Below are positions 1 through 64,000 of a DNA stretch of 64,000 bases, in pieces (within the stretch, counting starts at the first letter, position 1; every line of letters begins with the position of its first letter). A model generated the notes under the pieces. It was not told the DNA's origin and ran no database searches. It was given only the letters and a program-made list of their open reading frames with translations. The DNA is from Planctomycetota bacterium. Lineage in GTDB: Bacteria; Planctomycetota; MHYJ01; WSZJ01. The position numbers and the translations under genes were made by a program. The DNA is taken from positions 39,403 through 103,402 of the forward strand of contig JBBTCT010000006.1 of assembly GCA_038060895.1 (NCBI GenBank), read 5' to 3'.

Positions 1-1
1 G

Positions 2-1315
2 GAGGAGCTCGCCGGGCACGCTCGGCAGGCCGGCGAAACCGCGCGCTCCGGAGCGCTGAAGACTTATGCGCGCCGGGCCGCGGAGTTCGCGGATAAGTCT
101 TTCCAGGTCGGGAAGATGCAGAGCCTCTGGCTGGATCTCGCGGAACTTCTCGAAGGCTCCGAAAAGGCGGAAGCCCTGCGCCAGAGTTCCCTCGCCGCCC
201 AGACCGCGGGAAACGAGCCGCTCGCGCTGTCGCTCTGCGAGCAGGCGCTGGCCCTGCATCGCGAAGCGGGCAACCGTCGATTCGAAGGGGTCACGCTTCT
301 CGGACTGGCGCACATCGGCCGCGATGGCGACAGGGGCGACCAGTTCGGAGATTCGTGCGAACGGGCGCTGGCGCTGCTTCGCGACTCCGGCGACCGGCGA
401 TTCGAAGCGATCGCGCTCGGTCAGCTGGCGGCCTGGCACGGGGCCAAGGGACGAATCGGCGAATCCGAAAGCCTGCTGGAGAGATCCCTCGCGATTCACC
501 GGGAACTGGGCAACCACTTCAACGAGGGGGTCATGCTGGGCACCCTGGGAAGCCTTCTCTTTTCCACCGGGCGCTTCGGGGAAGCCGAGCGCGCCTTTGA
601 ATCGGCCCTGGTTCGTTGCAGGGAGGCGGGCGACGTGAGGGCCGAGAGCGTCGTGCTGGGCAACTTCGCCGGCGTCTTCCTCCAGACCGGGCGGGAAAAA
701 CAGGCGGAGCTCACGATGGAGCGCGCGCTCGCGATTCACCGCTCCTGCGGAAACCTCCGTTCGGAAGGAATCGTGCTGGGAAACCGGTCGCGAGTCCACC
801 GGCTGGCAGGCCGCTGGGACCAGGCCGAGTCCGATCTCGAGCAGGCGCTTCGGCTCCACCGCGAAGTCGGCAACAGGCGCTCCGAGGCCTACGCGCTCCT
901 GAACCTGGCAAGCCTGTGCGGGGAACGGGACCAGCTGGAACGCGCCCTCCAGCTCTGCGCGGAAGCGCTCTCAATATTCCGCGAACGCGGCGAGCTGCCG
1001 ATGGTGGGCGGAGCCGTGGGAGTCCAGGCCGTTCTATGCCACCAGCGCGGCGACCTCGAAGAAGCCGGACGGCTCTTCCTGCAGGCCCTCGGCATCCTCA
1101 AGCAGGTCCGGGACGCCCACTCAGAAGCGGCGCTTCAGTGCGACTACGCCGTCTATCTCCTGGACTGCGGACGGGTGGAGGAAGCACGAAAGGCGTGGGC
1201 GGAAGGAAGTTCGCTGTTTCGGAAACTCGGCGACATGCGCGAACTCGAGCGGAAGACCCTCTGCGTTCGCGAAGCCTGCGGGAAGAACGGTATCCCGTCA
1301 ATCGAGTCAGTTTGA
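2..1315 (+). CDS. Tetratricopeptide repeat protein (MalT/STAND-type TPR array), 5'-truncated by the window edge
   Basis: The frame of ORF 116..1315 is open back to position 2 (EELAGHARQAG...KTYARRAAEFA). It has repeated ~40-aa units 'ALAIHRELGNxxxEGxxLGNL' and is a paralog of 1676..3220. Confidence 0.85.
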   Translation, partial: EELAGHARQAGETARSGALKTYARRAAEFADKSFQVGKMQSLWLDLAELLEGSEKAEALRQSSLAAQTAGNEPLALSLCEQALALHREAGNRRFEGVTLLGLAHIGRDGDRGDQFGDSCERALALLRDSGDRRFEAIALGQLAAWHGAKGRIGESESLLERSLAIHRELGNHFNEGVMLGTLGSLLFSTGRFGEAERAFESALVRCREAGDVRAESVVLGNFAGVFLQTGREKQAELTMERALAIHRSCGNLRSEGIVLGNRSRVHRLAGRWDQAESDLEQALRLHREVGNRRSEAYALLNLASLCGERDQLERALQLCAEALSIFRERGELPMVGGAVGVQAVLCHQRGDLEEAGRLFLQALGILKQVRDAHSEAALQCDYAVYLLDCGRVEEARKAWAEGSSLFRKLGDMRELERKTLCVREACGKNGIPSIESV

Positions 1316-1336
1316 ATCAGCAGGCCGTGTCAGGAT

Positions 1337-1579
1337 TCACTTCTTCGCCTTCAAAAACCACCCCTTCGCCCCCTCGTCCGTCGTGAAGAACTTCAGCAGC
1401 ATGTCGGCGACTTTCTTGCGGCCGGAGTCGGACGGGTGCGTGCCGTCCTCGCCCTTGTACTTGTCTTCCGCCGTCATCTCGGTCAGCGGCTTGAGCCCGA
1501 GGTGGTCCTTCGGCGTCTGCTGGGCGAAAACCGACGAAGAGAGCAGGAGGGCGTAAACGGGGAACAAGGCGCGGCGCAT
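1337..1579 (-). pseudogene. Short secreted ORF (80 aa), probably an internally deleted SGNH-hydrolase-like gene
   Basis: A signal peptide MRRALFPVYALLLSSSVFAQ is followed by LKPLTEMTAEDKYKGE fused directly to DGTHPSDSGRKKVADMLLKFF, which resembles SGNH block V (DxxH) plus the C-terminal helix. The catalytic core is absent. Confidence 0.55.
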
Positions 1580-1636
1580 CGCTGAACTCTCCTTGAGGGG
1601 CCGCCGCGAGTCTACGATAGCGGCCTCGTGACTGCT

Positions 1637-1671
1637 CCCTTCGACTCGCTTCGCTCGCTCAGGGCAGAGCC
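1637..1671. repeat. REP-like hairpin element family 1, copy 1 (CCCTTCGACTC-[hairpin]-TCGCTCAGGGCAGAGCC)
   Basis: Near-identical flanks occur at 9438..9489 and 60848..60886. The internal hairpin here is GC-TTC-GC. Confidence 0.7.
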
Positions 1672-1675
1672 CCGT

Positions 1676-3220
1676 ATGACATCCGCTGAAACGGTTTACC
1701 TTTTTCGGCACGCGCTTCTGCGCGACGCCGCCTATCAGCTGCAGCTCCCGCGCGATCGCGCGCGGCTGCACGGGCTGGCGCTGGAGGTGATGGAACAGAT
1801 CTGCGGTGGCCGGCCACCGGTTCCGCCGCCACTTGAAGACGCCGGTCGCGAACGTTTCGCGCCGCACCCGTCGGACGCGTTCGCGGAAGCGCTCGCCGAG
1901 CATGCCCAAAGGGCGCCGGAGGAAATGGATTTCCGCGGCGTTTCCGCGGCGTCTCTCCGGAAGCTCTACCTGCGCCGCGCCGCGGAGCACGCCGCGAAGT
2001 TCTTCCAGGGCGAAGCGTCCGAGCGCCTGTGGCGGCAGCACGCGGCGCTGGCGTCCGGCGTCGAGAAAGGTGAGTCGTTTCTCCGCGCCGCCGATGTGGC
2101 GCGCGAGCGCGGGGACCGGAAGCGAGCCCAGGCCGACATCCAGGAGGCGATGACCCTCGCTCCGGGGGCCAGCCAGAGGTTCGTGGCGCACATGCTCGGC
2201 GCGCAGGCCGCCCTCTACCTCGAAGTCGGCTGGTTTACGAAAGCGGAGTCGTTCTACACGCGCTCTTTGAAGATCCAGCGCGCGGCCGGCGATCGCAGGG
2301 AGGAAGGCGCCACTCTCGCGAATCTCGGCGTGGTCGCGCGCCAGCAGGGGCGGGCGCAGGAGGCGGAGCGCCTTCTGGGGGAGGCTCTTTCCATCCAGCG
2401 CGAAATCGGAAACCGGGAGGCAGAGTGCACCCTGCTGGGAAACCTCGGGGCGTACTACGCGCAGATGGGCCGCACCGAAGAGGCCGCGCAGGCGATCGAT
2501 TCGGCCCTGGCAAGCGCCCGAAGCCGCGGCGACCGCCGCGCCGAGGGAGTCTCGCTCGGCCTCCTGGCGGCGCTTCACGGCCAGCGCGGCAACCTCAAGG
2601 AAGCCGCATCCGCCTGCCGGCAGGCCATCGCGTTTGACATCGAAGTCGGCTCCCGGCCCGGCCAGGGGATCGCGCTTCAGAACCTCGCCACGGTCGAATA
2701 CCTCGAAGGAAATCTCGAGCGCGCGAAGGCCACCTACCTGCAGGCCCTGGAAATCCACCGCGAAGTCGGCAATCGCGCAAGCGAGGGAACGACGCTGGGC
2801 AATCTCTCCCAGCTCCTGAAATCCCTGGGGCTGCTGGACGACGCGGTCCGATGCTGCGAAGAAGCGCTCGCCATTTCCCGTCAGGTCGGGGACCGGCGTC
2901 ATGAGGGAATCTCCCTCGGAAACCTGGCGGGCCTCCACCAGAAGTCCGGGAAACTCGACGACGCCGAGCGGCTCTTCCGGATGGCCATCGAACTGCATCG
3001 CAAGAACAGCAATCGCGGCTTCGAGGGCAGCCACCTCTGCGACCTCGCGTGCCTCTTCGTCGCCCGGGGACGTGAGGCGGAAGCGCGGGAGGCGTGGATC
3101 CAGGGCCGGCTACTTCTGCGCCAGGCGGGAACCCCGGTGGAAAGGGAGCGCACCCAGGCCGCCATGCGCGCCGGGTGCGGCGAAGCCGGCGTTTCGCCGC
3201 TCGAGGAGCCCCCGGAGTGA
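1676..3220 (+). CDS. Tetratricopeptide repeat protein with an N-terminal 'YLFRHALLRDAAY' STAND winged-helix remnant
   Basis: ORF 1628..3220. ATG 1676 is preferred because the upstream extension reads through a repeat element. There are multiple TPR units (GNRxxEGxxLGNL). Confidence 0.85.
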   Translation: MTSAETVYLFRHALLRDAAYQLQLPRDRARLHGLALEVMEQICGGRPPVPPPLEDAGRERFAPHPSDAFAEALAEHAQRAPEEMDFRGVSAASLRKLYLRRAAEHAAKFFQGEASERLWRQHAALASGVEKGESFLRAADVARERGDRKRAQADIQEAMTLAPGASQRFVAHMLGAQAALYLEVGWFTKAESFYTRSLKIQRAAGDRREEGATLANLGVVARQQGRAQEAERLLGEALSIQREIGNREAECTLLGNLGAYYAQMGRTEEAAQAIDSALASARSRGDRRAEGVSLGLLAALHGQRGNLKEAASACRQAIAFDIEVGSRPGQGIALQNLATVEYLEGNLERAKATYLQALEIHREVGNRASEGTTLGNLSQLLKSLGLLDDAVRCCEEALAISRQVGDRRHEGISLGNLAGLHQKSGKLDDAERLFRMAIELHRKNSNRGFEGSHLCDLACLFVARGREAEAREAWIQGRLLLRQAGTPVERERTQAAMRAGCGEAGVSPLEEPPE

Positions 3221-3278
3221 ACGCGAAAGCCGCCTACCGTGGCGGGCCCCGGACCCGCCCGGAGTATGATTCGGCCCG

Positions 3279-6077
3279 ATGGCCAAGCGCTCTTCGAAGA
3301 AAACGCGGCGGGCGACGACGAAGCGACCCTCGACGAAGCGGTCCTCGCCGGCGCGCGCGGTTAAGCCTCCCGCGAAGTACGCGCTCGGCCGCGAGATCGG
3401 GAGAGGCGGGCTGGGGCGCGTGGTCGAGGCGGTGGACGCGGAGATCGGGCGCACGGTCGCGCTGAAGCTGCTGCTTGACGGCGCGCCGCTCGACCTTGTC
3501 GAACGCTTCAAGCGCGAAGGCCGCATCACCGGCCGCCTGGAGCACCCCAACATCGTGCCGGTGCACGAGGTCGGGCATCTGCCGGGGGAAAAGGGCAGCC
3601 GCGGAGAAATCTTCTTCGCGATGAAGAAGATCGCGGGGAGGGATCTCGCGGACGTGCTGAAGGAATTCCGGGCGGGGAAGGGGGGGTGGACGCTGCGGAG
3701 GCTGGAGGAGATCTTCCGCGACGTCTGCCGGGCGATGGCGTTCGCTCATTCCAAGGGCGTGATTCACCGGGATCTGAAGCCGTCGAACGTCATGGTGGGA
3801 GAGTTCGGGGAAGTGTTGGTTGTCGATTGGGGGTTGGCCCGGGAAGGTCGAGAGTCGAAGGTCGAAGGTCGAAGGTCCGCTCGGCCTGATTCGGCGGAAC
3901 GCCCGCTCCTTACACTGGACGGCGATATTTTCGGGACGCCCGACTACATGTCGCCGGAACAGGCGGACGGGCGCACAGAGCTGGTTGACGAGCGGAGCGA
4001 CGTGTTTTCGCTCGGCGCGGTGCTTTATGAAATCCTCGCGGGGCGGCCGCCCTTCGCGGGAGGATCGACGACCGAGATCCTCAAGCGCGTGATCGAGGGA
4101 AACCCGACGCGGCCGACCGATTTGCTCAAGACGTTCGACCCCGCCGGGCGCAGCGCGTCCTCCTCGACCGTTCAGCCGCTTCCGGTTTCCCTCACGATTC
4201 CGCCGGAACTCGAAGAGATCTGCCTGAAGGCGTTGGCGAAGGAACGCAAGGACCGCTACCCGAACGCCGAGGCGCTTGCCGGCGAGATGCAGCGCTTCCT
4301 CGACGGCGCCCTCGAGCGCGAGCGGCGCGAGCGGTTCGCGGAGGAGGAGGTCGCGCGGGCGCGGGCGGCGATCGCGCGGTGGCGCGGGCTTGAAGCGAAT
4401 GCACGGGAGGCCGCGGAGCGGGCGTCGGCGCTCAGCCGGGAAGTGCGCCAGTGGCAGCCGCAGGAGAAGAAGATTCCGCTGTGGGACGCGGAGGACGCGG
4501 AAGAACGGCTGGCCGCCGAGAGCATCGGGGCGTTTTCGGAGGCGGACTCGGCGCTGGCGTCGGCGATGTCGAACGTCCCCCACCACAAGGAGGCGCGGCG
4601 GCTGAAGGCGGGGCTGTACTGGGAGCGGTTCCTGGAGGCCGAGCGGGCCGGGCGCGCGCGGGATGCGATGTACTTCCGGCCGCTGGTGGAGCACTACAAC
4701 GACGGCGACCTCGATGCGGCGCTTCGCGGCGACGGCACCCTCGAGGTCCGGACGGCTGCATGGCCCTGCGCGTGCCTGAGTGAAGGCCGGTCGGTCGCCG
4801 CTTCGGACATGAACGTCCTCGGCTACCACCCGTGGTCCGGCCGCCGGCTGGACGGAGCGGAGCCGGAGTTCCTGAAAGGGGCGGAGGACGACTGCGAATC
4901 GAGGCTGCGGGTCCACGCAGCGTCGTGCGCGACGACGGCGCTCGCGGGCGCGCGCGCGTGGGCCTACCTTTTCAAGGAAGAACGCCGGCTTCTCGTGCCG
5001 ACGACGCCCGCGGGAGCGACCGGACCCGCCCCGCCGGCAGAGTTGCTCGACGCGCTCTTCGCCGGCTCGCCGTTCCGTCCCCGCGGCCCGGGTTTGTTCC
5101 TCGGCGAGACGCCGGTCGCGCCGCGGTCCTGGCCGATGGGCTCGTGGCTGCTCTTGCTCGAAGCGCCCGGCCGGAGCCCCGCGCGCGTGCCGTTCGTAGT
5201 CCGGCGCCAGGAACAGGTCTCGCTGGACGTCGTCCTCTACCGGCCGGAGGAAACGCCCGACGATTTCCGCGCCGTCGCCGCGGGCGCGTTCACGTACCAG
5301 GGCGACGCGAGCGCGGTCGGCGCCCGCCCCGGCGAAAGGCGCGACCTGGGCGACGTCTTCATCGCCCGCGACCCCGTGACCTGCGCGCAGTACGCCGAGT
5401 TCGTGACCGACCTGTTCGCGCGCGACCCGGCCCAGGCCACGGCGCGCACGCCGCGCGCTTCCGACAAGTCCGGCTTCTACTGGCCCATCGTCCACGGGCG
5501 CTGCGTCGTCCCCACCACCGCCTGGCTCGCCGCCGCTTCCCCCGCCGATCGCGCCCGCGCCGCGCGGCTCGAAAGCGCGCCCGGCGACTGGGAAGAGCGC
5601 TGGCCGGTTTTCGGCGTGTCCTGGGAGGACGCGATGGCGTTTGCCCGGTGGCGCTCGCTCCGCGACGGGCGGCTCTACACGATTCCGCACGAGGTCCAGT
5701 GGGAGAAGTCCGGCCGCGGCCCGGACGCGCGCCCGTACCCTTGGGGCCGGCGCTTCGACGGCCTCCTCTGCAACGTGCAGGAATCGCACGAGGGCACGGC
5801 CCGGCCTTCGACGGTCGAGGTGTTTGCCACGGACGAGTCGCCGTATGGCGTGCGCGGCCTGGCCGGCAACCAGCAGGAATGGTGCCTCAACGAGCCCGGG
5901 CCTTCGTATCGCGGATGGCGCAGTACACGCGGAAGCACCTGGGCGGGGTCGGCGGCGCGCACGCGACTGGCGTACCGGGCGGGGAACATCGTGAGGACGC
6001 TGTCGTACTCGAGCGGGTTCCGGCTGGCGGCGGTGGTGAAGCTGACGGCGGCGGGGGAAGGGGTATGTGCGTCGTAG
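3279..6077 (+). CDS. Hanks-type Ser/Thr protein kinase with C-terminal FGE-sulfatase (SUMF1) domain
   Basis: Kinase motifs GRGGLG, VALK, HRDLKPSN, DWG and GTPDYMSPEQ. C-terminal FGE motifs PVFGVSWEDAMAFARW, QWEKSGRG, YPWG, SPYGVRGLAGN and GFRLA. Confidence 0.92.
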   Translation: MAKRSSKKTRRATTKRPSTKRSSPARAVKPPAKYALGREIGRGGLGRVVEAVDAEIGRTVALKLLLDGAPLDLVERFKREGRITGRLEHPNIVPVHEVGHLPGEKGSRGEIFFAMKKIAGRDLADVLKEFRAGKGGWTLRRLEEIFRDVCRAMAFAHSKGVIHRDLKPSNVMVGEFGEVLVVDWGLAREGRESKVEGRRSARPDSAERPLLTLDGDIFGTPDYMSPEQADGRTELVDERSDVFSLGAVLYEILAGRPPFAGGSTTEILKRVIEGNPTRPTDLLKTFDPAGRSASSSTVQPLPVSLTIPPELEEICLKALAKERKDRYPNAEALAGEMQRFLDGALERERRERFAEEEVARARAAIARWRGLEANAREAAERASALSREVRQWQPQEKKIPLWDAEDAEERLAAESIGAFSEADSALASAMSNVPHHKEARRLKAGLYWERFLEAERAGRARDAMYFRPLVEHYNDGDLDAALRGDGTLEVRTAAWPCACLSEGRSVAASDMNVLGYHPWSGRRLDGAEPEFLKGAEDDCESRLRVHAASCATTALAGARAWAYLFKEERRLLVPTTPAGATGPAPPAELLDALFAGSPFRPRGPGLFLGETPVAPRSWPMGSWLLLLEAPGRSPARVPFVVRRQEQVSLDVVLYRPEETPDDFRAVAAGAFTYQGDASAVGARPGERRDLGDVFIARDPVTCAQYAEFVTDLFARDPAQATARTPRASDKSGFYWPIVHGRCVVPTTAWLAAASPADRARAARLESAPGDWEERWPVFGVSWEDAMAFARWRSLRDGRLYTIPHEVQWEKSGRGPDARPYPWGRRFDGLLCNVQESHEGTARPSTVEVFATDESPYGVRGLAGNQQEWCLNEPGPSYRGWRSTRGSTWAGSAARTRLAYRAGNIVRTLSYSSGFRLAAVVKLTAAGEGVCAS
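3843..3877 (+). repeat. Heptamer tandem repeat (GAAGGTC)x5 inside the kinase activation segment
   Basis: gaaggtc gagagtc gaaggtc gaaggtc gaaggtc lies immediately after the DWGLAR codons. Confidence 0.85.
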
Positions 6078-6134
6078 CTGAGCGGGCAGAGGCGGTCGCA
6101 GTTTGAACCCCTGCCGATGAGATCGAACCGCCGT

Positions 6135-7091
6135 CTATTCCGCAAATTTGAACGACTTCTCGTTCCCTTTCCACCACGCCTTCCAGGCGGCAGCGCCTTC
6201 GTTCGCCTGCCCCGTGAGCGCCTTCAGCGCGAAGTTGCATTCGTCGCGGATCTTCTCTTTCTCCTTCGAGTCGGCGCCGGAGCTCGCTGAATTCCTGCCC
6301 AGGAGCTCGATCAGGTACGGGATGTTCGAGCGCTCCCGGATGCGCCCCAGCGCGGGAATGCGGTACTCGGGGGCGCAGGTTTCGATTCCGTCCTTCAGCA
6401 ACGGGATCAGCGACGCATCCGCCTTGGCCGCGACGAATTTCCACGCATAGGGCGCCAGCGGCGCCTGCGGGTTGCGCTTCAGCCATCCGGCAAGCATCTC
6501 CTGTCCGAGTTTCTCATCGATTCCATGGGCTTCCTGGATGATGTGCTCGCGCACCTTGAGGCTTTTCCCGTCCATTCCGCGTGCCAGCGCCTGGAGTGCC
6601 CTCGGGTCCTTCAGGGCTGTGACCTTCTTCGCCAGGTCAAGCATCGCTTCCTTGTCCTGGCCGCCCAGCGAGGCCTCGAACCCGGCGCAGGCCACGGCGA
6701 CTTCCTTCCGGGCCTTGTCGTAGCGCCCCCGCGCCATGGCCAGCAACTCGGCCACTCTCGCGGCGTTTCCATCTCCCATGTCCGAAGCGGCCCAGCGCAG
6801 GAACTCCCTACCGAAGCTCGAGAGCACGACGATCCCGGTGCCTCCGCCGGCCCAGGCCGCGACGGAAGCGTCGCTCTCGGCCGCCTTCACGACGAGAAAC
6901 GAACCCAGCTCTTTCTTTACGGCGTCGTCGCCCAGGGACTTCTCGAGCGCGGCCGCGAGCGCGTCGGAACCGATGACGAGGATCGCAACCGGCTTGTCGG
7001 GGACCCTCGCTTTTTTGAGCGCTTCCTCGATCGCGGTCGGTTCACAGAATGCCGGCAGCGCCAGCAGCAGGAAACCGGTCCAACGCGCCAT
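6135..7091 (-). CDS. Secreted protein with a degenerate thioredoxin-like N-domain and HEAT repeats
   Basis: ATG 7091 starts a signal peptide (MARWTGFLLLALPAFC). 'IEEALKKARVPDKPVAILVI' is a Trx-like start. HEAT-like IPALGRI..IPYLIELL, and C-terminal ALKALTGQ...WKAWW. Confidence 0.75.
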   Translation of the reverse strand: MARWTGFLLLALPAFCEPTAIEEALKKARVPDKPVAILVIGSDALAAALEKSLGDDAVKKELGSFLVVKAAESDASVAAWAGGGTGIVVLSSFGREFLRWAASDMGDGNAARVAELLAMARGRYDKARKEVAVACAGFEASLGGQDKEAMLDLAKKVTALKDPRALQALARGMDGKSLKVREHIIQEAHGIDEKLGQEMLAGWLKRNPQAPLAPYAWKFVAAKADASLIPLLKDGIETCAPEYRIPALGRIRERSNIPYLIELLGRNSASSGADSKEKEKIRDECNFALKALTGQANEGAAAWKAWWKGNEKSFKFAE

Positions 7092-7158
7092 GGGCCCCCC
7101 GGAATTCGAATCGGCAGGGAGTATACTTCCGCGACGGCGACTCATTGAGGGAGACGCG

Positions 7159-8499
7159 ATGAAGCGCATTCTGGCCCTGACGCTGGCCCTGTCCTCGCCT
7201 GCGTTCGCCGAGTGGTTCAAGACGATCGACGAAGCCGAAAAGGCCGCCGCGGAACGCAGAATTCCGCTCCTCGTCTACGTCTGGCGGACGGGCTGACCGG
7301 GCTCCACAGCCTGCGGCCCCGGGTACTGGGACGCCCCTGCGATGAAATCGGACACGACGCTGTTCGCGTGCGTGAAGATGGAGCTTGGGGAAGCGTTCGC
7401 GAAGAGGGCGCGATGGGTGTACAAGCCGACGCCCGACCTGAGGATCATCCATCCGTCCGGCGAGGTCCTGACGCACGTCGGCGCGGAACCCGCGAAGTTG
7501 ACCGCGGCCATCAAGGACGCCGCCGCCGGATGGAGGATGGACGTCCGCAATTCGACGGTGACTTTCGAGACCGACGCCTCGGCGCTGGGTTTTGCCCGCG
7601 CGCGCCAGCGCCCCGCCCTGTTTTTCTTCTACGACGAACAGGTCCTCCCCGCCGACCTCGCCTCGAAATTCCCGCTCCTCAAGGACCCCGCAGTAGGCGC
7701 TGCCGCCTCCCGATTCACGGCCATCGCCGTCCACAGGTCCGGCAAGGCGATGGTCGAAAAACTCGGCCCCGAGGGATACCCCTTCATCGTCGCGACCGAC
7801 GCCGACATGAAGCCGCTCCTGCGCTTCCCGGCCGCCGACGCCGACCCCGCGGCGCTGGCGAAGGAGCTCGATGAAGTCGCGGCAAACTTTGAGAAGACCG
7901 TCGCGGGCGAAGCGAAGAACGCGACCGCCAGAGATGCGGCCCTGTTCGGCGCTTCCCTGAAAGGAGATATCGAAGCCGACCGGCTCGATCCGCTCGAACG
8001 CCTGGTGGCCCGAAAGGCCGTCGAAGCGCTTCCCGGCCTCGCAAAAGGACTCACCGACAAGTCGAGGAAGCTGCGGGAACGGCTGATCGCCGTTCTGGAG
8101 GAACTTGACCCGAGAGCCGCCCTTCCCTATCTCCTCGCCTGGGTCGACAAGGAGCCGAACCCGCGCCTCCGCGACCTGGGCTGGGGGGCCATCGGCCGCG
8201 CGGTCAACGTCACGGGCGACGCCGCCGGCTACAAGGCGCTCACCCGCGGCATCCTCTCCGACCCCTACGATGTCGTGGTGGCCCGCATCGCCGGCCTGGG
8301 TTTCGTCAAGAAGGTGGAGGCCGTCGACGGCCTGCTCGCGATCGCCCCGAAGTTCCGGGCGGACGGGGCCGGCAAGGACCCGGCGGGCGATGCCGTGCGC
8401 GACTCGCTGGCGAAACTCACGGGCCAGTCGTTCGGAAAGGATTGGGCAAAGTGGAGCGACTGGTGGCGCGGCGCGCGCGAGGGATTCAGGTTTCCGTAG
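7159..8499 (+). CDS. Probable selenoprotein: secreted thioredoxin-like (UxxS) + second Trx-like domain + HEAT repeats; in-frame UGA at 7294..7296
   Basis: SD (gaggga) + ATG 7159, signal peptide, then WFKTIDEAEKAAAERRIPLLVYVWRTG-TGA-PGS. The frame stays open for 15 codons into ORF 7342..8499, which lacks its own signal peptide. Confidence 0.75.
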
Positions 8500-8550
8500 T
8501 CGGCGGGAACGCGGCCAGATCGTCCCCGCGTCGTCCTCCGCAACTCCGGG

Positions 8551-8593
8551 CAAAATGACAAAGGGCCCGGAAGCTCGCCGCTCCCGGGCCCTT
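8551..8593 (-). terminator. Intrinsic terminator (minus strand)
   Basis: Stem aagggcccgg(a)agc / gct(c)ccgggccctt, followed on the minus strand by tttgtcatttt. Confidence 0.6.
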
Positions 8594-8811
8594 CGCGAAG
8601 GCAGGTTCTGACGGTCAGGCTTTCAAGGGCCTGCCCCGACCACTGAGGGCGTTTCGGCGGCGGCACCTGTCGCTCCCGCTTCATGAAACGGAACCGGTGT
8701 AGGCCGCCAACATGCCCCGCAAGGGAATCCAGCGCCGGTATCCCCTCGCTTCCCTCTGGTCTGGATCACCTCCCATCTGAAACGAGTTCCGGCCATCTCT
8801 CGCTCAGCGCG

Positions 8812-9387
8812 TCACGTTTGACACACCTCGCTTGCGGCCGTGAGCGACTTCCTCACGCGCCACTCTTCCGCCAGGATGGCCATGCGGCGGACATCGACGT
8901 AACGACCCCGGATCCAGCGGCCCTGCCTTGCGACTCCTTCGGTCCTGTATCCCGCGCGTTCGTAGACGCGGATGGCCCTTGGGTTGGTCTCGTAGACTTC
9001 AAGTTCCACGCGGTTCAGGTTCAGGCGATCGAACGCAATCTCCAACGTCAACTCCGTGGCTTCGCGGCCGAGCCCCTGGTTCCAGAATTCCTTCTCACCG
9101 ATCTGGATCCCGAAGACGGCCTTTCGGTTCTGGCCGGCCATGCCGTGGAGACCGACCGTGCCGATGGGGCGCCGCTCCGCGCGGTGCACCATGACAAGGA
9201 TCTGGTTCCCGGCATCTCCGGCCCGGCCCTCGATCCACTTTTTCTCTTCCTCGAGCGTGATGGGGACATCACGGCCGAGGTACTGCGAGACGTCGGGATC
9301 GTTGAACCAGCGGACGAAGATCTCGGCGTCCGCCATCGAGATCGGGCGAAGGTCAAGACGGTTTCCTCTGTGGTAGACGGGGTCCAC
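8812..9387 (-). CDS. GNAT N-acetyltransferase, RimJ/RimL/SpeG-like
   Basis: Strong SD AGGAGGTGA + GTG. Motifs LRP, WFNDP, IGEKEFWNQGLGREA, LNLNRVELEVYETNPRAIRVYERAGYRTEG. Confidence 0.92.
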   Translation of the reverse strand: MDPVYHRGNRLDLRPISMADAEIFVRWFNDPDVSQYLGRDVPITLEEEKKWIEGRAGDAGNQILVMVHRAERRPIGTVGLHGMAGQNRKAVFGIQIGEKEFWNQGLGREATELTLEIAFDRLNLNRVELEVYETNPRAIRVYERAGYRTEGVARQGRWIRGRYVDVRRMAILAEEWRVRKSLTAASEVCQT

Positions 9388-9437
9388 GCATCACCTCCTC
9401 TCTGGGTCGGACGGGTTGACGGCATAACAAGGGACCA

Positions 9438-9489
9438 CCCTTCGACTCCCCGCCTTCGCCGCTTCGCGGCTTCGGCGGGTCGCTCAGGG
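9438..9489. repeat. REP-like family 1, copy 2, with a family 2 hairpin (9449..9479) nested in its loop
   Basis: cccttcgactc + cccgccttcgcc-gcttcgc-ggcttcggcggg + tcgctcaggg. Confidence 0.7.
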
Positions 9490-9568
9490 TTTGTTTTGGG
9501 CCCGCGAAGCGGGCCCAAAACAAAACCGGCGATCCGTTGCGCCCGAGGGCGGTGGATCGCCGGTTTTG
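9490..9568 (-). terminator. Two overlapping hairpins; the distal one is an intrinsic terminator/attenuator on the minus strand
   Basis: A 16-bp perfect stem tttgttttgggcccgc-gaa-gcgggcccaaaacaaa (9490..9524) and a 15-bp stem caaaaccggcgatcc/ggatcgccggttttg (9521..9568), which on the minus strand ends in ttttgtttt. Confidence 0.7.
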
Positions 9569-9583
9569 GTGATTTCGGCTGAC

Positions 9584-9712
9584 CTAACCGCTTCGGACCC
9601 CCCACAGCACGACGCACGCGCCTTCGAAATGCCGGAAATTTGCCGGCTGCCCGGTTTCGTAACCGGGGGAGGCGGCCTTCGTCGTGCGGATGGAGTCTCG
9701 AAGCGATTTCAT
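9584..9712 (-). CDS. Putative 42-aa leader peptide (MKSLRDSIRT...GACVVLWGVRSG)
   Basis: ATG at 9712 and TAG at 9584..9586, ending 15 nt before the terminator hairpin upstream of the GNAT. Confidence 0.35.
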   Translation of the reverse strand: MKSLRDSIRTTKAASPGYETGQPANFRHFEGACVVLWGVRSG

Positions 9713-9854
9713 GGTTCTGTGTTGATAGCGCCTGGACGAAGAAGGTTCGTGGAAAAAGGGAGGAACTGGCGGGAATCACGGGTGAGGTTCGAGGCCGCGG
9801 CGCAACGCGTTGTGGCATCGTGAATTGCGACGACCATGGGCGTGTCTGCTTTGC

Positions 9855-9889
9855 CTACCCCCTACCTCCTACCCACTACCCCCTGCCCG
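9855..9889 (+). repeat. Heptamer tandem repeat (CTACCCC)x5, degenerate
   Basis: ctacccc ctacctc ctaccca ctacccc ctgcccg. Confidence 0.75.
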
Positions 9890-10020
9890 CGGAATGCGGG
9901 TCAACCCGCCCAGGAAATCTCCGCCATTCCTCCCGGGACCCCCACGCCCCTTCCCTAAATCACGGTTCTCCAAAAGCTTGCGTTAAAGCAGAGAATCGAG
10001 AAGAATTATTGAAGAGGTTC

Positions 10021-10064
10021 TTGACTCGTGCGGAATTCATTGTATATTACTTCCAACTGAGTTG
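10021..10064 (+). promoter_or_regulatory. Sigma70-type promoter with downstream palindrome
   Basis: TTGACT-N16-TATATT in an AT-rich patch. Palindrome CAACT-G-AGTTG at 10054..10064 near the expected start site. Confidence 0.6.
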
Positions 10065-10081
10065 ATTTAACGGAGACCAAG

Positions 10082-10651
10082 ATGATTCACGATGTAGGCG
10101 CGATCGCAAAGAAGTGCGGCCTGGGGAACATCCTTTCGGGCCGCCGGACGTCGCCCGGGGTCCGGGAAAAGCTCGAAGGCGAGTTCGCCGAGATCCGCAA
10201 GAGCGGGGTCGAGGTCCTCGATTTCTCCAAGATCGACATCGTCGACTTCTCCGCCGCCGACGAGATCGTCGCCAAGCTCGCCGGCCGCATGGAGCAGGGC
10301 GAGTACGGGGAAGGCACCATCCTCCTTTCCGGCTGCAACGACGCGGTCCGCGAGGGCCTCGAGGTCGCGCTCAAGCAGAAAGACCTCTGCCTCATGCACG
10401 TGGACGGGAAGAAAAAGTGGTCGCTCGTGGGCGAGCTGAACCCCTACCTGCGCGAAACCCTCGACCTGTGCATGCGCGACGGCACGCTCCTGGCCCGCGA
10501 CCTCGCCGCCGAGCTCAAGCTGAAACTCAACACCGCGAGCACGCGGCTCATCAATCTTTTCGCCAAGCACCTGGTATTGAGAAAGGAGGACCAGGAGAAC
10601 AAGATCGGGCGGGAGTACACCTACTGCTCTCCGCTGTCGGCCCTGCCGTAG
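10082..10651 (+). CDS. STAS-like (DUF4325-type) domain + C-terminal winged HTH regulator
   Basis: VLDFSKIDIVDFSAADEIVAKL resembles the anti-anti-sigma STAS phospho-Ser region. LLARDLAAELKLKLNTASTRLINL...GREYTY resembles a wHTH. Confidence 0.75.
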   Translation: MIHDVGAIAKKCGLGNILSGRRTSPGVREKLEGEFAEIRKSGVEVLDFSKIDIVDFSAADEIVAKLAGRMEQGEYGEGTILLSGCNDAVREGLEVALKQKDLCLMHVDGKKKWSLVGELNPYLRETLDLCMRDGTLLARDLAAELKLKLNTASTRLINLFAKHLVLRKEDQENKIGREYTYCSPLSALP

Positions 10652-10667
10652 CAGGGGCCTTTTTTTT
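10639..10667 (+). terminator. Intrinsic terminator overlapping the stop codon
   Basis: ggccctgc-cgta-gcaggggcc followed by T8. Confidence 0.75.
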
Positions 10668-10731
10668 CGGCCCTATCGTTCAAGTAACTTACACGAGATT
10701 TCAGAGTTAACAGACAAAAAGGAGAAGAAAC

Positions 10732-11154
10732 ATGCACTTCAACAAGATCATTATGATCGCCACCGTCACCCGCGACCCCGAGATCCGTTTCGCCGGCCCC
10801 TCCCAGGTCCCCGTCACCGACATCCGCGTGGCCTGCAACCGCACCTGGAAGTCGGAGAAGGGCGAGAAACGCGAGGAGGTGCTTTTCATCGACGTCGTCG
10901 CCTGGGCGCGGCAGGCCGAGACTGCCGTCCAGTACCTGAGGAAGGGCCGCCACATCTCCGTCGAGGGTCACCTCAAGATGGACGAGTGGACGGACAAGGA
11001 CGGGAAGAAGGTCCAGCGGATCAAGGTCATTTCCGAACGGCTCACGTTCCTGCCGCAGGGAAATGGCGGGCACAACGGTGCCCCGACCCCGGGCGAAGGC
11101 CATGAGGGTGGCGAGGCTTCCCACGCAGAAGAGGAGGCGCGCATCCCGGCCTAG
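10732..11154 (+). CDS. ssb: Single-stranded DNA-binding protein
   Basis: FNKIIMIATVTRDPE, FIDVVAWARQAE, YLRKGRHISVEGHL, WTDKDG. The tail ends EEEARIPA rather than the canonical DDIPF. Confidence 0.93.
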   Translation: MHFNKIIMIATVTRDPEIRFAGPSQVPVTDIRVACNRTWKSEKGEKREEVLFIDVVAWARQAETAVQYLRKGRHISVEGHLKMDEWTDKDGKKVQRIKVISERLTFLPQGNGGHNGAPTPGEGHEGGEASHAEEEARIPA

Positions 11155-11445
11155 AGACGCCAGGGGAGCTCCGGAGGACGGTTCCACCTCCCGGGCGCCC
11201 CGACAGCTCTTCGACAAAACACCTCCGGGCAACGGTCGGCCCGGGCTTGCCCCCCGAGGGCGACCGCGTTCACGGCGCCGTGCGGGAAACCGCCTGATGC
11301 GTCGCAGTTCAAGAGACGTCGACAGTCCTCCGCCCGGAGGCATGACTCTCCGGCCCCGGGGAGCTCCGGTTCGCCGTGCGGGACGGCGGGCCGCCTCTCC
11401 GGGGCTCTTTCAACACCCGACACCCCGCAACTTGAAAGGAAAGCC

Positions 11446-11931
11446 ATGAGCCCCCACCCGACCGCGGTGTTACGTCCCGGCCTCTGGTCCGCCCCCGATT
11501 GCGACCTCCGCGTCCTTGCCAACGTTCCCCGCCCGCTCGCGTTCGCCGTCGTCGCCGCGTCGGTCGCACGGCAGCGCGAGGAACTCTCCGCCAACGTCCT
11601 CGCGGCCGGCGGCGCAGAGGACGACGCCGAAGCCGTGCTCGCTTCCATCCCCGACCTCACGCCGCTCGCGGTGCGGCTCCGCAACCCGAGCCCCGACCGC
11701 GTTCCTCACGGCCGCGTTCTCACCCGCCTGACGTGGTCGCTCCGCCGAGCCCGCATCTTCCTCGAGTCCTTCGCCCCTCCGACCCAGGCCGACGACCCCG
11801 TCCTCGAGGACCGCGCGTTCGACCTCCTCGTCAAGATCGTGTTCCTCCTCGACATCGTGGACGCCTGGCGCGATCCCGGAGCCGCCGCCATCGTCGTCGA
11901 AGCGGCCGAAGCCTCCAGAAAGACCGGGTAA
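11446..11931 (+). CDS. Hypothetical protein (161 aa)
   Basis: SD aaagga + ATG, GC3-rich codon usage, 4 nt from the next gene. Confidence 0.6.
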   Translation: MSPHPTAVLRPGLWSAPDCDLRVLANVPRPLAFAVVAASVARQREELSANVLAAGGAEDDAEAVLASIPDLTPLAVRLRNPSPDRVPHGRVLTRLTWSLRRARIFLESFAPPTQADDPVLEDRAFDLLVKIVFLLDIVDAWRDPGAAAIVVEAAEASRKTG

Positions 11932-11935
11932 CGCG

Positions 11936-12607
11936 ATGCTCACCATCGAGATCGACTGCCGGGAAGAGCCCTCCGGGATCCCGAGGTTGCTCGCGGAGCG
12001 CTTCCACGTCCCGGTCCGTGTGCGCACTCTTCCCGTGGGCGACTACATCCTGGGCGACATGGGAGTCGAGCGCAAGACCTCGCTCGACCTGGTGCGCTCG
12101 ATCGCCGACGGGCGCGCGTTCGACCAGGCACGAAGGCTCTCCGCGGCATTTCCCCGCGCAGCCCTCATCGTCGAGGGGCTCTTTCCGCCGCCGGCCTGCG
12201 ACGGGCGCGAAGAGTGGTACTTCGGCGGGCTCGCCCAGCTTTCGTGGTCGTTCGGGCTCAGGATCTTTCCGACCCGCTTTCCCCTCGACACCGCCATCCT
12301 GCTCCAGCGATTTGCGGAAGCAGAGCTGGATCGCGTGGGCGCTTCCACCGTGCGTGTCGACGACAAGCGATGGTGCAAGCCTCGCCACGCAACGGACCGG
12401 CGGCTCTTCCTCCTCCAGGGATTCTTCGGCGTAGGCCCCGAGCGGGCACGAAATCTCCTGCGCGCTTTCGGAAGCCTTCGGAGCGTCTTCTGCGCGCCGA
12501 TGGAAGCGTGGCGTGAGGTACCGGGCGTGGGGCCAAAGCTGGCAAGGCAGATGCACGATCTTCTGAACGACGAGCGGGGAGAGGAAGAGGCGCGGGATGC
12601 GGGGTGA
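11936..12607 (+). CDS. ERCC4/XPF-family structure-specific nuclease with C-terminal HhH domain
   Basis: IDCRE, LPVGDYIL, VERKT..DLVRSI.DGR..DQ, LIVEG. HhH motifs GVGPERA and VPGVGPKLA. Confidence 0.9.
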   Translation: MLTIEIDCREEPSGIPRLLAERFHVPVRVRTLPVGDYILGDMGVERKTSLDLVRSIADGRAFDQARRLSAAFPRAALIVEGLFPPPACDGREEWYFGGLAQLSWSFGLRIFPTRFPLDTAILLQRFAEAELDRVGASTVRVDDKRWCKPRHATDRRLFLLQGFFGVGPERARNLLRAFGSLRSVFCAPMEAWREVPGVGPKLARQMHDLLNDERGEEEARDAG

Positions 12608-12695
12608 GGTTTTGGGTTTCGAGTTCCGGAAGTTGAGTTCCGGGATCCGGGTTCCGAGTTCCGTGTGGGGTTCGGAGTTGCGGGTCAGGAGTTTT
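12604..12695 (+). repeat. Heptamer-built repeat, copy A (direct)
   Basis: Core GAGTTCCGGAAGTTGAGTTC at 12621..12640, then GGGTTCC-like units and CCGTGTGGGGTT.GGAGTTGCGGGT. Confidence 0.85.
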
Positions 12696-12716
12696 CTTCA
12701 AAGAGAGGGGTGGAAC

Positions 12717-13079
12717 ATGGGAGCGGTCGTTGGCGTGGCGGGTTTGCGGTGGGCCACGGCGGAGCTGACGGATGCGGCAGGCGAGGTTTGCGCGGTTGCG
12801 GCCTCGGAGCTGGGTGACTGGGAGATTGAGAAGCTGCTGGCGCAGTCGATTCGGGTGGCGTCGTGTGTGGCGCTCGGAATCGATGCTTCGGGACCGGGGG
12901 AGGCAGAGGAGAGGCTTTCCGAGGCACGCTCTGCCGCGGCTGCGCTGGCCGCGCGGGTGCACATTGCTGTGAACCGCGGGACGATCGAGGAAGCCACCGG
13001 CTTGCAGGTGAGGACGAAGATCCGGGCGGTGGTGGACCAGATTGACATGGTCAGGTATCGGCGGCGGCGGGCTGCGTAG
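12717..13079 (+). CDS. Degenerate four helix bundle protein (23S rRNA IVS protein-like)
   Basis: KLLAQSIRVASCVALG...ERLSEARSAAAALAARVHIAVNRGTI aligns by eye with QILDSSASSPANVAEG...NALGYAKGSAGETSAHLYTAFNRGYI of the next gene. Confidence 0.6.
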   Translation: MGAVVGVAGLRWATAELTDAAGEVCAVAASELGDWEIEKLLAQSIRVASCVALGIDASGPGEAEERLSEARSAAAALAARVHIAVNRGTIEEATGLQVRTKIRAVVDQIDMVRYRRRRAA

Positions 13080-13199
13080 TTGGGGGTTTTGAGTTCCGGA
13101 AGTTGAGTTCCGGGCTCCGGGTTCGGCCCGCCTTCGCCCTGCGGGCTTCGGCGGGTTTGGTTCCGGGTGGGGTTGGGAGTTCAGGGTCACGAGTTGCGG
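13080..13199 (+). repeat. Heptamer-built repeat, copy B (direct), interrupted by a family 2 hairpin at 13127..13155
   Basis: Identical 20-nt core at 13091..13110; insert cccgccttcgcc-ctgcg-ggcttcggcggg. Confidence 0.85.
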
Positions 13200-13231
13200 T
13201 GAAACGGTCGGGCAACCAGGAGGAGGACTCA

Positions 13232-13777
13232 GTGGGCACTATTCGGCGGTATCAGGACCTGGTGGTCTGGCAGCGGGCGCGGGAGCTCGCGAAGTTCGTC
13301 AATCAACTCACGCTCCTGGAGACATGGCGCGGCGGCGCAAAGCTCAAAGACCAGATCCTCGACAGTTCCGCCTCTTCGCCTGCCAACGTCGCCGAAGGCT
13401 TCGAGCGGAACGGCAACGCCGAGTTCATCAACGCTCTCGGCTACGCCAAAGGGTCCGCGGGCGAAACGTCCGCCCATTTGTACACAGCCTTCAACCGCGG
13501 ATACATCGGCTCCGAGGATCTCGACCAGGGTGTCGCCCTCGCCGCCGAGGTCTGCAACCTCGCGGGAGGGCTCATGGTCTACCTCGAGCGCTCTGGCCTG
13601 CGGGGCCCGAAATTCCGCCACCGCGAAGGCTCTCCCCGCACACGTCCCCCTCGACCCCCCGACAACCCCCACCCAAAACCCGCAACTCCCAACCCCACAC
13701 GGAACCCGGAACCCGGAACTCTGAACTCAACTTCCGGAACTCCCAACGCCAAACCCCCAGACAACCGTCAACTCTGA
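13232..13777 (+). CDS. Four helix bundle protein (23S rRNA IVS protein / TIGR02436-like, Avd-like fold)
   Basis: SD AGGAGGA + GTG. Motifs YQDLVVWQRARELA, LKDQI..S..S.PANVAEGFER, EFINALGYAKGSAGE. The C-terminal tail reads into the inverted repeat. Confidence 0.9.
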   Translation: MGTIRRYQDLVVWQRARELAKFVNQLTLLETWRGGAKLKDQILDSSASSPANVAEGFERNGNAEFINALGYAKGSAGETSAHLYTAFNRGYIGSEDLDQGVALAAEVCNLAGGLMVYLERSGLRGPKFRHREGSPRTRPPRPPDNPHPKPATPNPTRNPEPGTLNSTSGTPNAKPPDNRQL

Positions 13778-13782
13778 ACTCC
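13661..13782 (-). repeat. Heptamer-built repeat, copy C (inverted)
   Basis: Reverse complement of the 20-nt core at 13723..13742 (gaactcaacttccggaactc), plus acccgcaactcccaaccccacacggaacccggaacccggaac. Confidence 0.85.
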
Positions 13783-15753
13783 TCACGCACGACCCATGAT
13801 CCTGGCAAGCGCCGCCACCAGCGGATGCTTCTCGTGATGGGATTCGAGGCGGCCGCCCCATCGCTGTGCTTCCGTCGGGTTGCCTTCACGCCACCACGAG
13901 AGCGCGATCTGGAACAGCGCTTCGGGCATGCGGGGCGACTTTTCAAGCGCCTCGTGGAAGCGCTTTCGAGCGCCCTCTTCGTCTCTTCGTGCCGCGGCGA
14001 TGCAGCCCATGCCGACAAGGGCTGCACCGGCGTCATCGGCCTGGTTCGCCGCTTCCGCGAACAGCGCCTCTGCTTCGGCGAGCCGTCCTGCCCGGAACTC
14101 CAGCCATGCGAACGGAAGCCGCGGTGACTGGAGAGCAGGGTCCAGTCGCGAGGCCTCGGACCATGCTTCGCGTGCCGCGTCGAACTGGCCTGTGGAGAAC
14201 AGGGCTTGTCCCCGCGCGAATTGGACTCGCGCGGAAGGACGGAGCGAGAGGAGGCGCTCGAGCCAGGCGAGGGCGTCGGGGGCGGCGTCGCGGCGGAGGA
14301 GGTCGACGACGCGGGCGAGGAATTCGGATTCGGCGAGCGGAAAGGCGGCGGGACGGAGGGCGGTGAGGAGGTGTTCGAGGGCGAGGTCATCGACGACGGA
14401 AGTGGCGCCGTAGCCGAAGTGAAGGAGGGATCTTGAATCGGGGAGGGCGGCGGCGAGCTCGATGCCGGCAAAGGCGGCGGCGGCGCGCAGGGCAGGGGCG
14501 GGGTCCTTCGGGTCGAGTGGAAAGTCCTGGGACTGTTCGTCGGCGGACCCGGCGGTCCAGAGGCGGATGCGGAGGGCGGCGAGGTCGGGGGCGAGTTCGC
14601 CCGCGATCCAGCGTTCCGCCTTGAGGGATTTCGTCAGCTCCGCCAGGAGGGGCGCCTGCCGGTCGAAGTAGTCAAAAAAAACATCGGCACGTCGCGGCTC
14701 GCCCTTCCGGAACGGCGCCACGTGGCGGACCGCCGCGACGCCGGCGGTGCCCGTTGCGAGAAGGGCCGGGATGGCGTGCGCGAGGGCGCGCGACAGGTCG
14801 TCCGACGCGCCAGGACGGTACGTGAGCACGCCGATGCGGTGGGGCGCTTCCCCGAACGGGTCCACGTGACCGACCTCGCCGCGCGGCTCGGCGGCGGCTT
14901 CGAGGGCCGAAGCGGCGTCCTGCGCCGTCACGACGCGGCCCGGGTCGGCAAGCAGCGCTCTCCGGTAGGCCGCGACGGCGCCCGCGGCGTCGCCCTTCAT
15001 GGAGCGAATGGTCCCCAGGTTGTGCCAGAAGTCGGCGTTCGCGGGGTCGGCCTCCGTCCCGGCGGCGGCGACACGCTCCGCTTCCTCCAGCTCACCGCGT
15101 TTCGCGAGCCCTGCGACCAGGTGGTGGCGCGCTGTCGGGAGAAGGGGCGCGAGCTCGACGAGTTTGCGCCACTCCGCGAAGGATTCTTCGTCGCGGCCCG
15201 CGTTTTCAAGGGCGACGGCGAGCTCAGTGTGCGCATCGAGATGGCACTCCTCGGACTCCGTACACGAGCGGTAGGCCGCGATCGCGGCGTCCCATTTACC
15301 GAGCGCAGCCTCGAGGCGGGCGAGTTCGCGCTGGTAGACGCCGGCATCGGGGTTGAGGCCCGCGGCCGCCCGCATCTCGGCCGCCGCGCCCTCGGCGTCG
15401 CCGGATTTCGAGAGCTCGAGGGCGAGATTGAAGCGCGCCCCGGACAGTTGCGGCGCGAGTTCGACCGCCCGCCGGAAGGCTTTCACGGCTTCCGCCCCCC
15501 GCCCCGCCTGCGACAGCGCCGTGCCCAGGTTCAGGTTCGCGGCCGCGTCCTTCGGCGCCAGCCGTGCCGCCTTCTCCAGCAGCCGGAGCGCCTTGTCCTT
15601 CATCCCCATCTGCGCGAACGCGAGGCCCAGCGCATGGGCGATCTCGGCGTTCATGGGCCACTCTTTCTGGAGCGGCTCGAGGATCTTCGCCGCCTCGGGG
15701 AACTTGCCGGAGGCCAGCGCTTCGCGTGCGGACTTGAGGGCCGTGTCGTCCAT
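13783..15753 (-). CDS. Tetratricopeptide repeat protein (656 aa)
   Basis: Canonical TPR units (AHALGLAFAQMG, ANLNLGTALSQAG, ARFNLALEL, FWHNLGTI) at both the N and C termini. Confidence 0.88.
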   Translation of the reverse strand: MDDTALKSAREALASGKFPEAAKILEPLQKEWPMNAEIAHALGLAFAQMGMKDKALRLLEKAARLAPKDAAANLNLGTALSQAGRGAEAVKAFRRAVELAPQLSGARFNLALELSKSGDAEGAAAEMRAAAGLNPDAGVYQRELARLEAALGKWDAAIAAYRSCTESEECHLDAHTELAVALENAGRDEESFAEWRKLVELAPLLPTARHHLVAGLAKRGELEEAERVAAAGTEADPANADFWHNLGTIRSMKGDAAGAVAAYRRALLADPGRVVTAQDAASALEAAAEPRGEVGHVDPFGEAPHRIGVLTYRPGASDDLSRALAHAIPALLATGTAGVAAVRHVAPFRKGEPRRADVFFDYFDRQAPLLAELTKSLKAERWIAGELAPDLAALRIRLWTAGSADEQSQDFPLDPKDPAPALRAAAAFAGIELAAALPDSRSLLHFGYGATSVVDDLALEHLLTALRPAAFPLAESEFLARVVDLLRRDAAPDALAWLERLLSLRPSARVQFARGQALFSTGQFDAAREAWSEASRLDPALQSPRLPFAWLEFRAGRLAEAEALFAEAANQADDAGAALVGMGCIAAARRDEEGARKRFHEALEKSPRMPEALFQIALSWWREGNPTEAQRWGGRLESHHEKHPLVAALARIMGRA

Positions 15754-15827
15754 GCGGGATCGGAACTATATCGCGGGCGGCGGGAGTTGCGGGTTCGCAA
15801 GTCCGCCGGGCGCGATATAGTCCGGGC

Positions 15828-16307
15828 ATGCGCCCCGGGTGCCGGGCCCTCCTTCTCCTCGTGGCCGCCCTCGCGGGGTGCGGCAAGGATCCGTTCGCGG
15901 GGCGGAAGAAGAAGGACGGGGACAAGCGGGACCCGATCGAGTCGAAGGAGCTGGCGACGAACGCGGAGAAATTCGACCGCGGACAGGTCGAGGCTTACGA
16001 GCGGCTGGTGACGGCCCGGTCGAAGCGTGACCCGGCGGCCTGGAAGGCGGCGTTCGCCGGGGCGCCGGGGGAAGACGCGGGGGTGCTCTTCGAAGAGTCC
16101 ACCGACAAGCACGTGACGAAGATCCTGCACCAGTTCCAGAAGTCCGAGCCGTCGGGGGAACGGGCCGTGCTGACGGTGAAGGAAATCCTGGAGCAGCGCG
16201 ACGCGAAAGGCGCCGTGCTCACTACGGAGGTGACCGTGACAGCGACGCTTGTGAAAGCCGGCGGGGAGTGGAAAGTCGAGGCGCTGAAAGCGGGGGACTG
16301 GAAATGA
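15828..16307 (+). CDS. Putative lipoprotein (NTF2-like fold possible)
   Basis: Lipobox LAGC, C-terminal LVKAGGEWKV, ATGA overlap with the next gene. Confidence 0.75.
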   Translation: MRPGCRALLLLVAALAGCGKDPFAGRKKKDGDKRDPIESKELATNAEKFDRGQVEAYERLVTARSKRDPAAWKAAFAGAPGEDAGVLFEESTDKHVTKILHQFQKSEPSGERAVLTVKEILEQRDAKGAVLTTEVTVTATLVKAGGEWKVEALKAGDWK

Positions 16308-17902
16308 GCGCGGAGCTGAAGCGGATCTGCGGGTTCCTGAAGGCGGGGGAGCCGGAGTTGCGGTGTGCGGCGGCGCGCATCCTCGTCGCGCTCGAGGCGA
16401 ACGACGACGACGTGGTGGCGGCGCTGGCGAAGGCGGGGGCGGACGACAACGGGATGGTGCGGCAGTACGCGGTGGACGGGCTGAAGGCGCTGGCGAAACC
16501 GAAGCACGTGGACCTGATCCTGCCGCTTCTCGACGGGCCGATGCGCGACAAGGTGCTGCCGCTGGTGAAGGAGCTGGGCGGAAACCCGCTCAGCGCGCTG
16601 AAGAAGGGACTGGACGACCCCGCGAAGCGGCTGCATTCCGTGAATTCGATCGCGTCGCTGGGAGGCCGGTCGGCCTACGACGCGCTTCTGAAGGAAACGG
16701 CCGACGAGGACGTCGACTACGTCAAGACGGTCACCAACCTGCTGCGCAGCCTGATCGACACGCTGAAGGACGAGGACCGCGAGAAGGCGTACGAGACGGC
16801 GCGCAAGGCGATGGATAGCTCGAAGGAACGCGTCCACAAAGTCGCGCTCGTCCGCGTGCTCGGGTACCTGCGCAATCCGGACGCGGCCGATCTGCTCGCG
16901 AAGCTCACAGCCGCCGCCGAGCACCCGTCGATCCGGTCGCACGCAATCCACGCCATCGCGCTTCTGAACTTCGGTCCGAAGAAGGTCGGCGCAACGCTGC
17001 TGAAAACGCTCATCGGCCTGCTCGACGACAAGGACACCCAGAACATCGTCGGCCCCGCGCTCCAGGCGCTCGAGCACATTCCGCTTCCAGAAACGCTCGA
17101 CGTCGCGCCGCTCCTCGCTCACCCCTCGGGCCAGGTGCGCGTCCTCGGCGTGAAGCAGCTCACCACGCGCGCCGACAAGGACTCCGGCCACAAGCTCATC
17201 GAGATGCTCGAGGACCGCGACGAGGACGTGAAGGACGCCGCGATGCACGCCCTCCGCCACGAGCCGAAGTTCGCGGCGATGCTGGCGTCGTTCATGGAGA
17301 AGGAGGGGAAGGGCTCGCGGGTGGATCTGTTCGCGAGCATCCTCAAGGGGTACCAGACCGGGTTGCCCAAGAGCGAAGTCTCCAAGTTCCTCGACAAGGG
17401 GCTCGAGCTCTTCGAGAAGGACGGCCAGACGAACTGGGCGCTCGAGGTGGCGAAGAGCGCTTCGCCGGATGAATACAAGAAGGCGCTGCTGGAAACCGGC
17501 TCGAAGCACAAGAAGGGCAAGCGCTACGAACTTGCGGAACGCTTCCTCGGCCTGCTGGTGCGCGAAGGCGGCGGCGATCCCGAAGCGCGCTACGAGCTGG
17601 CGGTCACGCGGCTGCGTCTGTCGGCGAAGCCGGACGACAAGAACGCGCGGAACACGAGCTACGCGCTCGCGATGCTCAAGGATCTCGCGAAGGCGGACCT
17701 GAAGGGGCTGTGGAAGCAGCTCAAGAACGAGCCCGCGCTGACATCGGCGGATTACCTGTTCGCGGGGATGTACTTCATAGGGCAGGAGGGCCTGAAGGAT
17801 TTCGGCGAAGACCTTCTCAAGCTGGTCGTGAAGGACGGGAAGGGGAAGGAAGCGAGCCAGGCGAAGGCGGTGATCAAGGCTGCGGCAAAAGTCGAGCCGT
17901 GA
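16304..17902 (+). CDS. HEAT repeat protein
   Basis: LRCAAARIL, VRQYAVDGL, LIEMLEDRDEDVKDAAMHAL; translationally coupled to the lipoprotein. Confidence 0.85.
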   Translation: MSAELKRICGFLKAGEPELRCAAARILVALEANDDDVVAALAKAGADDNGMVRQYAVDGLKALAKPKHVDLILPLLDGPMRDKVLPLVKELGGNPLSALKKGLDDPAKRLHSVNSIASLGGRSAYDALLKETADEDVDYVKTVTNLLRSLIDTLKDEDREKAYETARKAMDSSKERVHKVALVRVLGYLRNPDAADLLAKLTAAAEHPSIRSHAIHAIALLNFGPKKVGATLLKTLIGLLDDKDTQNIVGPALQALEHIPLPETLDVAPLLAHPSGQVRVLGVKQLTTRADKDSGHKLIEMLEDRDEDVKDAAMHALRHEPKFAAMLASFMEKEGKGSRVDLFASILKGYQTGLPKSEVSKFLDKGLELFEKDGQTNWALEVAKSASPDEYKKALLETGSKHKKGKRYELAERFLGLLVREGGGDPEARYELAVTRLRLSAKPDDKNARNTSYALAMLKDLAKADLKGLWKQLKNEPALTSADYLFAGMYFIGQEGLKDFGEDLLKLVVKDGKGKEASQAKAVIKAAAKVEP

Positions 17903-17958
17903 CCCGGCGGGAGATGGCAGCAACGGACTTCCCAACCTTGTAAAGTGAGCGGCACCGC

Positions 17959-18459
17959 ATGAACGAAGCGAAGTTCTGGGAAGTCATCGAGAAAGCGCGA
18001 GGGACGGCCCTCACGCCCGAGGAGCACGCCCAGCGCCTCGTCGCGCAGCTCGTGACGACGCCGCCGGACGACATCCGCGAGTTCGACCGGATCGTCGGCA
18101 CCCTGCTGGCGCGCGGCAACCGCGGCGAGCTGCGCGTCGCGGCCAACCTGATTAACGACGGCCCGAGCGACGAGGAGTTTCTCTTCTTCCTTGGCTGGCT
18201 GATCCTGCAAGGCCGCGAGAAATTCGAAGCGGCGCTGAAGCAGGCGGACTCGATCGCCGAGTGGATCGACACGACGGACGTGGACAACTACGAGTGCGAA
18301 GACCTCCTCTACGCCGCCGCGAACGCCTACGAGACGGCGACAGGGCAGGATCTGCCGCCGTCCGAGTGGCCGAAGATCGGGGACACGGCGAAGCTACTCA
18401 AGCTGGGGACGGACGTGGCGAAGCTGCTGCCGAAGTTGTCGGCGCGGTGGCAGGGGTGA
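17959..18459 (+). CDS. DUF4240 family protein
   Basis: MNEAKFWEVIE, LINDGPSDEEFLFFLGWLILQGREKFE, C-terminal LPKL. Confidence 0.85.
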   Translation: MNEAKFWEVIEKARGTALTPEEHAQRLVAQLVTTPPDDIREFDRIVGTLLARGNRGELRVAANLINDGPSDEEFLFFLGWLILQGREKFEAALKQADSIAEWIDTTDVDNYECEDLLYAAANAYETATGQDLPPSEWPKIGDTAKLLKLGTDVAKLLPKLSARWQG

Positions 18460-18505
18460 GTTCGAGCAGACGCCCGTGGGAACCTCACTGTCGCCCGCGA
18501 GTAGA

Positions 18506-19810
18506 CTAGTCGCGCAACTCGACAACGAGATCCTGTCTGCTCCCCTTGGGTAGCCAGTCGCCCGTCCCGTTGTCGTCTCCGTCCTTCCACTCCGACCAAA
18601 AGAGAATGCGCCCGCTCTCCTTGCGAAAGTGAAGAGGCTTAAGCGTAAAGGGGTCCGTCGGCAAATCCGTGACTTCGGTGCTCCCCCCGTGGCGGTACCT
18701 GGCTGCGGCCTGGACAAGCCTGAGCCGAGCTCGACTTTCCCGCCATCTCAACTCGATTTCCTCGACCGGGTACCACTTTGCTCTCGAAACTCGCCATAGA
18801 TCCTTCTCAAGCGCTCGATCGAAAGCTGAGTGTTTCGAAACCACGGATGTCCATTCGGAACTCTCCCAGGTTCTTGCAGCCTCGACTTCCCTGGCGGCGA
18901 TGTCGTAGAGGGCTGCAACGGTGAGAGGAATAGAAAATGCATGCTTCCAGGAATGCAGTCGGCGGGGTGGGGGTCCCGACCAGTTTCCGGGAATCGACTG
19001 CACAATGTCCGCGAACAGCATGGTGACTTCGCCCTTGATCGTGCGGTGGAGTGATGGGAATTGGCGGTCCAGGTTTTCCAGGACCGTCCCCAGCGAGGCT
19101 GCCTCGGGGAATTCGGACTCACTGAAGGTCAGGATTACGAGTGCGATGAAAAGCGCTGAATCAATTGCGTCCAGGCCGTTGCGAAGCGCAAGGAAGGTCT
19201 GCACGCTCGCGACGTCTCGCCCGTATTGGAGACACGTGGTCATGTCCTTGAAGGAAAGTGCAGTTTGCTTCAAGAACAGGCGGCCCATTGCCGTGTTGCA
19301 GAGGAGTTCGGCGTCCATGTCCGCTCCTGTCCAGGCGTAACTGCCGGCCACAGTTCCCTCGCCCCAGCAGAAGTGTTGGAAGACAGCGCGTTCACAACCG
19401 GCGCCCTCCTGGAAACACTTCACGACCGGATCTAGGCGTTCAAGCACCGCTCGCAGTTCTTCGAAGTCCTTCCGGGTTGAAGCTCTTTTTATGATGAGTT
19501 GCAGAAGCGCCCGCAAGGATTCGCTTGCCGCGATGTACTCCTGTACCGGCATCGCAAGGGACGATTTCGCATAGAACTCCCACGCATTACTCTCGTGCTG
19601 CGTTGCGCAAATGGGTTTCCGAATTCCCGGGTCCAGGTCGAATTCTGCCTGGCTACATTGATGACGATTCCAGAAGTCATTCCACCGGGACTTTGAGTAA
19701 GCGGTAACGCCGAACGGCGCTGCGATTGCCACTACGACCAGAGTTACGATGGCAATCGCGACCCGACGTCGCAGACGAATTGGGGCAACACGATTCAAGT
19801 CTGTGGCCAT
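18506..19810 (-). CDS. Membrane-anchored hypothetical protein with a GspG-like C-terminal motif; lower GC than flanks
   Basis: N-terminal TM helix; C-terminal LPTDPFTLKPL...FWSEWKDGDDNG. The start is uncertain (19810 or 19855). Confidence 0.7.
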   Translation of the reverse strand: MATDLNRVAPIRLRRRVAIAIVTLVVVAIAAPFGVTAYSKSRWNDFWNRHQCSQAEFDLDPGIRKPICATQHESNAWEFYAKSSLAMPVQEYIAASESLRALLQLIIKRASTRKDFEELRAVLERLDPVVKCFQEGAGCERAVFQHFCWGEGTVAGSYAWTGADMDAELLCNTAMGRLFLKQTALSFKDMTTCLQYGRDVASVQTFLALRNGLDAIDSALFIALVILTFSESEFPEAASLGTVLENLDRQFPSLHRTIKGEVTMLFADIVQSIPGNWSGPPPRRLHSWKHAFSIPLTVAALYDIAAREVEAARTWESSEWTSVVSKHSAFDRALEKDLWRVSRAKWYPVEEIELRWRESRARLRLVQAAARYRHGGSTEVTDLPTDPFTLKPLHFRKESGRILFWSEWKDGDDNGTGDWLPKGSRQDLVVELRD

Positions 19811-19907
19811 TGCCGAGATCTTACGAAATGCTCTGCTGCAACGGCGTCGGCACACGCTGTAGAGAGGTCTTCATTGTGCGGCTAGATTCGCGCTATAAGC
19901 TCGATTC

Positions 19908-20801
19908 ATGGGCGACCTCTTCTTCGGCACCGCAGGCTGGTCCTTCGCGGACTGGGCGGGAAAGTTCTACCCGTCGTCCGCGCCGAAGAAGCCGCTGGAG
20001 TTCTACTCGGACTATTTCGAGTGCGCCGAGGTGAACGTGACGTTCTACCGGCCGCCGGAGGCGAAGCTGTCGGCGGGGTGGGTGAAGCAGGTCGAGGGGA
20101 AAAAGTTCATCTTCGCGGTGAAGGTGTCGCAGGAGTTCACGCACGACCCGGCGGCCAGGGTGGGCGGCACCGGTGAACCGGTCTGGGGCGATTCTGAAGC
20201 GAAGAAGTTCCTCGAGGGGATCGCGCCGATCGAGGCGGCGGGGCGGCTGGGGCCGCTTCTCCTGCAGTTCCCGTGGAGTTTCCGGAACACGCCGGCGGCG
20301 CGGGAGCGGATTGCGCGGCTGGGGGACGCGTTCGCGCCGAAGCAGCTCGTCGTCGAGGTGAGGCATGCGTCGTGGGAGCGGCCGGAGGTCGTCGAGTGGA
20401 TGCGCGAGCGCGGGCTTGGGTACGTGAACATCGACCAGCCGGCGGAGCGGGATTGCCTGGGTCCGTCGGAGCTTGTGACGACGGAGGTCGCGTATGTGCG
20501 GCTTCACGGGCGAAACGTTGAAAAGTGGTTCGCGAAAGACATCGAGCCGCACGAGCGGTACGACTACTACTACCCGGAGAAGGAGCTCGATCCCTGGGCG
20601 GAGCGGATCAAGCGGATGATGGCGCGGTCGAAGGCGCTGTTCGTGATCGGGAACAACCACTACCGCGGGAAGGCGCCGGCGAATGCGCTTCAGCTCAAGG
20701 CAAAGGTGGTTGGAACGAAGGTGAAGGTGCCGGAGCCGCTGGTGGCGGCGTTTCCGGAGTTGAAGGGGATTGCGGAGAAGGCGAAGGGGACGTTGTTTTG
20801 A
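19908..20801 (+). CDS. DUF72 (UPF0759) family protein
   Basis: FGTAGWSFADW, EVNVTFYRPP, LGPLLLQFPWSF, VEVRHASW, YVRLHGRN, RYDYYY, NNHYRGKA. Confidence 0.93.
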   Translation: MGDLFFGTAGWSFADWAGKFYPSSAPKKPLEFYSDYFECAEVNVTFYRPPEAKLSAGWVKQVEGKKFIFAVKVSQEFTHDPAARVGGTGEPVWGDSEAKKFLEGIAPIEAAGRLGPLLLQFPWSFRNTPAARERIARLGDAFAPKQLVVEVRHASWERPEVVEWMRERGLGYVNIDQPAERDCLGPSELVTTEVAYVRLHGRNVEKWFAKDIEPHERYDYYYPEKELDPWAERIKRMMARSKALFVIGNNHYRGKAPANALQLKAKVVGTKVKVPEPLVAAFPELKGIAEKAKGTLF

Positions 20802-20810
20802 AAACGGAAT

Positions 20811-20850
20811 ACGCGGATAAAGGCTGATGAGGCGGAAAGGGCCGCGGATA
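20811..20850 (+). repeat. Degenerate ~9-mer array (CGCGGATAA-like), single arm
   Basis: acgcggataa aggctgatga ggcggaaagg gccgcggata, directly after the DUF72 stop. Confidence 0.45.
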
Positions 20851-20909
20851 CGACTTCCTGCTTGGCGGAATTGAGGCAGAATGGGGCGGTCGATTCATCG
20901 GGAGCGAAC

Positions 20910-21842
20910 GTGGCCGCGAAATCGCTGAGGACTTGTCCGTGGTGTTCGCACATGTACGAAGTGCCGGTCGGGGCCGGTCACCCGCCCTGCCCGAAGTGCC
21001 GCCGCGAGAACAGGCCTCAGGAGTCGAAGACGGAAGCGCCGATGGCGGTGCGGCCGCCGGCGGCGGTGCCGGGGACGCCCAAGGCGCCGCCGACGCCTGC
21101 CGCGGGGACGCCGCGCGCCGCGGCGCCGGCGCGGCCGGCGGTTTCGCAGCGCCCGATCTCGACGCCGCGCAAGTCGCACTTCATTCGCAACGTCATCGGC
21201 GTTCTCGCAGGACTGGTGCTCGCCGGCGTCGGGTTGCACTTCGCCGGGCTGCTCAATCTCCCGAAGGAAGTGCAGGAGCCGCTGGAGAATCTCAAGCGCA
21301 AGGTTGAGACGGCGGTCAACAAGCCGAAGGAGGAAGACAAGAAGCCGGTTGAGAAGCCGCCGGAAGAGCGGCCGCGGAAGCCGCCGGACGAGAAGCCGCC
21401 GGAGCCGAAGGCGCCGCCGACGGAGCCGTTCCCGGATTTCTCGAAGGAGAAGCCGTACGAGGTCCTGAAGGTGGAGGACGGGGCGACGATCGTCGTGAAG
21501 GGGGAGACGAAGAACATCACCGTGCGGTTGCTGGGCGTGATCGTTGCGAAGCCCGGAGACCCGCCGGTTCACGGGACGCGCGACGGGAGCGAGACGCGGG
21601 ACTACGTGAAGGGGCTTTTGCCGAAGGGGTCGAAGATCCATCTCTTCTACGGGATGCTCGATTCGCCCAAGTGGCGCGCGGAGCGGGACGCGTACGGGAG
21701 CGACCGGGCGTGGGTGTTCCTGGAGAAGGACGGGATGTTCTTGAATCTCGACCTGGTGAAGGGCGGCTACGCGCGGGTGGACGTGAGAGACGCGCGGGAG
21801 TATGCGGATCTGCTGCAGTACTGGGCGGAGAAGGCGAAGTAG
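20910..21842 (+). CDS. Zn-ribbon + TM + thermonuclease (SNase-like) domain protein
   Basis: CPWC...CPKC, Pro-rich linker, TM helix, then VLKVEDGATI, VRLLGV, RDAYGSDRAWV, LNLDLVKGGYA. GGAG + GTG at 20910. Confidence 0.8.
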   Translation: MAAKSLRTCPWCSHMYEVPVGAGHPPCPKCRRENRPQESKTEAPMAVRPPAAVPGTPKAPPTPAAGTPRAAAPARPAVSQRPISTPRKSHFIRNVIGVLAGLVLAGVGLHFAGLLNLPKEVQEPLENLKRKVETAVNKPKEEDKKPVEKPPEERPRKPPDEKPPEPKAPPTEPFPDFSKEKPYEVLKVEDGATIVVKGETKNITVRLLGVIVAKPGDPPVHGTRDGSETRDYVKGLLPKGSKIHLFYGMLDSPKWRAERDAYGSDRAWVFLEKDGMFLNLDLVKGGYARVDVRDAREYADLLQYWAEKAK

Positions 21843-21849
21843 GGACGGC

Positions 21850-22755
21850 TCAGGTCTGGCGCTGCGCCTCGAGTTCTGACTTCGTCGCTTCCGGCACCAC
21901 AAGCTTCACCTGCTGCGCGCCCATCTCGACGGTGAGCGGCAACATTTCGCCCGGGTCGCCGTCCACCTGCCAGGGCAGCGGGGTGTCCGCTTCGATGAGG
22001 ACCTTCTTCACGAGGAGATGCGTGGCGTCGGGCATCGCGCACGGGTCGCCTGCGAAGGCCTCGGCGAAGAGGCGGACGACGTTGAGTTTTCCCCAGGCGC
22101 TGAAGACGAGGAGGTCGAGCGCGCCGTCGTTGACTTTTGCGTTTCGCGTGAAGGCGAGCGGGCCTCCGTAGCAGGGGAGGTTGCTGACGAGCACGTAGGA
22201 GCCGTCGGGGAGTTTTTTGCCGTCGGCGGTGACGCGGAAGCGCGGGGGTTCGTAATTGAAGATCGCGCGGAGGGACCAGGTGAAATATTCGCGCATCCGG
22301 ATCGCGCCCGTGCGCTGGGCGTGGAAGTCGTGGACGACCTGCGCGTCGAAGCCGGCGGAGGCCATGAGGAGGAACTTGCGGCCGTTGGCGAGGCCGACGT
22401 CCACGTTGACGGCGTGGCCCGCGTGAATGGTGTCGGCTCCGGAGCGGGGAGTTCGCGGCAGGCCGAACGTCTTGGCGAGGACGTTGGCGGTGCCGACGGG
22501 GATCTGGCCGAGAGGCGGGGCGTTGTCGGGGAGGCCGTTCAGAATCTCGTTCACGGTCCCGTCGCCGCCGACGGCCACGACGCGGTCGAAGTCCGGGGCG
22601 CGCCCGGCAAATACCTTCGCGTCGCCGCGTTTTGACGTGAAGAGCGTCTCGGTGGCGTCTCCGAGCTCGCGCAGCCGCAGTTCGGTCTTCTCGGCGACGC
22701 GCGCGCCGCGGCCACGGCCGCTGACAGGATTGGCGATGATGAGGATCTTCGGCAC
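21850..22755 (-). CDS. Diacylglycerol kinase family lipid kinase (YegS/DagK-like)
   Basis: IIANPVSG, VAVGGDGTVNE, IPVGTANVLA, AGFDA, YGG, QVDGD. Confidence 0.93.
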   Translation of the reverse strand: MPKILIIANPVSGRGRGARVAEKTELRLRELGDATETLFTSKRGDAKVFAGRAPDFDRVVAVGGDGTVNEILNGLPDNAPPLGQIPVGTANVLAKTFGLPRTPRSGADTIHAGHAVNVDVGLANGRKFLLMASAGFDAQVVHDFHAQRTGAIRMREYFTWSLRAIFNYEPPRFRVTADGKKLPDGSYVLVSNLPCYGGPLAFTRNAKVNDGALDLLVFSAWGKLNVVRLFAEAFAGDPCAMPDATHLLVKKVLIEADTPLPWQVDGDPGEMLPLTVEMGAQQVKLVVPEATKSELEAQRQT

Positions 22756-22817
22756 GCGTGCGGATTCTACGGGCTGGAACAGTCGAATGCGCGGAACGGG
22801 CGGGTAAGATCGCTTCC

Positions 22818-24689
22818 ATGCAGGTCCCACGGCTCATTGACGCGCCGCGTCAATTTCTCCTCTTCCTGTGCCTCGCGGCGGCCGCTTCCGCCGAGGACGC
22901 CTCCCGCCCGCCCGCGTTCTTCGCCGACGGCGACCTCTCCGTCGCGGCAGCACGCGAACGCGCGAAGGAGAAACCGTGGAGCGACCGGCTCCCGGACCTG
23001 AACGAATCGACGCACGGGAAGGCGCTTCTCTGGCTCCTGACAGGAGACGAAGAAGCAGCCAAGGCCGCGCTCGCGGACATGAAGGCCGCTTCCGTCGACG
23101 ACGGCTACGGGCTGAGCGAGCAGGGACCGATTCTCTGGCTGCCGCTGGCGCACGACTGGCTGCGGGACTGGAGCGGGTACTCGGCGGCGGACCGGAAGGA
23201 GACGGCGGGCAAGATCTCGAAAACGGCCGACGCGTGCGTAGAGTTTCTCAAGGGAACGGGGGACTCGGTGTGGCACACGTCGGCGCCGCGCGCGTGGATG
23301 GGCGTCTCGCTTGCGGCCGCGGCGCTCGACAACCCGGCGTACCTGAAGTTCGCGCGCGAATACTTTGAGAGCGTCTATTCGCCCGCCATGGCCGCGCTCG
23401 ACGGCGGGGCCGTCGCGGGACTGTCGTACGGCGTCTGCGAAGGCTTCGCGCCGGCCGCGCACGCGCTCTGGGCGCTGAAGTCGCGCGGCTACGACGGATT
23501 CGCGTACGCGAAAGCGCACGGAGACTGGCTCGCGGCGCGGCTCGCGTACATGGCGCACTCGGCAGCGCCCGACCTCACGTGGCAGCGGTGGGGCGATTGC
23601 GTCGCGGGGAGCCGGGCGTCGCTGAAGGAAGAAGCGCGCAACGTCGTGGACATGCTCGCGCTGGGGACGGGCGCGCCCGAGGGCGCGTGGCTTTCGAACC
23701 GGGTCGCGGCGCGCTATACGTTGAACGCGGGTTACCACTCGTGCGTTCTGCCGGACTTTTTCGTCTTCGGCCGGACGTGGCCCGGCGACGACGCGGCGCC
23801 GGGGCGGTTTCGCCTTTTCGGCCGCGAGGCCATCGGCCAGGCCTTCTTCCGAAGCGGCTGGGACGACGACTCGACCGCCGTTTTCTTCAAGGCCGGCGAT
23901 TACTTCGACAACCACGGCCACTTCGACCAGGGACACTTCACGATCTTCCGAAGCGGATGGCTCGCGCAGGATTCAGGCAACTACGGCGACTTCAACGCCG
24001 CGCACCGGCTGGAGTACGCGCGCAAGTCCATCGCGCACAACACCGTCGTCTTCGGCACCGACGCCGACGGCGGGCAGCGGATCGTGAACCGCCAGGACTT
24101 CCAGGACCTCGGGGACTGGCAAAAGAAAAAGCGAGCGCACAATCTCGAGGGCGCGGACATTACGGGGTGGCACGTCGCGGAGGGGTGGGCCTACGTTTCG
24201 GCGAACCTCGCGCCGGGATACGACCCGAAAGTCGTGGGGGCGTTCGTGCGAGAACTGGTCTGGCTCGACGAGGGCGTCCTGATTGTCCACGACCGCACGT
24301 CCTCGAAGGCCGCGCCGCGCTGGCTCCTGCACTCCACGCCGGAGCCGGCCATTGAAGGGAGCATGTTCACGATCACGACGGATGCCTCAAGGCTCAGCGG
24401 CCGCGTGCTGCTTCCCACGAAGCAGCGCGTCGCCAAGGTCGGCCCAGGCTGCCTCGTCGACGGGAAGGACTTCCCTCCGGACAAGACAGCGGACTACGCG
24501 GTGCCCGGCGCCTGGCGGGTCGAGGTGTCGGGAGGCGTGGAGTTCCTGGTCGTTCTGGTCGTGAGTGACGCGAAAGCGGAGGCGACGGAAGCGACGATCG
24601 TGAAGGACGGAGATGCGGTCGGCGTCGAAGTGGGAGGAAGGCGAGTTGTGTTCAGGAAGGACGGCGCGGCGCCCGTGACGGTCCGGTGA
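22818..24689 (+). CDS. Heparinase II/III-like polysaccharide lyase
   Basis: Signal peptide; RSGWD, FKAGDYFDNHGHFDQGHFTI, LAQDSG, SIAHNTV. Confidence 0.85.
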   Translation: MQVPRLIDAPRQFLLFLCLAAAASAEDASRPPAFFADGDLSVAAARERAKEKPWSDRLPDLNESTHGKALLWLLTGDEEAAKAALADMKAASVDDGYGLSEQGPILWLPLAHDWLRDWSGYSAADRKETAGKISKTADACVEFLKGTGDSVWHTSAPRAWMGVSLAAAALDNPAYLKFAREYFESVYSPAMAALDGGAVAGLSYGVCEGFAPAAHALWALKSRGYDGFAYAKAHGDWLAARLAYMAHSAAPDLTWQRWGDCVAGSRASLKEEARNVVDMLALGTGAPEGAWLSNRVAARYTLNAGYHSCVLPDFFVFGRTWPGDDAAPGRFRLFGREAIGQAFFRSGWDDDSTAVFFKAGDYFDNHGHFDQGHFTIFRSGWLAQDSGNYGDFNAAHRLEYARKSIAHNTVVFGTDADGGQRIVNRQDFQDLGDWQKKKRAHNLEGADITGWHVAEGWAYVSANLAPGYDPKVVGAFVRELVWLDEGVLIVHDRTSSKAAPRWLLHSTPEPAIEGSMFTITTDASRLSGRVLLPTKQRVAKVGPGCLVDGKDFPPDKTADYAVPGAWRVEVSGGVEFLVVLVVSDAKAEATEATIVKDGDAVGVEVGGRRVVFRKDGAAPVTVR

Positions 24690-24698
24690 GAAAATGTC

Positions 24699-25397
24699 CT
24701 ACTCGAGACGCTTGCCCCTTTCCCGAAGCAAGAGCCGAAGCAATTTGAGTTCCTTCTTCCCGGCCTGCTTCCTTGTTTCTGCGACCTGCGTCTTCATTTC
24801 CCGTTTCTTCTCCTGGCCGGGCTGCCAGGCAGGGTCTGGAATCTCCGTGATCACGGTGCGGCAGACGTACCAGATGCCGCGAATCCGGCTGAACACGTGC
24901 ATCGGGCCGTCGATTTCCACTTCATCCGGGTTCGGCGCCGGTTTCGATTTCCGCCCGAAGCGGGGCCTGAGCTGGAAGCAGAGGAGTCCGGTGCGGGGAT
25001 GCACGTAGTACTCGGGCGGATAGGACCCGAGCAAAGAGCCCTTCGCCCTCCAGAAGCCATCCGGCCGCTTCTCGACATGAAGCGCCACCCATCCGATCCG
25101 CCCGCAGATGTGCTCGATGACATGGGCATGGGTCGTTCTCCGCTTGTCGAAGGTCTGGCAGAGCTCGGAGTACACCTTGCTCCAGGGCCGGCCAACCTGC
25201 TTGCGCGTCCACCTGAGAACCGGACCGAGAAGATCCGAGAACATCTTGGTGCGGAGCTTCCCCCGTCCATCCTTCGTCGGGATGTTGTATTCGGCCTCAG
25301 GGCCTTCCCAGCGCACGGACATGCCGGTCTTCGCGTTCGGGTCCCGGTGGCCCCAGCGCGGGCGTTCCGTGATGACCTTGCCCATGTCGGCTCTCAT
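24699..25397 (-). CDS. Conserved basic hypothetical protein (MRxDMxKVIxERPR family)
   Basis: MRADMGKVITERPR, LGPVLRW..KQVGRPWSKVYSEL, YYVHPRTGLL, RIRGIWY. Confidence 0.75.
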   Translation of the reverse strand: MRADMGKVITERPRWGHRDPNAKTGMSVRWEGPEAEYNIPTKDGRGKLRTKMFSDLLGPVLRWTRKQVGRPWSKVYSELCQTFDKRRTTHAHVIEHICGRIGWVALHVEKRPDGFWRAKGSLLGSYPPEYYVHPRTGLLCFQLRPRFGRKSKPAPNPDEVEIDGPMHVFSRIRGIWYVCRTVITEIPDPAWQPGQEKKREMKTQVAETRKQAGKKELKLLRLLLRERGKRLE

Positions 25398-25463
25398 GGG
25401 TTTTCTAACACCCCGGGCAGGCTGCGGGTTCAGAGAGGGACTTCCGTGGCCAATCGATTTACG

Positions 25464-26192
25464 ATGCGCCCCATGATCCGCATCGCGCGAGCCTCCGAAA
25501 TCCCCCACTACGCCGACATCGAGCGCCTGCAGAAGGAAGTCTGGCAGTTCGAGGACCGGGAGATCATCCCGCGCAACGAGCTCATCACGATCGCGCGTAA
25601 CGGCGGCCTGGTGCTCGGTGCGTGGGACGACGAAGCGATGGTCGGGTTCGTCTTCGGGTTCCTGGGGCTGGACGGGAAGCGGCTCCAGCACGCTTCCCGG
25701 ATGGTCGCGGTCCTGCCCGAGTACCGGAACACGGGAGTCGGGCGAAAGCTCAAGGAAGCCCAGAGGAGAGCCGTGCTGCGCCAGGGTGTCTCGCTCATGA
25801 CGTGGACCTTCGACCCGCTTCAGTCCCGCAACGCCTTCTTCAACATGGCGGTCCTGGGCGGGACGGCGCGCGACTACATCGTCGACGCGTACGGGCCGTC
25901 GACGTCCGTCTTCAATCGCGGGCTCCCGACGGACCGCCTCCTCCTGCGATGGGAGCTCAAGAAGCCGCGCGGGCGGAAATACTCGCTCGCCGAGGCGAAG
26001 GCGCGCAAGACCGTCGCGGTCCCCGTGGACGTGAACTCGCTGATGAAATCCGACCCGGCGCGCGTTTCCGCCGAGCGCCTGCGCGTCCGGCGCGAGCTGA
26101 TGACGGCGTTCCGCGCGGGGTGGGAAATCGCGGGGTTCGCGAGCGACGGGACGACCGAGAGTCTCTACGTCCTCGGGAGAAAGCGGCGATGA
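25464..26192 (+). CDS. GNAT family acyltransferase
   Basis: LQKEVW, NGGLVLGAW, HASRMVAVLPEYRNTGVGRKLKEAQR, WTFDPLQSRNAFFN, GLPTDRL. Confidence 0.9.
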   Translation: MRPMIRIARASEIPHYADIERLQKEVWQFEDREIIPRNELITIARNGGLVLGAWDDEAMVGFVFGFLGLDGKRLQHASRMVAVLPEYRNTGVGRKLKEAQRRAVLRQGVSLMTWTFDPLQSRNAFFNMAVLGGTARDYIVDAYGPSTSVFNRGLPTDRLLLRWELKKPRGRKYSLAEAKARKTVAVPVDVNSLMKSDPARVSAERLRVRRELMTAFRAGWEIAGFASDGTTESLYVLGRKRR

Positions 26193-26992
26193 AGTGGGGC
26201 ACGGTCTACGCCACCGGCAGCGCGGGTGTCGAGTTCTACGATGCCTTCCACGAGCCGTCGCATGTCCCCGCCATGAAGGGCGACATTGCGTTCTACATCG
26301 GTTGCGCGCGCCGTTTCGGCGGGCCCGTGCTCGAACTCGCCGCGGGCACCGGCCGGGTGGCGCTTCCCATGGCCCAGGCCGGATTCGACGTGACGGGCAT
26401 CGACTTTTCGCCCGGGATGGTGAAGCGGGCGAAGGAAAAGGCGGCGAAGGCGGGGCTGAAGGGACCCATCCGCTTTCTCAAGGGGGACATGACGCGGTTC
26501 AACCTGCGCCGGAAGTTCGGGTTCATCTTCATCGCGTTCCGCTCCTTCCAGTCGATTCACACTCCCGCCGGGCAGCGTGCGTGCCTTTCGTGCATCCGCC
26601 GGCACCTGGCGCCGGGTGGCCGGCTGGCGGTGAATCTTTTCGACCCGAGGCTCGAGTACTGCCTTCCGGGCCGAAGCGAAGTCATCAGCCGGTACCGAAA
26701 AGCGGTGGATCGCGCGACGGGAAAGGTGTGCCGGCTGGAGGTTGAGGAGCGGAACAACGACGCGCTGCGGCAGATCCTGACGGAGAAGTGGCATTTCCAG
26801 GTTCGGGACCGGCGCGGAAAGCTGTTGCGGGAAGACGACCGGTGGCTCTCGATCCGGTGGACGTACCGGTGGGAGATGGCCCACCTGCTGGAACTGTGCG
26901 GGTTCGAAGTGGATGCGTGTTATGGAGATTTCATGAAGGGGCCGCCGCGGTACGGGGCGGAGCAAATTTGGGTGGCGAGGCCCGCGCTATGA
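26189..26992 (+). CDS. Class I SAM-dependent methyltransferase
   Basis: VLELAAGTGRV, GIDFSPGM, GDMTRF, RHLAPGG; ATGA overlap. Confidence 0.92.
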   Translation: MKWGTVYATGSAGVEFYDAFHEPSHVPAMKGDIAFYIGCARRFGGPVLELAAGTGRVALPMAQAGFDVTGIDFSPGMVKRAKEKAAKAGLKGPIRFLKGDMTRFNLRRKFGFIFIAFRSFQSIHTPAGQRACLSCIRRHLAPGGRLAVNLFDPRLEYCLPGRSEVISRYRKAVDRATGKVCRLEVEERNNDALRQILTEKWHFQVRDRRGKLLREDDRWLSIRWTYRWEMAHLLELCGFEVDACYGDFMKGPPRYGAEQIWVARPAL

Positions 26993-27159
26993 CGGGGCCC
27001 GGCACGGGTTGCCCGGCCGGGATTTCGGGCCTCTGAGAAGCGAGAAACTGTCCTCTTGAGCGTCTGAAATCAGGACGGTTGTCTCCATTCCAGGTGCCGC
27101 TCAACCCGCGTGTTTTATGCAACATATTGTCGCATAAGTACTTACAAAAAACACAAGAG

Positions 27160-27175
27160 TGGCACGAGGGTTGCT
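27160..27175 (+). promoter_or_regulatory. Sigma54 (-24/-12) promoter
   Basis: TGGCACGAGGGTTGCT matches TGGCACG-N4-TTGCW. An AT-rich IHF-like/palindromic tract lies at 27114..27145. Confidence 0.8.
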
Positions 27176-27229
27176 CTAATCCTACTCCGTCAGAATCAAA
27201 ACAAGACCGACCCAAACGGAGATAAGACC

Positions 27230-27538
27230 ATGAGAAGCCTCCTTTCACTCGTCACCCTGGCCGCGATCGTCCTCGGCGTCTATCACTTCTACGGCCAGTC
27301 GTTCAACCCGAAGCCGCTCGCCGACAAGCTCCAGAACGACCCGATCCTCAACCCGAATCACCCCGAGATCCAGGACAGCGCCCGCACGCTCAACTTCATC
27401 CAGCACGAGGCGGAGATGAAGCTGGCCGAAGCGAAGCGCCTGGCTGACGAGGCGCTCGCGCAGCCGGAAGCGGCGGCCAAGCGGGTGAAGGACGCCGTGA
27501 CGGCCGTTCGGTCGAAGCCCGCGAACAGCTCGAACTAG
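27230..27538 (+). CDS. Small exported/membrane-anchored protein (102 aa)
   Basis: SD ggag + ATG, N-terminal hydrophobic helix, downstream of the sigma54 promoter. Confidence 0.75.
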   Translation: MRSLLSLVTLAAIVLGVYHFYGQSFNPKPLADKLQNDPILNPNHPEIQDSARTLNFIQHEAEMKLAEAKRLADEALAQPEAAAKRVKDAVTAVRSKPANSSN

Positions 27539-27589
27539 GCCCGACCCGACTCGAATCCAGGCGCCGCGGGACAACCTGCGGCGCCTGTC

Positions 27590-28471
27590 TTATTGGGTGA
27601 GGAAGTGCATCAGAACGCCGCTGATCGCGCCGAGCACGCCGCCCCAGACCTCCAGCCAGCCGAGATGCTCGCTCGTCGCCCGCAGGACCAGCTCCTTGAT
27701 CTGCTTATCGGTGTACCCGTCCAGGTTGCCCTTCACGATCGTCTCGACGTCGATCCGCGCCAGCGTCGCCTCGAGCATCCCTTCAGCCATCGGGCGCAAC
27801 CGTTCCTCGAGCGCCTTCGCTTCCACGCTCCCCGCCGCAGGGACGCGTTCGGCGAGCTCGCGAATTCTCGCCTTGGCATCCGGGTCGCTCGGCAGATCCG
27901 TGAGAAACGCGTGCGCCGTGTCCACGATGGCATTGCCGACCGCGTCGGGATCGACCAGCGCGCGCGCGAAAAAGCCCTTCTCCCGGATTCCGTCCGCCAG
28001 GCGCCGCCGCAACTGTTCACGGACGCGCGGACTGCGGACCATCTCGCGCCCGCGGGACGAAACTTCCTCGAGAATCTTGCCTACCATCGTGTCGTCCGAT
28101 GAAGCGCGCCGCAGGCGGTCGCGCGCAACCTCCACCAGCGCGGCCACAAAGTCGCTCTTCAGCACCTGCTCCTTGAGCGCTCCCGGCTGCACCAGCTTGT
28201 TCGCGACCGAGTGCGAAATCGCGGCGATCAGCGCTTCGCGTTTGGCCGGGATGACCCCCGTGAACGGAATTGGGATGCCGAGGATCCTGAAGCGATCGAA
28301 GAGCATCCGGATGGCGACGGCGTTCGTGCCCCATCCGACGAAGGCTGCGCTGCCCACAAGGAACACCGCGCGCTTCCAGGGTTCCGGCAGGGCGAAGGAA
28401 ATCCCTGCCAGCGCGGCGCTTACGATGCCCGTCACAGGTCCCTTCCAGTCCGCTTTCCGGGTGTCGCTCAA
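27590..28471 (-). CDS. DUF445 family membrane protein
   Basis: VGWGTNAVAIRMLF, FTGVIPAKR, C-terminal HLGWLEVWGGVLGAISG. Confidence 0.88.
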   Translation of the reverse strand: MSDTRKADWKGPVTGIVSAALAGISFALPEPWKRAVFLVGSAAFVGWGTNAVAIRMLFDRFRILGIPIPFTGVIPAKREALIAAISHSVANKLVQPGALKEQVLKSDFVAALVEVARDRLRRASSDDTMVGKILEEVSSRGREMVRSPRVREQLRRRLADGIREKGFFARALVDPDAVGNAIVDTAHAFLTDLPSDPDAKARIRELAERVPAAGSVEAKALEERLRPMAEGMLEATLARIDVETIVKGNLDGYTDKQIKELVLRATSEHLGWLEVWGGVLGAISGVLMHFLTQ

Positions 28472-28712
28472 GGCCAGCCAAAAATATCAGAATTCGTCAA
28501 GAAACCGAAAATTTGTCGAATATGCCGGGGGCGCTTGAGCGTTAAAATACAGGAAGTACGGGAAGGCGAACGAGCCTTCCCCCCAACATTGAAAATCGGG
28601 CTGTGCAGGACCGGGAGTCTCACCCCCTCTCAATACCCCCAACGTTCCCTCCCAATTTGCCATCGCAGAGGCTTCCGGTCCGCCAGCTCCACGCCCCGTA
28701 TTTGCGGGGTTC

Positions 28713-28753
28713 AAAAGGCGGCGGCCCCCCCGGGCTGCCGCCACTTTTGTTTG
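28713..28753 (+). terminator. Intrinsic terminator upstream of dnaJ/cbpA
   Basis: ggcggcggccc-loop-gggctgccgcc followed by acttttgttt. Confidence 0.6.
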
Positions 28754-28843
28754 CCGCGGCCGATTTGACCGGTGGCATCGTTCGTACAAGAGGCGGGTGA
28801 CGCGCCTTCCATTTGCAGTCAAAATGGGATTCGAGGGGGAACC

Positions 28844-29794
28844 ATGGCCACGAAACGCGATTACTACGAAGTCCTCGGCGTCGCCAAAACCGCGACCGAC
28901 GACGACATCAAGAAGGCGTTCCGCAAGCTGGCGCGGCGCTACCACCCGGACGTCAATCCCGGGGACAAGACCGCTGAAACCAAGTTCAAGGAGATTGCCG
29001 AGGCTTACGAGGTGCTCTCCGACAAGAAGAAGCGGGAAACCTACGACCGCTTCGGCCATGCCGCCCCGCAAGCGAGCGGCCCCGGCGGCTTCCCGGGAGG
29101 GTTTCCCGGCGGCGGACAGCCGTTTGAGTACCGCTTCGACGGCGACCCCTCCCAGTTCTCGTCCTTCGAGGACCTTTTCTCCGGCCTCTTCGGCGGCGGC
29201 GGCCGCCGGCGTCGCGGCGGCTCGCCGTTCGGGACGGCCATCGCGGAGGACGGCGAGGACATCCTGGCCGAGATGGAAATCGATTTCATGGAAGCGCTTC
29301 GCGGCGTCGTGAAAGTGCTGACGCTCGAGTCGTCGAGCGGGCGCGAGACGGTGAAAGTGAAGGTCCCGGCGGGAATTGGCGATGGCCAGAAGATCCGGCT
29401 GGCGGGGAAGGGGCATCCCGGGACTTCGGGAGGGGAGCCCGGCGACCTCTATATCAAGCTGAGCGTGAGGCCGCACCCGGTGCTCGGGCGGGACGGCGCG
29501 AATCTGACGATGGACGTGCCCGTGACCGTCGGCGAAGCGATCAACGGTGCGGCCATCGACGTTCCGACTCCGTGGGGGGACGTGAAGCTGAAAGTCCCGG
29601 CGGGCGTCAAAACCGGCCAGTCGCTGCGGCTGCGCGGCATGGGTGCGCCGATTCCCGGCCAGGACGTGAAGGGCGACATGCACGTGAAACTGAAGATCGT
29701 GCTCCCGGAGAATGCGACACCGGAGGCGAAAGCCGCCGCGCAGGTCATCGACAAGGCGTACAGCGGATCCGTGCGCTCCGGGTTGAAGTTCTAG
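28844..29794 (+). CDS. DnaJ-class co-chaperone without Zn finger (CbpA-like)
   Basis: [13 protein letters not shown] motif, G/F-rich linker, DnaJ_C domain (VKVPAG, GDLY). Confidence 0.95.
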
Positions 29795-29896
29795 GCCGCC
29801 CCGCGAAGCCGCGTCTCTGCAGGGCCTGCCGGCCAGAAATTGAGAGAAGCGCCGGAGCGATCGCCCCGGCGCCTCTCGCCTCTCTGACTTGACACT

Positions 29897-29927
29897 GCTC
29901 AATCCTCAACACTCAAGACTCTCAACT
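29897..29927 (+). repeat. Degenerate heptamer array (CTCAAnn), single arm
   Basis: ctcaatc ctcaaca ctcaaga ctctcaact, abutting the flotillin stop codon. Confidence 0.55.
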
Positions 29928-31485
29928 AGGCCTTCTTCGCCGGATCCACCGGCTTCGCGTCAACAACCTTGGCCTGACCGCTCAGTCCGGGCACCCGCTT
30001 GATCAGTTCCTTCAGGTCCACGCCCGACAGGCTTTCGATCAGCGGCGGAAGCTGTGCGACGACGTTGATGACGTCCTGCGTCACCTTGCTCGCGCCCAGC
30101 CCGTCGCCTCCCGTCGAGATGATCGTGATCTTGTCGGTCTTGCTGAGCGGCTCGGCTACCGCGCGGACGACCTCGGGGAGCTTCTCGATCAGCATCTGCA
30201 TCACGGCCGCCTCGTTGTACTTCGACCAGGCCTCGGCCTTGCGCTGCATGGCCTGCGCTTCGGCTTCGCCTTTCGCCTTGATGACCTCGGCTTCCGCAAG
30301 ACCCTTGGCGCGTTCGACCTCGGCCAGGGCAAGACCCGTCGCCTTCTGGACTTCCGCCGCCGCGAGACCTTTCGCCTTCTCCGCGTCGGCCATGCCGAAC
30401 CCCAGGCTCTTCTGGGCCTCGGCCTGTCCTTTTGCCTCCGTCATCAGCTTGTACTGCGTGCCTTCGGCGATCGTGCGGATCCGGTACTGCTCGGCGTCCG
30501 CGGGCTTGCGGATCGTCGCTTCCAGCTCCTTCTCCCGCCTCGCGATTTCCTTGCCTTGCAGGTCGATCATCCGCTCCTTCTCGACGAGCATGACCTGCAG
30601 CTCCTGCTCCTTCACGAGCTGCGCGGTCTTGAACTTCTGAAGGTCGTACGCCAGGTCGCTTTCGGCTTTCTTCTGGTTCACGGCCGCGGCGAAGTCGGCC
30701 TGCTTCATCTGCAGGTCGCGCTGCGCCTCGCTGATCTTCGCGTCCGCTCCCAGCTTGACCTCCGCCCCGGCCTGGTTGGCGAGCGCCGACTTCTGCGTCG
30801 CCTCGCTGTCCGCCTGCGACTGCGCGATGATCGCGTCACGACGGACCTGCGCGATCCGCGGCTTGCCCAGGGCCTCGAGGTACCCCTGGTTGTCACGGAT
30901 GTCCCGCAGCGTGAAGCTGATGATCTCCAGGCCCATGAGCAGCAGGTCCGTCGCCGCCACCTGCTGCACTTCCTGCGCGAACTTGTCCCGGTTCTTGTAG
31001 ATCTCTTCGACCGTCAACGTGCCGACGATCGCCCGCAAGTGCCCTTCCAGCGTCTGAAGCGCAACCTCCATCATCTCCGCCCGCGTCTTCGACAGAAACT
31101 GCTCCGCCGCCGTCGCGATCGAGGTCTCGTCGCTCTTCACCTTCACCTGCGCCACGCCGTCCACCATCACGGGCACGCCCGTCGAGGTGTAGATTTCCGG
31201 CGTCTTCACGTCGATCGTCATCATTTCCAGCGAAATCCGCTGCGCCTCTTCGAACACAGGCCACACGAACGTCGCGCCGCCCTTCACGATCCGGAACCCG
31301 ATCGAGCGCGCTCCCTGCGCCGTCTGCATCGTCCGCTGGCGGCCCGAGATGATGAGCGCTTCGTTCGGCCCCACCTTCACGTACCGGCTCGCGAAGATCG
31401 CGAACCCCAGGAAAAAGACGACGACAAGCACCCCGCCCGCGATGAGGGCGTTGGGTGGAAGAGCTGCCAGCAACTGGATGGTCAT
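29926..31485 (-). CDS. Flotillin-like SPFH domain protein (FloT/YuaG-like)
   Basis: TM, VGPNEALIISG, LEGHLRAIVGTLTVEEIY, YLEALGKPRIAQV, AEA-rich coiled coil. Confidence 0.95.
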   Translation of the reverse strand: MTIQLLAALPPNALIAGGVLVVVFFLGFAIFASRYVKVGPNEALIISGRQRTMQTAQGARSIGFRIVKGGATFVWPVFEEAQRISLEMMTIDVKTPEIYTSTGVPVMVDGVAQVKVKSDETSIATAAEQFLSKTRAEMMEVALQTLEGHLRAIVGTLTVEEIYKNRDKFAQEVQQVAATDLLLMGLEIISFTLRDIRDNQGYLEALGKPRIAQVRRDAIIAQSQADSEATQKSALANQAGAEVKLGADAKISEAQRDLQMKQADFAAAVNQKKAESDLAYDLQKFKTAQLVKEQELQVMLVEKERMIDLQGKEIARREKELEATIRKPADAEQYRIRTIAEGTQYKLMTEAKGQAEAQKSLGFGMADAEKAKGLAAAEVQKATGLALAEVERAKGLAEAEVIKAKGEAEAQAMQRKAEAWSKYNEAAVMQMLIEKLPEVVRAVAEPLSKTDKITIISTGGDGLGASKVTQDVINVVAQLPPLIESLSGVDLKELIKRVPGLSGQAKVVDAKPVDPAKKA

Positions 31486-31545
31486 GTCATTCCCTCCGAT
31501 TGTGCGCCGTAGTTTTTGAGAAGCGCGCCCTGAGCCGCGCTTCGT

Positions 31546-32115
31546 TTATTTGGCGACGACGATGAAGACCTGCCCGTCCCGTTCGCGGATGACGACGGTC
31601 GTGCCCTGCGGGATTTCGGAGCCGGACATCGCCCTGGCCGGGGCCGAGAAGCGGCTCCCGGCGACTTCGTAGGAGATCTTCCCGGTACCACCGGCAGGAA
31701 TCGTGATCGCGATCTGCGCCTCGATCCCGAGGATTTCGCTTTCGCGCGCGTGGCTCGTGGCGATGGTCTTCTTGAAGATGAACGCCATGGCCGAAGCGAT
31801 CAGGGCGGCGAAGACGACGCCGCTGACGGCCGCGATGGCGAGGCTGAACGCCGGGTGGCGGTCCTTGAGGACTTCCTGCCCGATCATCCCGCCGGCACCG
31901 AACGCGGTGAGAAAGATGGCGATGGCGATGGGGGAGAAGAGCGGGAAATGGAGGGAGTGGTCGCCGGAGTCGTGGCCGCCATCGCCACCGTGGCCCGTGT
32001 CGTGGCCGCCGTCGTGTCCTCCTCCGACGTGGCCGAGGAAGAACGCGATCACGGTGTAGCCCGTGCCGACGGTGAGGCTGAAAGTGTAAGCCCAGCTCAG
32101 CCAGGACCAGTTCAT
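31546..32115 (-). CDS. NfeD-like membrane protein (YuaF-like)
   Basis: Three TMs, His/Gly/Asp loop, C-terminal OB fold (IPAGGTGKI...IPQGTTVVI), directly upstream of flotillin. Confidence 0.88.
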   Translation of the reverse strand: MNWSWLSWAYTFSLTVGTGYTVIAFFLGHVGGGHDGGHDTGHGGDGGHDSGDHSLHFPLFSPIAIAIFLTAFGAGGMIGQEVLKDRHPAFSLAIAAVSGVVFAALIASAMAFIFKKTIATSHARESEILGIEAQIAITIPAGGTGKISYEVAGSRFSAPARAMSGSEIPQGTTVVIRERDGQVFIVVAK

Positions 32116-32140
32116 GATCACCCCTTTCACCCCGTCAAGG

Positions 32141-32182
32141 CCCCGCCGAGGCGCGAAGCGCGCTGGCGCGGGCGAAGGCAGG
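32141..32182 (-). repeat. REP-like family 2, degenerate copy
   Basis: The minus strand reads cctgccttcgcc...gcgcttcgcgc..ctcggcgggg, similar to cccgccttcgcc...ggcttcggcggg. Confidence 0.5.
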
Positions 32183-33037
32183 AGGACTTCACAACCTCAA
32201 TTCGCGTGCCGACGCGGGAAGCGAGGGAGAGGGGTCATTGAAGCGTGGGGCGTTTGGGGCTGCACGCATTGCGTGATGCCCTGCACGTCATCGGCGGAAG
32301 CGCCGGAACGGCGATCGGGAGGGAATGTTCCCGGAAGGGCTGCGCACGGCGCGGATGATCCAGACGACGAGGACGATCGCGCCCAGGATGGCGAGCTCGG
32401 CGGGGGAAGAGCGGCGATGACTGCGGAAGAGGCGGGCGGGAGGAACGGCGGCGAACGAAGTGAACGTCTCGATGAGTCGAGCCTCCTGAAAGGGGCGGGG
32501 CGCGCTCACGTGAAGCGCGCCCCGCGGAAAACCTCGAGGGCCGGGGGAGCGAGACTGGGGGGAGTCGCGCTCGGGTAATGGGGAGGGGTGAACCCCGGCC
32601 CCCCCAAAGATGCGGTTGTCAAACGGCGGATGGAGAAATCGCAATTTTGGTGCCGCGCGCGATCGGCCCTTTGCGCGCGTCTCGCAGGGCAGGCGCGTGC
32701 ACGACGGGCCGCCTGGCGTGCACGGCGGCACGCCTATCCGAGGGAGCTCAGGACAATGAACAGGAAGTCCGGGAGGCCGCTGGCGAGCTGGCCGAAGACG
32801 ACAAGGCAGTTCCCGACCGCCGACAGAGCGGGGTGGACCGGACCCCCGGATTTCGGCGCGCCCACCGGAAGCTCGACCAGCCCGAGTTCGTCCTCGTGCG
32901 GCTCCAGGGGGCTTCGGCGGGCTTCGCCCGCCCCCCGTACATTCCCGCCCTTGCTCCGTACCATTCCGCGCGAATCTGCGGCGCCCGGGCGGTGTTATAG
33001 TTGCGCTTCTCCCAGGGGGACCCGGAGACTCTTCAAC

Positions 33038-34519
33038 ATGACCTGCCGCACGCGGCTTCTGGCTGCGATCGCCCTTGCCGTCGCCCTCCCCGCCCCTGCG
33101 CTCGAATTCACTTCCCAGGAAGAAATCGACGCGGTGCTGGCGCAGGACCTCAATGGCGACGGGAAGAAGGAGCTGATTTGGCAGGCGGGGCGGACGCTCA
33201 CGATCCTGTTCTACAAGGAGCCGCGCGGTTATTCGTTCAGGGAGGAGACCAAGGCCGAGTTCCAGCTTCCTCCCGGCGCCGCGGCGTATGCTTTTGGCGA
33301 CGTGGACGGCAAGCCGGGCGCCGAACTTCTCGCGTTGACCGGCGCGGGCGTCCTCGCGTGGCGCTTCCAGGGAAACCAGGTCGTCGAGCCCTCGCTCGAA
33401 CCGCTGGCGGTTGCGACCGCCTTCGAAGGCACGACCCTGGACAAGCCGCGGCCGCGCGACTTCGTGCGGGACCTGGACGGCGACGGCGACCTCGACCTGA
33501 TCGTGCCGCGCAAGGGCTTCCTCGCCTTCTACGCGCAGGCCGCGCCGGGAGAATTCGAACTGTCACAGAAGGTGCCGGTGGACATGGAAGCGACGATCGC
33601 GATGGGCGGCGGCGCGTTCGAGAATCGCCTGGTGCGCGCGGTGTCGTTCCCGCAGTTCTGGCTTTCGGACTTTGACGCGGACGGGAAGTCCGATCTCATG
33701 TATTTCGACGGCGCCATGCTCCGTGTGCACGGCCGCAACGCGGAAGGACTGTTCTCGTCGGCACCGACGCGGGCGTTCGATTTCAACAGGTTCGTGAAAC
33801 GGCGCCGGAAGCGGCGCGACCTGTTCGATTTTTACCGGGAAGTTTCCCCGGAGATTGCGGATGTGGACGGCGACAAGCGGGCGGACGTGGCGATCATGCT
33901 TCCAGGAAAGGGAAAAGTCGGCGTGTTCCGCGCCGCGGGGGCAAAGCCTTACACCGAAGGATCGGTCGTCGTGCTGACCGGATGGACTTTCCGGCGCGAA
34001 GGGATCCCGATGATGCGCGACCTGAACCGGGACGGGCGGCCGGATCTCGTGCTGCTCAACATCCCCCAGCTCGGCTTCTGGGACATCCTCGAAATCTTTT
34101 TCTCGAGGAAGCTCGAGGTAAAGACGTACTTCTACCTCGCCCGTGCCGACGGGACCTACCCGGAGGCCGATGGCGAATTCGCCGTCACGGTCCCGCTCAT
34201 CCTCTCCGTCACCCGCGAATCGCAGCGCATCGAGACTCCCTTCATGATGTCCTTCGGCGACCTCAACGGCGATGGTCTCGACGACCTGATCACGAAAGAG
34301 AAGGACGACCGCCTCGACGTGAGGCTCGGGACAGGCGGGGGCGTTTTCAGCAAGGGCGTCGATCGTTCGATCGAGGTTCGCGATACACGGGGCATGGCCG
34401 CCGAGGCGCCGCTCGTGACGGACCTCAATGGCGATGGCCTTGACGACATCGTTCTCCACCACCAGGATTTCGAGCAGAAGATCTACGTGCTCGAAGTCAT
34501 TCGGACGAAAAAGGAATGA
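33038..34519 (+). CDS. Secreted FG-GAP/VCBS repeat beta-propeller protein
   Basis: Signal peptide; repeated DLNGDG, DVDG, DLDGDGDLDLI, DFDADGKSDL motifs. Confidence 0.9.
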   Translation: MTCRTRLLAAIALAVALPAPALEFTSQEEIDAVLAQDLNGDGKKELIWQAGRTLTILFYKEPRGYSFREETKAEFQLPPGAAAYAFGDVDGKPGAELLALTGAGVLAWRFQGNQVVEPSLEPLAVATAFEGTTLDKPRPRDFVRDLDGDGDLDLIVPRKGFLAFYAQAAPGEFELSQKVPVDMEATIAMGGGAFENRLVRAVSFPQFWLSDFDADGKSDLMYFDGAMLRVHGRNAEGLFSSAPTRAFDFNRFVKRRRKRRDLFDFYREVSPEIADVDGDKRADVAIMLPGKGKVGVFRAAGAKPYTEGSVVVLTGWTFRREGIPMMRDLNRDGRPDLVLLNIPQLGFWDILEIFFSRKLEVKTYFYLARADGTYPEADGEFAVTVPLILSVTRESQRIETPFMMSFGDLNGDGLDDLITKEKDDRLDVRLGTGGGVFSKGVDRSIEVRDTRGMAAEAPLVTDLNGDGLDDIVLHHQDFEQKIYVLEVIRTKKE

Positions 34520-35523
34520 CCCGCTTCCGCCTCTTTCATGCCGCGGCCCTGGCGGCGGGCGTCGTGGCGGTTCTCGTTTCGCGGCCCCGGGTGGCCACGC
34601 CGGAAGGACCGCCGGTCAGTGTTCCCTCCGTGCTGAACGGCTGTCAGCTCTGCCATGCGGAGTACGTGAAGGAGTGGGCGGACTCGTACCACGGCAAGTC
34701 GTGGACGGACGAGATGTACATCGCGGCGAAAAACGCGACGCCGAAGGACAAGCAGGCCACCTGCAACCCCTGCCACGCGCCCAATCCCACGCAGGGTGCC
34801 CTCGGGAAGCCGCCGACGCTCCGCTCGAAGAACCAGCACGAGGGCGTCGCGTGCATCGCGTGCCACCAGATTCCCTCCGGCAAGCCCGACGACATCGGGA
34901 CCATCGTCGGGCCCCTTCCGGCCGACCAGATGATCAAGGGCCACCTCAACAAGCAGGACAAGACGATGGGAACGGACCCGCGCATCTGCATCTCCTGCCA
35001 CGGGACTGACAAGGATCACAACCAGTACGACTCGTGGAAGGGAAGCGTGTACGAGAAGGAGGGGGAGAGTTGCCAGTCGTGTCACATGCCCGAGGTTCGA
35101 CGCGCGATCTACGACAAGAAGGGGGCGCTTCCCAAGGACGCGCACAAGCACACGATGCCGGGCGCGCACGATCTCGTGATGGTGAAGAAGGCGGCGCTCG
35201 TGGACGCCTCGGTCGCCGGCGGGAAAGTGAAGGTGACCATCACGAACGACGGCGCGGGGCACAACTTCCCCGGCGGAGGCGAGCGCGAGGTCGTGCTGGT
35301 CGTGACGGTGATCGGCGCCGACGGGAAAGAAGCGGCGAAGTACCGCGAGATCTTCGACCTGAGGACGAAGAACAACCGGATCAAGCCCAAGGAAGCGCGT
35401 GTGCTGGAGTTCGAAGCGAAGGCGTCGGCGGGGACGGTGAAATTGAAGCTGCTGTACAAGCTGGCGCCGGAGCAGGACGAGGCGAAGGCGGTGGTGGCTG
35501 CGGAGAAGGACGTGAAGTTCTAA
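34516..35523 (+). CDS. Pentaheme c-type cytochrome (c554/c552-like) with C-terminal Ig-like domain
   Basis: Five CxxCH motifs (CQLCH, CNPCH, CIACH, CISCH, CQSCH); NDGAGHNFPGG. Confidence 0.92.
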   Translation: MTRFRLFHAAALAAGVVAVLVSRPRVATPEGPPVSVPSVLNGCQLCHAEYVKEWADSYHGKSWTDEMYIAAKNATPKDKQATCNPCHAPNPTQGALGKPPTLRSKNQHEGVACIACHQIPSGKPDDIGTIVGPLPADQMIKGHLNKQDKTMGTDPRICISCHGTDKDHNQYDSWKGSVYEKEGESCQSCHMPEVRRAIYDKKGALPKDAHKHTMPGAHDLVMVKKAALVDASVAGGKVKVTITNDGAGHNFPGGGEREVVLVVTVIGADGKEAAKYREIFDLRTKNNRIKPKEARVLEFEAKASAGTVKLKLLYKLAPEQDEAKAVVAAEKDVKF

Positions 35524-35541
35524 GGGCGGTGTTCAACGGCG

Positions 35542-35654
35542 TTGCCACAGAGGGCACAGAGGGCACAGAGAAAAACGAATCTACCTGCGGCACAATGTGC
35601 GGCTGATTTTGCCCGAGTCCTTTTTCTCCGTGACCTCTGTGCCCTCTGTGGCAA
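35542..35654. repeat. MITE-like inverted repeat built from 9-mers (CACAGAGGG)
   Basis: 34-bp arms at 35542..35575 and 35621..35654 with 2 mismatches and a 45-nt spacer. Confidence 0.9.
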
Positions 35655-35697
35655 AGCCTTTAAGCCGTCGTCGATACGCTGCCCGCAACTTTCAGGA

Positions 35698-36504
35698 ATG
35701 TCCTTGCCCGAAACCTCGCCCATTCTCGAGTTGCGCGGCGTTCCGCCTTCACCGCCTCGCCGCATCGTTTCCCTCTACCCGAGCGGGACCGAGACGCTGT
35801 ACTCGCTCGGTCTCACGGAACGCGTCGTCGGACGCACTTCATGGTGCCCGCCGTCTCCCGGCGCGGTCGTCATGGGCGGCACGAAGAATCCCGACCTCGC
35901 GGCAATCCGTGCGTCAGCCCCCGACCTCGTCCTCGCCTGCCGCGACGAAAACCGCCGCGAGGACGTCGAGGCGATCTCGGAGTTCGCGCCGGTCGCGGTC
36001 GCGGACCCGCGACGCGTGGCGGACGTTCCCGCGTTCGCGAAGAGGCTCGCGGAAGTCGCTGGCGGCGAACCGGCGAAAGCCGAGGCGCTGGCTTCGCTGA
36101 TCGAGGACGAGTCCGCTCGCCTCGCCGCTTCCACGGAGCCGCGCCGGCGCACCGTGGCCTTCATCTGGCGCGGGCCCTGGTGGACGCTCGGCGGGGACTG
36201 CTACGCGACGGACCTGCTCCGGCTGTGCGGGCTCGACAACGCCTTCGCGGCGGACCGCCGGACGTACTTCACTCTCGACGGATCCGAAATCGCCGCCGCC
36301 CGCCCCGACGTCCTCCTCTTCCCCAACGAACCCTTCCCCTTCAACGAGTTCCACGTCGCCGCACTGCGCTCCGAAATCCCCGCACTCCGCGAAATCCCCG
36401 CGCGCCTCTTCGACGGCTCACTGCTCACGTGGCACGGCGCCCGCACCCTCGAAGCGCTTCGACGGCTGCCCGGGTTGCTCCGGTCCCCCGTGGAAATCCG
36501 GTAG
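35698..36504 (+). CDS. Helical-backbone metal/cobalamin-binding protein (BtuF-like)
   Basis: RIVSLYPSGTETL, VVGRTSWC, GGTKNPD, DENRRED, NEPFPF, LLTWHG. Confidence 0.88.
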   Translation: MSLPETSPILELRGVPPSPPRRIVSLYPSGTETLYSLGLTERVVGRTSWCPPSPGAVVMGGTKNPDLAAIRASAPDLVLACRDENRREDVEAISEFAPVAVADPRRVADVPAFAKRLAEVAGGEPAKAEALASLIEDESARLAASTEPRRRTVAFIWRGPWWTLGGDCYATDLLRLCGLDNAFAADRRTYFTLDGSEIAAARPDVLLFPNEPFPFNEFHVAALRSEIPALREIPARLFDGSLLTWHGARTLEALRRLPGLLRSPVEIR

Positions 36505-36513
36505 CATCCGGAA

Positions 36514-37797
36514 GTGATCCGCTCCGCTTCCACCCGCCTCGTCGCCGCGTTCCTCACGCTGTTCGCCGCGACGTCCGCTCTCCTCCTGTGGGGCGCGGCC
36601 ACGCAGGCGCGGCGGATGGCGGAAGAGCGGGCGCTGGGGCAGGCGCAGACGGTGGGGGGGATCATGCTGCAGGGCAATCTCTACGGGCCCGAGATGCTGG
36701 CACGCGTGAAGCCGGTCGTGGATGCGGACGTGGTGCAGGTGTTTGCGGGAAGCGTTCGCGGATCCACGCTGCCGCGCGAAGAGACCGAGGCCGTCGCGAA
36801 GGCCGCGCGCACCGGGACGCCGTTCGCGCCGGCGGGGCGGTTCCGCGTCGTCGCGGTCACGGAGAAGGACACGACGCTGGCCTTTGCGTACGACTCGGAA
36901 TCGCTCGAGGCCGCGAAGTCGGAGGCGGTGCGCCCGCTCTGGTGGCTTGCGGGAGGTGCGGCGCTCAGCGTCGTCGTGCTCGGCTTCTGGCTCGGCGCGG
37001 CGCTTCTCCGGCCGGTCGGCGTGCTCGTTGCAGGCGCGCGGCGGGTCGAGAAGGGCGACTTCGGCGTCGACGTTCCGTCTTCCGGTTCGGACGAATTCGC
37101 CGCGCTGGCTTCCGCGTTCAACGCGATGCAGACGGCTCTGCGAAAACAACGCGAGGACGAGAGATGGGCGGCCGCGGGCCGCGTCGCGGCAGGCATCGCG
37201 CACGACCTGCGCAATCCGCTGGCGGGCGTGCTCATGATGGCGCAGATGCTGGAAAGGGACGAAGCGGAAGCGCGGCGCAAGGAAGTGCTGGCACGGATCG
37301 TCACGGAGGTGAAGCGCCTCGAGGCCTCGATCGGGGAGCTGATGGCGCTCGCGGCGCCGGAACCGCCGAAAAAGGAGCGCGTCGATCTGCCCGCAGTCGT
37401 GAAGGAGTCGCTGGAGCTCTTCAGGCCCCGCGCGGAACATCGCGGCGTCGTGCTCGAGGCGCGGGGAGGCGGCGAGGTCCTGTTCACAGGCGACTCCGGG
37501 CGCGTCCGGCGGATCGTCGACAATCTTGTCGCCAACGCGCTCGAAGCGACGCCGGCGGGCGGGCGCGTGACGGTTGCCACGTCCGCGAAGGACGGGAAGG
37601 CGGAACTGCGCGTCGAGGACACGGGCGGCGGCATACCGGACGCGGTGAAGCAGAAACTTTTTGACGCGTTCAACAGCGACAAGCCGGGCGGAACGGGCCT
37701 CGGGCTGGCGACGGTGAAACGGCTCGCCGAAGAAATGGGCGGGACCATCGCCGTCGAGAGCGGGGTGGGAGGGACGGCGTTCGTGGTGAGATTCTGA
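36514..37797 (+). CDS. HAMP-domain sensor histidine kinase
   Basis: Two TMs, HAMP, AHDLRNPL, NLVANALEA, DTGGGI, GTGLGL. Confidence 0.93.
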   Translation: MIRSASTRLVAAFLTLFAATSALLLWGAATQARRMAEERALGQAQTVGGIMLQGNLYGPEMLARVKPVVDADVVQVFAGSVRGSTLPREETEAVAKAARTGTPFAPAGRFRVVAVTEKDTTLAFAYDSESLEAAKSEAVRPLWWLAGGAALSVVVLGFWLGAALLRPVGVLVAGARRVEKGDFGVDVPSSGSDEFAALASAFNAMQTALRKQREDERWAAAGRVAAGIAHDLRNPLAGVLMMAQMLERDEAEARRKEVLARIVTEVKRLEASIGELMALAAPEPPKKERVDLPAVVKESLELFRPRAEHRGVVLEARGGGEVLFTGDSGRVRRIVDNLVANALEATPAGGRVTVATSAKDGKAELRVEDTGGGIPDAVKQKLFDAFNSDKPGGTGLGLATVKRLAEEMGGTIAVESGVGGTAFVVRF

Positions 37798-37803
37798 AGC
37801 GGG

Positions 37804-38574
37804 ATGCGCCTCTCCCACGACGACCTCGATGGTGAGCTTGTCCGCTCGCGCGGGCGCGTCCTCGACCTCTCCCACTTCGACAAGGTAGACCTCTCCGCTG
37901 CCGCCGTGCTTCTCGTTCACCTCTCGACGGGCGGACACTGGACCGAGCCGCGCGCCCTCGTGACGCGAAGCTGGCTCCGCCGCGTCGGATTCTCCGCCGC
38001 GCTCGCCGGCGAGCCGCCGCCTCCCGAGGGCGACTCCGACGCGCTGCTCGTGTTCACGCGCATCGAAACCGACGCCGACGTCGCCGCCCTCCTCGACCGG
38101 GTCCACAAGCGCGCCCCACGGTTCCTCGGCGAACACCTCGGCTTCACCGCGCTCGAGTCCGCCCACTTCACGATCCTCCTCGCCGAGCTCTGCCACAACA
38201 TCCCCGAGCATGCCTGCGGCCCCGGCTGGATCGCCGCCCACCGGTACCGCTTCCAGGGACGGAACATCCTCAAGATCGCCGTCGCCGACGCGGGGCGCGG
38301 GCTGCGCGCTTCCTACGGCGACCGCTACCCCTCGGACCTCGACGCCATCCGCGCCGCCTTCGAGGAGCACCGCTCGCGCCACGACGACCCGGGCCGCGGC
38401 CACGGCGTCCGGCAGGTCGTCAAGACCGCGCGCGGATTCGGCGCGAAGATCACGGTGAGGAGCGGGGAAGCGAAGAAGGCGCACGTCCCCGAGGGGATGC
38501 TGGGGTGGAGCAGCGTGAGCGGGCTGGAGCGCGTCGCAGGGACGCAGGTGCTGATAGCAGTGCCGGGGCGGTGA
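37804..38574 (+). CDS. Stand-alone GHKL/HATPase protein (anti-sigma-type kinase-like) with STAS-like N-terminus
   Basis: VLDLSHFDKVD, ELCHNIPEHA (N box), AVADAGRG (G1), GRGHG (G2), GTQV; no HisKA domain. Confidence 0.8.
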   Translation: MRLSHDDLDGELVRSRGRVLDLSHFDKVDLSAAAVLLVHLSTGGHWTEPRALVTRSWLRRVGFSAALAGEPPPPEGDSDALLVFTRIETDADVAALLDRVHKRAPRFLGEHLGFTALESAHFTILLAELCHNIPEHACGPGWIAAHRYRFQGRNILKIAVADAGRGLRASYGDRYPSDLDAIRAAFEEHRSRHDDPGRGHGVRQVVKTARGFGAKITVRSGEAKKAHVPEGMLGWSSVSGLERVAGTQVLIAVPGR

Positions 38575-38674
38575 GCGCAGAAGCGTCCGCCGTCGATTGC
38601 CGCGAAGACCGAGGCGCGAAAGCGTAGAGTGATGGCCGGCGTGCCGGTCGTGCGGTTGTCTGGAGGGATCATCC

Positions 38675-39199
38675 ATGAGCACTCTGGGAGTTCATGTTGC
38701 CCTGAACGACGACGAGCTGAAGCGCGTGCTCGAGGCTCCCGACCCGGACTCGCTTCTCGAATTCGTCCGCGAAGTCGTGGAGGACGCCGGCGTGGAGGGC
38801 GACGAGTGGTCGCATCACACGGAGACGTCGTGGAACGCGATTCACCGCTGCCTCACGAACGGCCGGCTTGAATACGAGGCGGGCCCCTGGCCGCTGGCCT
38901 ACGGGGTCCTCGGTGGCCAGCACCTCTACGGCGGAGACAGGGACGACGTCGTCATGCTGGTGCTTCCCGACCAGGTGGCGGAAGCGGCGCAGGCGCTGGG
39001 AGGCGTTTCGAAGGACTGGCTTCGCGAGAAGTATTTCGGGATGGATGCGGAGGCGTGCGGGTTCGCGCTGAAGGAAGCGCACTTTGAGGACACATGGGAG
39101 AATTTCTCCGGGCTACCCGGGTTCTTCACTCGCGCGGCGGCAGCGGGGCGGGCGGTCATTTTTGCCTCGAAAGAAGGGGACCGGGAGGAAGAGGAGTAA
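38675..39199 (+). CDS. DUF1877 (YfbM-like) protein
   Basis: SWNAIHRCLT, VLGG, PDQVAEAAQAL, WLREKY, FFTRAAAAGRAVIF. Confidence 0.85.
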   Translation: MSTLGVHVALNDDELKRVLEAPDPDSLLEFVREVVEDAGVEGDEWSHHTETSWNAIHRCLTNGRLEYEAGPWPLAYGVLGGQHLYGGDRDDVVMLVLPDQVAEAAQALGGVSKDWLREKYFGMDAEACGFALKEAHFEDTWENFSGLPGFFTRAAAAGRAVIFASKEGDREEEE

Positions 39200-39564
39200 G
39201 GAGAGGGGCGGACGCTCATTCCACAGGTTTTCCACATACGGGGGAAAAGGGGCAGGGTCCCTCTCGCGGCGCGTCATCCGGGACGTAACTCGTTGTAATT
39301 GAAGCGGTTATGCAAGAGCGTAAAGCCGTGCTCCACGCAGCCTCGGCGCTTCGTCTCCAGGCTTGTTCACATTTCGGTCCGGCAGGGGGACTCTTCCGAG
39401 GGAGACCCTCCATAAACGCACCGTCGCATCGCACCCGCACCCCTTAAATGCCCTCTCCAGGGTGCCCCGGGGATGGCCCTGCGGGCCGTTTTGACGCAAC
39501 GCGTCAATTCCGGCGCAACTCACCGCACTTTCCGCACGCTCTTCGCGCGGGTTAGCATCCGGGC

Positions 39565-41538
39565 GTGAAGCGCTTCCTTCCCGCCGTCCCGCTCGTGGCG
39601 TTTTTCGTCGCGGCGCTGGCGACGCTGGGGCGGCTTGAAGCCTTCGGTGCGCTGGGCGGCTGGGCGCTGACCGCGGCGCTCGAAGGCGCCACCGTCGCGC
39701 TTTTCTGGGGAGGAGCGCTCGGGCTGGGGCGGTTGGCCGGCGCCGCAGTCCTCGGCCGCGGGCCCGATCCATTCGATGCGAGCCGCGCTCCCGCAGCAGC
39801 GCGCTTCGCTCTCGAAGGCGGGCTCGGCTTCGCCGCGCTTATGACGGCCCTCCACCTTCTCGGACTTGCCGGACTCATCTTCGCTCCGGTGGTCGTGATC
39901 CTACTCCTCGGGGGCTGTGTCGCGGCACTCGTCGGGCGCGACCTGAAATCGCTGCCGGGGCGCGCGGCTTCCATTTTTTCGCACCCCGGCGTCGCAATCG
40001 CCGCGCCGCTCGTCGCGGTCCTCCTGGTCGCCGCGTCCTTTCCTCCCGGGATGCTTTGGCCCTCAGAAGCCAAAGGCTACGACGCCCTCGAGTACCACCT
40101 GCAGGTGCCCCGGGAGTGGCTTGCGTCCGGTGCGATCCGCGCGCTTCCCCACAACCTGTACGGCTACCTTCCGCTCAACTTCGAAATGCTCACGCTGGGA
40201 ATGTTCTCGCTTCGCGGCGGGGCGTTCGAAGGAATGCTCGGCGCACAGTGGCTGCACGCTTCATTCGCGGTCGGGACCGCGGCGCTTCTCGGTCTCTGGG
40301 CCGGCGCCCGCGCGGGCTCCCCGGTCGCAGGAGCCGCAGCGGCGGCGACGTACCTCTGCGTCCCCTGGAATCTCGTGACCGGGTCGCTCGCCTACAACGA
40401 GCAGGCGGCGGCGTTCCTCGGCCTGGGCGCGCTCGTCCTCCTCTGGGAGGGGCCGATGACGCACCGCGTCATGGCCGCCGCAGGCCTCTGCGCCGGCGCC
40501 GCCGTCGGGACCAAGCTCACCGCGGCCGGATTCCTGTTTCTCCCGGCGCTCGCCGCCGCGGCGGCATTCCGGGATCGCGAACCCGCCGCACCGCGCACGC
40601 CGCCGAAACGGCTCGCCCTCGCCGCGCTCGTCTTCTGCGCGGCCGGCCTCCTCGTCCACGCACCCTACCTCGTGCGCAACGCCGCCTGGACCGGCAACCC
40701 GGTCTTTCCCTTCGCGACTCGCGTCCTCGGCCGCGCCCATTGGGGCGAGACGCAAGAGTGGCGCTTCATCAACGGACATTTTCCCCGCGCCTCCGCGGGA
40801 GATCGAGTGACCGCTCTCTGGAAGAGCGGCGTCGGCGACCCGGGATACGGCTTCGCCTGGCTGGCCGCCGTGCTCGCGGGACTTGGACTCGCGCTCTCGA
40901 AGCGGCCGACGCGGGCGCTCGCCGCCGGGGCCGGCGTGTTTGCGCTGATGCAGATCCTGTTCTGGATCAGCGCGACCCACCTCCAGCCGCGCTTCCTGCA
41001 ACCGCTCACCATCCCCCTCGCTTTCGCCGCGGGGCTCGGCGCCGCCGCGATCCCCGCACGCTTCGCCTGGCCCGCCGTATCGCTTCTCGCGATCGGGCAT
41101 ACGGCCTGGCACGGCCAGCTCCTGTGGCGCGGGGCAGAAGCGGGTTCTCCGCCCACCGCGGCCGTCGCGCTTGCGGAACCGATGTTTCTCGCGGAGAAAT
41201 TCGAGGGGCTCAAGGGCCACAAGGCTCTTCTCGTCGCCGAGGCGCGGGCCTTCTACGTCCCGGGCGCGTGCGTCTACGCCGACCCGTTCGAGACAAGCCC
41301 GTTCGCGCGCTTCTGGCGCGCCGCGGGCGGCGATCCCGCGAAGGCGCTCGCAGCGATGCGCGCTTCCGGCATCACGCTCGTCATCGCGAACTGGGACGAG
41401 GCGGAGCGGCTGAAGCGGACCTACGGGCTGGATCCGGAGATCACGCGGGGGAATTTCGAGCGGCTCGTCGGGGCGGGGGCGAAGCGCCTTGAGTCGCCGG
41501 ACCCGATCGTTGAGATTCTCGAGCTCTCGCCACGGTAA
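39565..41538 (+). CDS. Polytopic GT-C-type glycosyltransferase-like membrane protein
   Basis: Many TMs; YDALEYHLQVPREW, RNAAWTGNPVFPF, QPRFL. Confidence 0.8.
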   Translation: MKRFLPAVPLVAFFVAALATLGRLEAFGALGGWALTAALEGATVALFWGGALGLGRLAGAAVLGRGPDPFDASRAPAAARFALEGGLGFAALMTALHLLGLAGLIFAPVVVILLLGGCVAALVGRDLKSLPGRAASIFSHPGVAIAAPLVAVLLVAASFPPGMLWPSEAKGYDALEYHLQVPREWLASGAIRALPHNLYGYLPLNFEMLTLGMFSLRGGAFEGMLGAQWLHASFAVGTAALLGLWAGARAGSPVAGAAAAATYLCVPWNLVTGSLAYNEQAAAFLGLGALVLLWEGPMTHRVMAAAGLCAGAAVGTKLTAAGFLFLPALAAAAAFRDREPAAPRTPPKRLALAALVFCAAGLLVHAPYLVRNAAWTGNPVFPFATRVLGRAHWGETQEWRFINGHFPRASAGDRVTALWKSGVGDPGYGFAWLAAVLAGLGLALSKRPTRALAAGAGVFALMQILFWISATHLQPRFLQPLTIPLAFAAGLGAAAIPARFAWPAVSLLAIGHTAWHGQLLWRGAEAGSPPTAAVALAEPMFLAEKFEGLKGHKALLVAEARAFYVPGACVYADPFETSPFARFWRAAGGDPAKALAAMRASGITLVIANWDEAERLKRTYGLDPEITRGNFERLVGAGAKRLESPDPIVEILELSPR

Positions 41539-41569
41539 GATCCGGCCTTCCCGAATTCCGGAGCCCACG

Positions 41570-42997
41570 ATGCGACTGCTGCCTGCCGCGTTTTTCACTT
41601 TCTTCGCGATCTCCACCGCGCTCGCCCAGGTCGCTCCCGACCCGAAGAAGGACTTCGACCAGAAGATGAAGGCGGCGGGGGAGAAGGTGGCGCGCGAGCA
41701 CGTGACGCTGGGGAAGTTCTGCACGGGGAAGAAGCTGCACGCCGAGGCGCTGATCGAGTATCGGCGCGCGCTGTCGCTGGACGCGGGGTGTACGGACGCG
41801 AAAAAGGGGCTGATGTGGAAGTACGAGGGGGGCGCGTGGGTCGAGGACCCTTCGGCGAAGATCAAGGACCGGAACGAGGGTTCGCCGGACGTGGTCGAGA
41901 AGGCGCACGACGAGTACTACGCGAAGAGGCAGCCGGCGCGCGACCGGTGCGCGAAGGAATACGCCACCGTTGCGGAGTGGGCGGCGAAAAAGGGACTGAA
42001 GGCGGAGGCGAAGCTGGCGTGGAAGAGCGTCCTGTACTACGACGAGACGAGCGACAAGGCGCGCGAAGGATGCGGCTGGGTCAAGGACGGGAGCGCCTGG
42101 GTCTGCCCGGGGGACGCCGAGAGGCGCGCCGCGGAGACGAAACGGATCGCGGCGGCCGACGCCGGCAAGAAGGTCAGCGAGGGAAGCGATCTGGAGATGA
42201 AGACCGGGTGGGCGCTCGCGAAGCGGCACTCGAAGTACTTCCAGTTCGAGGGCATGTTCTCCGACGGCGAACTGACGACGCTGATAAAGACGTGCGAGGC
42301 GGCGCGCCTGTCGTTCCTGGAGACATTCGAGTTGCCCGCGGACGCGCTGGAGGCGCCGGTGCACGGCGTGTTTCTCAAATCGAAGGACGACCACAAGGCC
42401 TTCCTCTCGAAATTCGTGGGTCTGACCGGGCGCGAGTTCGACCAGATCAACGCCATGTCCGGCTGGACGAAGTTCGACCCGCTGACCTTTGAAGTCCGGC
42501 AGGGCGAAAACGAGTTCTCGCTCATGGGCGACTGGGCCGTGCACTGCACGATCGAGTTCTACTGGGCGAACCAATTCGGCATCGAGAACTGCCCACCATG
42601 GCTGGGAGAGGGGATCCCGTACTGGTTCACGTACTTCCTCACGAAGTCCGCCATGACGAACTGCATCGCGTTCGAGACGGCGGCCCAGGGAGGCGTGAGC
42701 TGGGACGATGTCCTGGACTGGAAAGTCCTCGTCAAGGACCTCGTGAAGTCCGGAAAGAATCCGCCGATCCGCGACGTGCTCGAAGCGCGACTCAACGCCC
42801 TCGACGGCCCCAAAGGCGTGAAAGGGTGGAGCCTCGTGGAGTGGATGCTCGCCGCGCGCAAGAAGGAGTTCTTCGAATTCGTGAAGGCTCTGGCGGGCGG
42901 CGCCTCGCAGGAAGACGCGATCAAGACGGCGTTCGGCGTGGCGAGCTTTGCGGAGCTGGACGCGCAGTGGGTGGCGTACGTGCTGGAGAACTACTGA
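41570..42997 (+). CDS. Secreted protein with a degenerate zincin (peptidase MA/DUF1570-like) C-domain
   Basis: Signal peptide, TPR-like helices, PPWLGEG motif; the HExxH position reads HCTIE. Confidence 0.7.
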   Translation: MRLLPAAFFTFFAISTALAQVAPDPKKDFDQKMKAAGEKVAREHVTLGKFCTGKKLHAEALIEYRRALSLDAGCTDAKKGLMWKYEGGAWVEDPSAKIKDRNEGSPDVVEKAHDEYYAKRQPARDRCAKEYATVAEWAAKKGLKAEAKLAWKSVLYYDETSDKAREGCGWVKDGSAWVCPGDAERRAAETKRIAAADAGKKVSEGSDLEMKTGWALAKRHSKYFQFEGMFSDGELTTLIKTCEAARLSFLETFELPADALEAPVHGVFLKSKDDHKAFLSKFVGLTGREFDQINAMSGWTKFDPLTFEVRQGENEFSLMGDWAVHCTIEFYWANQFGIENCPPWLGEGIPYWFTYFLTKSAMTNCIAFETAAQGGVSWDDVLDWKVLVKDLVKSGKNPPIRDVLEARLNALDGPKGVKGWSLVEWMLAARKKEFFEFVKALAGGASQEDAIKTAFGVASFAELDAQWVAYVLENY

Positions 42998-43001
42998 CGG
43001 A

Positions 43002-44141
43002 TCAGCGTTCGTAGGTAGTAGACGCTTCCGAAAATCCCCTCACCTCGTCCGGCGATTTCCCGGGAAACGCTTCGAGCTTCAGTTTCCGGGCTTCGACGAG
43101 TTGCACGAGCAGTACGCCCATGGAGCGCGGATCCATCCCCTCGAACGGCTTCGCGCCGTTCGGTTTCACGATCATGACGAGGTCGTACTTCACAACACCC
43201 GCTTCTTTGCCGACGGTCGCGGGGTCCGGGCCATTGCCGCGAACGCCGAACTGCTGGCACTTGCCGCCCCAGTCGCCGAGCGAGACCACGATCTTGTCCG
43301 CGTCGATGTGGTGGTAGACGAAGGAGGCGTGGCCGGCCCAGTAGCCGCGCTTGTCGCCGCCGCCCGCGTAGCCGTTCGTGCCGGCGAGGAACCAGTTGCC
43401 CACGAGCTTTCCGTCGACGTCGAAATCGATCTTCCCGCCGCGCGGCCCCTTCGTCCGCGGGTTGATCGCAAGGAGCTGCGTCCGGACCGGTTCGGTGAAA
43501 TAGTCGAAGGGGTCGACGGTGTGGATTTTCCAGGGCTCCCGTTCGTAGTGTTCTGGTATCGCGAATCCCTGGAGCGTGACCTCCGTGTTCACGGCGCCAA
43601 AATCCAGCGTGCGCGTTCCGATTTTCCCGATCCGCTGGCCCGCCTTGACCGCGACTCGTCCCGTCAGGCGCTGCCCGCCGCCCTCCGGTGTCATTCCCTT
43701 CGTGATGGCCTCTTCTACGCTCGTGAGCAGATCGTAGTAGGTGTAAAACGTCCCCGTGTGTTCGAGCACCAGCCGCCAGTCGTCGTACTCGTGCCCTGCG
43801 GAGTCCGTCCCCTCCATCCGTGTGCGATGCTCGATCAGTACGACCTTTCCGTCCGCCGGAGCGAGGACGTCGAACTGGTCCCGCTTCGTTTCACGCATGT
43901 TCTTCGGCACGAGGTACGCATGGTCGATTGGCGTCACGTGCTCCCCGACCATCAGGCCGTAGGGGACGTAGGTCTCCAGCGCCGATGGGTCCATCGGCGA
44001 AACCGTCAGTTTCACACTCCCGCGGCCTTCCGCCTTTCCGCGGCTCCACATCTCCGCCAGGCTCGGGGGGCGCCCACCCTGCGCCCATGCCGGCAACGCT
44101 CCGGCGGCGATCACGATGAGGGCGGCCGCGAGTGACTTCAC
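43002..44141 (-). CDS. Secreted protein with an M23/LytM-like fold, degenerate metal site
   Basis: Signal peptide from GTG 44141; VLAPADGKV, VKAGQRIGKIG, VDPFDY. Confidence 0.7.
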   Translation of the reverse strand: MKSLAAALIVIAAGALPAWAQGGRPPSLAEMWSRGKAEGRGSVKLTVSPMDPSALETYVPYGLMVGEHVTPIDHAYLVPKNMRETKRDQFDVLAPADGKVVLIEHRTRMEGTDSAGHEYDDWRLVLEHTGTFYTYYDLLTSVEEAITKGMTPEGGGQRLTGRVAVKAGQRIGKIGTRTLDFGAVNTEVTLQGFAIPEHYEREPWKIHTVDPFDYFTEPVRTQLLAINPRTKGPRGGKIDFDVDGKLVGNWFLAGTNGYAGGGDKRGYWAGHASFVYHHIDADKIVVSLGDWGGKCQQFGVRGNGPDPATVGKEAGVVKYDLVMIVKPNGAKPFEGMDPRSMGVLLVQLVEARKLKLEAFPGKSPDEVRGFSEASTTYER

Positions 44142-44203
44142 AGGGTTCTCCTCCAGGGGGACGCATGCAGGAACGCGTCGCCCGGCGGAAAATTGTCCCC
44201 GAC

Positions 44204-44527
44204 TTACCCCTCGAGCTTCGCCGCCAGGATGAAGTCGTTGTCCGACAGCCCGCCGACCGAGTGCGTCCAGATCTCCAGCTTCACACGCCCCCAGCCGAGG
44301 TGGATGTCCGGGTGATGCCCCTCGCGCTCGGCGATCTCGCCCACCTTGTTCGTGAAGGCGAGCGCCTCCTTGAAATTCGGGAACTTGAACTCCTTCTCGA
44401 GCTTCGTGCCGCCGGTGATCTTCCAGTCCCCGGGGAGCTCGGCGAGAAGCGACTTCGCCGCCGCGGAGTCGAGAGCGGGCGTTCCCTTCTTGCACGGTTT
44501 GCAGCTGCGGGAATTCAGTGAGCTCAT
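44204..44527 (-). CDS. Pterin-4-alpha-carbinolamine dehydratase
   Basis: CKPCKKGTPAL, AEREGHHPDI, WTHSVGGLSDNDFILAAK. Confidence 0.95.
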   Translation of the reverse strand: MSSLNSRSCKPCKKGTPALDSAAAKSLLAELPGDWKITGGTKLEKEFKFPNFKEALAFTNKVGEIAEREGHHPDIHLGWGRVKLEIWTHSVGGLSDNDFILAAKLEG

Positions 44528-44553
44528 GGATCGGCCTCCCATCGAAAGTAGTC

Positions 44554-45510
44554 TTACTCCGTCCCGCCCGACTCGACACGCTTCATGGCTTCGATCAGCT
44601 TGCCCTTCACGAACTCGTCCTTCTCCGACCGCATTCTCTCCCGGATCCACGCGGCGTCCGAAGGCTTCTGCATCGAAGAAAGCGCTTCGACGGCAAATCC
44701 GCGTACGGTGGCGTCGGGGTCGTCGAGAAGCGGCCTCAGGTCGGCGCGGGTGGAGCGATCGCCGATGCGGCCGAGGGCGGAGATGGCGTGGAGACGGGCG
44801 CGGCGGTCGGGGTCGCGGAGCTTCGCGACGAGCGCGCCGGTGGAGCTGAGAGCCTCGAGGGCGTACTGGGCGGCAAAGCGGACCGTGGCCGTCTTGTCGG
44901 ACAGGAACGAGAGAAGCGCTTCCTGTGCGAGCCTGCCCCCGATGGCGCCGAGGGTGGCCACGGCTGTGAATCTTCCGCGTTCTGTAACCGTGGCGTCGCG
45001 GGCCATCTCAGCGATGTCGGGGACGCAGGACTCGGCTTTGAGCGCGCCCAGGGCGGCCAGCGCGCCGCCGCGGGCCTCCTTGTCCTTGAGGAGCGGTGCG
45101 ATCCGGTCGGCCGCTTCGGTTGCGCCCATCTGCCCGAGGAGGTCGGCGGCGTTTCGACGGGTCACGGCGTCCGTGGAGGTGAGGGCGTTGATGAGCCCGG
45201 CGAGGGCTTTGTTCCGGAGCTCAGGGCTCTGCGGTTTCTGGGTCGCGGTGCCGGCGATCCCGGTGATGACCATGCTCAATGCCCGCGTGATGATCGTGTC
45301 GGCGGCTGTGAGCTTGCCGGGGATGAGGAAATCGAGCGTAGGCGCCCCCGCTTCGATGAGCTTCTTCCGCGCCGCCGGCACCTTTTCAAGATTGGATCCG
45401 ACCTCCCAGAGGCAGGCGTCGCGCCACCAACCTTCAAGGTCGAGATCCTCTGCGCATGCCGTCCCCGACATGAACGCCGCCATGAACAGGCCGATCGTCG
45501 CAACTCTCAT
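44554..45510 (-). CDS. Secreted HEAT repeat protein
   Basis: Signal peptide; TRRNAADLLGQMG, VRFAAQYAL, LDDPDATVRGFAVEAL; ATGA-coupled to the upstream gene. Confidence 0.85.
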   Translation of the reverse strand: MRVATIGLFMAAFMSGTACAEDLDLEGWWRDACLWEVGSNLEKVPAARKKLIEAGAPTLDFLIPGKLTAADTIITRALSMVITGIAGTATQKPQSPELRNKALAGLINALTSTDAVTRRNAADLLGQMGATEAADRIAPLLKDKEARGGALAALGALKAESCVPDIAEMARDATVTERGRFTAVATLGAIGGRLAQEALLSFLSDKTATVRFAAQYALEALSSTGALVAKLRDPDRRARLHAISALGRIGDRSTRADLRPLLDDPDATVRGFAVEALSSMQKPSDAAWIRERMRSEKDEFVKGKLIEAMKRVESGGTE

Positions 45511-47321
45511 TTCGCTTCCTCGCAATCCAGGCCGACGCCGAGCGTGGTTTTCGTCCACGCCGTGCCGTCCCTCCCGCCCTGCGAGTACTTGTCCTTCCCG
45601 CCGAGATCCAGCAGCACGCCAAGCCCGAACGTCCCGCGGCTCTGGAACGAGAATCCCTGGCACTCCGGCCGGACGCCGGAGTAAGCGTCGTCGCCCGCGC
45701 GGTCGATGAGGATCCCGAAGCCGTTCGCGTTCGCGCCGCCGTGCGTCATCCCCGCGCCCTGGTAGTAGTCGTTCCCCGCGAGGTCGAGCAGCATACCCGC
45801 CGCCCAGTCGTGGCCGCACCCTTGCGCGACGCCGTTGTTGCACGAATACGCGTCGTTGCCCGCGCGGTCGAAGAGCGCCGCGCTCGACAGGTGAATTCCC
45901 GATCCCTGACCGTACTGGTACAGGTCGTATTTGTCGTGCCCCGCCGAGTCGATGAGCAACCCGAGCGCAAACCAGTAGCTCGCCCCCTGCCCGAACACTT
46001 CCGCCGTGTACTGGTCGTTCCCCGCGTGGTCCGCGAGGATCCCTATGCCGCCCGAAACGTTCGGCCTCAGTCCGAACCCGAATCCCTGCGAGAGCGACTG
46101 GAAATTCTCCGGCAGAAGCGGCGCATGCGAGTACTTGCCGCCCGCGTAGTAAGTGTCGTTCCCCGCGACGTCCGACAGGACGCCCAGTCCCTTGACCCCC
46201 CCGAAGCCCTGCACGTGCCGCGCCCCGCGATACCCGTCGTCTCCCGCGAGGTCGAACAGCATCCCCACGCCGTAGAACGCCGAGCCCTGCGAGCACTGGT
46301 CCGCCTCGTAGCGGTCGTCCCCCGCGACATCGACGAGCAGCGACGCCCCGAAAGCCGCCCCGCCCTGCGCGATGTTCTTGTCGATGTAGCGATCGTTTCC
46401 CGCCAGATCCACGATCAGCCCGATCGCAACCATGCCCTTGCCGCACCCGCGATACGTGTCGTCGCCGCCGAGGTCCAGGACGAAGCGGCACCCCGTGTAT
46501 TCGTCGTCTCCCCCCGCGTCGATCACGAGGTCCGCCGTGTGCCGGTCCGGCCCGGGCCCGCCGATCGCAACCGTCAGCCCCTTCAGTTCCGGGTATGCCG
46601 CCATGTTCGGCAGCCTCCACGTGTCCGACTTCCACGCCGCGCCGTCGATCTTCGCCGCCGCGCTTCGCAGCATTTTCACGGCACCGGCCAGCGCCGCTTC
46701 GGCGCGCACCAGGCCCGCGAGGTCGATCTTCTTTGCCACCGCCAGCACCGCCGTGCTGTCCCACGCTTCTTCCGATTCGTCCGCATAGAGCCGCACGCCG
46801 TCCTTCGCGAGCGATGCTTCGTCGGCATCGTCGAGCGCTTCCATTGCCGAAAGGCGCTGGGATTCAGCGAAACGCCATTCGCGGAGCGCCGCGAGCATGA
46901 TGTCGCGCGCGGCGGCCGGCTGGATGGGGAGCTCCATCCCGAACTTCTCGTCGCGCAGGACCTGGAGCTTCGCCGGCTCAAAGTCGAGCCACGCCGCGCC
47001 GTTGAGCACGGCCGCCGACGGGTCGTCGGCGAATTCCTTCTCCGCCCGCTGCGCGTAGTCCGCCAGCGCCAGCGGATGGTCGAGCGTGTCGTTCACGCAC
47101 GCGAGCCGCCAGTCGTCGGAAAGCGGCCGCTTGTCCCACCCGAGGTCCTCAACCGAGAGATTCACGCAATCCAGCGCCTGCTCCAGACGCTTCAGGACCG
47201 CCTTGTCGAGAAGGGGCCCCTCCGCCTTCGCCGTCGGCACTTCCTTCGGCGGATCCTCCGCGCGCAGCGCCACGCCGAAAGCCGCGGCCGCTGCGAAAAA
47301 CAAAACGAGTCGCCGTTTCAT
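45507..47321 (-). CDS. Secreted protein with GxDxY/GQG glycine-rich beta-repeat array
   Basis: About 10 repeats of LxDxAGNDxY...QG. Confidence 0.85.
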   Translation of the reverse strand: MKRRLVLFFAAAAAFGVALRAEDPPKEVPTAKAEGPLLDKAVLKRLEQALDCVNLSVEDLGWDKRPLSDDWRLACVNDTLDHPLALADYAQRAEKEFADDPSAAVLNGAAWLDFEPAKLQVLRDEKFGMELPIQPAAARDIMLAALREWRFAESQRLSAMEALDDADEASLAKDGVRLYADESEEAWDSTAVLAVAKKIDLAGLVRAEAALAGAVKMLRSAAAKIDGAAWKSDTWRLPNMAAYPELKGLTVAIGGPGPDRHTADLVIDAGGDDEYTGCRFVLDLGGDDTYRGCGKGMVAIGLIVDLAGNDRYIDKNIAQGGAAFGASLLVDVAGDDRYEADQCSQGSAFYGVGMLFDLAGDDGYRGARHVQGFGGVKGLGVLSDVAGNDTYYAGGKYSHAPLLPENFQSLSQGFGFGLRPNVSGGIGILADHAGNDQYTAEVFGQGASYWFALGLLIDSAGHDKYDLYQYGQGSGIHLSSAALFDRAGNDAYSCNNGVAQGCGHDWAAGMLLDLAGNDYYQGAGMTHGGANANGFGILIDRAGDDAYSGVRPECQGFSFQSRGTFGLGVLLDLGGKDKYSQGGRDGTAWTKTTLGVGLDCEEAK

Positions 47322-47339
47322 GCCGTTATCCTACCCGGC

Positions 47340-47852
47340 GTGACCCTGCTGGCCGATCAATCGTCCATCTTCTACACCGGGCCGTTCTGGTTCCAGGTGG
47401 TCGGCTACGGCATGTTCTTCCTGGGGGCGCTGTACGCGGCCGCGCGGCTGCAGGCGGACGGGCTGGTGAAGCGCGCGTCGTGGCGCTACTGGCAGGTCGC
47501 GTGCCTCTGCCTGAGCCTGTGGACGCTGTCGCGGCTCGCGACGATCGCCCTCCCCGAGTCGAGCGACGTCGGCTCGATCATCGAGGCGGACGGGAAGCCG
47601 ATCCGTGGAAACCCGAGCATCCAGGAGCAGCACCTGCCGGACGGGACCGTCGCGCCGGTGCGGTACTACCCGTTGACCGAGAAGGGCGACCCGCTGGCCG
47701 AAGGCGCGCGCTTCATTCCGATCGGCGGCCGCGGGGAGGTGTACTACTACCTGCAGTTCGACGTCATCCTGCTCCTGGCGGCCGGAGTGTTCGCGCTCCT
47801 CGCCCTGCACGACTCGAAGCACCCGGATGGGGAGGAGGCGGCCGATGCCTGA
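47340..47852 (+). CDS. Hypothetical membrane protein (3 TM)
   Basis: 3' part of ORF 45741..47852 from GTG 47340; hydrophobic helices; overlaps the GGDEF gene start. Confidence 0.65.
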   Translation: MTLLADQSSIFYTGPFWFQVVGYGMFFLGALYAAARLQADGLVKRASWRYWQVACLCLSLWTLSRLATIALPESSDVGSIIEADGKPIRGNPSIQEQHLPDGTVAPVRYYPLTEKGDPLAEGARFIPIGGRGEVYYYLQFDVILLLAAGVFALLALHDSKHPDGEEAADA

Positions 47853-48789
47853 TCCGGGAAGCGTCCGCTCGTTCTCGCTCGCGGTGCCGCAGACGGTTCA
47901 CGCGGTGGGATGCGTTATTTTTGCCGTGATGGCCCTGTGGGCGGCGCTCCGGGCGCGCTCGCTGGCGGTGCGCGGCGGTTCCGACCCGCACGCCGTGTTC
48001 ATTGCGCGCCTCACCGCGGTCCTTGTCGCGCTCGCGCTCGCCCTTGCGGTCCCGGCGCTTCTCAAACCGCCGCGTGGAGGCCCCCGCGAGCTCGCCGATG
48101 CCGTCCGCTCTGCCGCGGCGCTCGGGTGCGGCGTCGTCGCGCTCTTCATCGCCTCGGCCCGTCGCGACGCGAGCGCCGTGGCAGCGCTGACCTCGCGCAT
48201 CCGCGAGCTCGAGCGCGACCTCGGCGGCCTCGTCGCCGCCGCGGGCGATCTGCGGACCCAGGCGGCCGCCGTCCAGAGGGGGGCCGAAGCGGTCGCGACC
48301 GTCGATGCGCTCACGGGGCTTGCTTCGCGGAAACTCTTCGACGAGATGTTCGCGCGAGAGCTCAAGCGGGCGAAACGGGCGGAGCGCCCCGTCGCGCTGG
48401 CTGTCGCGCAAGTCGACTGGCTCGACAAGTACGCGGGCTCCTTCGGAAGGCAGTCGGCCGACCAGCTCGTGCAGGGGATCGCCAGGATTTTCCAGGCCCA
48501 GGTCCGCGACACCGATCTGCTTGTGCGCTTCGGCCCCGACAAGTTCGCGATCCTGATGCCCGAGACGGACCAGGAGAAGGCGATGGAAATGGCGGACTGG
48601 ATCCGTTCGATGGTCGCGAACTCGCAGTTCGCGAACCGCGAAGAGATGCCGGGCGGGAAGATCTCGGTCAGCATCGGCATCGGGGCATTTCCGACGCCGG
48701 TCATGGATGCGGCGGGGTTCCAGGGGTTGGTGGAAGGGGCGCTGGAGAAGGCGGCGACGGAGAAGAACAGGCTTAGGGCTGTCGTGTAG
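47845..48789 (+). CDS. Membrane-bound degenerate GGDEF domain protein
   Basis: Three TMs, coiled coil, DALTGL, RDTDLLVRFGPDKF (GGDEF replaced by GPDKF; RxxD kept), VSIGIG. Confidence 0.88.
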   Translation: MPDPGSVRSFSLAVPQTVHAVGCVIFAVMALWAALRARSLAVRGGSDPHAVFIARLTAVLVALALALAVPALLKPPRGGPRELADAVRSAAALGCGVVALFIASARRDASAVAALTSRIRELERDLGGLVAAAGDLRTQAAAVQRGAEAVATVDALTGLASRKLFDEMFARELKRAKRAERPVALAVAQVDWLDKYAGSFGRQSADQLVQGIARIFQAQVRDTDLLVRFGPDKFAILMPETDQEKAMEMADWIRSMVANSQFANREEMPGGKISVSIGIGAFPTPVMDAAGFQGLVEGALEKAATEKNRLRAVV

Positions 48790-48807
48790 ACCGCTCCCGG
48801 GCCTCGC

Positions 48808-48942
48808 TTGACACGCTTAGCCAATCCCATACACTCAAGGCTCGGCGGGGGCATCATCGCCGCGTTGCTTCGATGGGGATCGGAGAGGCGCAGCGGAGGT
48901 GCCCCCGATCTTTCGCGACAGGAATAGGACTAATTTAGTCCT
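48808..48942 (+). promoter_or_regulatory. suf promoter and palindromic operator
   Basis: TTGACA-N16-TACACT (48808..48835); perfect palindrome AGGACTA-ATT-TAGTCCT (48926..48942) just upstream of the sufB SD. Confidence 0.7.
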
Positions 48943-48967
48943 GTTTTAGGTTGTCAGGAGAATCACC

Positions 48968-50401
48968 GTGGAACCCGTCGAAGAACTCGCCACAAAGGAA
49001 TACAAGTGGGGGTTCGTCACCGAAATCGAGTCTGAGACCATCGCCAAGGGCCTCAGCGAGGACGTCGTCCGCATCATTTCGGCCAAGAAAAACGAGCCAT
49101 CCTGGCTCACCGACTGGCGCCTCAACGCCTTCCGCCAGTGGAAGAAAATGACCGAGCCGACCTGGCCCAACGTCACCTACCCGGCCATCGACTACCAGGC
49201 CTGCAGCTACTACTCCGCCCCCAAGCAGAACCTGAAAAAGGGAAGCATGGACGAGGTCGATCCCGAGCTCGTCAAAACCTACGAGAAACTCGGCATCCCG
49301 CTCGACGAGCAGAAGCGCCTCTCCAACGTCGCCGTCGACGCCGTCTTCGACTCCGTCAGCGTCGCGACCACCTGCAAGGACTACCTGGAAAAACTAGGCA
49401 TCATCTTCTGCTCGTTCAGCGAAGCGGTGCAGAAGCACCCCGAGCTCATCCGCAAGTACCTCGGCAGCGTCGTCCCCACGAACGACAACTTCTTCGCTTC
49501 GCTCAACAGCGCCGTCTTCAGCGACGGCTCCTTCTGCTGGATCCCGAAGGGCGTCAAGTGCCCGATGGAGCTGTCGACGTACTTCCGCATCAACGCCGCG
49601 GACACGGGGCAGTTCGAGCGGACGCTGATCGTGGCGGAGGAAGGCGCGACGGTGTCGTACCTCGAGGGGTGCACGGCGCCGAAGCGCGACACGAACCAGC
49701 TTCATGCGGCGGTCGTGGAACTCGTCGCGGCGGAAAACGCGAACATCAAGTACTCGACGGTGCAGAACTGGTATCCCGGCGACAAGGAAGGGAAGGGCGG
49801 GATCTACAACTTCGTGACGAAGCGCGGCAAGTGCGCCGGCGCAAACTCGAAGATCAGCTGGACGCAGGTGGAAACGGGGTCGGCAATCACGTGGAAGTAC
49901 CCAAGCGTGATCCTGCAGGGGGACAACTCGGTCGGCGAGTTCTACAGCGTCGCCGTGGTGAACAACCGCCAGCAGGCCGACACCGGGACGAAGATGATCC
50001 ATATCGGGAAGAACACGCGGTCCACGATCGTGTCGAAGGGAATTTCCGCGGGGAAGGGGCAGAACACCTACCGCGGGCAGGTGAAGGTGCTGAAGAAGGC
50101 GGCCGGTGCGCGGAACTACACGCAGTGTGACTCTCTTCTGATCGGCGACCGCTGCGGCGCCCACACGTTCCCGTACATCGAGGTGCAGAACTCCACGGCG
50201 AAGGTGGAGCACGAGGCCTCGACGTCGAAGATCAGCGAGGACCAGATTTTCTACTGCAAGCAGCGCGGCGTCTCGACGGAGAACGCGATCAACATGATCG
50301 TGAACGGGTTCTGCAAGGAAGTGTTCCGCGAGCTGCCGATGGAGTTTGCGGTTGAAGCGCAGAAGCTGCTTGGGGTGAGCCTGGACGGGAGCGTCGGGTA
50401 A
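48968..50401 (+). CDS. sufB: Fe-S cluster assembly protein SufB
   Basis: [57 protein letters not shown]. Confidence 0.98.
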
Positions 50402-50437
50402 CGGAGTTGCGAGTGAACACGAAAGGAACGGATCGGA

Positions 50438-51199
50438 ATGCTTGAGATCAAGGATCTGCATGCTTCGGTCGGGAAGAAGGAAATTCTCAAGGGCCTCTCG
50501 CTCAGCGTGAAGGCCGGGGAAGTCCACGCCATCATGGGCCCGAACGGCTCCGGCAAAAGCACGCTCGCGCAGGCGCTTGCCGGGCACCCGTCTTACACGG
50601 TCACTTCCGGATCGATCACCTACCTCGGCGAGGATCTCCTCGAGAAGTCGCCCGAGGACCGGGCCAAGAACGGCATCTTCCTCGCGTTCCAGTACCCGGT
50701 GGAGATCCCGGGCGTTTCCAACTCGTACTTCCTGCGCGCGGGATATAACGAGATCCGCAAGCACAAGGGCGAGCCTGAGCTGGACGCGATGGACTTCACC
50801 AAGCTGCTGAAAGAGAAGTCCAAGATCCTCCACATCGACGAAGCGCTCCTCAACCGTCCTGTCAACGAGGGCTTCTCCGGCGGCGAAAAGAAGCGCAACG
50901 AGATCTTCCAGCTCGCCGTCCTCGAGCCGAAGCTCGCCATCCTCGACGAAACCGACTCCGGCCTCGACATCGACGCCCTCCGCACCGTCGCCGACGGCGT
51001 GAACAAGCTGCGCTCGAAGGACCGCGCGTTCCTCGTCGTGACGCACTACCAGCGCCTCCTCAACTACATCGTGCCGGATTTCGTGCACGTGCTGTCGGAC
51101 GGGAAGATCGTCAAGTCAGGCGGCAAGGAACTCGCGCTTGAGCTCGAGAAGCGCGGCTACGACTGGGTCAAGGAGCCCGCTGCCGCGGGGGCGCGATGA
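50438..51199 (+). CDS. sufC: Fe-S cluster assembly ATPase SufC
   Basis: [43 protein letters not shown]. Confidence 0.98.
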
Positions 51200-52541
51200 G
51201 CACGGCCGCCATCGATAAACCCGCCGTCCTCGGCGGTTGCTGGCCCGCCCACCTCGAGGCAGGGGAGCGGAGCGAGGGCTGGAAGCGCGTTCCGTGGGCC
51301 ACGGAGCTGCGGAAGCTCGGCGCCACGGCGTTCCGCGAGCGTGGGTTTCCGACGACGGCGGACGAGGAATGGCGCTACACGAGCGTCGAAACGCTCGTGA
51401 AGACCGGCTTCCGGCAGTCGCTCGAGCCGAAGAAGGACGCGCTCGTCGCGAACACGGCGAAGATGTTCACGTTCGGGCTGGAGAAGTCGCCGCGCCTGGT
51501 GATGGTAGACGGGTTCTTCTCGCGCGAACTCTCGAGCCTCGAAGGGCTTCCCTCCGGCGTCATCGCGTGCGGCCTCGCCGAAGCGCTCGAGAAGCACCGC
51601 TCGCTTGTTGAACCGAGGCTCGGCAAGCTTGCGAAGCCCGGCGCAACCGCGTTCACGGCCCTCAACACCGCGCTCTTCCAGGACGGCGCATTCGTTTACG
51701 TGCCCGACGGGAAGGTTTTCGAGACGCCGCTCCTCGTGCTGCATCTTTCCCACGAGTCTTACCTCGCGAGCCACCCGCGGCACCTCTTCATCCTCGGCGC
51801 CGGCGCGCAGATTTCCCTCGTCGAGGCGTACGCTTCGCCGTCCTGCGACTTGTACTTCACCAACGCCGTCACCGAGGTGGACCTCGGCCGCGGCGCGCGC
51901 CTCTCGTCGGTTCGCATCGAGGCCGAGAGCGGGAACGCCTTCCACGTCGCCAACACGCAGTCGCGGCTCGCGGAAGGCTCGTTCTTCCAGGAATGCAGCG
52001 CCGTGACCGGCGCGGAGTTCTTCCGCCACGATCTCGGCGCGTTCCTCGCGGGCGAGCGCGCGGAAGCGCAGTTCTTCGGCCTGTCGATCGCTTCCGGCCA
52101 CCAGCACATCGACCACCACACGGTGATCGACCACGCGGTCCCGAACTGCCCTTCGCGCGAGTTCTACAAGGCGATCCTGAACGGCCGCTCGCACGTGGTG
52201 TTCAACGGCAAGGTGTTCGTGCGCGAAGACGCGCAGAAGACGGACGCGAAGCAGACGAACAAGAACCTCTTGTTGTCGGACGACGCGCGCGTGGACACGA
52301 AGCCGCAGCTGGAGATTTTCGCGGACGACGTGAAATGCACGCACGGGGCGACGGTCGGGCAGCTGGACGAGGAGATGGTGTTCTACTGCCGCACGCGGGG
52401 GCTCGCACCGGAAGTCGCGCGGGGGATCCTGACGTACGCGTTCGCGCGCGACGTGCTCGTCAACTTCGCGATTCCGGAGACGCGCGAGTGGCTCGACCGC
52501 TCGATCGTGCAGCGCCTGCTGGATGCCGGAAGGGGTGCGTG

Positions 52542-52542
<1 letters not shown>
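51196..52542 (+). CDS. sufD: Fe-S cluster assembly protein SufD
   Basis: [49 protein letters not shown]. Confidence 0.97.
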
Positions 52543-53809
<1,267 letters not shown>

Positions 53810-53813
<4 letters not shown>

Positions 53814-54262
53814 GCGACCTCACCGAGCTGTACGGCGACGTCATCCTCGAGCACTACAAGCGTCCGCGAAACTTCAAGCTCATCCCCGACGCCACGCACA
53901 AGGCCTCCGGCGCCAACCCCCTCTGCGGCGACCACATCCAGGTCTTCCTCAAACTGGACGGCGACAAAATCGCCGACATCGGCTTCATGGGGAACGGCTG
54001 CGCCATCTCCCGCGCCGCCGCTTCGATCATGACGCAGGAGATCCTCGGGAAATCGAAGGCCGAGGCGGAAGACCTTTTCCGCAAGTACCACGCCATGGTC
54101 ACCCGCGAACCCGGCAAGCCCGCGTCGGGCGAAGACCTCGGCAAACTCGCCGTCTTCGCCGGCGTCGCCGAGTTCCCCGTGCGCGTGAAGTGCGCGACGC
54201 TGGCGTGGCATGCGATGGAAGCGGCGCTTAAGGGCAAGGCGGAGACGGTCAGCACGGAGTAG
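53810..54262 (+). CDS. sufU: SufU sulfur-transfer protein (copy 1)
   Basis: ILEHYKRPRN, NPLCGD, GCAIS, FPVRVKCATLAW. Confidence 0.95.
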
Positions 54263-54275
54263 ATTCCGGCGTCGC

Positions 54276-54671
54276 TCAGATCGCGCAGAGCCTGAGCGCA
54301 GAGTGCTTCGCGATCGCAGCGAAATCACGGTCGGGGCTGAGGATCGGGCAGTTTCGTTCCAGGCAAGTCTGCGCGATCAGGACGTCAATCGTGCCCCGAA
54401 CGGTGAGCCCTGCCTTTCGGAGCCTGCGAAACAGCTTCGCGGCCTCAATGTGGCCCTGCCAGTCGAGGTCGAACATTGGGAACTTCCCCAGCGTATTCCG
54501 GACCGCATCGAACGAGCGGTCGTCCCTGATGCCCTGGAGCACCTCGGTCAGGATGAGCGGCGTCAGGGCCAGGGGCTCGTTTGACCCCATCGCGCGTTCC
54601 AGGCGCTGCACATGCGCGCTGGAGGTTCCGTTCAGCCATTCCGCCCAGACCGCCGAGTCGATGAGAATCAA
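54276..54671 (-). CDS. vapC: PIN-domain toxin VapC
   Basis: ILIDSAVW, ILTEVLQG, TIDVLIAQ, DRDF. Confidence 0.93.
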   Translation of the reverse strand: MILIDSAVWAEWLNGTSSAHVQRLERAMGSNEPLALTPLILTEVLQGIRDDRSFDAVRNTLGKFPMFDLDWQGHIEAAKLFRRLRKAGLTVRGTIDVLIAQTCLERNCPILSPDRDFAAIAKHSALRLCAI

Positions 54672-54871
54672 ACGCGGGACCTCCGCAACGCGTCGATATC
54701 GCCTTCCCAGCGGACCTTCCCCCGGAGCTTTCGCAGACCTTCATACGCCTCGGCCTGATCGGCAACCCGATGAAGGGCGAGATCCACCGTCTTCCGTATC
54801 GTGGATGCTCCCAGGAGTTTCATGACCCGCCGGACGAGCCTGTCGTCGATGACGATGTTGGTCCTGCGCAC
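54668..54871 (-). CDS. vapB: VapB antitoxin
   Basis: RTNIVIDDRL...LRGKVRWEGD; overlaps the vapC start. Confidence 0.92.
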   Translation of the reverse strand: MRRTNIVIDDRLVRRVMKLLGASTIRKTVDLALHRVADQAEAYEGLRKLRGKVRWEGDIDALRRSRV

Positions 54872-54884
54872 TCGTTGCTCCTTC

Positions 54885-54911
54885 TACACATTCATAACGT
54901 CCCCGTGTGTA
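54885..54911. promoter_or_regulatory. Candidate VapBC autoregulatory operator
   Basis: TACACA-N15-TGTGTA directly upstream of the vapB SD. Confidence 0.45.
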
Positions 54912-55024
54912 TCCCCGATTTTAGGTTCCGCAGGAAACGGAGTCAATACAGTGCCGGCTCTTCTGTCCCACAGGCCGGGCCCTATAATGCCTCCCGGCCC
55001 GCAACGCGAGCCGGTGGAGGCTTC

Positions 55025-56680
55025 ATGAAGAATCTGCTGTGGACGTTCCTATTCTGCTCCCTGCTCGTCCTGCCGGCTGCCGCGGATCGAGAGGCCGCCC
55101 GCAAGGCGCAGCTCGAGGGGAACGAGGCGTTCTCGCGCGGTGACAACGAAGCGGCGATCAAGGCCTGCTCCCGCGCGACGTCGCCTACGGGTATCTCCTC
55201 GGTACACCCGGGGCCGGCGAGCTGTACCACGCCGACGAAGCGCTCGGCTGCCTTGAAAACGCGTGCCGCCAGACCGTGAAGACGTTTGCGTTCACGACGC
55301 GCGCCGCCTGAACCCGTACCTGTCGGCGCACGCGAAGCGTATCGAGGGGCTGTCGGAGTTCGTGGCGTCCATCGACCGGGAGATCGCGACCGAAGCGAAG
55401 GCCGACCCTGCGCGGCTGACGTACGAGCTCGCGACGCACCTCCTGACGGTAGCCGAGATCGAGACGCTGGCGCGCCGGTACGAATTTACCCGCGCGGTGA
55501 AGGAGTACGAGAAGCTCCTCCCGACGATCGTCTCCCCCGTGCGTACGGCCGGCATCAAGGCGCGCGTCGAGGAGATCAGGGGCATGGCGGCGGCTCACGC
55601 CAAGCTGGTGGCGGCCGTCAACAAGGGAGGCGTCTTCAAGACGACCGTCGCGCGCCTCGAGCTCTGCCCGGGGGCGGCTTCGTCCTGTTCAAAGGGCGCT
55701 GGGTGACGCCGGAGGAAAGAACCAATCTCGAGAAGGGACTCGTACGCTTCCAGCGCCAATGGGTCACTCCCGAGGACCGCGAAAAGCTCGCGCGCGGCCT
55801 GATCCTCGTGAGCGGCAAATGGGTCCCGAACGACGAGAAGGCGCTGCTCGCCGCCGGGTTTCGCCGCTACAAGGACCAGTGGATGAGCGCGGAGGACTGT
55901 GCCGCGGTGCGGGGAAAGTGGGCGGACGCCTGGACCGAGGAGACGGCTCACTACAAGATCCGCACCAACCAGGGCGAAGCGTTCGCGAAAGAACTCGCGT
56001 CGGTCGCCGAGAAGGCGTGGTCGGAATTCCGCGACTTCTGGTTCATGAAGGAGCCTTCCCTCCCCGTGGGCTCGAAGATGGAACTCTGGGCGTTCCGCGA
56101 GTACGAGGACTACCGCCGGCATTGCGCGGAGAACAAGGCTGAGGCGCAACTGAACGCAGCCGGATTCGCCACCTCGGAAACCAACGTCGTCGTCGGCTGG
56201 AACAAGACCGGGAACGAGCAGCTCTTCCTGCAGACAATGGTCCACGAGGCCGCGCACCTCTATTACTTCCGCGTCGCCGCGCCTTCGAGTCTCCCTTCCT
56301 GGCACGCCGAGGGAATGGCCACCTATTTCGAGGGATTCGAGCACGCGGCCGACGGCTGGAAATTCGGGACCCTCGCCTCGGGACGCATCGACCTGGCTCG
56401 GGACGCGATGAAGAGCGGGACGCATCTGCCGCTCGCGGACCTGCTGGCCGGCGACGCCCTCGCCCTGATCAACTCGGACACGCGAAAGGCGCTTCTCTTC
56501 TACTCGGAATCCTGGGCGCTGAACTTCTACCTGGTCCGGACCGACAACCCGAAGTATCACGACGGCTACGAGAATTTCCGGAAAGCGGTCATGTCCGGCA
56601 AGAAAGCGTCGCTCGCGGATTTCATGGGGGATCTCAAGCAGCTGGAGAAGGACTGGGTGACGTTCGTGTGCGGGCTGTGA
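55025..56680 (+). pseudogene. Frameshifted secreted TPR + DUF1570-like zinc peptidase gene
   Basis: SD + signal peptide at 55025. The protein-like reading moves through three frame changes (~55175, ~55300, ~55665). The last segment has GxVxFxGxWV repeats and HEAAH...PSWHAEG. Confidence 0.7.
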
Positions 56681-56728
56681 GAAAGGGACAGGGCAGCCGC
56701 CGACGTGGGGCCGCCCTGTTTCTTTCGG

Positions 56729-57040
56729 CTACTGCGAGGAATACGCGTTGTCGACGACGATGTCTTTGTCGTTGAAGTCGACGACGAGCGCCTTGGCGGT
56801 CGTGCGCGAGCCTCCGTGGCTCGAGTAACCGTAAGAGTAGGTGTACCGCTGGACCGCGCCGTTGGTTGCACCGTTGACCCCGGCCATGCCGCCCGGCTTC
56901 CCGAACCACTGCTCGATTTCCGCCTTCGTCGTCTGGCCGTTCTTGATGTTCCCGACCTTCGATTCGTCGAAATTGCGGCCGGAACTGGCGCATGCCGACA
57001 GCGCGAGTACGAGCGGCAGGACCGTCATGGCCTTTCGCAT
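56729..57040 (-). CDS. Small lipoprotein, BamE/SmpA-like fold
   Basis: Lipobox LSAC; GRNFD, IKNGQTTKAEIEQWFGKP, LVVDFND. Confidence 0.85.
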   Translation of the reverse strand: MRKAMTVLPLVLALSACASSGRNFDESKVGNIKNGQTTKAEIEQWFGKPGGMAGVNGATNGAVQRYTYSYGYSSHGGSRTTAKALVVDFNDKDIVVDNAYSSQ

Positions 57041-57172
57041 TTTCCCTCCCGTTGGAGATGGGGCCTCAACCAGGAACCGTGCTCCAGATGCTCTTCAGTC
57101 TGCCAATTTCCACGCGAAACATGTGCCGCTGTTTGCGCTGCGCGCCCGCGCCAACCGATGTTTAATGGACCA

Positions 57173-58402
57173 ATGGCCTTGGATCCCCGGCTCGTCCGCG
57201 GAAATTTCCCGATCCTGCAGCGACAGGTGCGCGGAAAGCCCCTCGTGTACCTCGACAGCGCGGCGACGTCGCAGAAGCCCGAGGTCGTCATCGACACAAT
57301 GGCGCGCTTCTATCGCGAGTCGAATGCCAACGTCCACCGCGGCGCCTACAAGCTCAGCGAGGACGCGACCGCGATGTTCGAAGGGACGCGCGAGAAGGTC
57401 GCGAAGTACATCGGCGCACCGTCGGCCGAGGGGGTCATCTACGTCCGGAACACGACGGAAGCGATCAACCTGGTGGCGCACGGGTGGGGGCGGAAGTTCC
57501 TGAAGGCGGGGGACGAGATTCTGCTGACGGAGATGGAGCACCATTCGAACCTGGTGCCGTGGCATCTGCTGAAGCGCGACCGCGGGATTGTGCTGAAGCA
57601 CATCCCGATCACGGACGAGGGTCGGCTCGACCTTTCGAAGCTCGACGACCTGCTGACCAAGAAGACGAAGCTGGTCGCGGTCTGCCACGCCTCAAACGTG
57701 CTCGGGACGATCAATCCGATCGCGGAGCTCGCGGCGAAGGCGCATGCGGTCGGCGCGCTGCTCCTCGCCGACGGCGCGCAGGCCGTGCCGCACATGAAGG
57801 TCGACGTCAGCGCTCTCGGCTGCGACTTCTACGCGTTCAGCGCGCACAAGATGTGCGGGCCGACGGGGGTCGGCGTGCTGTGGGCCCGCCCCGAGATCCT
57901 CAAGGAGATGGACCCGTTCATGGTCGGCGGCGAGACGATCCTCGAGGTCTTCCTCGACCGCTCCACCTTCCGCGACCCCCCGCACCGCTTCGAGCCCGGC
58001 ACTCCGGCCGTCGCCGAAGTCGCCGGCCTCGGCGCCGCCATCGACTACCTCTCCGCGCTCGGCCTCGACGCCGTCCACGCCCACGAGGAATCCCTCGCCG
58101 AATACGCCCAGAAGAAACTCGCCGCCATCCCCGGCCTCGTCCTCTTCGGCCCCCGCTCCGGCCCGCGCGGCGGCGTCGCCTGCTTCACCCTCGAGCCCAT
58201 CCACCCCCACGACCTCGCCACCTGCCTCGACCAGGACGGCCTCTGCATCCGCGCCGGCCACCATTGCGCCCAGCCCCTCATGCGCCGCCTCGGCGTCGTC
58301 GCTACGGCGCGCGCCAGTTTCTACGTGTATACTTCGCCCTCCGACATCGACCTCATGGTCGAATCCCTCAACCGAACACGGGAGTTTTTCGGATGTCGCT
58401 AG
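57173..58402 (+). CDS. sufS: Cysteine desulfurase SufS (copy 2)
   Basis: YLDSAATSQKP, EHHSNLVPW, SAHK, FEPGTP, RAGHHCA. Confidence 0.95.
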   Translation: MALDPRLVRGNFPILQRQVRGKPLVYLDSAATSQKPEVVIDTMARFYRESNANVHRGAYKLSEDATAMFEGTREKVAKYIGAPSAEGVIYVRNTTEAINLVAHGWGRKFLKAGDEILLTEMEHHSNLVPWHLLKRDRGIVLKHIPITDEGRLDLSKLDDLLTKKTKLVAVCHASNVLGTINPIAELAAKAHAVGALLLADGAQAVPHMKVDVSALGCDFYAFSAHKMCGPTGVGVLWARPEILKEMDPFMVGGETILEVFLDRSTFRDPPHRFEPGTPAVAEVAGLGAAIDYLSALGLDAVHAHEESLAEYAQKKLAAIPGLVLFGPRSGPRGGVACFTLEPIHPHDLATCLDQDGLCIRAGHHCAQPLMRRLGVVATARASFYVYTSPSDIDLMVESLNRTREFFGCR

Positions 58403-58821
58403 AAAGCCTCTACCAGGAAATCATCATGGAGCACTTCAAGGCTCCACGGAACCGCGGCGAAATCGCCACCCCCGACGTCTCGATCTCCATGAACAACCCC
58501 TTCTGCGGCGACGACATCACCCTCCACCTCGCCCTCAAGGACGGCAAGGTCTCCGACGTGAAGTTCCGCGGCCGCGGCTGCGCCATCTCGCAGGCGTCCG
58601 CGTCGCTCATGACCGAGATCCTGAAGGGCAAGCCGATGGCCGAAGCGATGTCGAGCGCCTCGCTCTTCAAGAAGATGATGCGCGGCGAGACGAAGAAGCA
58701 CGAAGCCGACCCGCTGGGCGACATCGTCGCGCTGGAGGGCGTGCGCAAGTTTCCGGTGCGCGTGAAGTGCGCGCTCCTTGCGTGGAGTGCGTTTGAGGAA
58801 GGCGTGAAGGGGAAGAAGTAG
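58393..58821 (+). CDS. sufU: SufU sulfur-transfer protein (copy 2)
   Basis: LYQEIIMEH, NPFCGD, GCAISQAS, FPVRVKCALLAW. Confidence 0.95.
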   Translation: MSLESLYQEIIMEHFKAPRNRGEIATPDVSISMNNPFCGDDITLHLALKDGKVSDVKFRGRGCAISQASASLMTEILKGKPMAEAMSSASLFKKMMRGETKKHEADPLGDIVALEGVRKFPVRVKCALLAWSAFEEGVKGKK

Positions 58822-59381
58822 TGCTGGTTTTCCCTGGTCCCGCGCGGAGCTGGCAAGCTTCAGCGGGAGCACTCGGGTGCGCGCTCTTCCTGACTGCGCC
58901 CGTAATGGTCGCCCTGATCTACCTCTTGCGACTGCCGCGATGGCAACTCGGATTGGCCGTTCCTCTGACGATGATGCTCTTCGGCATTTTTCTGATGGTC
59001 AAGGGCTGGCGGGCCTCAGGAGAACTGCCGACGGGCCTCTCAATTGGTCCGGCGGGCGTAACCGCCCTCGCGGGAGATGACAGGGTGTGGGTCATAGACT
59101 GGGCGGACCTCGACCAGATTGAGTCTTCCGAGGACAGATCGGTCGATGGCGGGCAGAAGTACATCCTCAAGCTAAGTGCCCGCGCTGGCGGCAAGTCACA
59201 ATTCATCGTGGGCGGCACCTCGCACGATGGATTCGAGGTTACCGTGGACGAAAGGGTTGTTCGGGACCCGATCGCTAGGCTTGCGGCGGCGCTCACTTGG
59301 TATCGCGACCACCCAGAGTCTCGAAGCGAGCTTGAGCGGACCATCTGTATCCGGCACCGGTTGGAGACTCTTGGCGCTTGA
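58821..59381 (+). CDS. Hypothetical 2-TM membrane protein with PH-like soluble domain
   Basis: Two TMs; C-terminal LTWYRDHPESRSEL; lower GC. Confidence 0.6.
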   Translation: MLVFPGPARSWQASAGALGCALFLTAPVMVALIYLLRLPRWQLGLAVPLTMMLFGIFLMVKGWRASGELPTGLSIGPAGVTALAGDDRVWVIDWADLDQIESSEDRSVDGGQKYILKLSARAGGKSQFIVGGTSHDGFEVTVDERVVRDPIARLAAALTWYRDHPESRSELERTICIRHRLETLGA

Positions 59382-59911
59382 AAATCCCCCACCGAAAGGT
59401 CGTGACCGCCCTGGCGTTCGCATTCTCATTTTCGCTGACCGGGTGCTTCGTGGTCATGGCCATCCACCACCTGGACCAGCCACGCGGTGGATTCGGCGTC
59501 TTCTCGGATTTGATGTATGTGGTTATCGGCCTCGGGGGCGTCGTCTTGACGGCCCCGCAGCTCCTCAAGCCTTGCATTGTCCGACTCACGCCCGAGTTCC
59601 TGGAGATTTCGCGGACCTTTACGCTCTATCGAATTCCGTGGGAGGAGCTTGAAGACGCGGAAGTGATGGCGAAAGGGCACCTGCCCTTCATGAAAATCCG
59701 AACCAATCCGCCTCGTTCCAGTTGGATGGCGGAAATGGAACGCAAGCATGGAGACTTCGATCTTGGGCTCTTCTGGTGGGAGGTCGGCGTGCCGATGAAG
59801 TCACTCGCGAAGCTTATCTGGCTGTACGCCTCTGAGGCGTCCGAGCGCGAGGAACTCCGCGACGCAACCAGGACCGCGATGAGGTTCGACAGTCTGCGAA
59901 AGAGTTCCTGA
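59378..59911 (+). CDS. Hypothetical 2-TM membrane protein, likely paralog of the upstream gene
   Basis: Two TMs; RLTPE...IPWEEL; C-terminal IWLYASEASEREEL. Confidence 0.6.
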   Translation: MKIPHRKVVTALAFAFSFSLTGCFVVMAIHHLDQPRGGFGVFSDLMYVVIGLGGVVLTAPQLLKPCIVRLTPEFLEISRTFTLYRIPWEELEDAEVMAKGHLPFMKIRTNPPRSSWMAEMERKHGDFDLGLFWWEVGVPMKSLAKLIWLYASEASEREELRDATRTAMRFDSLRKSS

Positions 59912-59915
59912 CGCG

Positions 59916-60722
59916 TTGGCCAAGGTTCGCTTCGAGCGCAGCACGACCTGGGCCGCCGCGACGCGCGTCGTGTTTCTGGGCGGCAACGGGCACTGCACTG
60001 GGCGCCTGAACCCGGCTCGGTCGGCCCTGGCGCGGATGCTGGGGGCGGGGAAGTGTGCGCCGCTGGAGATCCGGGAAGTGGAGTACCCGGGGTTCGAGGG
60101 GCGAGCGCCGGCGGCGACGCTTGAGGACTTCCTCGCGGAAGCAGGACGACAGACGGCGCAACTCGCAACTCCCTCCACCGTCCTGTACGGCACCGGCGCG
60201 GGCGGACTCATCCTCCTGGCGCTCCGGGCGCGGGACGCCGCCCCCGGCCGAATCATCCTGCAGGCCCCTGTGCTCTGGGGGCTCGAGGCCCGGCGATTTC
60301 CGCTCTGGATGCGCGTTCCTGCCGCCGGCGCGATGGTGAGGGCGGCGATGCGCACCTCCCCTGTGAGGTGGTGGTTCTCAGGGAAGTATTTCACCGGGCG
60401 GGTGCATGGTGAAGTGAAGCGCGAATTCTTTCGCGGCTACGCCCGCTGCCGCGGATTCGCGCGGCTCTTCTCCTGGCTCGCGACGCCGTTTTTGCGCGAC
60501 CTCGAGGCGCGCTTCCGCGAGAAGCCGTCCCGACTGGAAGACATCGAGATCTGGTGGGGCGGGAAGGACCGCGTGCTGACGACCGAGGAGCTGGCGCCGA
60601 CGGAAGCCGCGCTGGGTGTGAAGTGGCCCCTGCGCGACTTTCCGTCCTGGGGGCACTACCCGATGATCGAGGCGCCCGAGGAGTGGATCGCGGCTGTTGC
60701 GGCGGAAGTGACGGGGACTTGA
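59916..60722 (+). CDS. Alpha/beta hydrolase fold protein with non-canonical nucleophile elbow
   Basis: YPGF, YGTGAGG, LQAPVL, WGGKDRVL, WGHYPMIE. The start is uncertain. Confidence 0.8.
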   Translation: MAKVRFERSTTWAAATRVVFLGGNGHCTGRLNPARSALARMLGAGKCAPLEIREVEYPGFEGRAPAATLEDFLAEAGRQTAQLATPSTVLYGTGAGGLILLALRARDAAPGRIILQAPVLWGLEARRFPLWMRVPAAGAMVRAAMRTSPVRWWFSGKYFTGRVHGEVKREFFRGYARCRGFARLFSWLATPFLRDLEARFREKPSRLEDIEIWWGGKDRVLTTEELAPTEAALGVKWPLRDFPSWGHYPMIEAPEEWIAAVAAEVTGT

Positions 60723-60847
60723 GCCGTACCCGCAGAACCTGCTTTGCCGTGGGGTCTGTTTCGGCGCCGGCGATCCCTTCGCCTCGACGATCCTGACCGG
60801 GATCGTGCACTGAGGGACCAGGGACTACCGCCGCCGCCGAATCAGAC

Positions 60848-60886
60848 CCTTTCGACTCGCCCTTCGGGCTCGCTCAAGGCAGAGCC
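60848..60886. repeat. REP-like family 1, copy 3
   Basis: cctttcgactc-gccc-ttc-gggc-tcgctcaaggcagagcc. Confidence 0.7.
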
Positions 60887-60897
60887 GACAGGCACCA

Positions 60898-61584
60898 CTA
60901 CTTTTTCGTCATGTCCTCGTTGAACTTGTCCTTGTTCTTCCGCCACCAGAGCTCGGCTTCGCCCGGGAGGCTGTTGAACGTTTCGCCGGTGAGCGTCTTG
61001 AGCCCGCCCGAGATCGCGGAGTAGACCGCAGCCTGGATGCCCGCGCTGCAGCCCATCCCGATGCCGACCTGTTTCTTGTAGAAGTCGAGGAGGACCTCGA
61101 CGCTGGCTTTCGACTTGATCTCGGCGAGAGCGTTGACCGCGGCGACGGTCGCGTCGGAGGCTTTCTCGTCCTTCATGGGGACGTTCCTGGAAGCAAAGTC
61201 CTTGAGCATCGGGATCGCGGTGGCGTGGCCGACCTTGCCGATCGCCGCGAACACCGCCTTGAGCACCTCCGGCTTTTTCGCGTTCGGCCCGACTCCTCCT
61301 GCGAGCGCCCTCGCGGCGTCCGCGAGGCCCTTCATGGATCCCAGCGCCTCGACGGCAGCGGTGCGGATCGCGTCGTCCGCGTCGGCCAGCATCGGCGCCA
61401 GGGCCGCAGCGACGGTCGCGTGCGGGCAAGTTCCGGCGTCGGCAATTGCGGCTTTCTTCGCTTCGGCTTCCCTGGCCGCCTTCAACGCCGCGACTTTCAC
61501 CTTTGCGTCCTCGGCGGACGGCGGATCACCGGCCATAGCAAACGAAGCGACGAGCGCGAGCGCGGCACAAATGCGGAACGCCAT
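60898..61584 (-). CDS. Secreted HEAT repeat protein
   Basis: SD ggagg + ATG 61584; signal peptide; IRTAAVEALG; LKTLTGETF...WW. Confidence 0.85.
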   Translation of the reverse strand: MAFRICAALALVASFAMAGDPPSAEDAKVKVAALKAAREAEAKKAAIADAGTCPHATVAAALAPMLADADDAIRTAAVEALGSMKGLADAARALAGGVGPNAKKPEVLKAVFAAIGKVGHATAIPMLKDFASRNVPMKDEKASDATVAAVNALAEIKSKASVEVLLDFYKKQVGIGMGCSAGIQAAVYSAISGGLKTLTGETFNSLPGEAELWWRKNKDKFNEDMTKK

Positions 61585-61653
61585 GTCGAGACCTCCGTGC
61601 GTTTTCCCCCGCACGCAAGCTACGGAAACAGAGCGGAGGATCTTCCCGGAATC

Positions 61654-62406
61654 TCAGCGACCGACGGAAATCGCCACGACCTCGGAGGCGCCCATGATGC
61701 GAAGTGCCGCGGCGCAGGCGCTGGCGGTTGCGCCCGTGGTAACGACGTCGTCGACCAGCAGAACGCGCTTCCCCGCGAAGTCTGGAACGCTTCCGAACAT
61801 CGGCTGCCTCGGGGCGAACAGCCCGGCTGCGTTCGCGATGCGGCCGGCGCGCGTGAGGAACGCCTGCTTTCCTGCCTTGCGCAGCCGGACCAGCGCCTTC
61901 GGGAAGAGCGGCCGGCCGAGGCGTGCGGCGACGGATTCGGCGAGCAGTTCGGCCTGATTGAAGCCGCGGGTGAGGAGTTTCCTGCGCGAGATGGGCACTG
62001 GGACGACCGCGTCGGGGCGGGGGCACTCGCGCTCGGCGAGGTCCGCCGCCAGCGCGCCGAGCGGGCGTGCGAGATGGATTTCGCCGCCGAGCTTGAAGCG
62101 CCGCAGCAGCGCGCGCAGCAAGCCGGCGTAGCGGGCGGCGCCGCGGGCCTTGTCGAATGCGAACTTCGTCTGGCGGCAGTCCTTGCACGGGATTCCTGGG
62201 GAGCGCAGCAGGCGCCCGCAGTCGGCGCACGTCGGGGCGGGAGTGGCGAAGATCTCCATGACGCAGGCGTCGCAGAAGCCCTCGGCCCGCCTTTTCCCGC
62301 ATGACATGCATAGCGGCGGGTAGAGCAACTCAAGCGCGGTCTCGCCCGCCGCGCGCGCGGCCGCAAAAAGAAAGCGGGCCGGCGCTGAGATCACGCCGGC
62401 CCGCAT
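61654..62406 (-). CDS. comF: ComF family protein (double Zn ribbon + PRTase)
   Basis: LLYPPLCMSC..CDAC..CADC..CKDC, VVPVP, RGFNQAELLA, LLVDDVVTTGAT. The start is uncertain. Confidence 0.92.
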   Translation of the reverse strand: MRAGVISAPARFLFAAARAAGETALELLYPPLCMSCGKRRAEGFCDACVMEIFATPAPTCADCGRLLRSPGIPCKDCRQTKFAFDKARGAARYAGLLRALLRRFKLGGEIHLARPLGALAADLAERECPRPDAVVPVPISRRKLLTRGFNQAELLAESVAARLGRPLFPKALVRLRKAGKQAFLTRAGRIANAAGLFAPRQPMFGSVPDFAGKRVLLVDDVVTTGATASACAAALRIMGASEVVAISVGR

Positions 62407-62422
62407 TGCTGTCGAAGCCAAA

Positions 62423-63538
62423 CTACTTCGCCGTCATCTTGTCCGCCGCTTTCTTCACGGCCGACTTCGCCGCGCCGTCCGCCTTGGAACCGTCGACCTT
62501 CGCCGCGAGGCGGGACGGATCGAAGCTCCCCGACGCGCTCGCACCCTCCAGCTTCTTCGCGAACTCCGCCGTCTTCGCGCCCGAAAGAGCCGCCCAGCAG
62601 AGGCGCAGGAAGTTGGAAGCGTCCTTGTCCTTGCCCGGCCACTTCTCCAGCGTCGCAATCACTTCGCCCGCGTTCGCCGTCTCGTCCTTGAGCAGGTGCG
62701 CTTCCGCAAGCAGTCTCCATAGGCGCGCATCGGCGTAGTGCTTGCGGCCTTCCTTCGCCGCCATGACCGCGCGGTCGAGTTCGTTGCGCTGGATGCACGC
62801 TTCGACAAAATCGGCGTAAAGCTCGCGCTTGTTCAGCTCGCGGACGGCCAGCCAGCCCTCGTCGAGGTCGCCACCGACGATCGCGGCGCCCGCCTGGGCC
62901 TTGAGGTTGACGCGCTTGAGGTCCTTGCTCTGCTGAAGAGCCGTCTCGTAGTGGCCCTTCGCGCCGCCGTCATCACCTGAGCGGCGGTGAATCTCGCCCA
63001 TCATGTAGTGCGCCTTCGGCGAGACACCCATGTTCGCTTCGAGCGCCGCGCCCTGAGCGTCGAGCGCCATCGCCTTCAGCTCGGCGTCGGACGGGTCCAT
63101 CACGAACTCGCGGAAACAGACATCGGCTTCCGCTTCGATCTGCTCGATCTTGTGGATGACGGCGTTGCAGGCGCGGACCATGCGGCGGGCGAGGTGCGGT
63201 TCCACCGGTGTTTCGGGGATTCCGTACTCCTTGTCGCCGGCGCAATTCCCCATCTCGTAGGTCTCGAGCATCAGGAAGGTCATGATCGCGTCGCGGACTT
63301 CCTTCGTGTAATCCTTGCCGCCCTGCTTGTCGGCCTTGATGTAGCCGATGTGGCGCCAGGCGTGCTTGTGCACGGGTTCGAGGCGGACGGACTCCTCGAA
63401 CTCCTGAAGCGCGAGGACGCGGTCGCCGCGATTTTCGGCGGCGATGCCCAGGTCGTAATGCGTCGGAACTGGCGTTTTGCAGCCGGCGAAGACGACGAGA
63501 AGTGAAGCGCCGGCAAGTGACAGGATCGGCGTGCGCAT
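62423..63538 (-). CDS. TPR-containing lipoprotein
   Basis: SD AGGAG, lipobox FAGC, TPR-like helices. Confidence 0.8.
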   Translation of the reverse strand: MRTPILSLAGASLLVVFAGCKTPVPTHYDLGIAAENRGDRVLALQEFEESVRLEPVHKHAWRHIGYIKADKQGGKDYTKEVRDAIMTFLMLETYEMGNCAGDKEYGIPETPVEPHLARRMVRACNAVIHKIEQIEAEADVCFREFVMDPSDAELKAMALDAQGAALEANMGVSPKAHYMMGEIHRRSGDDGGAKGHYETALQQSKDLKRVNLKAQAGAAIVGGDLDEGWLAVRELNKRELYADFVEACIQRNELDRAVMAAKEGRKHYADARLWRLLAEAHLLKDETANAGEVIATLEKWPGKDKDASNFLRLCWAALSGAKTAEFAKKLEGASASGSFDPSRLAAKVDGSKADGAAKSAVKKAADKMTAK

Positions 63539-63556
63539 GCGACGACTCCTGATGTC

Positions 63557-63735
63557 CGCCCCCGGGGGCGATTGTGCGCCTTTGATGCGGTGTGAATCAA
63601 GCGTGAAGTGACGCGGGGCGGCTTGGGCCGGCTTGGGCGGGACATTGGAAATGTTCGGCTGGACTTACCCGGCCCCGCGTCACTCCACACTTAATTCACA
63701 CCGCATCAAAGCCGCACCCTCGCCCCCGGGGGGCG
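63557..63735 (-). repeat. Long imperfect inverted repeat (~65-bp arms)
   Basis: Arms at 63557..63621 and 63669..63735 are about 90% complementary. Confidence 0.9.
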
Positions 63736-63903
63736 CACCTAAAGACTTGCGTCGCTTGCAAGGAAGTTGACGATGTGAGGGGGAGCGTGGGGACATGGGT
63801 TACGTAAGACACTATGGGACAAGAGTTTAAGACAGAGACTGGGAATCGTATTCCGGCGTATCGTTTGCAGCTTCTTCAAATCTTCCCACTCCGGAGTCCT
63901 TCC

Positions 63904-64000
63904 ATGATTCGCCCGACTCTTACAGGCGCCCTCCTGACCGCCCTCGCCCTGTCCGCCCGCGCCGAGGACGCGCCGATCGGCTGGGCCCTCCAGCGCGGCG
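63904..64000 (+). CDS. 5' end of a secreted protein (truncated by the window edge)
   Basis: ggag + ATG; MIRPTLTGALLTALALSARAEDAP signal peptide. Confidence 0.65.
   Translation, partial: MIRPTLTGALLTALALSARAEDAPIGWALQRG

Follow-up and report, generated by a model that had tools for sequence, protein, structure and literature searches.

The question raised by this locus is whether the TGA inside the frame at 7159-8499, in the stretch of 64,000 nucleotides that was analysed (the window), ends a short leader peptide or encodes selenocysteine (Sec) within a much longer protein. Translation from the ATG at 7159 to the TAG at 8497-8499 on the forward strand gives a single frame of 446 codons with exactly one stop inside, the sole in-frame TGA at codon 46. 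The codons ahead of this TGA read MKRILALTLALSSPAFA/EWFKTIDEAEKAAAERRIPLLVYVWRTG, and those after it read PGSTACGPGYW... and remain open up to the TAG, as the first-pass annotation had described. The start which that annotation chose also holds, with a Shine-Dalgarno-like sequence upstream of the ATG and a signal-peptide-like N-terminus read from the sequence; TGAGGGAGACGCG and the ATG are identical in the ortholog of a second genome (G002), and the remaining upstream 150 nt are 48% identical in an ungapped comparison. We conclude that the locus is very probably one gene for an exported selenoprotein of 446 residues, in which the UGA is decoded as Sec. The coordinates of its features are collected in Table 1.

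Table 1. Features of the candidate selenoprotein gene and its flank, in window coordinates
Feature	Position	Strand	Basis
Divergent partial paralog, 318 aa	6138..7091	-	BLASTP, 28% identity over 199 aa, E 5e-15
Shine-Dalgarno-like GAGGGAG, spacer to ATG 5 nt	7147..7153	+	sequence
Full CDS of the probable selenoprotein, 446 codons + TAG, one UGA as Sec	7159..8499	+	frame, homolog alignment, dN/dS
Signal-peptide-like N-terminus MKR / ILALTLALSS / PAFA, putative cleavage after A17	7159..7209	+	sequence
Thioredoxin_7-type domain, residues 18-132, W-R-T-G-U46-P-G-S49-T-A-C52	7210..7554	+	paralog Pfam, profile, AF2
UGA, very probably Sec46	7294..7296	+	TGA in G002 and G010, Cys in 8 paralogs
Cys52 codon (U+6), candidate resolving cysteine	7312..7314	+	alignment A1 (role putative)
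Best SECIS candidate GGC-CCCGG-GUA-CUGGG-(AC)-GCC, 26 nt after UGA	7315..7335	+	hairpin scoring
Upper stem 7318-7322/7326-7330 and loop GUA 7323-7325 of the SECIS candidate	within 7315..7335	+	hairpin scoring
Invariant Pro92, likely cis-Pro	7432-7434	+	within Thioredoxin_7-type domain
Second thioredoxin-like domain, residues 136-248, no Cys/Sec redox motif (b-type)	7564..7902	+	AF2, profile, Foldseek
HEAT/PBS-type helical repeats and C-terminal motif LTGQSFGKDWAKWSDWWRG..F.F	7912..8496	+	Pfam, profile

Public records present the gene differently. Open reading frame calling with table 11 yields only 7342..8499, and protein databases store the corresponding 385-aa form (P0002, and P0003, the latter as 'MAG: hypothetical protein ... 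Planctomycetota bacterium'), so that the warning that standard pipelines would mishandle the gene was justified. If these records were right, translation would stop at the TGA after a leader peptide of at most 45 residues, and a separate cytoplasmic HEAT protein of 385 residues would start at the ATG at 7342. This start, however, has no obvious Shine-Dalgarno sequence ahead of it (GGGACGCCCCTGCG), as had been noticed at the outset, and in the AF2 model the shorter product starts partway through a thioredoxin fold, without strands 1-2 and the active-site helix. Moreover, all eight Cys-containing paralogs are continuous across the region, and the stretch from the TGA to the second ATG (codons 47-61) has been kept in frame (dN/dS 0.25). 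We therefore regard the stored gene model as most improbable. For both Sec lineages the public records lack the signal peptide and the active-site domain (the form of the distant homolog in genome G010 is recorded with 253 aa), an annotation error that can be corrected.

A sequencing error, which had been named as a possible refutation, is contradicted by an assembled contig from a run of an independent study, which shows the same TGA and 0 differences over 7119-7416. RNA-library contigs span 7947-8600 only and thus stop short of the TGA, and such contigs are no proof of transcription; a promoter and terminator scan of 6900-8750 found nothing.

Comparison of this genome (G000) with G002 allowed selection on the frame to be estimated in three segments. 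The dN/dS ratio is 0.125 ahead of the TGA (codons 1-45), 0.247 from the TGA to the second ATG (codons 47-61) and 0.097 from there on (codons 62-446), and the TGA is kept in both genomes at a dS of 0.41-0.61. Upstream of the TGA the ratio is 0.13 in the coding frame, whereas the alternative frames give 2.7 and 3.8; the frame that is open across the TGA is thus not a chance occurrence, as it has been kept in the ortholog.

The read-through protein was searched against 61 genomes, and 11 full-length loci matched. Exactly one TGA occurs in three of these, from G000, G002 (the ortholog, 88% identical) and G010 (a homolog of 22-25% identity, 22% in alignment A1, with the TGA at the same column and the motif U-G-I-C), and the other eight, one per genus genome, are without stop. 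All eight of these genus paralogs carry Cys at the UGA column (C-H-V-C) with no gaps there. Alignment A1, with the motifs U-P-G-S, U-A-G-S, U-G-I-C and C-H-V-C, has an invariant U/C column and no gaps in W42..W57. The UGA thus occupies the position of the first Cys of CxxC, as had been proposed, and homologs with either Cys or TGA there were indeed found; the U-x-x-S motif is likewise read in frame as U46-P-G-S49, and a further form of this kind, U-P-P-S, is present in G053.

The Cys paralogs (for example G000:C7:229738-231096) match the Sec protein in length and in three-part architecture, are 30-35% identical to it over the full length and have the C-terminal motif and a signal-peptide-like N-terminus in common with it. 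They differ in having CxxC, where the Sec protein has UxxS..C, and in being present in 8/8 genus genomes, whereas the Sec paralog was detected in two (the genomes are 81-94% complete). This narrow distribution would fit a decaying paralog, in which a nonsense mutation turned the codon of the active-site Cys, TGC/TGT, into TGA, a single-base step; the loss of the resolving Cys as well (Ser49) and the long branch of the Sec clade (1.64 in the tree) point the same way. Against decay, the TGA has been kept at a dS of 0.4-0.6 with dN/dS of about 0.1 before and after it, G000 and G002 are free of further stops and of frameshifts, the far more distant G010 homolog has its TGA in the same column, and the genome decodes Sec. 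A pseudogene is accordingly very unlikely, and a functional Sec codon remains the preferred reading. The midpoint-rooted tree gives no answer as to whether Sec or Cys is the ancestral state.

Further Sec-form orthologs were sought in several ways. A metagenome scan gave two loci, both Cys forms, a scan of genome contigs returned only loci already known, and a search of relatives of G010 gave no further gene of its type. HEAT-repeat proteins dominated the output of a profile search against 1.84 billion representatives; among its best 150 matches, only P0004 (a Cys form), P0002 (the present gene, truncated), P0023, P0129 and P0097 resembled relatives of the family. P0023, which shares 58% identity with the G010 form, is truncated at its N-terminus and may therefore hide another TGA. 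The protein atlas contained generic thioredoxin and HEAT clusters only.

The genes that the first-pass annotation had proposed to search for, selA, selB, selD and the gene for tRNA-Sec, are all present in the genome, each above its curated cut-off: selA at 541 bits, selB at 310.7 bits (344.3 when a further in-frame piece is included), selD at 364 bits with one in-frame TGA of its own, and tRNA-Sec at 71.7 bits (cut-off 47), with the anticodon tca according to ARAGORN. As selA and selB are without internal stops, TGA is not generally reassigned in this genome. Read-through by other means, i.e. near-cognate insertion of Trp or Cys or a suppressor, might be considered because the SECIS candidate described below is weak and not decisive. 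This explanation is hard to reconcile with a full Sec system and with a UGA placed exactly at the redox Cys column, as is characteristic of Sec/Cys pairs. In addition, at least 12 other thioredoxin-like genes of the genome have a TGA at the same column of the CxxC motif, 11 of 12 with a downstream hairpin (loop at +23..+29). We hence give it very little credence compared with decoding as Sec. Including the present gene, the genome holds at least 13 thioredoxin-like Sec candidates, most with signal-peptide-like N-termini, and none of those tested matched a curated family. So many candidates for exported thioredoxin-like selenoproteins, here in a groundwater lineage of the Planctomycetota, are unusual; the set bears on why some bacteria spend selenium on redox chemistry outside the cytoplasm, and its SECIS examples from a single genome should be useful for modelling SelB specificity in the phylum.

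The best SECIS candidate, albeit a weak one, is the hairpin at 7315-7335. The bSECIS criteria given in PMC13188914 include a loop of 3-9 nt, an upper stem of 4-16 bp and a G in the first two loop positions, and further a distance of 16-37 nt after the UGA and an MFE of <= -7.5. Set against these, the element in G000 has the loop GUA, a 5-bp upper stem, a spacing of 26 nt and a dG of -8.6 kcal/mol. In G002 the dG is -6.9 kcal/mol, the basal pair is G-U and the loop is CUA, so that the 5-bp form there lacks a G in the first two loop positions. Satisfying such criteria says little, since in our own implementation 35% of the 1315 TGA triplets in the window do so; 4.5% of them are followed, at the distance seen here, by a perfect hairpin that is equally strong or stronger. 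In 12 related thioredoxin-like Sec genes the hairpins have 6-9 bp and a loop starting at +27..+29, compared with 5 bp and +30 here. In the comparison of post-UGA hairpins, which had been suggested, the position is common to related genes, and the perfect stem of the present gene (-4.7 kcal/mol) is the weakest of the set (others -6.2 to -13.4).

The hairpin originally suggested, CCGGG pairing with CCCGG around a GCC-UGC-GGC mini-stem, was not retained. Its motifs do exist (CCGGG at 7297-7301, GCC-UGC-GGC at 7309-7317 with UGC being the Cys52 codon, and CCCGG at 7318-7322), but the register is probably wrong: with an upper stem of 3 bp (at least 4 needed) and a spacing of 15 nt (at least 16 needed) it narrowly fails two published criteria, and it is rivalled by the hairpin at the position common to Sec genes. 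An Rfam E-value scan of 7200-7420 matched no SECIS model and gave only chance-level mir-631 and DUF805b, and folding of the whole segment 7285-7360 was no more stable than that of shuffles (z = 0.54). RNAalifold found no consensus pairs in the ungapped 12-sequence SECIS alignment A2, because the hairpins shift register by 1 nt; hairpins were therefore scored per sequence, without a covariance model.

The fusion of thioredoxin and HEAT parts in the first-pass description is borne out by Pfam, AF2 and profile matches. The putative signal peptide, as read from the sequence, suggests that the protein is exported; an equivalent A-x-A N-terminus occurs in those rows of alignment A1 that include the N-terminus. 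The AF2 model (mean pLDDT 79.8, below 50 for residues 1-15) contains two thioredoxin folds and helical repeats; helix 47-51 is the first one to follow the second strand (37-42), and U46 lies at its N-terminal end. On this protein Pfam Thioredoxin_7 (PF13899) scores 15.3 bits (E 0.022), under the gathering cut-off of 27, which paralogs and the G010 form pass with 52.7, 36.1 and 32.2 bits; the first domain is thus predicted to descend from and to work like Thioredoxin_7 proteins, its own sequence being too diverged for the cut-off. Cys52 is found only in the two UxxS forms of A1, and the other eight rows of A1 have Leu at this column. The second domain has a profile match to 2ju5 across residues 137-234. 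Pfam HEAT_2 (PF13646) matches residues 292-377 with 30.6 bits (gathering cut-off 27.7), alphaRep/HEAT profiles match the HEAT part down to 3e-47, and this module is joined to other N-termini across the phylum.

The claim that this architecture is unrecognised among selenoproteins stands in part. Neither family nor architecture appears in the table of a 2026 review or is matched by any curated selenoprotein model, and no description of a thioredoxin-HEAT selenoprotein could be found in the literature searched, where the supplementary candidate lists of PMC13188914 and PMC4807772 might include the family. The kind, however, is already known, as both Thioredoxin_7-type selenoproteins and UxxS/UxxT motifs are listed in NCBIfam (NF041199, NF041383) and in that table. 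The closest curated families are NF041199 ('Trx7/PDZ domain-containing (seleno)protein') and NF041383 ('VPGUxxT family thioredoxin-like (seleno)protein'), which likewise have a Thioredoxin_7-type domain, a UGA at the CxxC-type motif, Sec/Cys pairs and the usual truncated mis-annotation. The U-x-x-(S/T) chemistry of NF041383 matches that of the present protein, whereas NF041199 has a PDZ partner instead of a second thioredoxin-like domain and HEAT repeats, and its motif is CxxU in the review table, compared with UxxC/S here. P0001 gave 0 matches to NCBIfam at E<=1, and so none to NF041199 (trx7_PDZ_seleno), NF041383 (VPGUxxT type 2) or NF045694 (TsoB); the G010 homolog scores 20.5, 16.2 and 21 bits against their cut-offs of 300, 275 and 805. 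The Sec/Cys pairs thereby gain a family built as thioredoxin - thioredoxin-like - HEAT, one variant of which has the rare U-x-x-S motif.

The solved structures closest to the first domain, by profile and by fold, are ERp18/TXNDC12, AGR2 and ERp44 of the eukaryotic ER. The A1 profile matched TXNDC12/ERp18 at 1e-7 (1sen, 2k8v) and AGR2 at about 0.01-0.02 (9i3f, 2lns, 9ori, 9i3u), as well as 2kuc and the C-terminal domain of DsbD, and Foldseek returned ERp44 (5xwm) and AGR2 (9i3u). AGR2 and ERp44 have only one active-site Cys, in a CxxS motif. The combination of an attacking residue and a Ser at the resolving position, seen in these proteins and here, implies mixed-bond chemistry with clients. 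The ER proteins differ in using Cys instead of Sec, in kingdom and compartment and in the absence of HEAT repeats, and are 8-20% identical to the present protein. The order of active thioredoxin, inactive thioredoxin and helical repeats is also seen in PDI, QSOX1 Trx1-Trx2, Eps1p and YbbN (a thioredoxin-plus-repeat chaperone). Foldseek matches to tandem-thioredoxin proteins (QSOX1 Trx1-Trx2, PDI a-b, ERp44) were accompanied, for PDI-type a-b modules and YbbN, by E values of 1e-4 to 6e-4, low TM-scores (0.18-0.29 on the query) and low identity; judging from the model, the likeness appears to be one of architecture, with no sign of common descent.

We propose that SelB and tRNA-Sec decode the UGA, aided by a hairpin that lies shortly after it within the coding sequence, with 7315-7335 as the best candidate. 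The mature protein would consist of the Thioredoxin_7-type domain, a redox-inactive thioredoxin-like domain and a HEAT-repeat solenoid, and could act outside the cytoplasm as a PDI-like 'a-b' module. Sec46 would replace the attacking Cys of CxxC and Ser49 the resolving Cys, with a lineage-specific Cys at +6. Sec46 may then attack a client disulfide or oxidised cysteine to form a mixed selenenyl-sulfide, to be resolved by Cys52 or an external thiol, and the b-domain and HEAT repeats may hold the client or partner. A broader and rather doubtful possibility is that the gene forms one arm of an extracytoplasmic selenium redox network, in which U-x-x-C was rewired to U-x-x-S-x-x-C to give a client-holding enzyme. 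If true, such a single-selenol PDI-like enzyme on a HEAT scaffold would have no described bacterial counterpart.

No functional link could be found with the neighbouring genes (TPR proteins, a Ser/Thr kinase-FGE fusion and unannotated ORFs). The adjacent divergent paralog gives no Pfam match; it combines a signal-peptide-like N-terminus and a HEAT part with the C-terminal W-rich motif of the Sec protein and carries no Cys/Sec motif. Its pairing with the Sec gene is kept in G002, where C35:26446-27330(-) adjoins 27462-28799(+).

The gene very probably encodes a genuine selenoprotein. Its open reading frame is conserved and under selection, the UGA falls on the attacking residue of a thioredoxin active site, and the genome decodes selenocysteine (Sec, U). 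The TGA is the single interruption of the 446-codon frame. Standard ORF calling yields only 7342..8499 (385 aa), and it is this shortened form that public protein collections list, for the gene itself as well as for its closest relative, which has the title 'MAG: hypothetical protein ... Planctomycetota bacterium' in one source. The mis-annotation foreseen in the first-pass annotation is thereby borne out, and every sequence motif that it quoted was found in the window. The start codon at 7159 is preferred over an in-frame ATG at 7090, since the frame in G002, the genome of a relative, has no Met upstream of the start common to both, and the two genomes agree fully in Shine-Dalgarno sequence and start. 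At 8561-8593 of the window, 62 nt past the stop codon, is an inverted repeat of 10 bp (AAGGGCCCGG ... CCGGGCCCTT), GC-rich and without a T-run, which may be a transcript-end hairpin; it was not called in a terminator scan.

Features of the probable selenoprotein gene, its neighbourhood and related genes
Feature	Position	Strand	Remark
Fusion (932 aa) of N-terminal Ser/Thr protein kinase and C-terminal FGE-sulfatase (formylglycine-generating-enzyme-like)	3279-6077	+	
Partial paralog upstream (HEAT part and same C-terminal W-rich motif)	6138-7091	-	28% identity over 199 aa
Shine-Dalgarno sequence GAGGGAG ahead of the ATG	7147-7153	+	sequence
Start codon ATG	7159	+	sequence
TGA, codon 46	7294-7296	+	sequence
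SECIS proposed in first-pass annotation, CCGGG/CCCGG around GCC-UGC-GGC	7297-7301/7318-7322	+	
Extended hairpin, lower stem GGC/GCC and AC bulge	7315-7335	+	-8.6 kcal/mol (G000)
Best perfect hairpin from +15 to +50, CCCGG-GUA-CUGGG	7318-7330	+	G000 gene
Stop codon TAG	8497-8499	+	sequence
Motif in G000, ...LVYVWRTG-U-PGSTACGPGYW			printed frames, A1
Motif in G002, ...VWQTG-U-AGSGACGPGYW			printed frames, A1
Motif in G010, ...LHSDT-U-GICAHLGKSVF			printed frames, A1
Motif in Cys paralogs, ...VYIWSPT-C-HVCKGLNEKVW			printed frames, A1
TGA of other G000 genes, 1-4	C12:200035, C34:94934, C35:20579, C1:199134	-, +, +, +	G000 scan
TGA of other G000 genes, 5-8	C39:13284, C2:62170, C42:31182, C4:13148	+, -, +, -	G000 scan
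TGA of other G000 genes, 9-12	C5:20068, C1:25984, C9:315024, C5:109563	+, -, -, +	G000 scan

A search with the read-through protein against 61 genomes (the source genome G000 and relatives), in which stops were read through and counted, gave 11 full-length loci. Exactly one TGA is found in three of these, i.e. the G000 gene, its G002 ortholog (88% identity) and a distant homolog (22-25% identity) in G010, a genome of the same order but another family. The other eight have no stop and represent one paralog in each of the eight genomes of the genus, including G000 itself (G000:C7:229738-231096). In the protein alignment of these sequences (A1) the U/C column is invariant and W42..W57 is aligned without gaps to the C-H-V-C paralogs; judged from this alignment, the UGA therefore is at the attacking Cys of CxxC. 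Full-length homologs thus have Cys or TGA at this column, in agreement with the catalytic position proposed in the first-pass annotation, and the U-x-x-S motif it described is seen in the G000 gene, with a Cys at +6. This +6 Cys is confined to the two UxxS sequences, the other eight rows having Leu. A metagenome scan added two loci, both Cys forms, and among 401 genomes sampled from the phylum, only the genus and G010 were found to have the full-length architecture. The public entry for the G010 gene (P0153) is a 253-aa 'HEAT repeat domain-containing protein', and P0023, 58% identical to the G010 form, is an entry of 333 aa that begins within the first domain; both seem to have been truncated at the N-terminus for the same reason.

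Comparison of G000 with G002 gave dN/dS values of 0.125 for codons 1-45, 0.247 for codons 47-61, which the annotated gene model omits, and 0.097 for codons 62-446, versus 2.7 and 3.8 when the first 60 codons are read in the two other frames. The TGA is kept in both genomes despite a dS of 0.41-0.61. An assembly error at the TGA is ruled out, because a contig from a different study's run covers 7119-7416 without differences. Coverage by RNA-library contigs (one sample) is limited to parts of 7947-8600, short of the TGA, and is no proof of transcription.

The Sec machinery, which the first-pass annotation had proposed to look for, is complete in the G000 assembly (5.4 Mb, 47 contigs, 86.5% complete): tRNA-Sec (71.7 bits, cut-off 47; tRNA-SeC(tca) by ARAGORN), selA (541 bits), selB (310.7 bits; 344.3 when a second in-frame piece is included) and selD (364 bits; G000:C2:48628-49548, minus strand). 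The organism is thus able to decode Sec. As selD has one in-frame TGA, SelD is probably itself a selenoprotein; selA and selB have no internal stops, so TGA is no general sense codon.

The bacterial SECIS model described in PMC13188914 has 3-9 nt in the loop, 4-16 bp in the stem and a G in the first two loop positions, with a spacing of 16-37 nt and an MFE <= -7.5 according to its Fig 2 legend. The motifs of the SECIS suggested in the first-pass annotation are present, but its 3-bp upper stem and 15-nt spacing are just outside this model. In a comparison set of 12 thioredoxin-like genes with TGA at the column, from G010 and 11 loci of relatives (UHGC, UGGC twice, USYC, UEGC, UGYC three times, UGPC, UPPC and UPPS), all 12 have a perfect hairpin of 6-9 bp (-6.7 to -13.4 kcal/mol) whose loop of 3-5 nt begins at +27..+29. 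For the G000 gene itself the evidence of a SECIS is weak. The loop of its best perfect hairpin starts at +30, and the residues coded there are homologous to those under the G010 hairpin; the G002 counterpart of the extended form (-6.9 kcal/mol) has a CUA loop and a G-U basal pair. At that distance, a hairpin as good or better is found for 4.5% of the 1315 TGA triplets in the window and for 4.9% of 18,266 positions sampled. With the GC content at 66%, 35% of the TGA triplets pass general SECIS criteria (own implementation). A competing long stem-loop (+6..+43, apical loop CGGCCC) also passes in G000 and is broken at three pairs in G002; the fold was computed for G000, and the pairings were compared by hand. 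A SECIS downstream of the UGA is thus plausible, with more than one candidate structure for it.

The exported Trx-like/HEAT protein of the first-pass annotation is supported in its folds and in Pfam HEAT_2 (30.6 bits, residues 292-377), while export is suggested by the signal-peptide-like N-terminus (MKR-ILALTLALSS-PAFA). Thioredoxin_7 matches residues 19-74 below threshold (15.3 bits), and is passed by paralogs and the G010 form (52.7, 32.2 and 36.1 bits). An AF2 model from A1 (mean pLDDT 79.8; block means 56-83 in the first domain, 85-96 in the repeats) has two thioredoxin folds in series (about 18-132 and 136-248), followed by helical repeats to 440; residue 46 is at the N-terminus of helix 47-51, immediately following strand 37-42. 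Pro92, invariant in A1, appears to occupy the cis-proline place of thioredoxin folds. The A1 profile matched HEAT proteins, both designed and natural (down to 3e-47), in the first domain ERp18/TXNDC12 (1e-7), 2kuc, AGR2 and the DsbD C-terminal domain, and in the second 2ju5. Foldseek gave tandem-thioredoxin proteins (QSOX1 Trx1-Trx2, PDI a-b, ERp44, PDILT, Eps1p, YbbN) with low TM-scores.

The upstream paralog (318 aa, signal-peptide-like start, no Pfam match) shares the module of HEAT plus C-terminal 'LTGQ..W..WW..F.F'; the two genes are head-to-head with a 67-bp spacer, a pairing that recurs in G002. Other neighbours, TPR proteins and a kinase-FGE fusion, give no functional clue. The W-rich motif (L-T-G-x-x-F-G-x-D-x-x-x-W-x-x-W-W, window 8350-8496) ends the HEAT module, which phylum-wide is joined to a wide variety of N-terminal regions, the frames being 239-762 aa long (e.g. 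loci L102-L112), and looks like a reusable C-terminal module.

Sec46 would be inserted in a SelB-dependent manner and the protein exported afterwards. Sec46 could attack a client disulfide or oxidised cysteine to form a mixed Se-S bond, which Ser49 would be unable to resolve; Cys52, found only where the +3 Cys is lost, or an external thiol might do so. We propose this chemistry tentatively, at somewhat less than even chances. The inactive thioredoxin domain and HEAT solenoid would bind the client or partner, comparable to PDI a-b modules and to the single-Cys ER proteins AGR2 and ERp44, which have CxxS motifs.

Thioredoxin-fold proteins with Sec in a redox motif are the commonest bacterial selenoproteins, and the present family belongs to this known kind. 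Its architecture was one that the first-pass annotation did not recognise among described selenoprotein families. No description of the family was found in the literature, although supplementary candidate lists might include it. Thioredoxin_7-type selenoproteins and UxxS/UxxT motifs are catalogued in NCBIfam (NF041199, NF041383, NF045694), but the family does not reach these cut-offs. Such examples are also in a table of a 2026 review, in the available text of which 'HEAT', PF13899 and PF13646 do not occur (PMC13188914). Three details stand out: the motif U-x-x-S-x-x-C, the combination of thioredoxin, thioredoxin-like and HEAT parts, and how large the set of thioredoxin-like Sec candidates is in G000.

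A local profile was run against the six-frame translation of the whole G000 genome, taking TGA-containing frames only and TGA as Cys. It gave 16 domain matches, 13 with TGA at the motif, i.e. the present gene and 12 others. These 12 are all U-x-x-C, the TGA replacing the first Cys codon of CxxC (UGYC, UKTC, UGGC three times, UNAC, UPAC, UPPC, UGAC, UVTC, UKDC and ULAC). Most of them have signal-peptide-like N-termini, a hairpin of 5-9 bp (loop +23..+29) is present in 11, and one, on C4, is some 400 nt away from the tRNA-Sec gene. The UGYC protein on C12, the one tested against NCBIfam, matched no curated selenoprotein model above cut-off. If real, these candidates would amount to a large extracytoplasmic set of selenoproteins. 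A further UxxS form, U-P-P-S, unrelated to that of the present gene, is found in a two-thioredoxin-domain protein from another family of the class (L091, G053:C96, DSEGUPPSQRL), beside a U-P-P-C form in a sister genome (L090, G048:C44, FGEGUPPC); the resolving Cys has therefore been lost more than once in Sec thioredoxin-like proteins.
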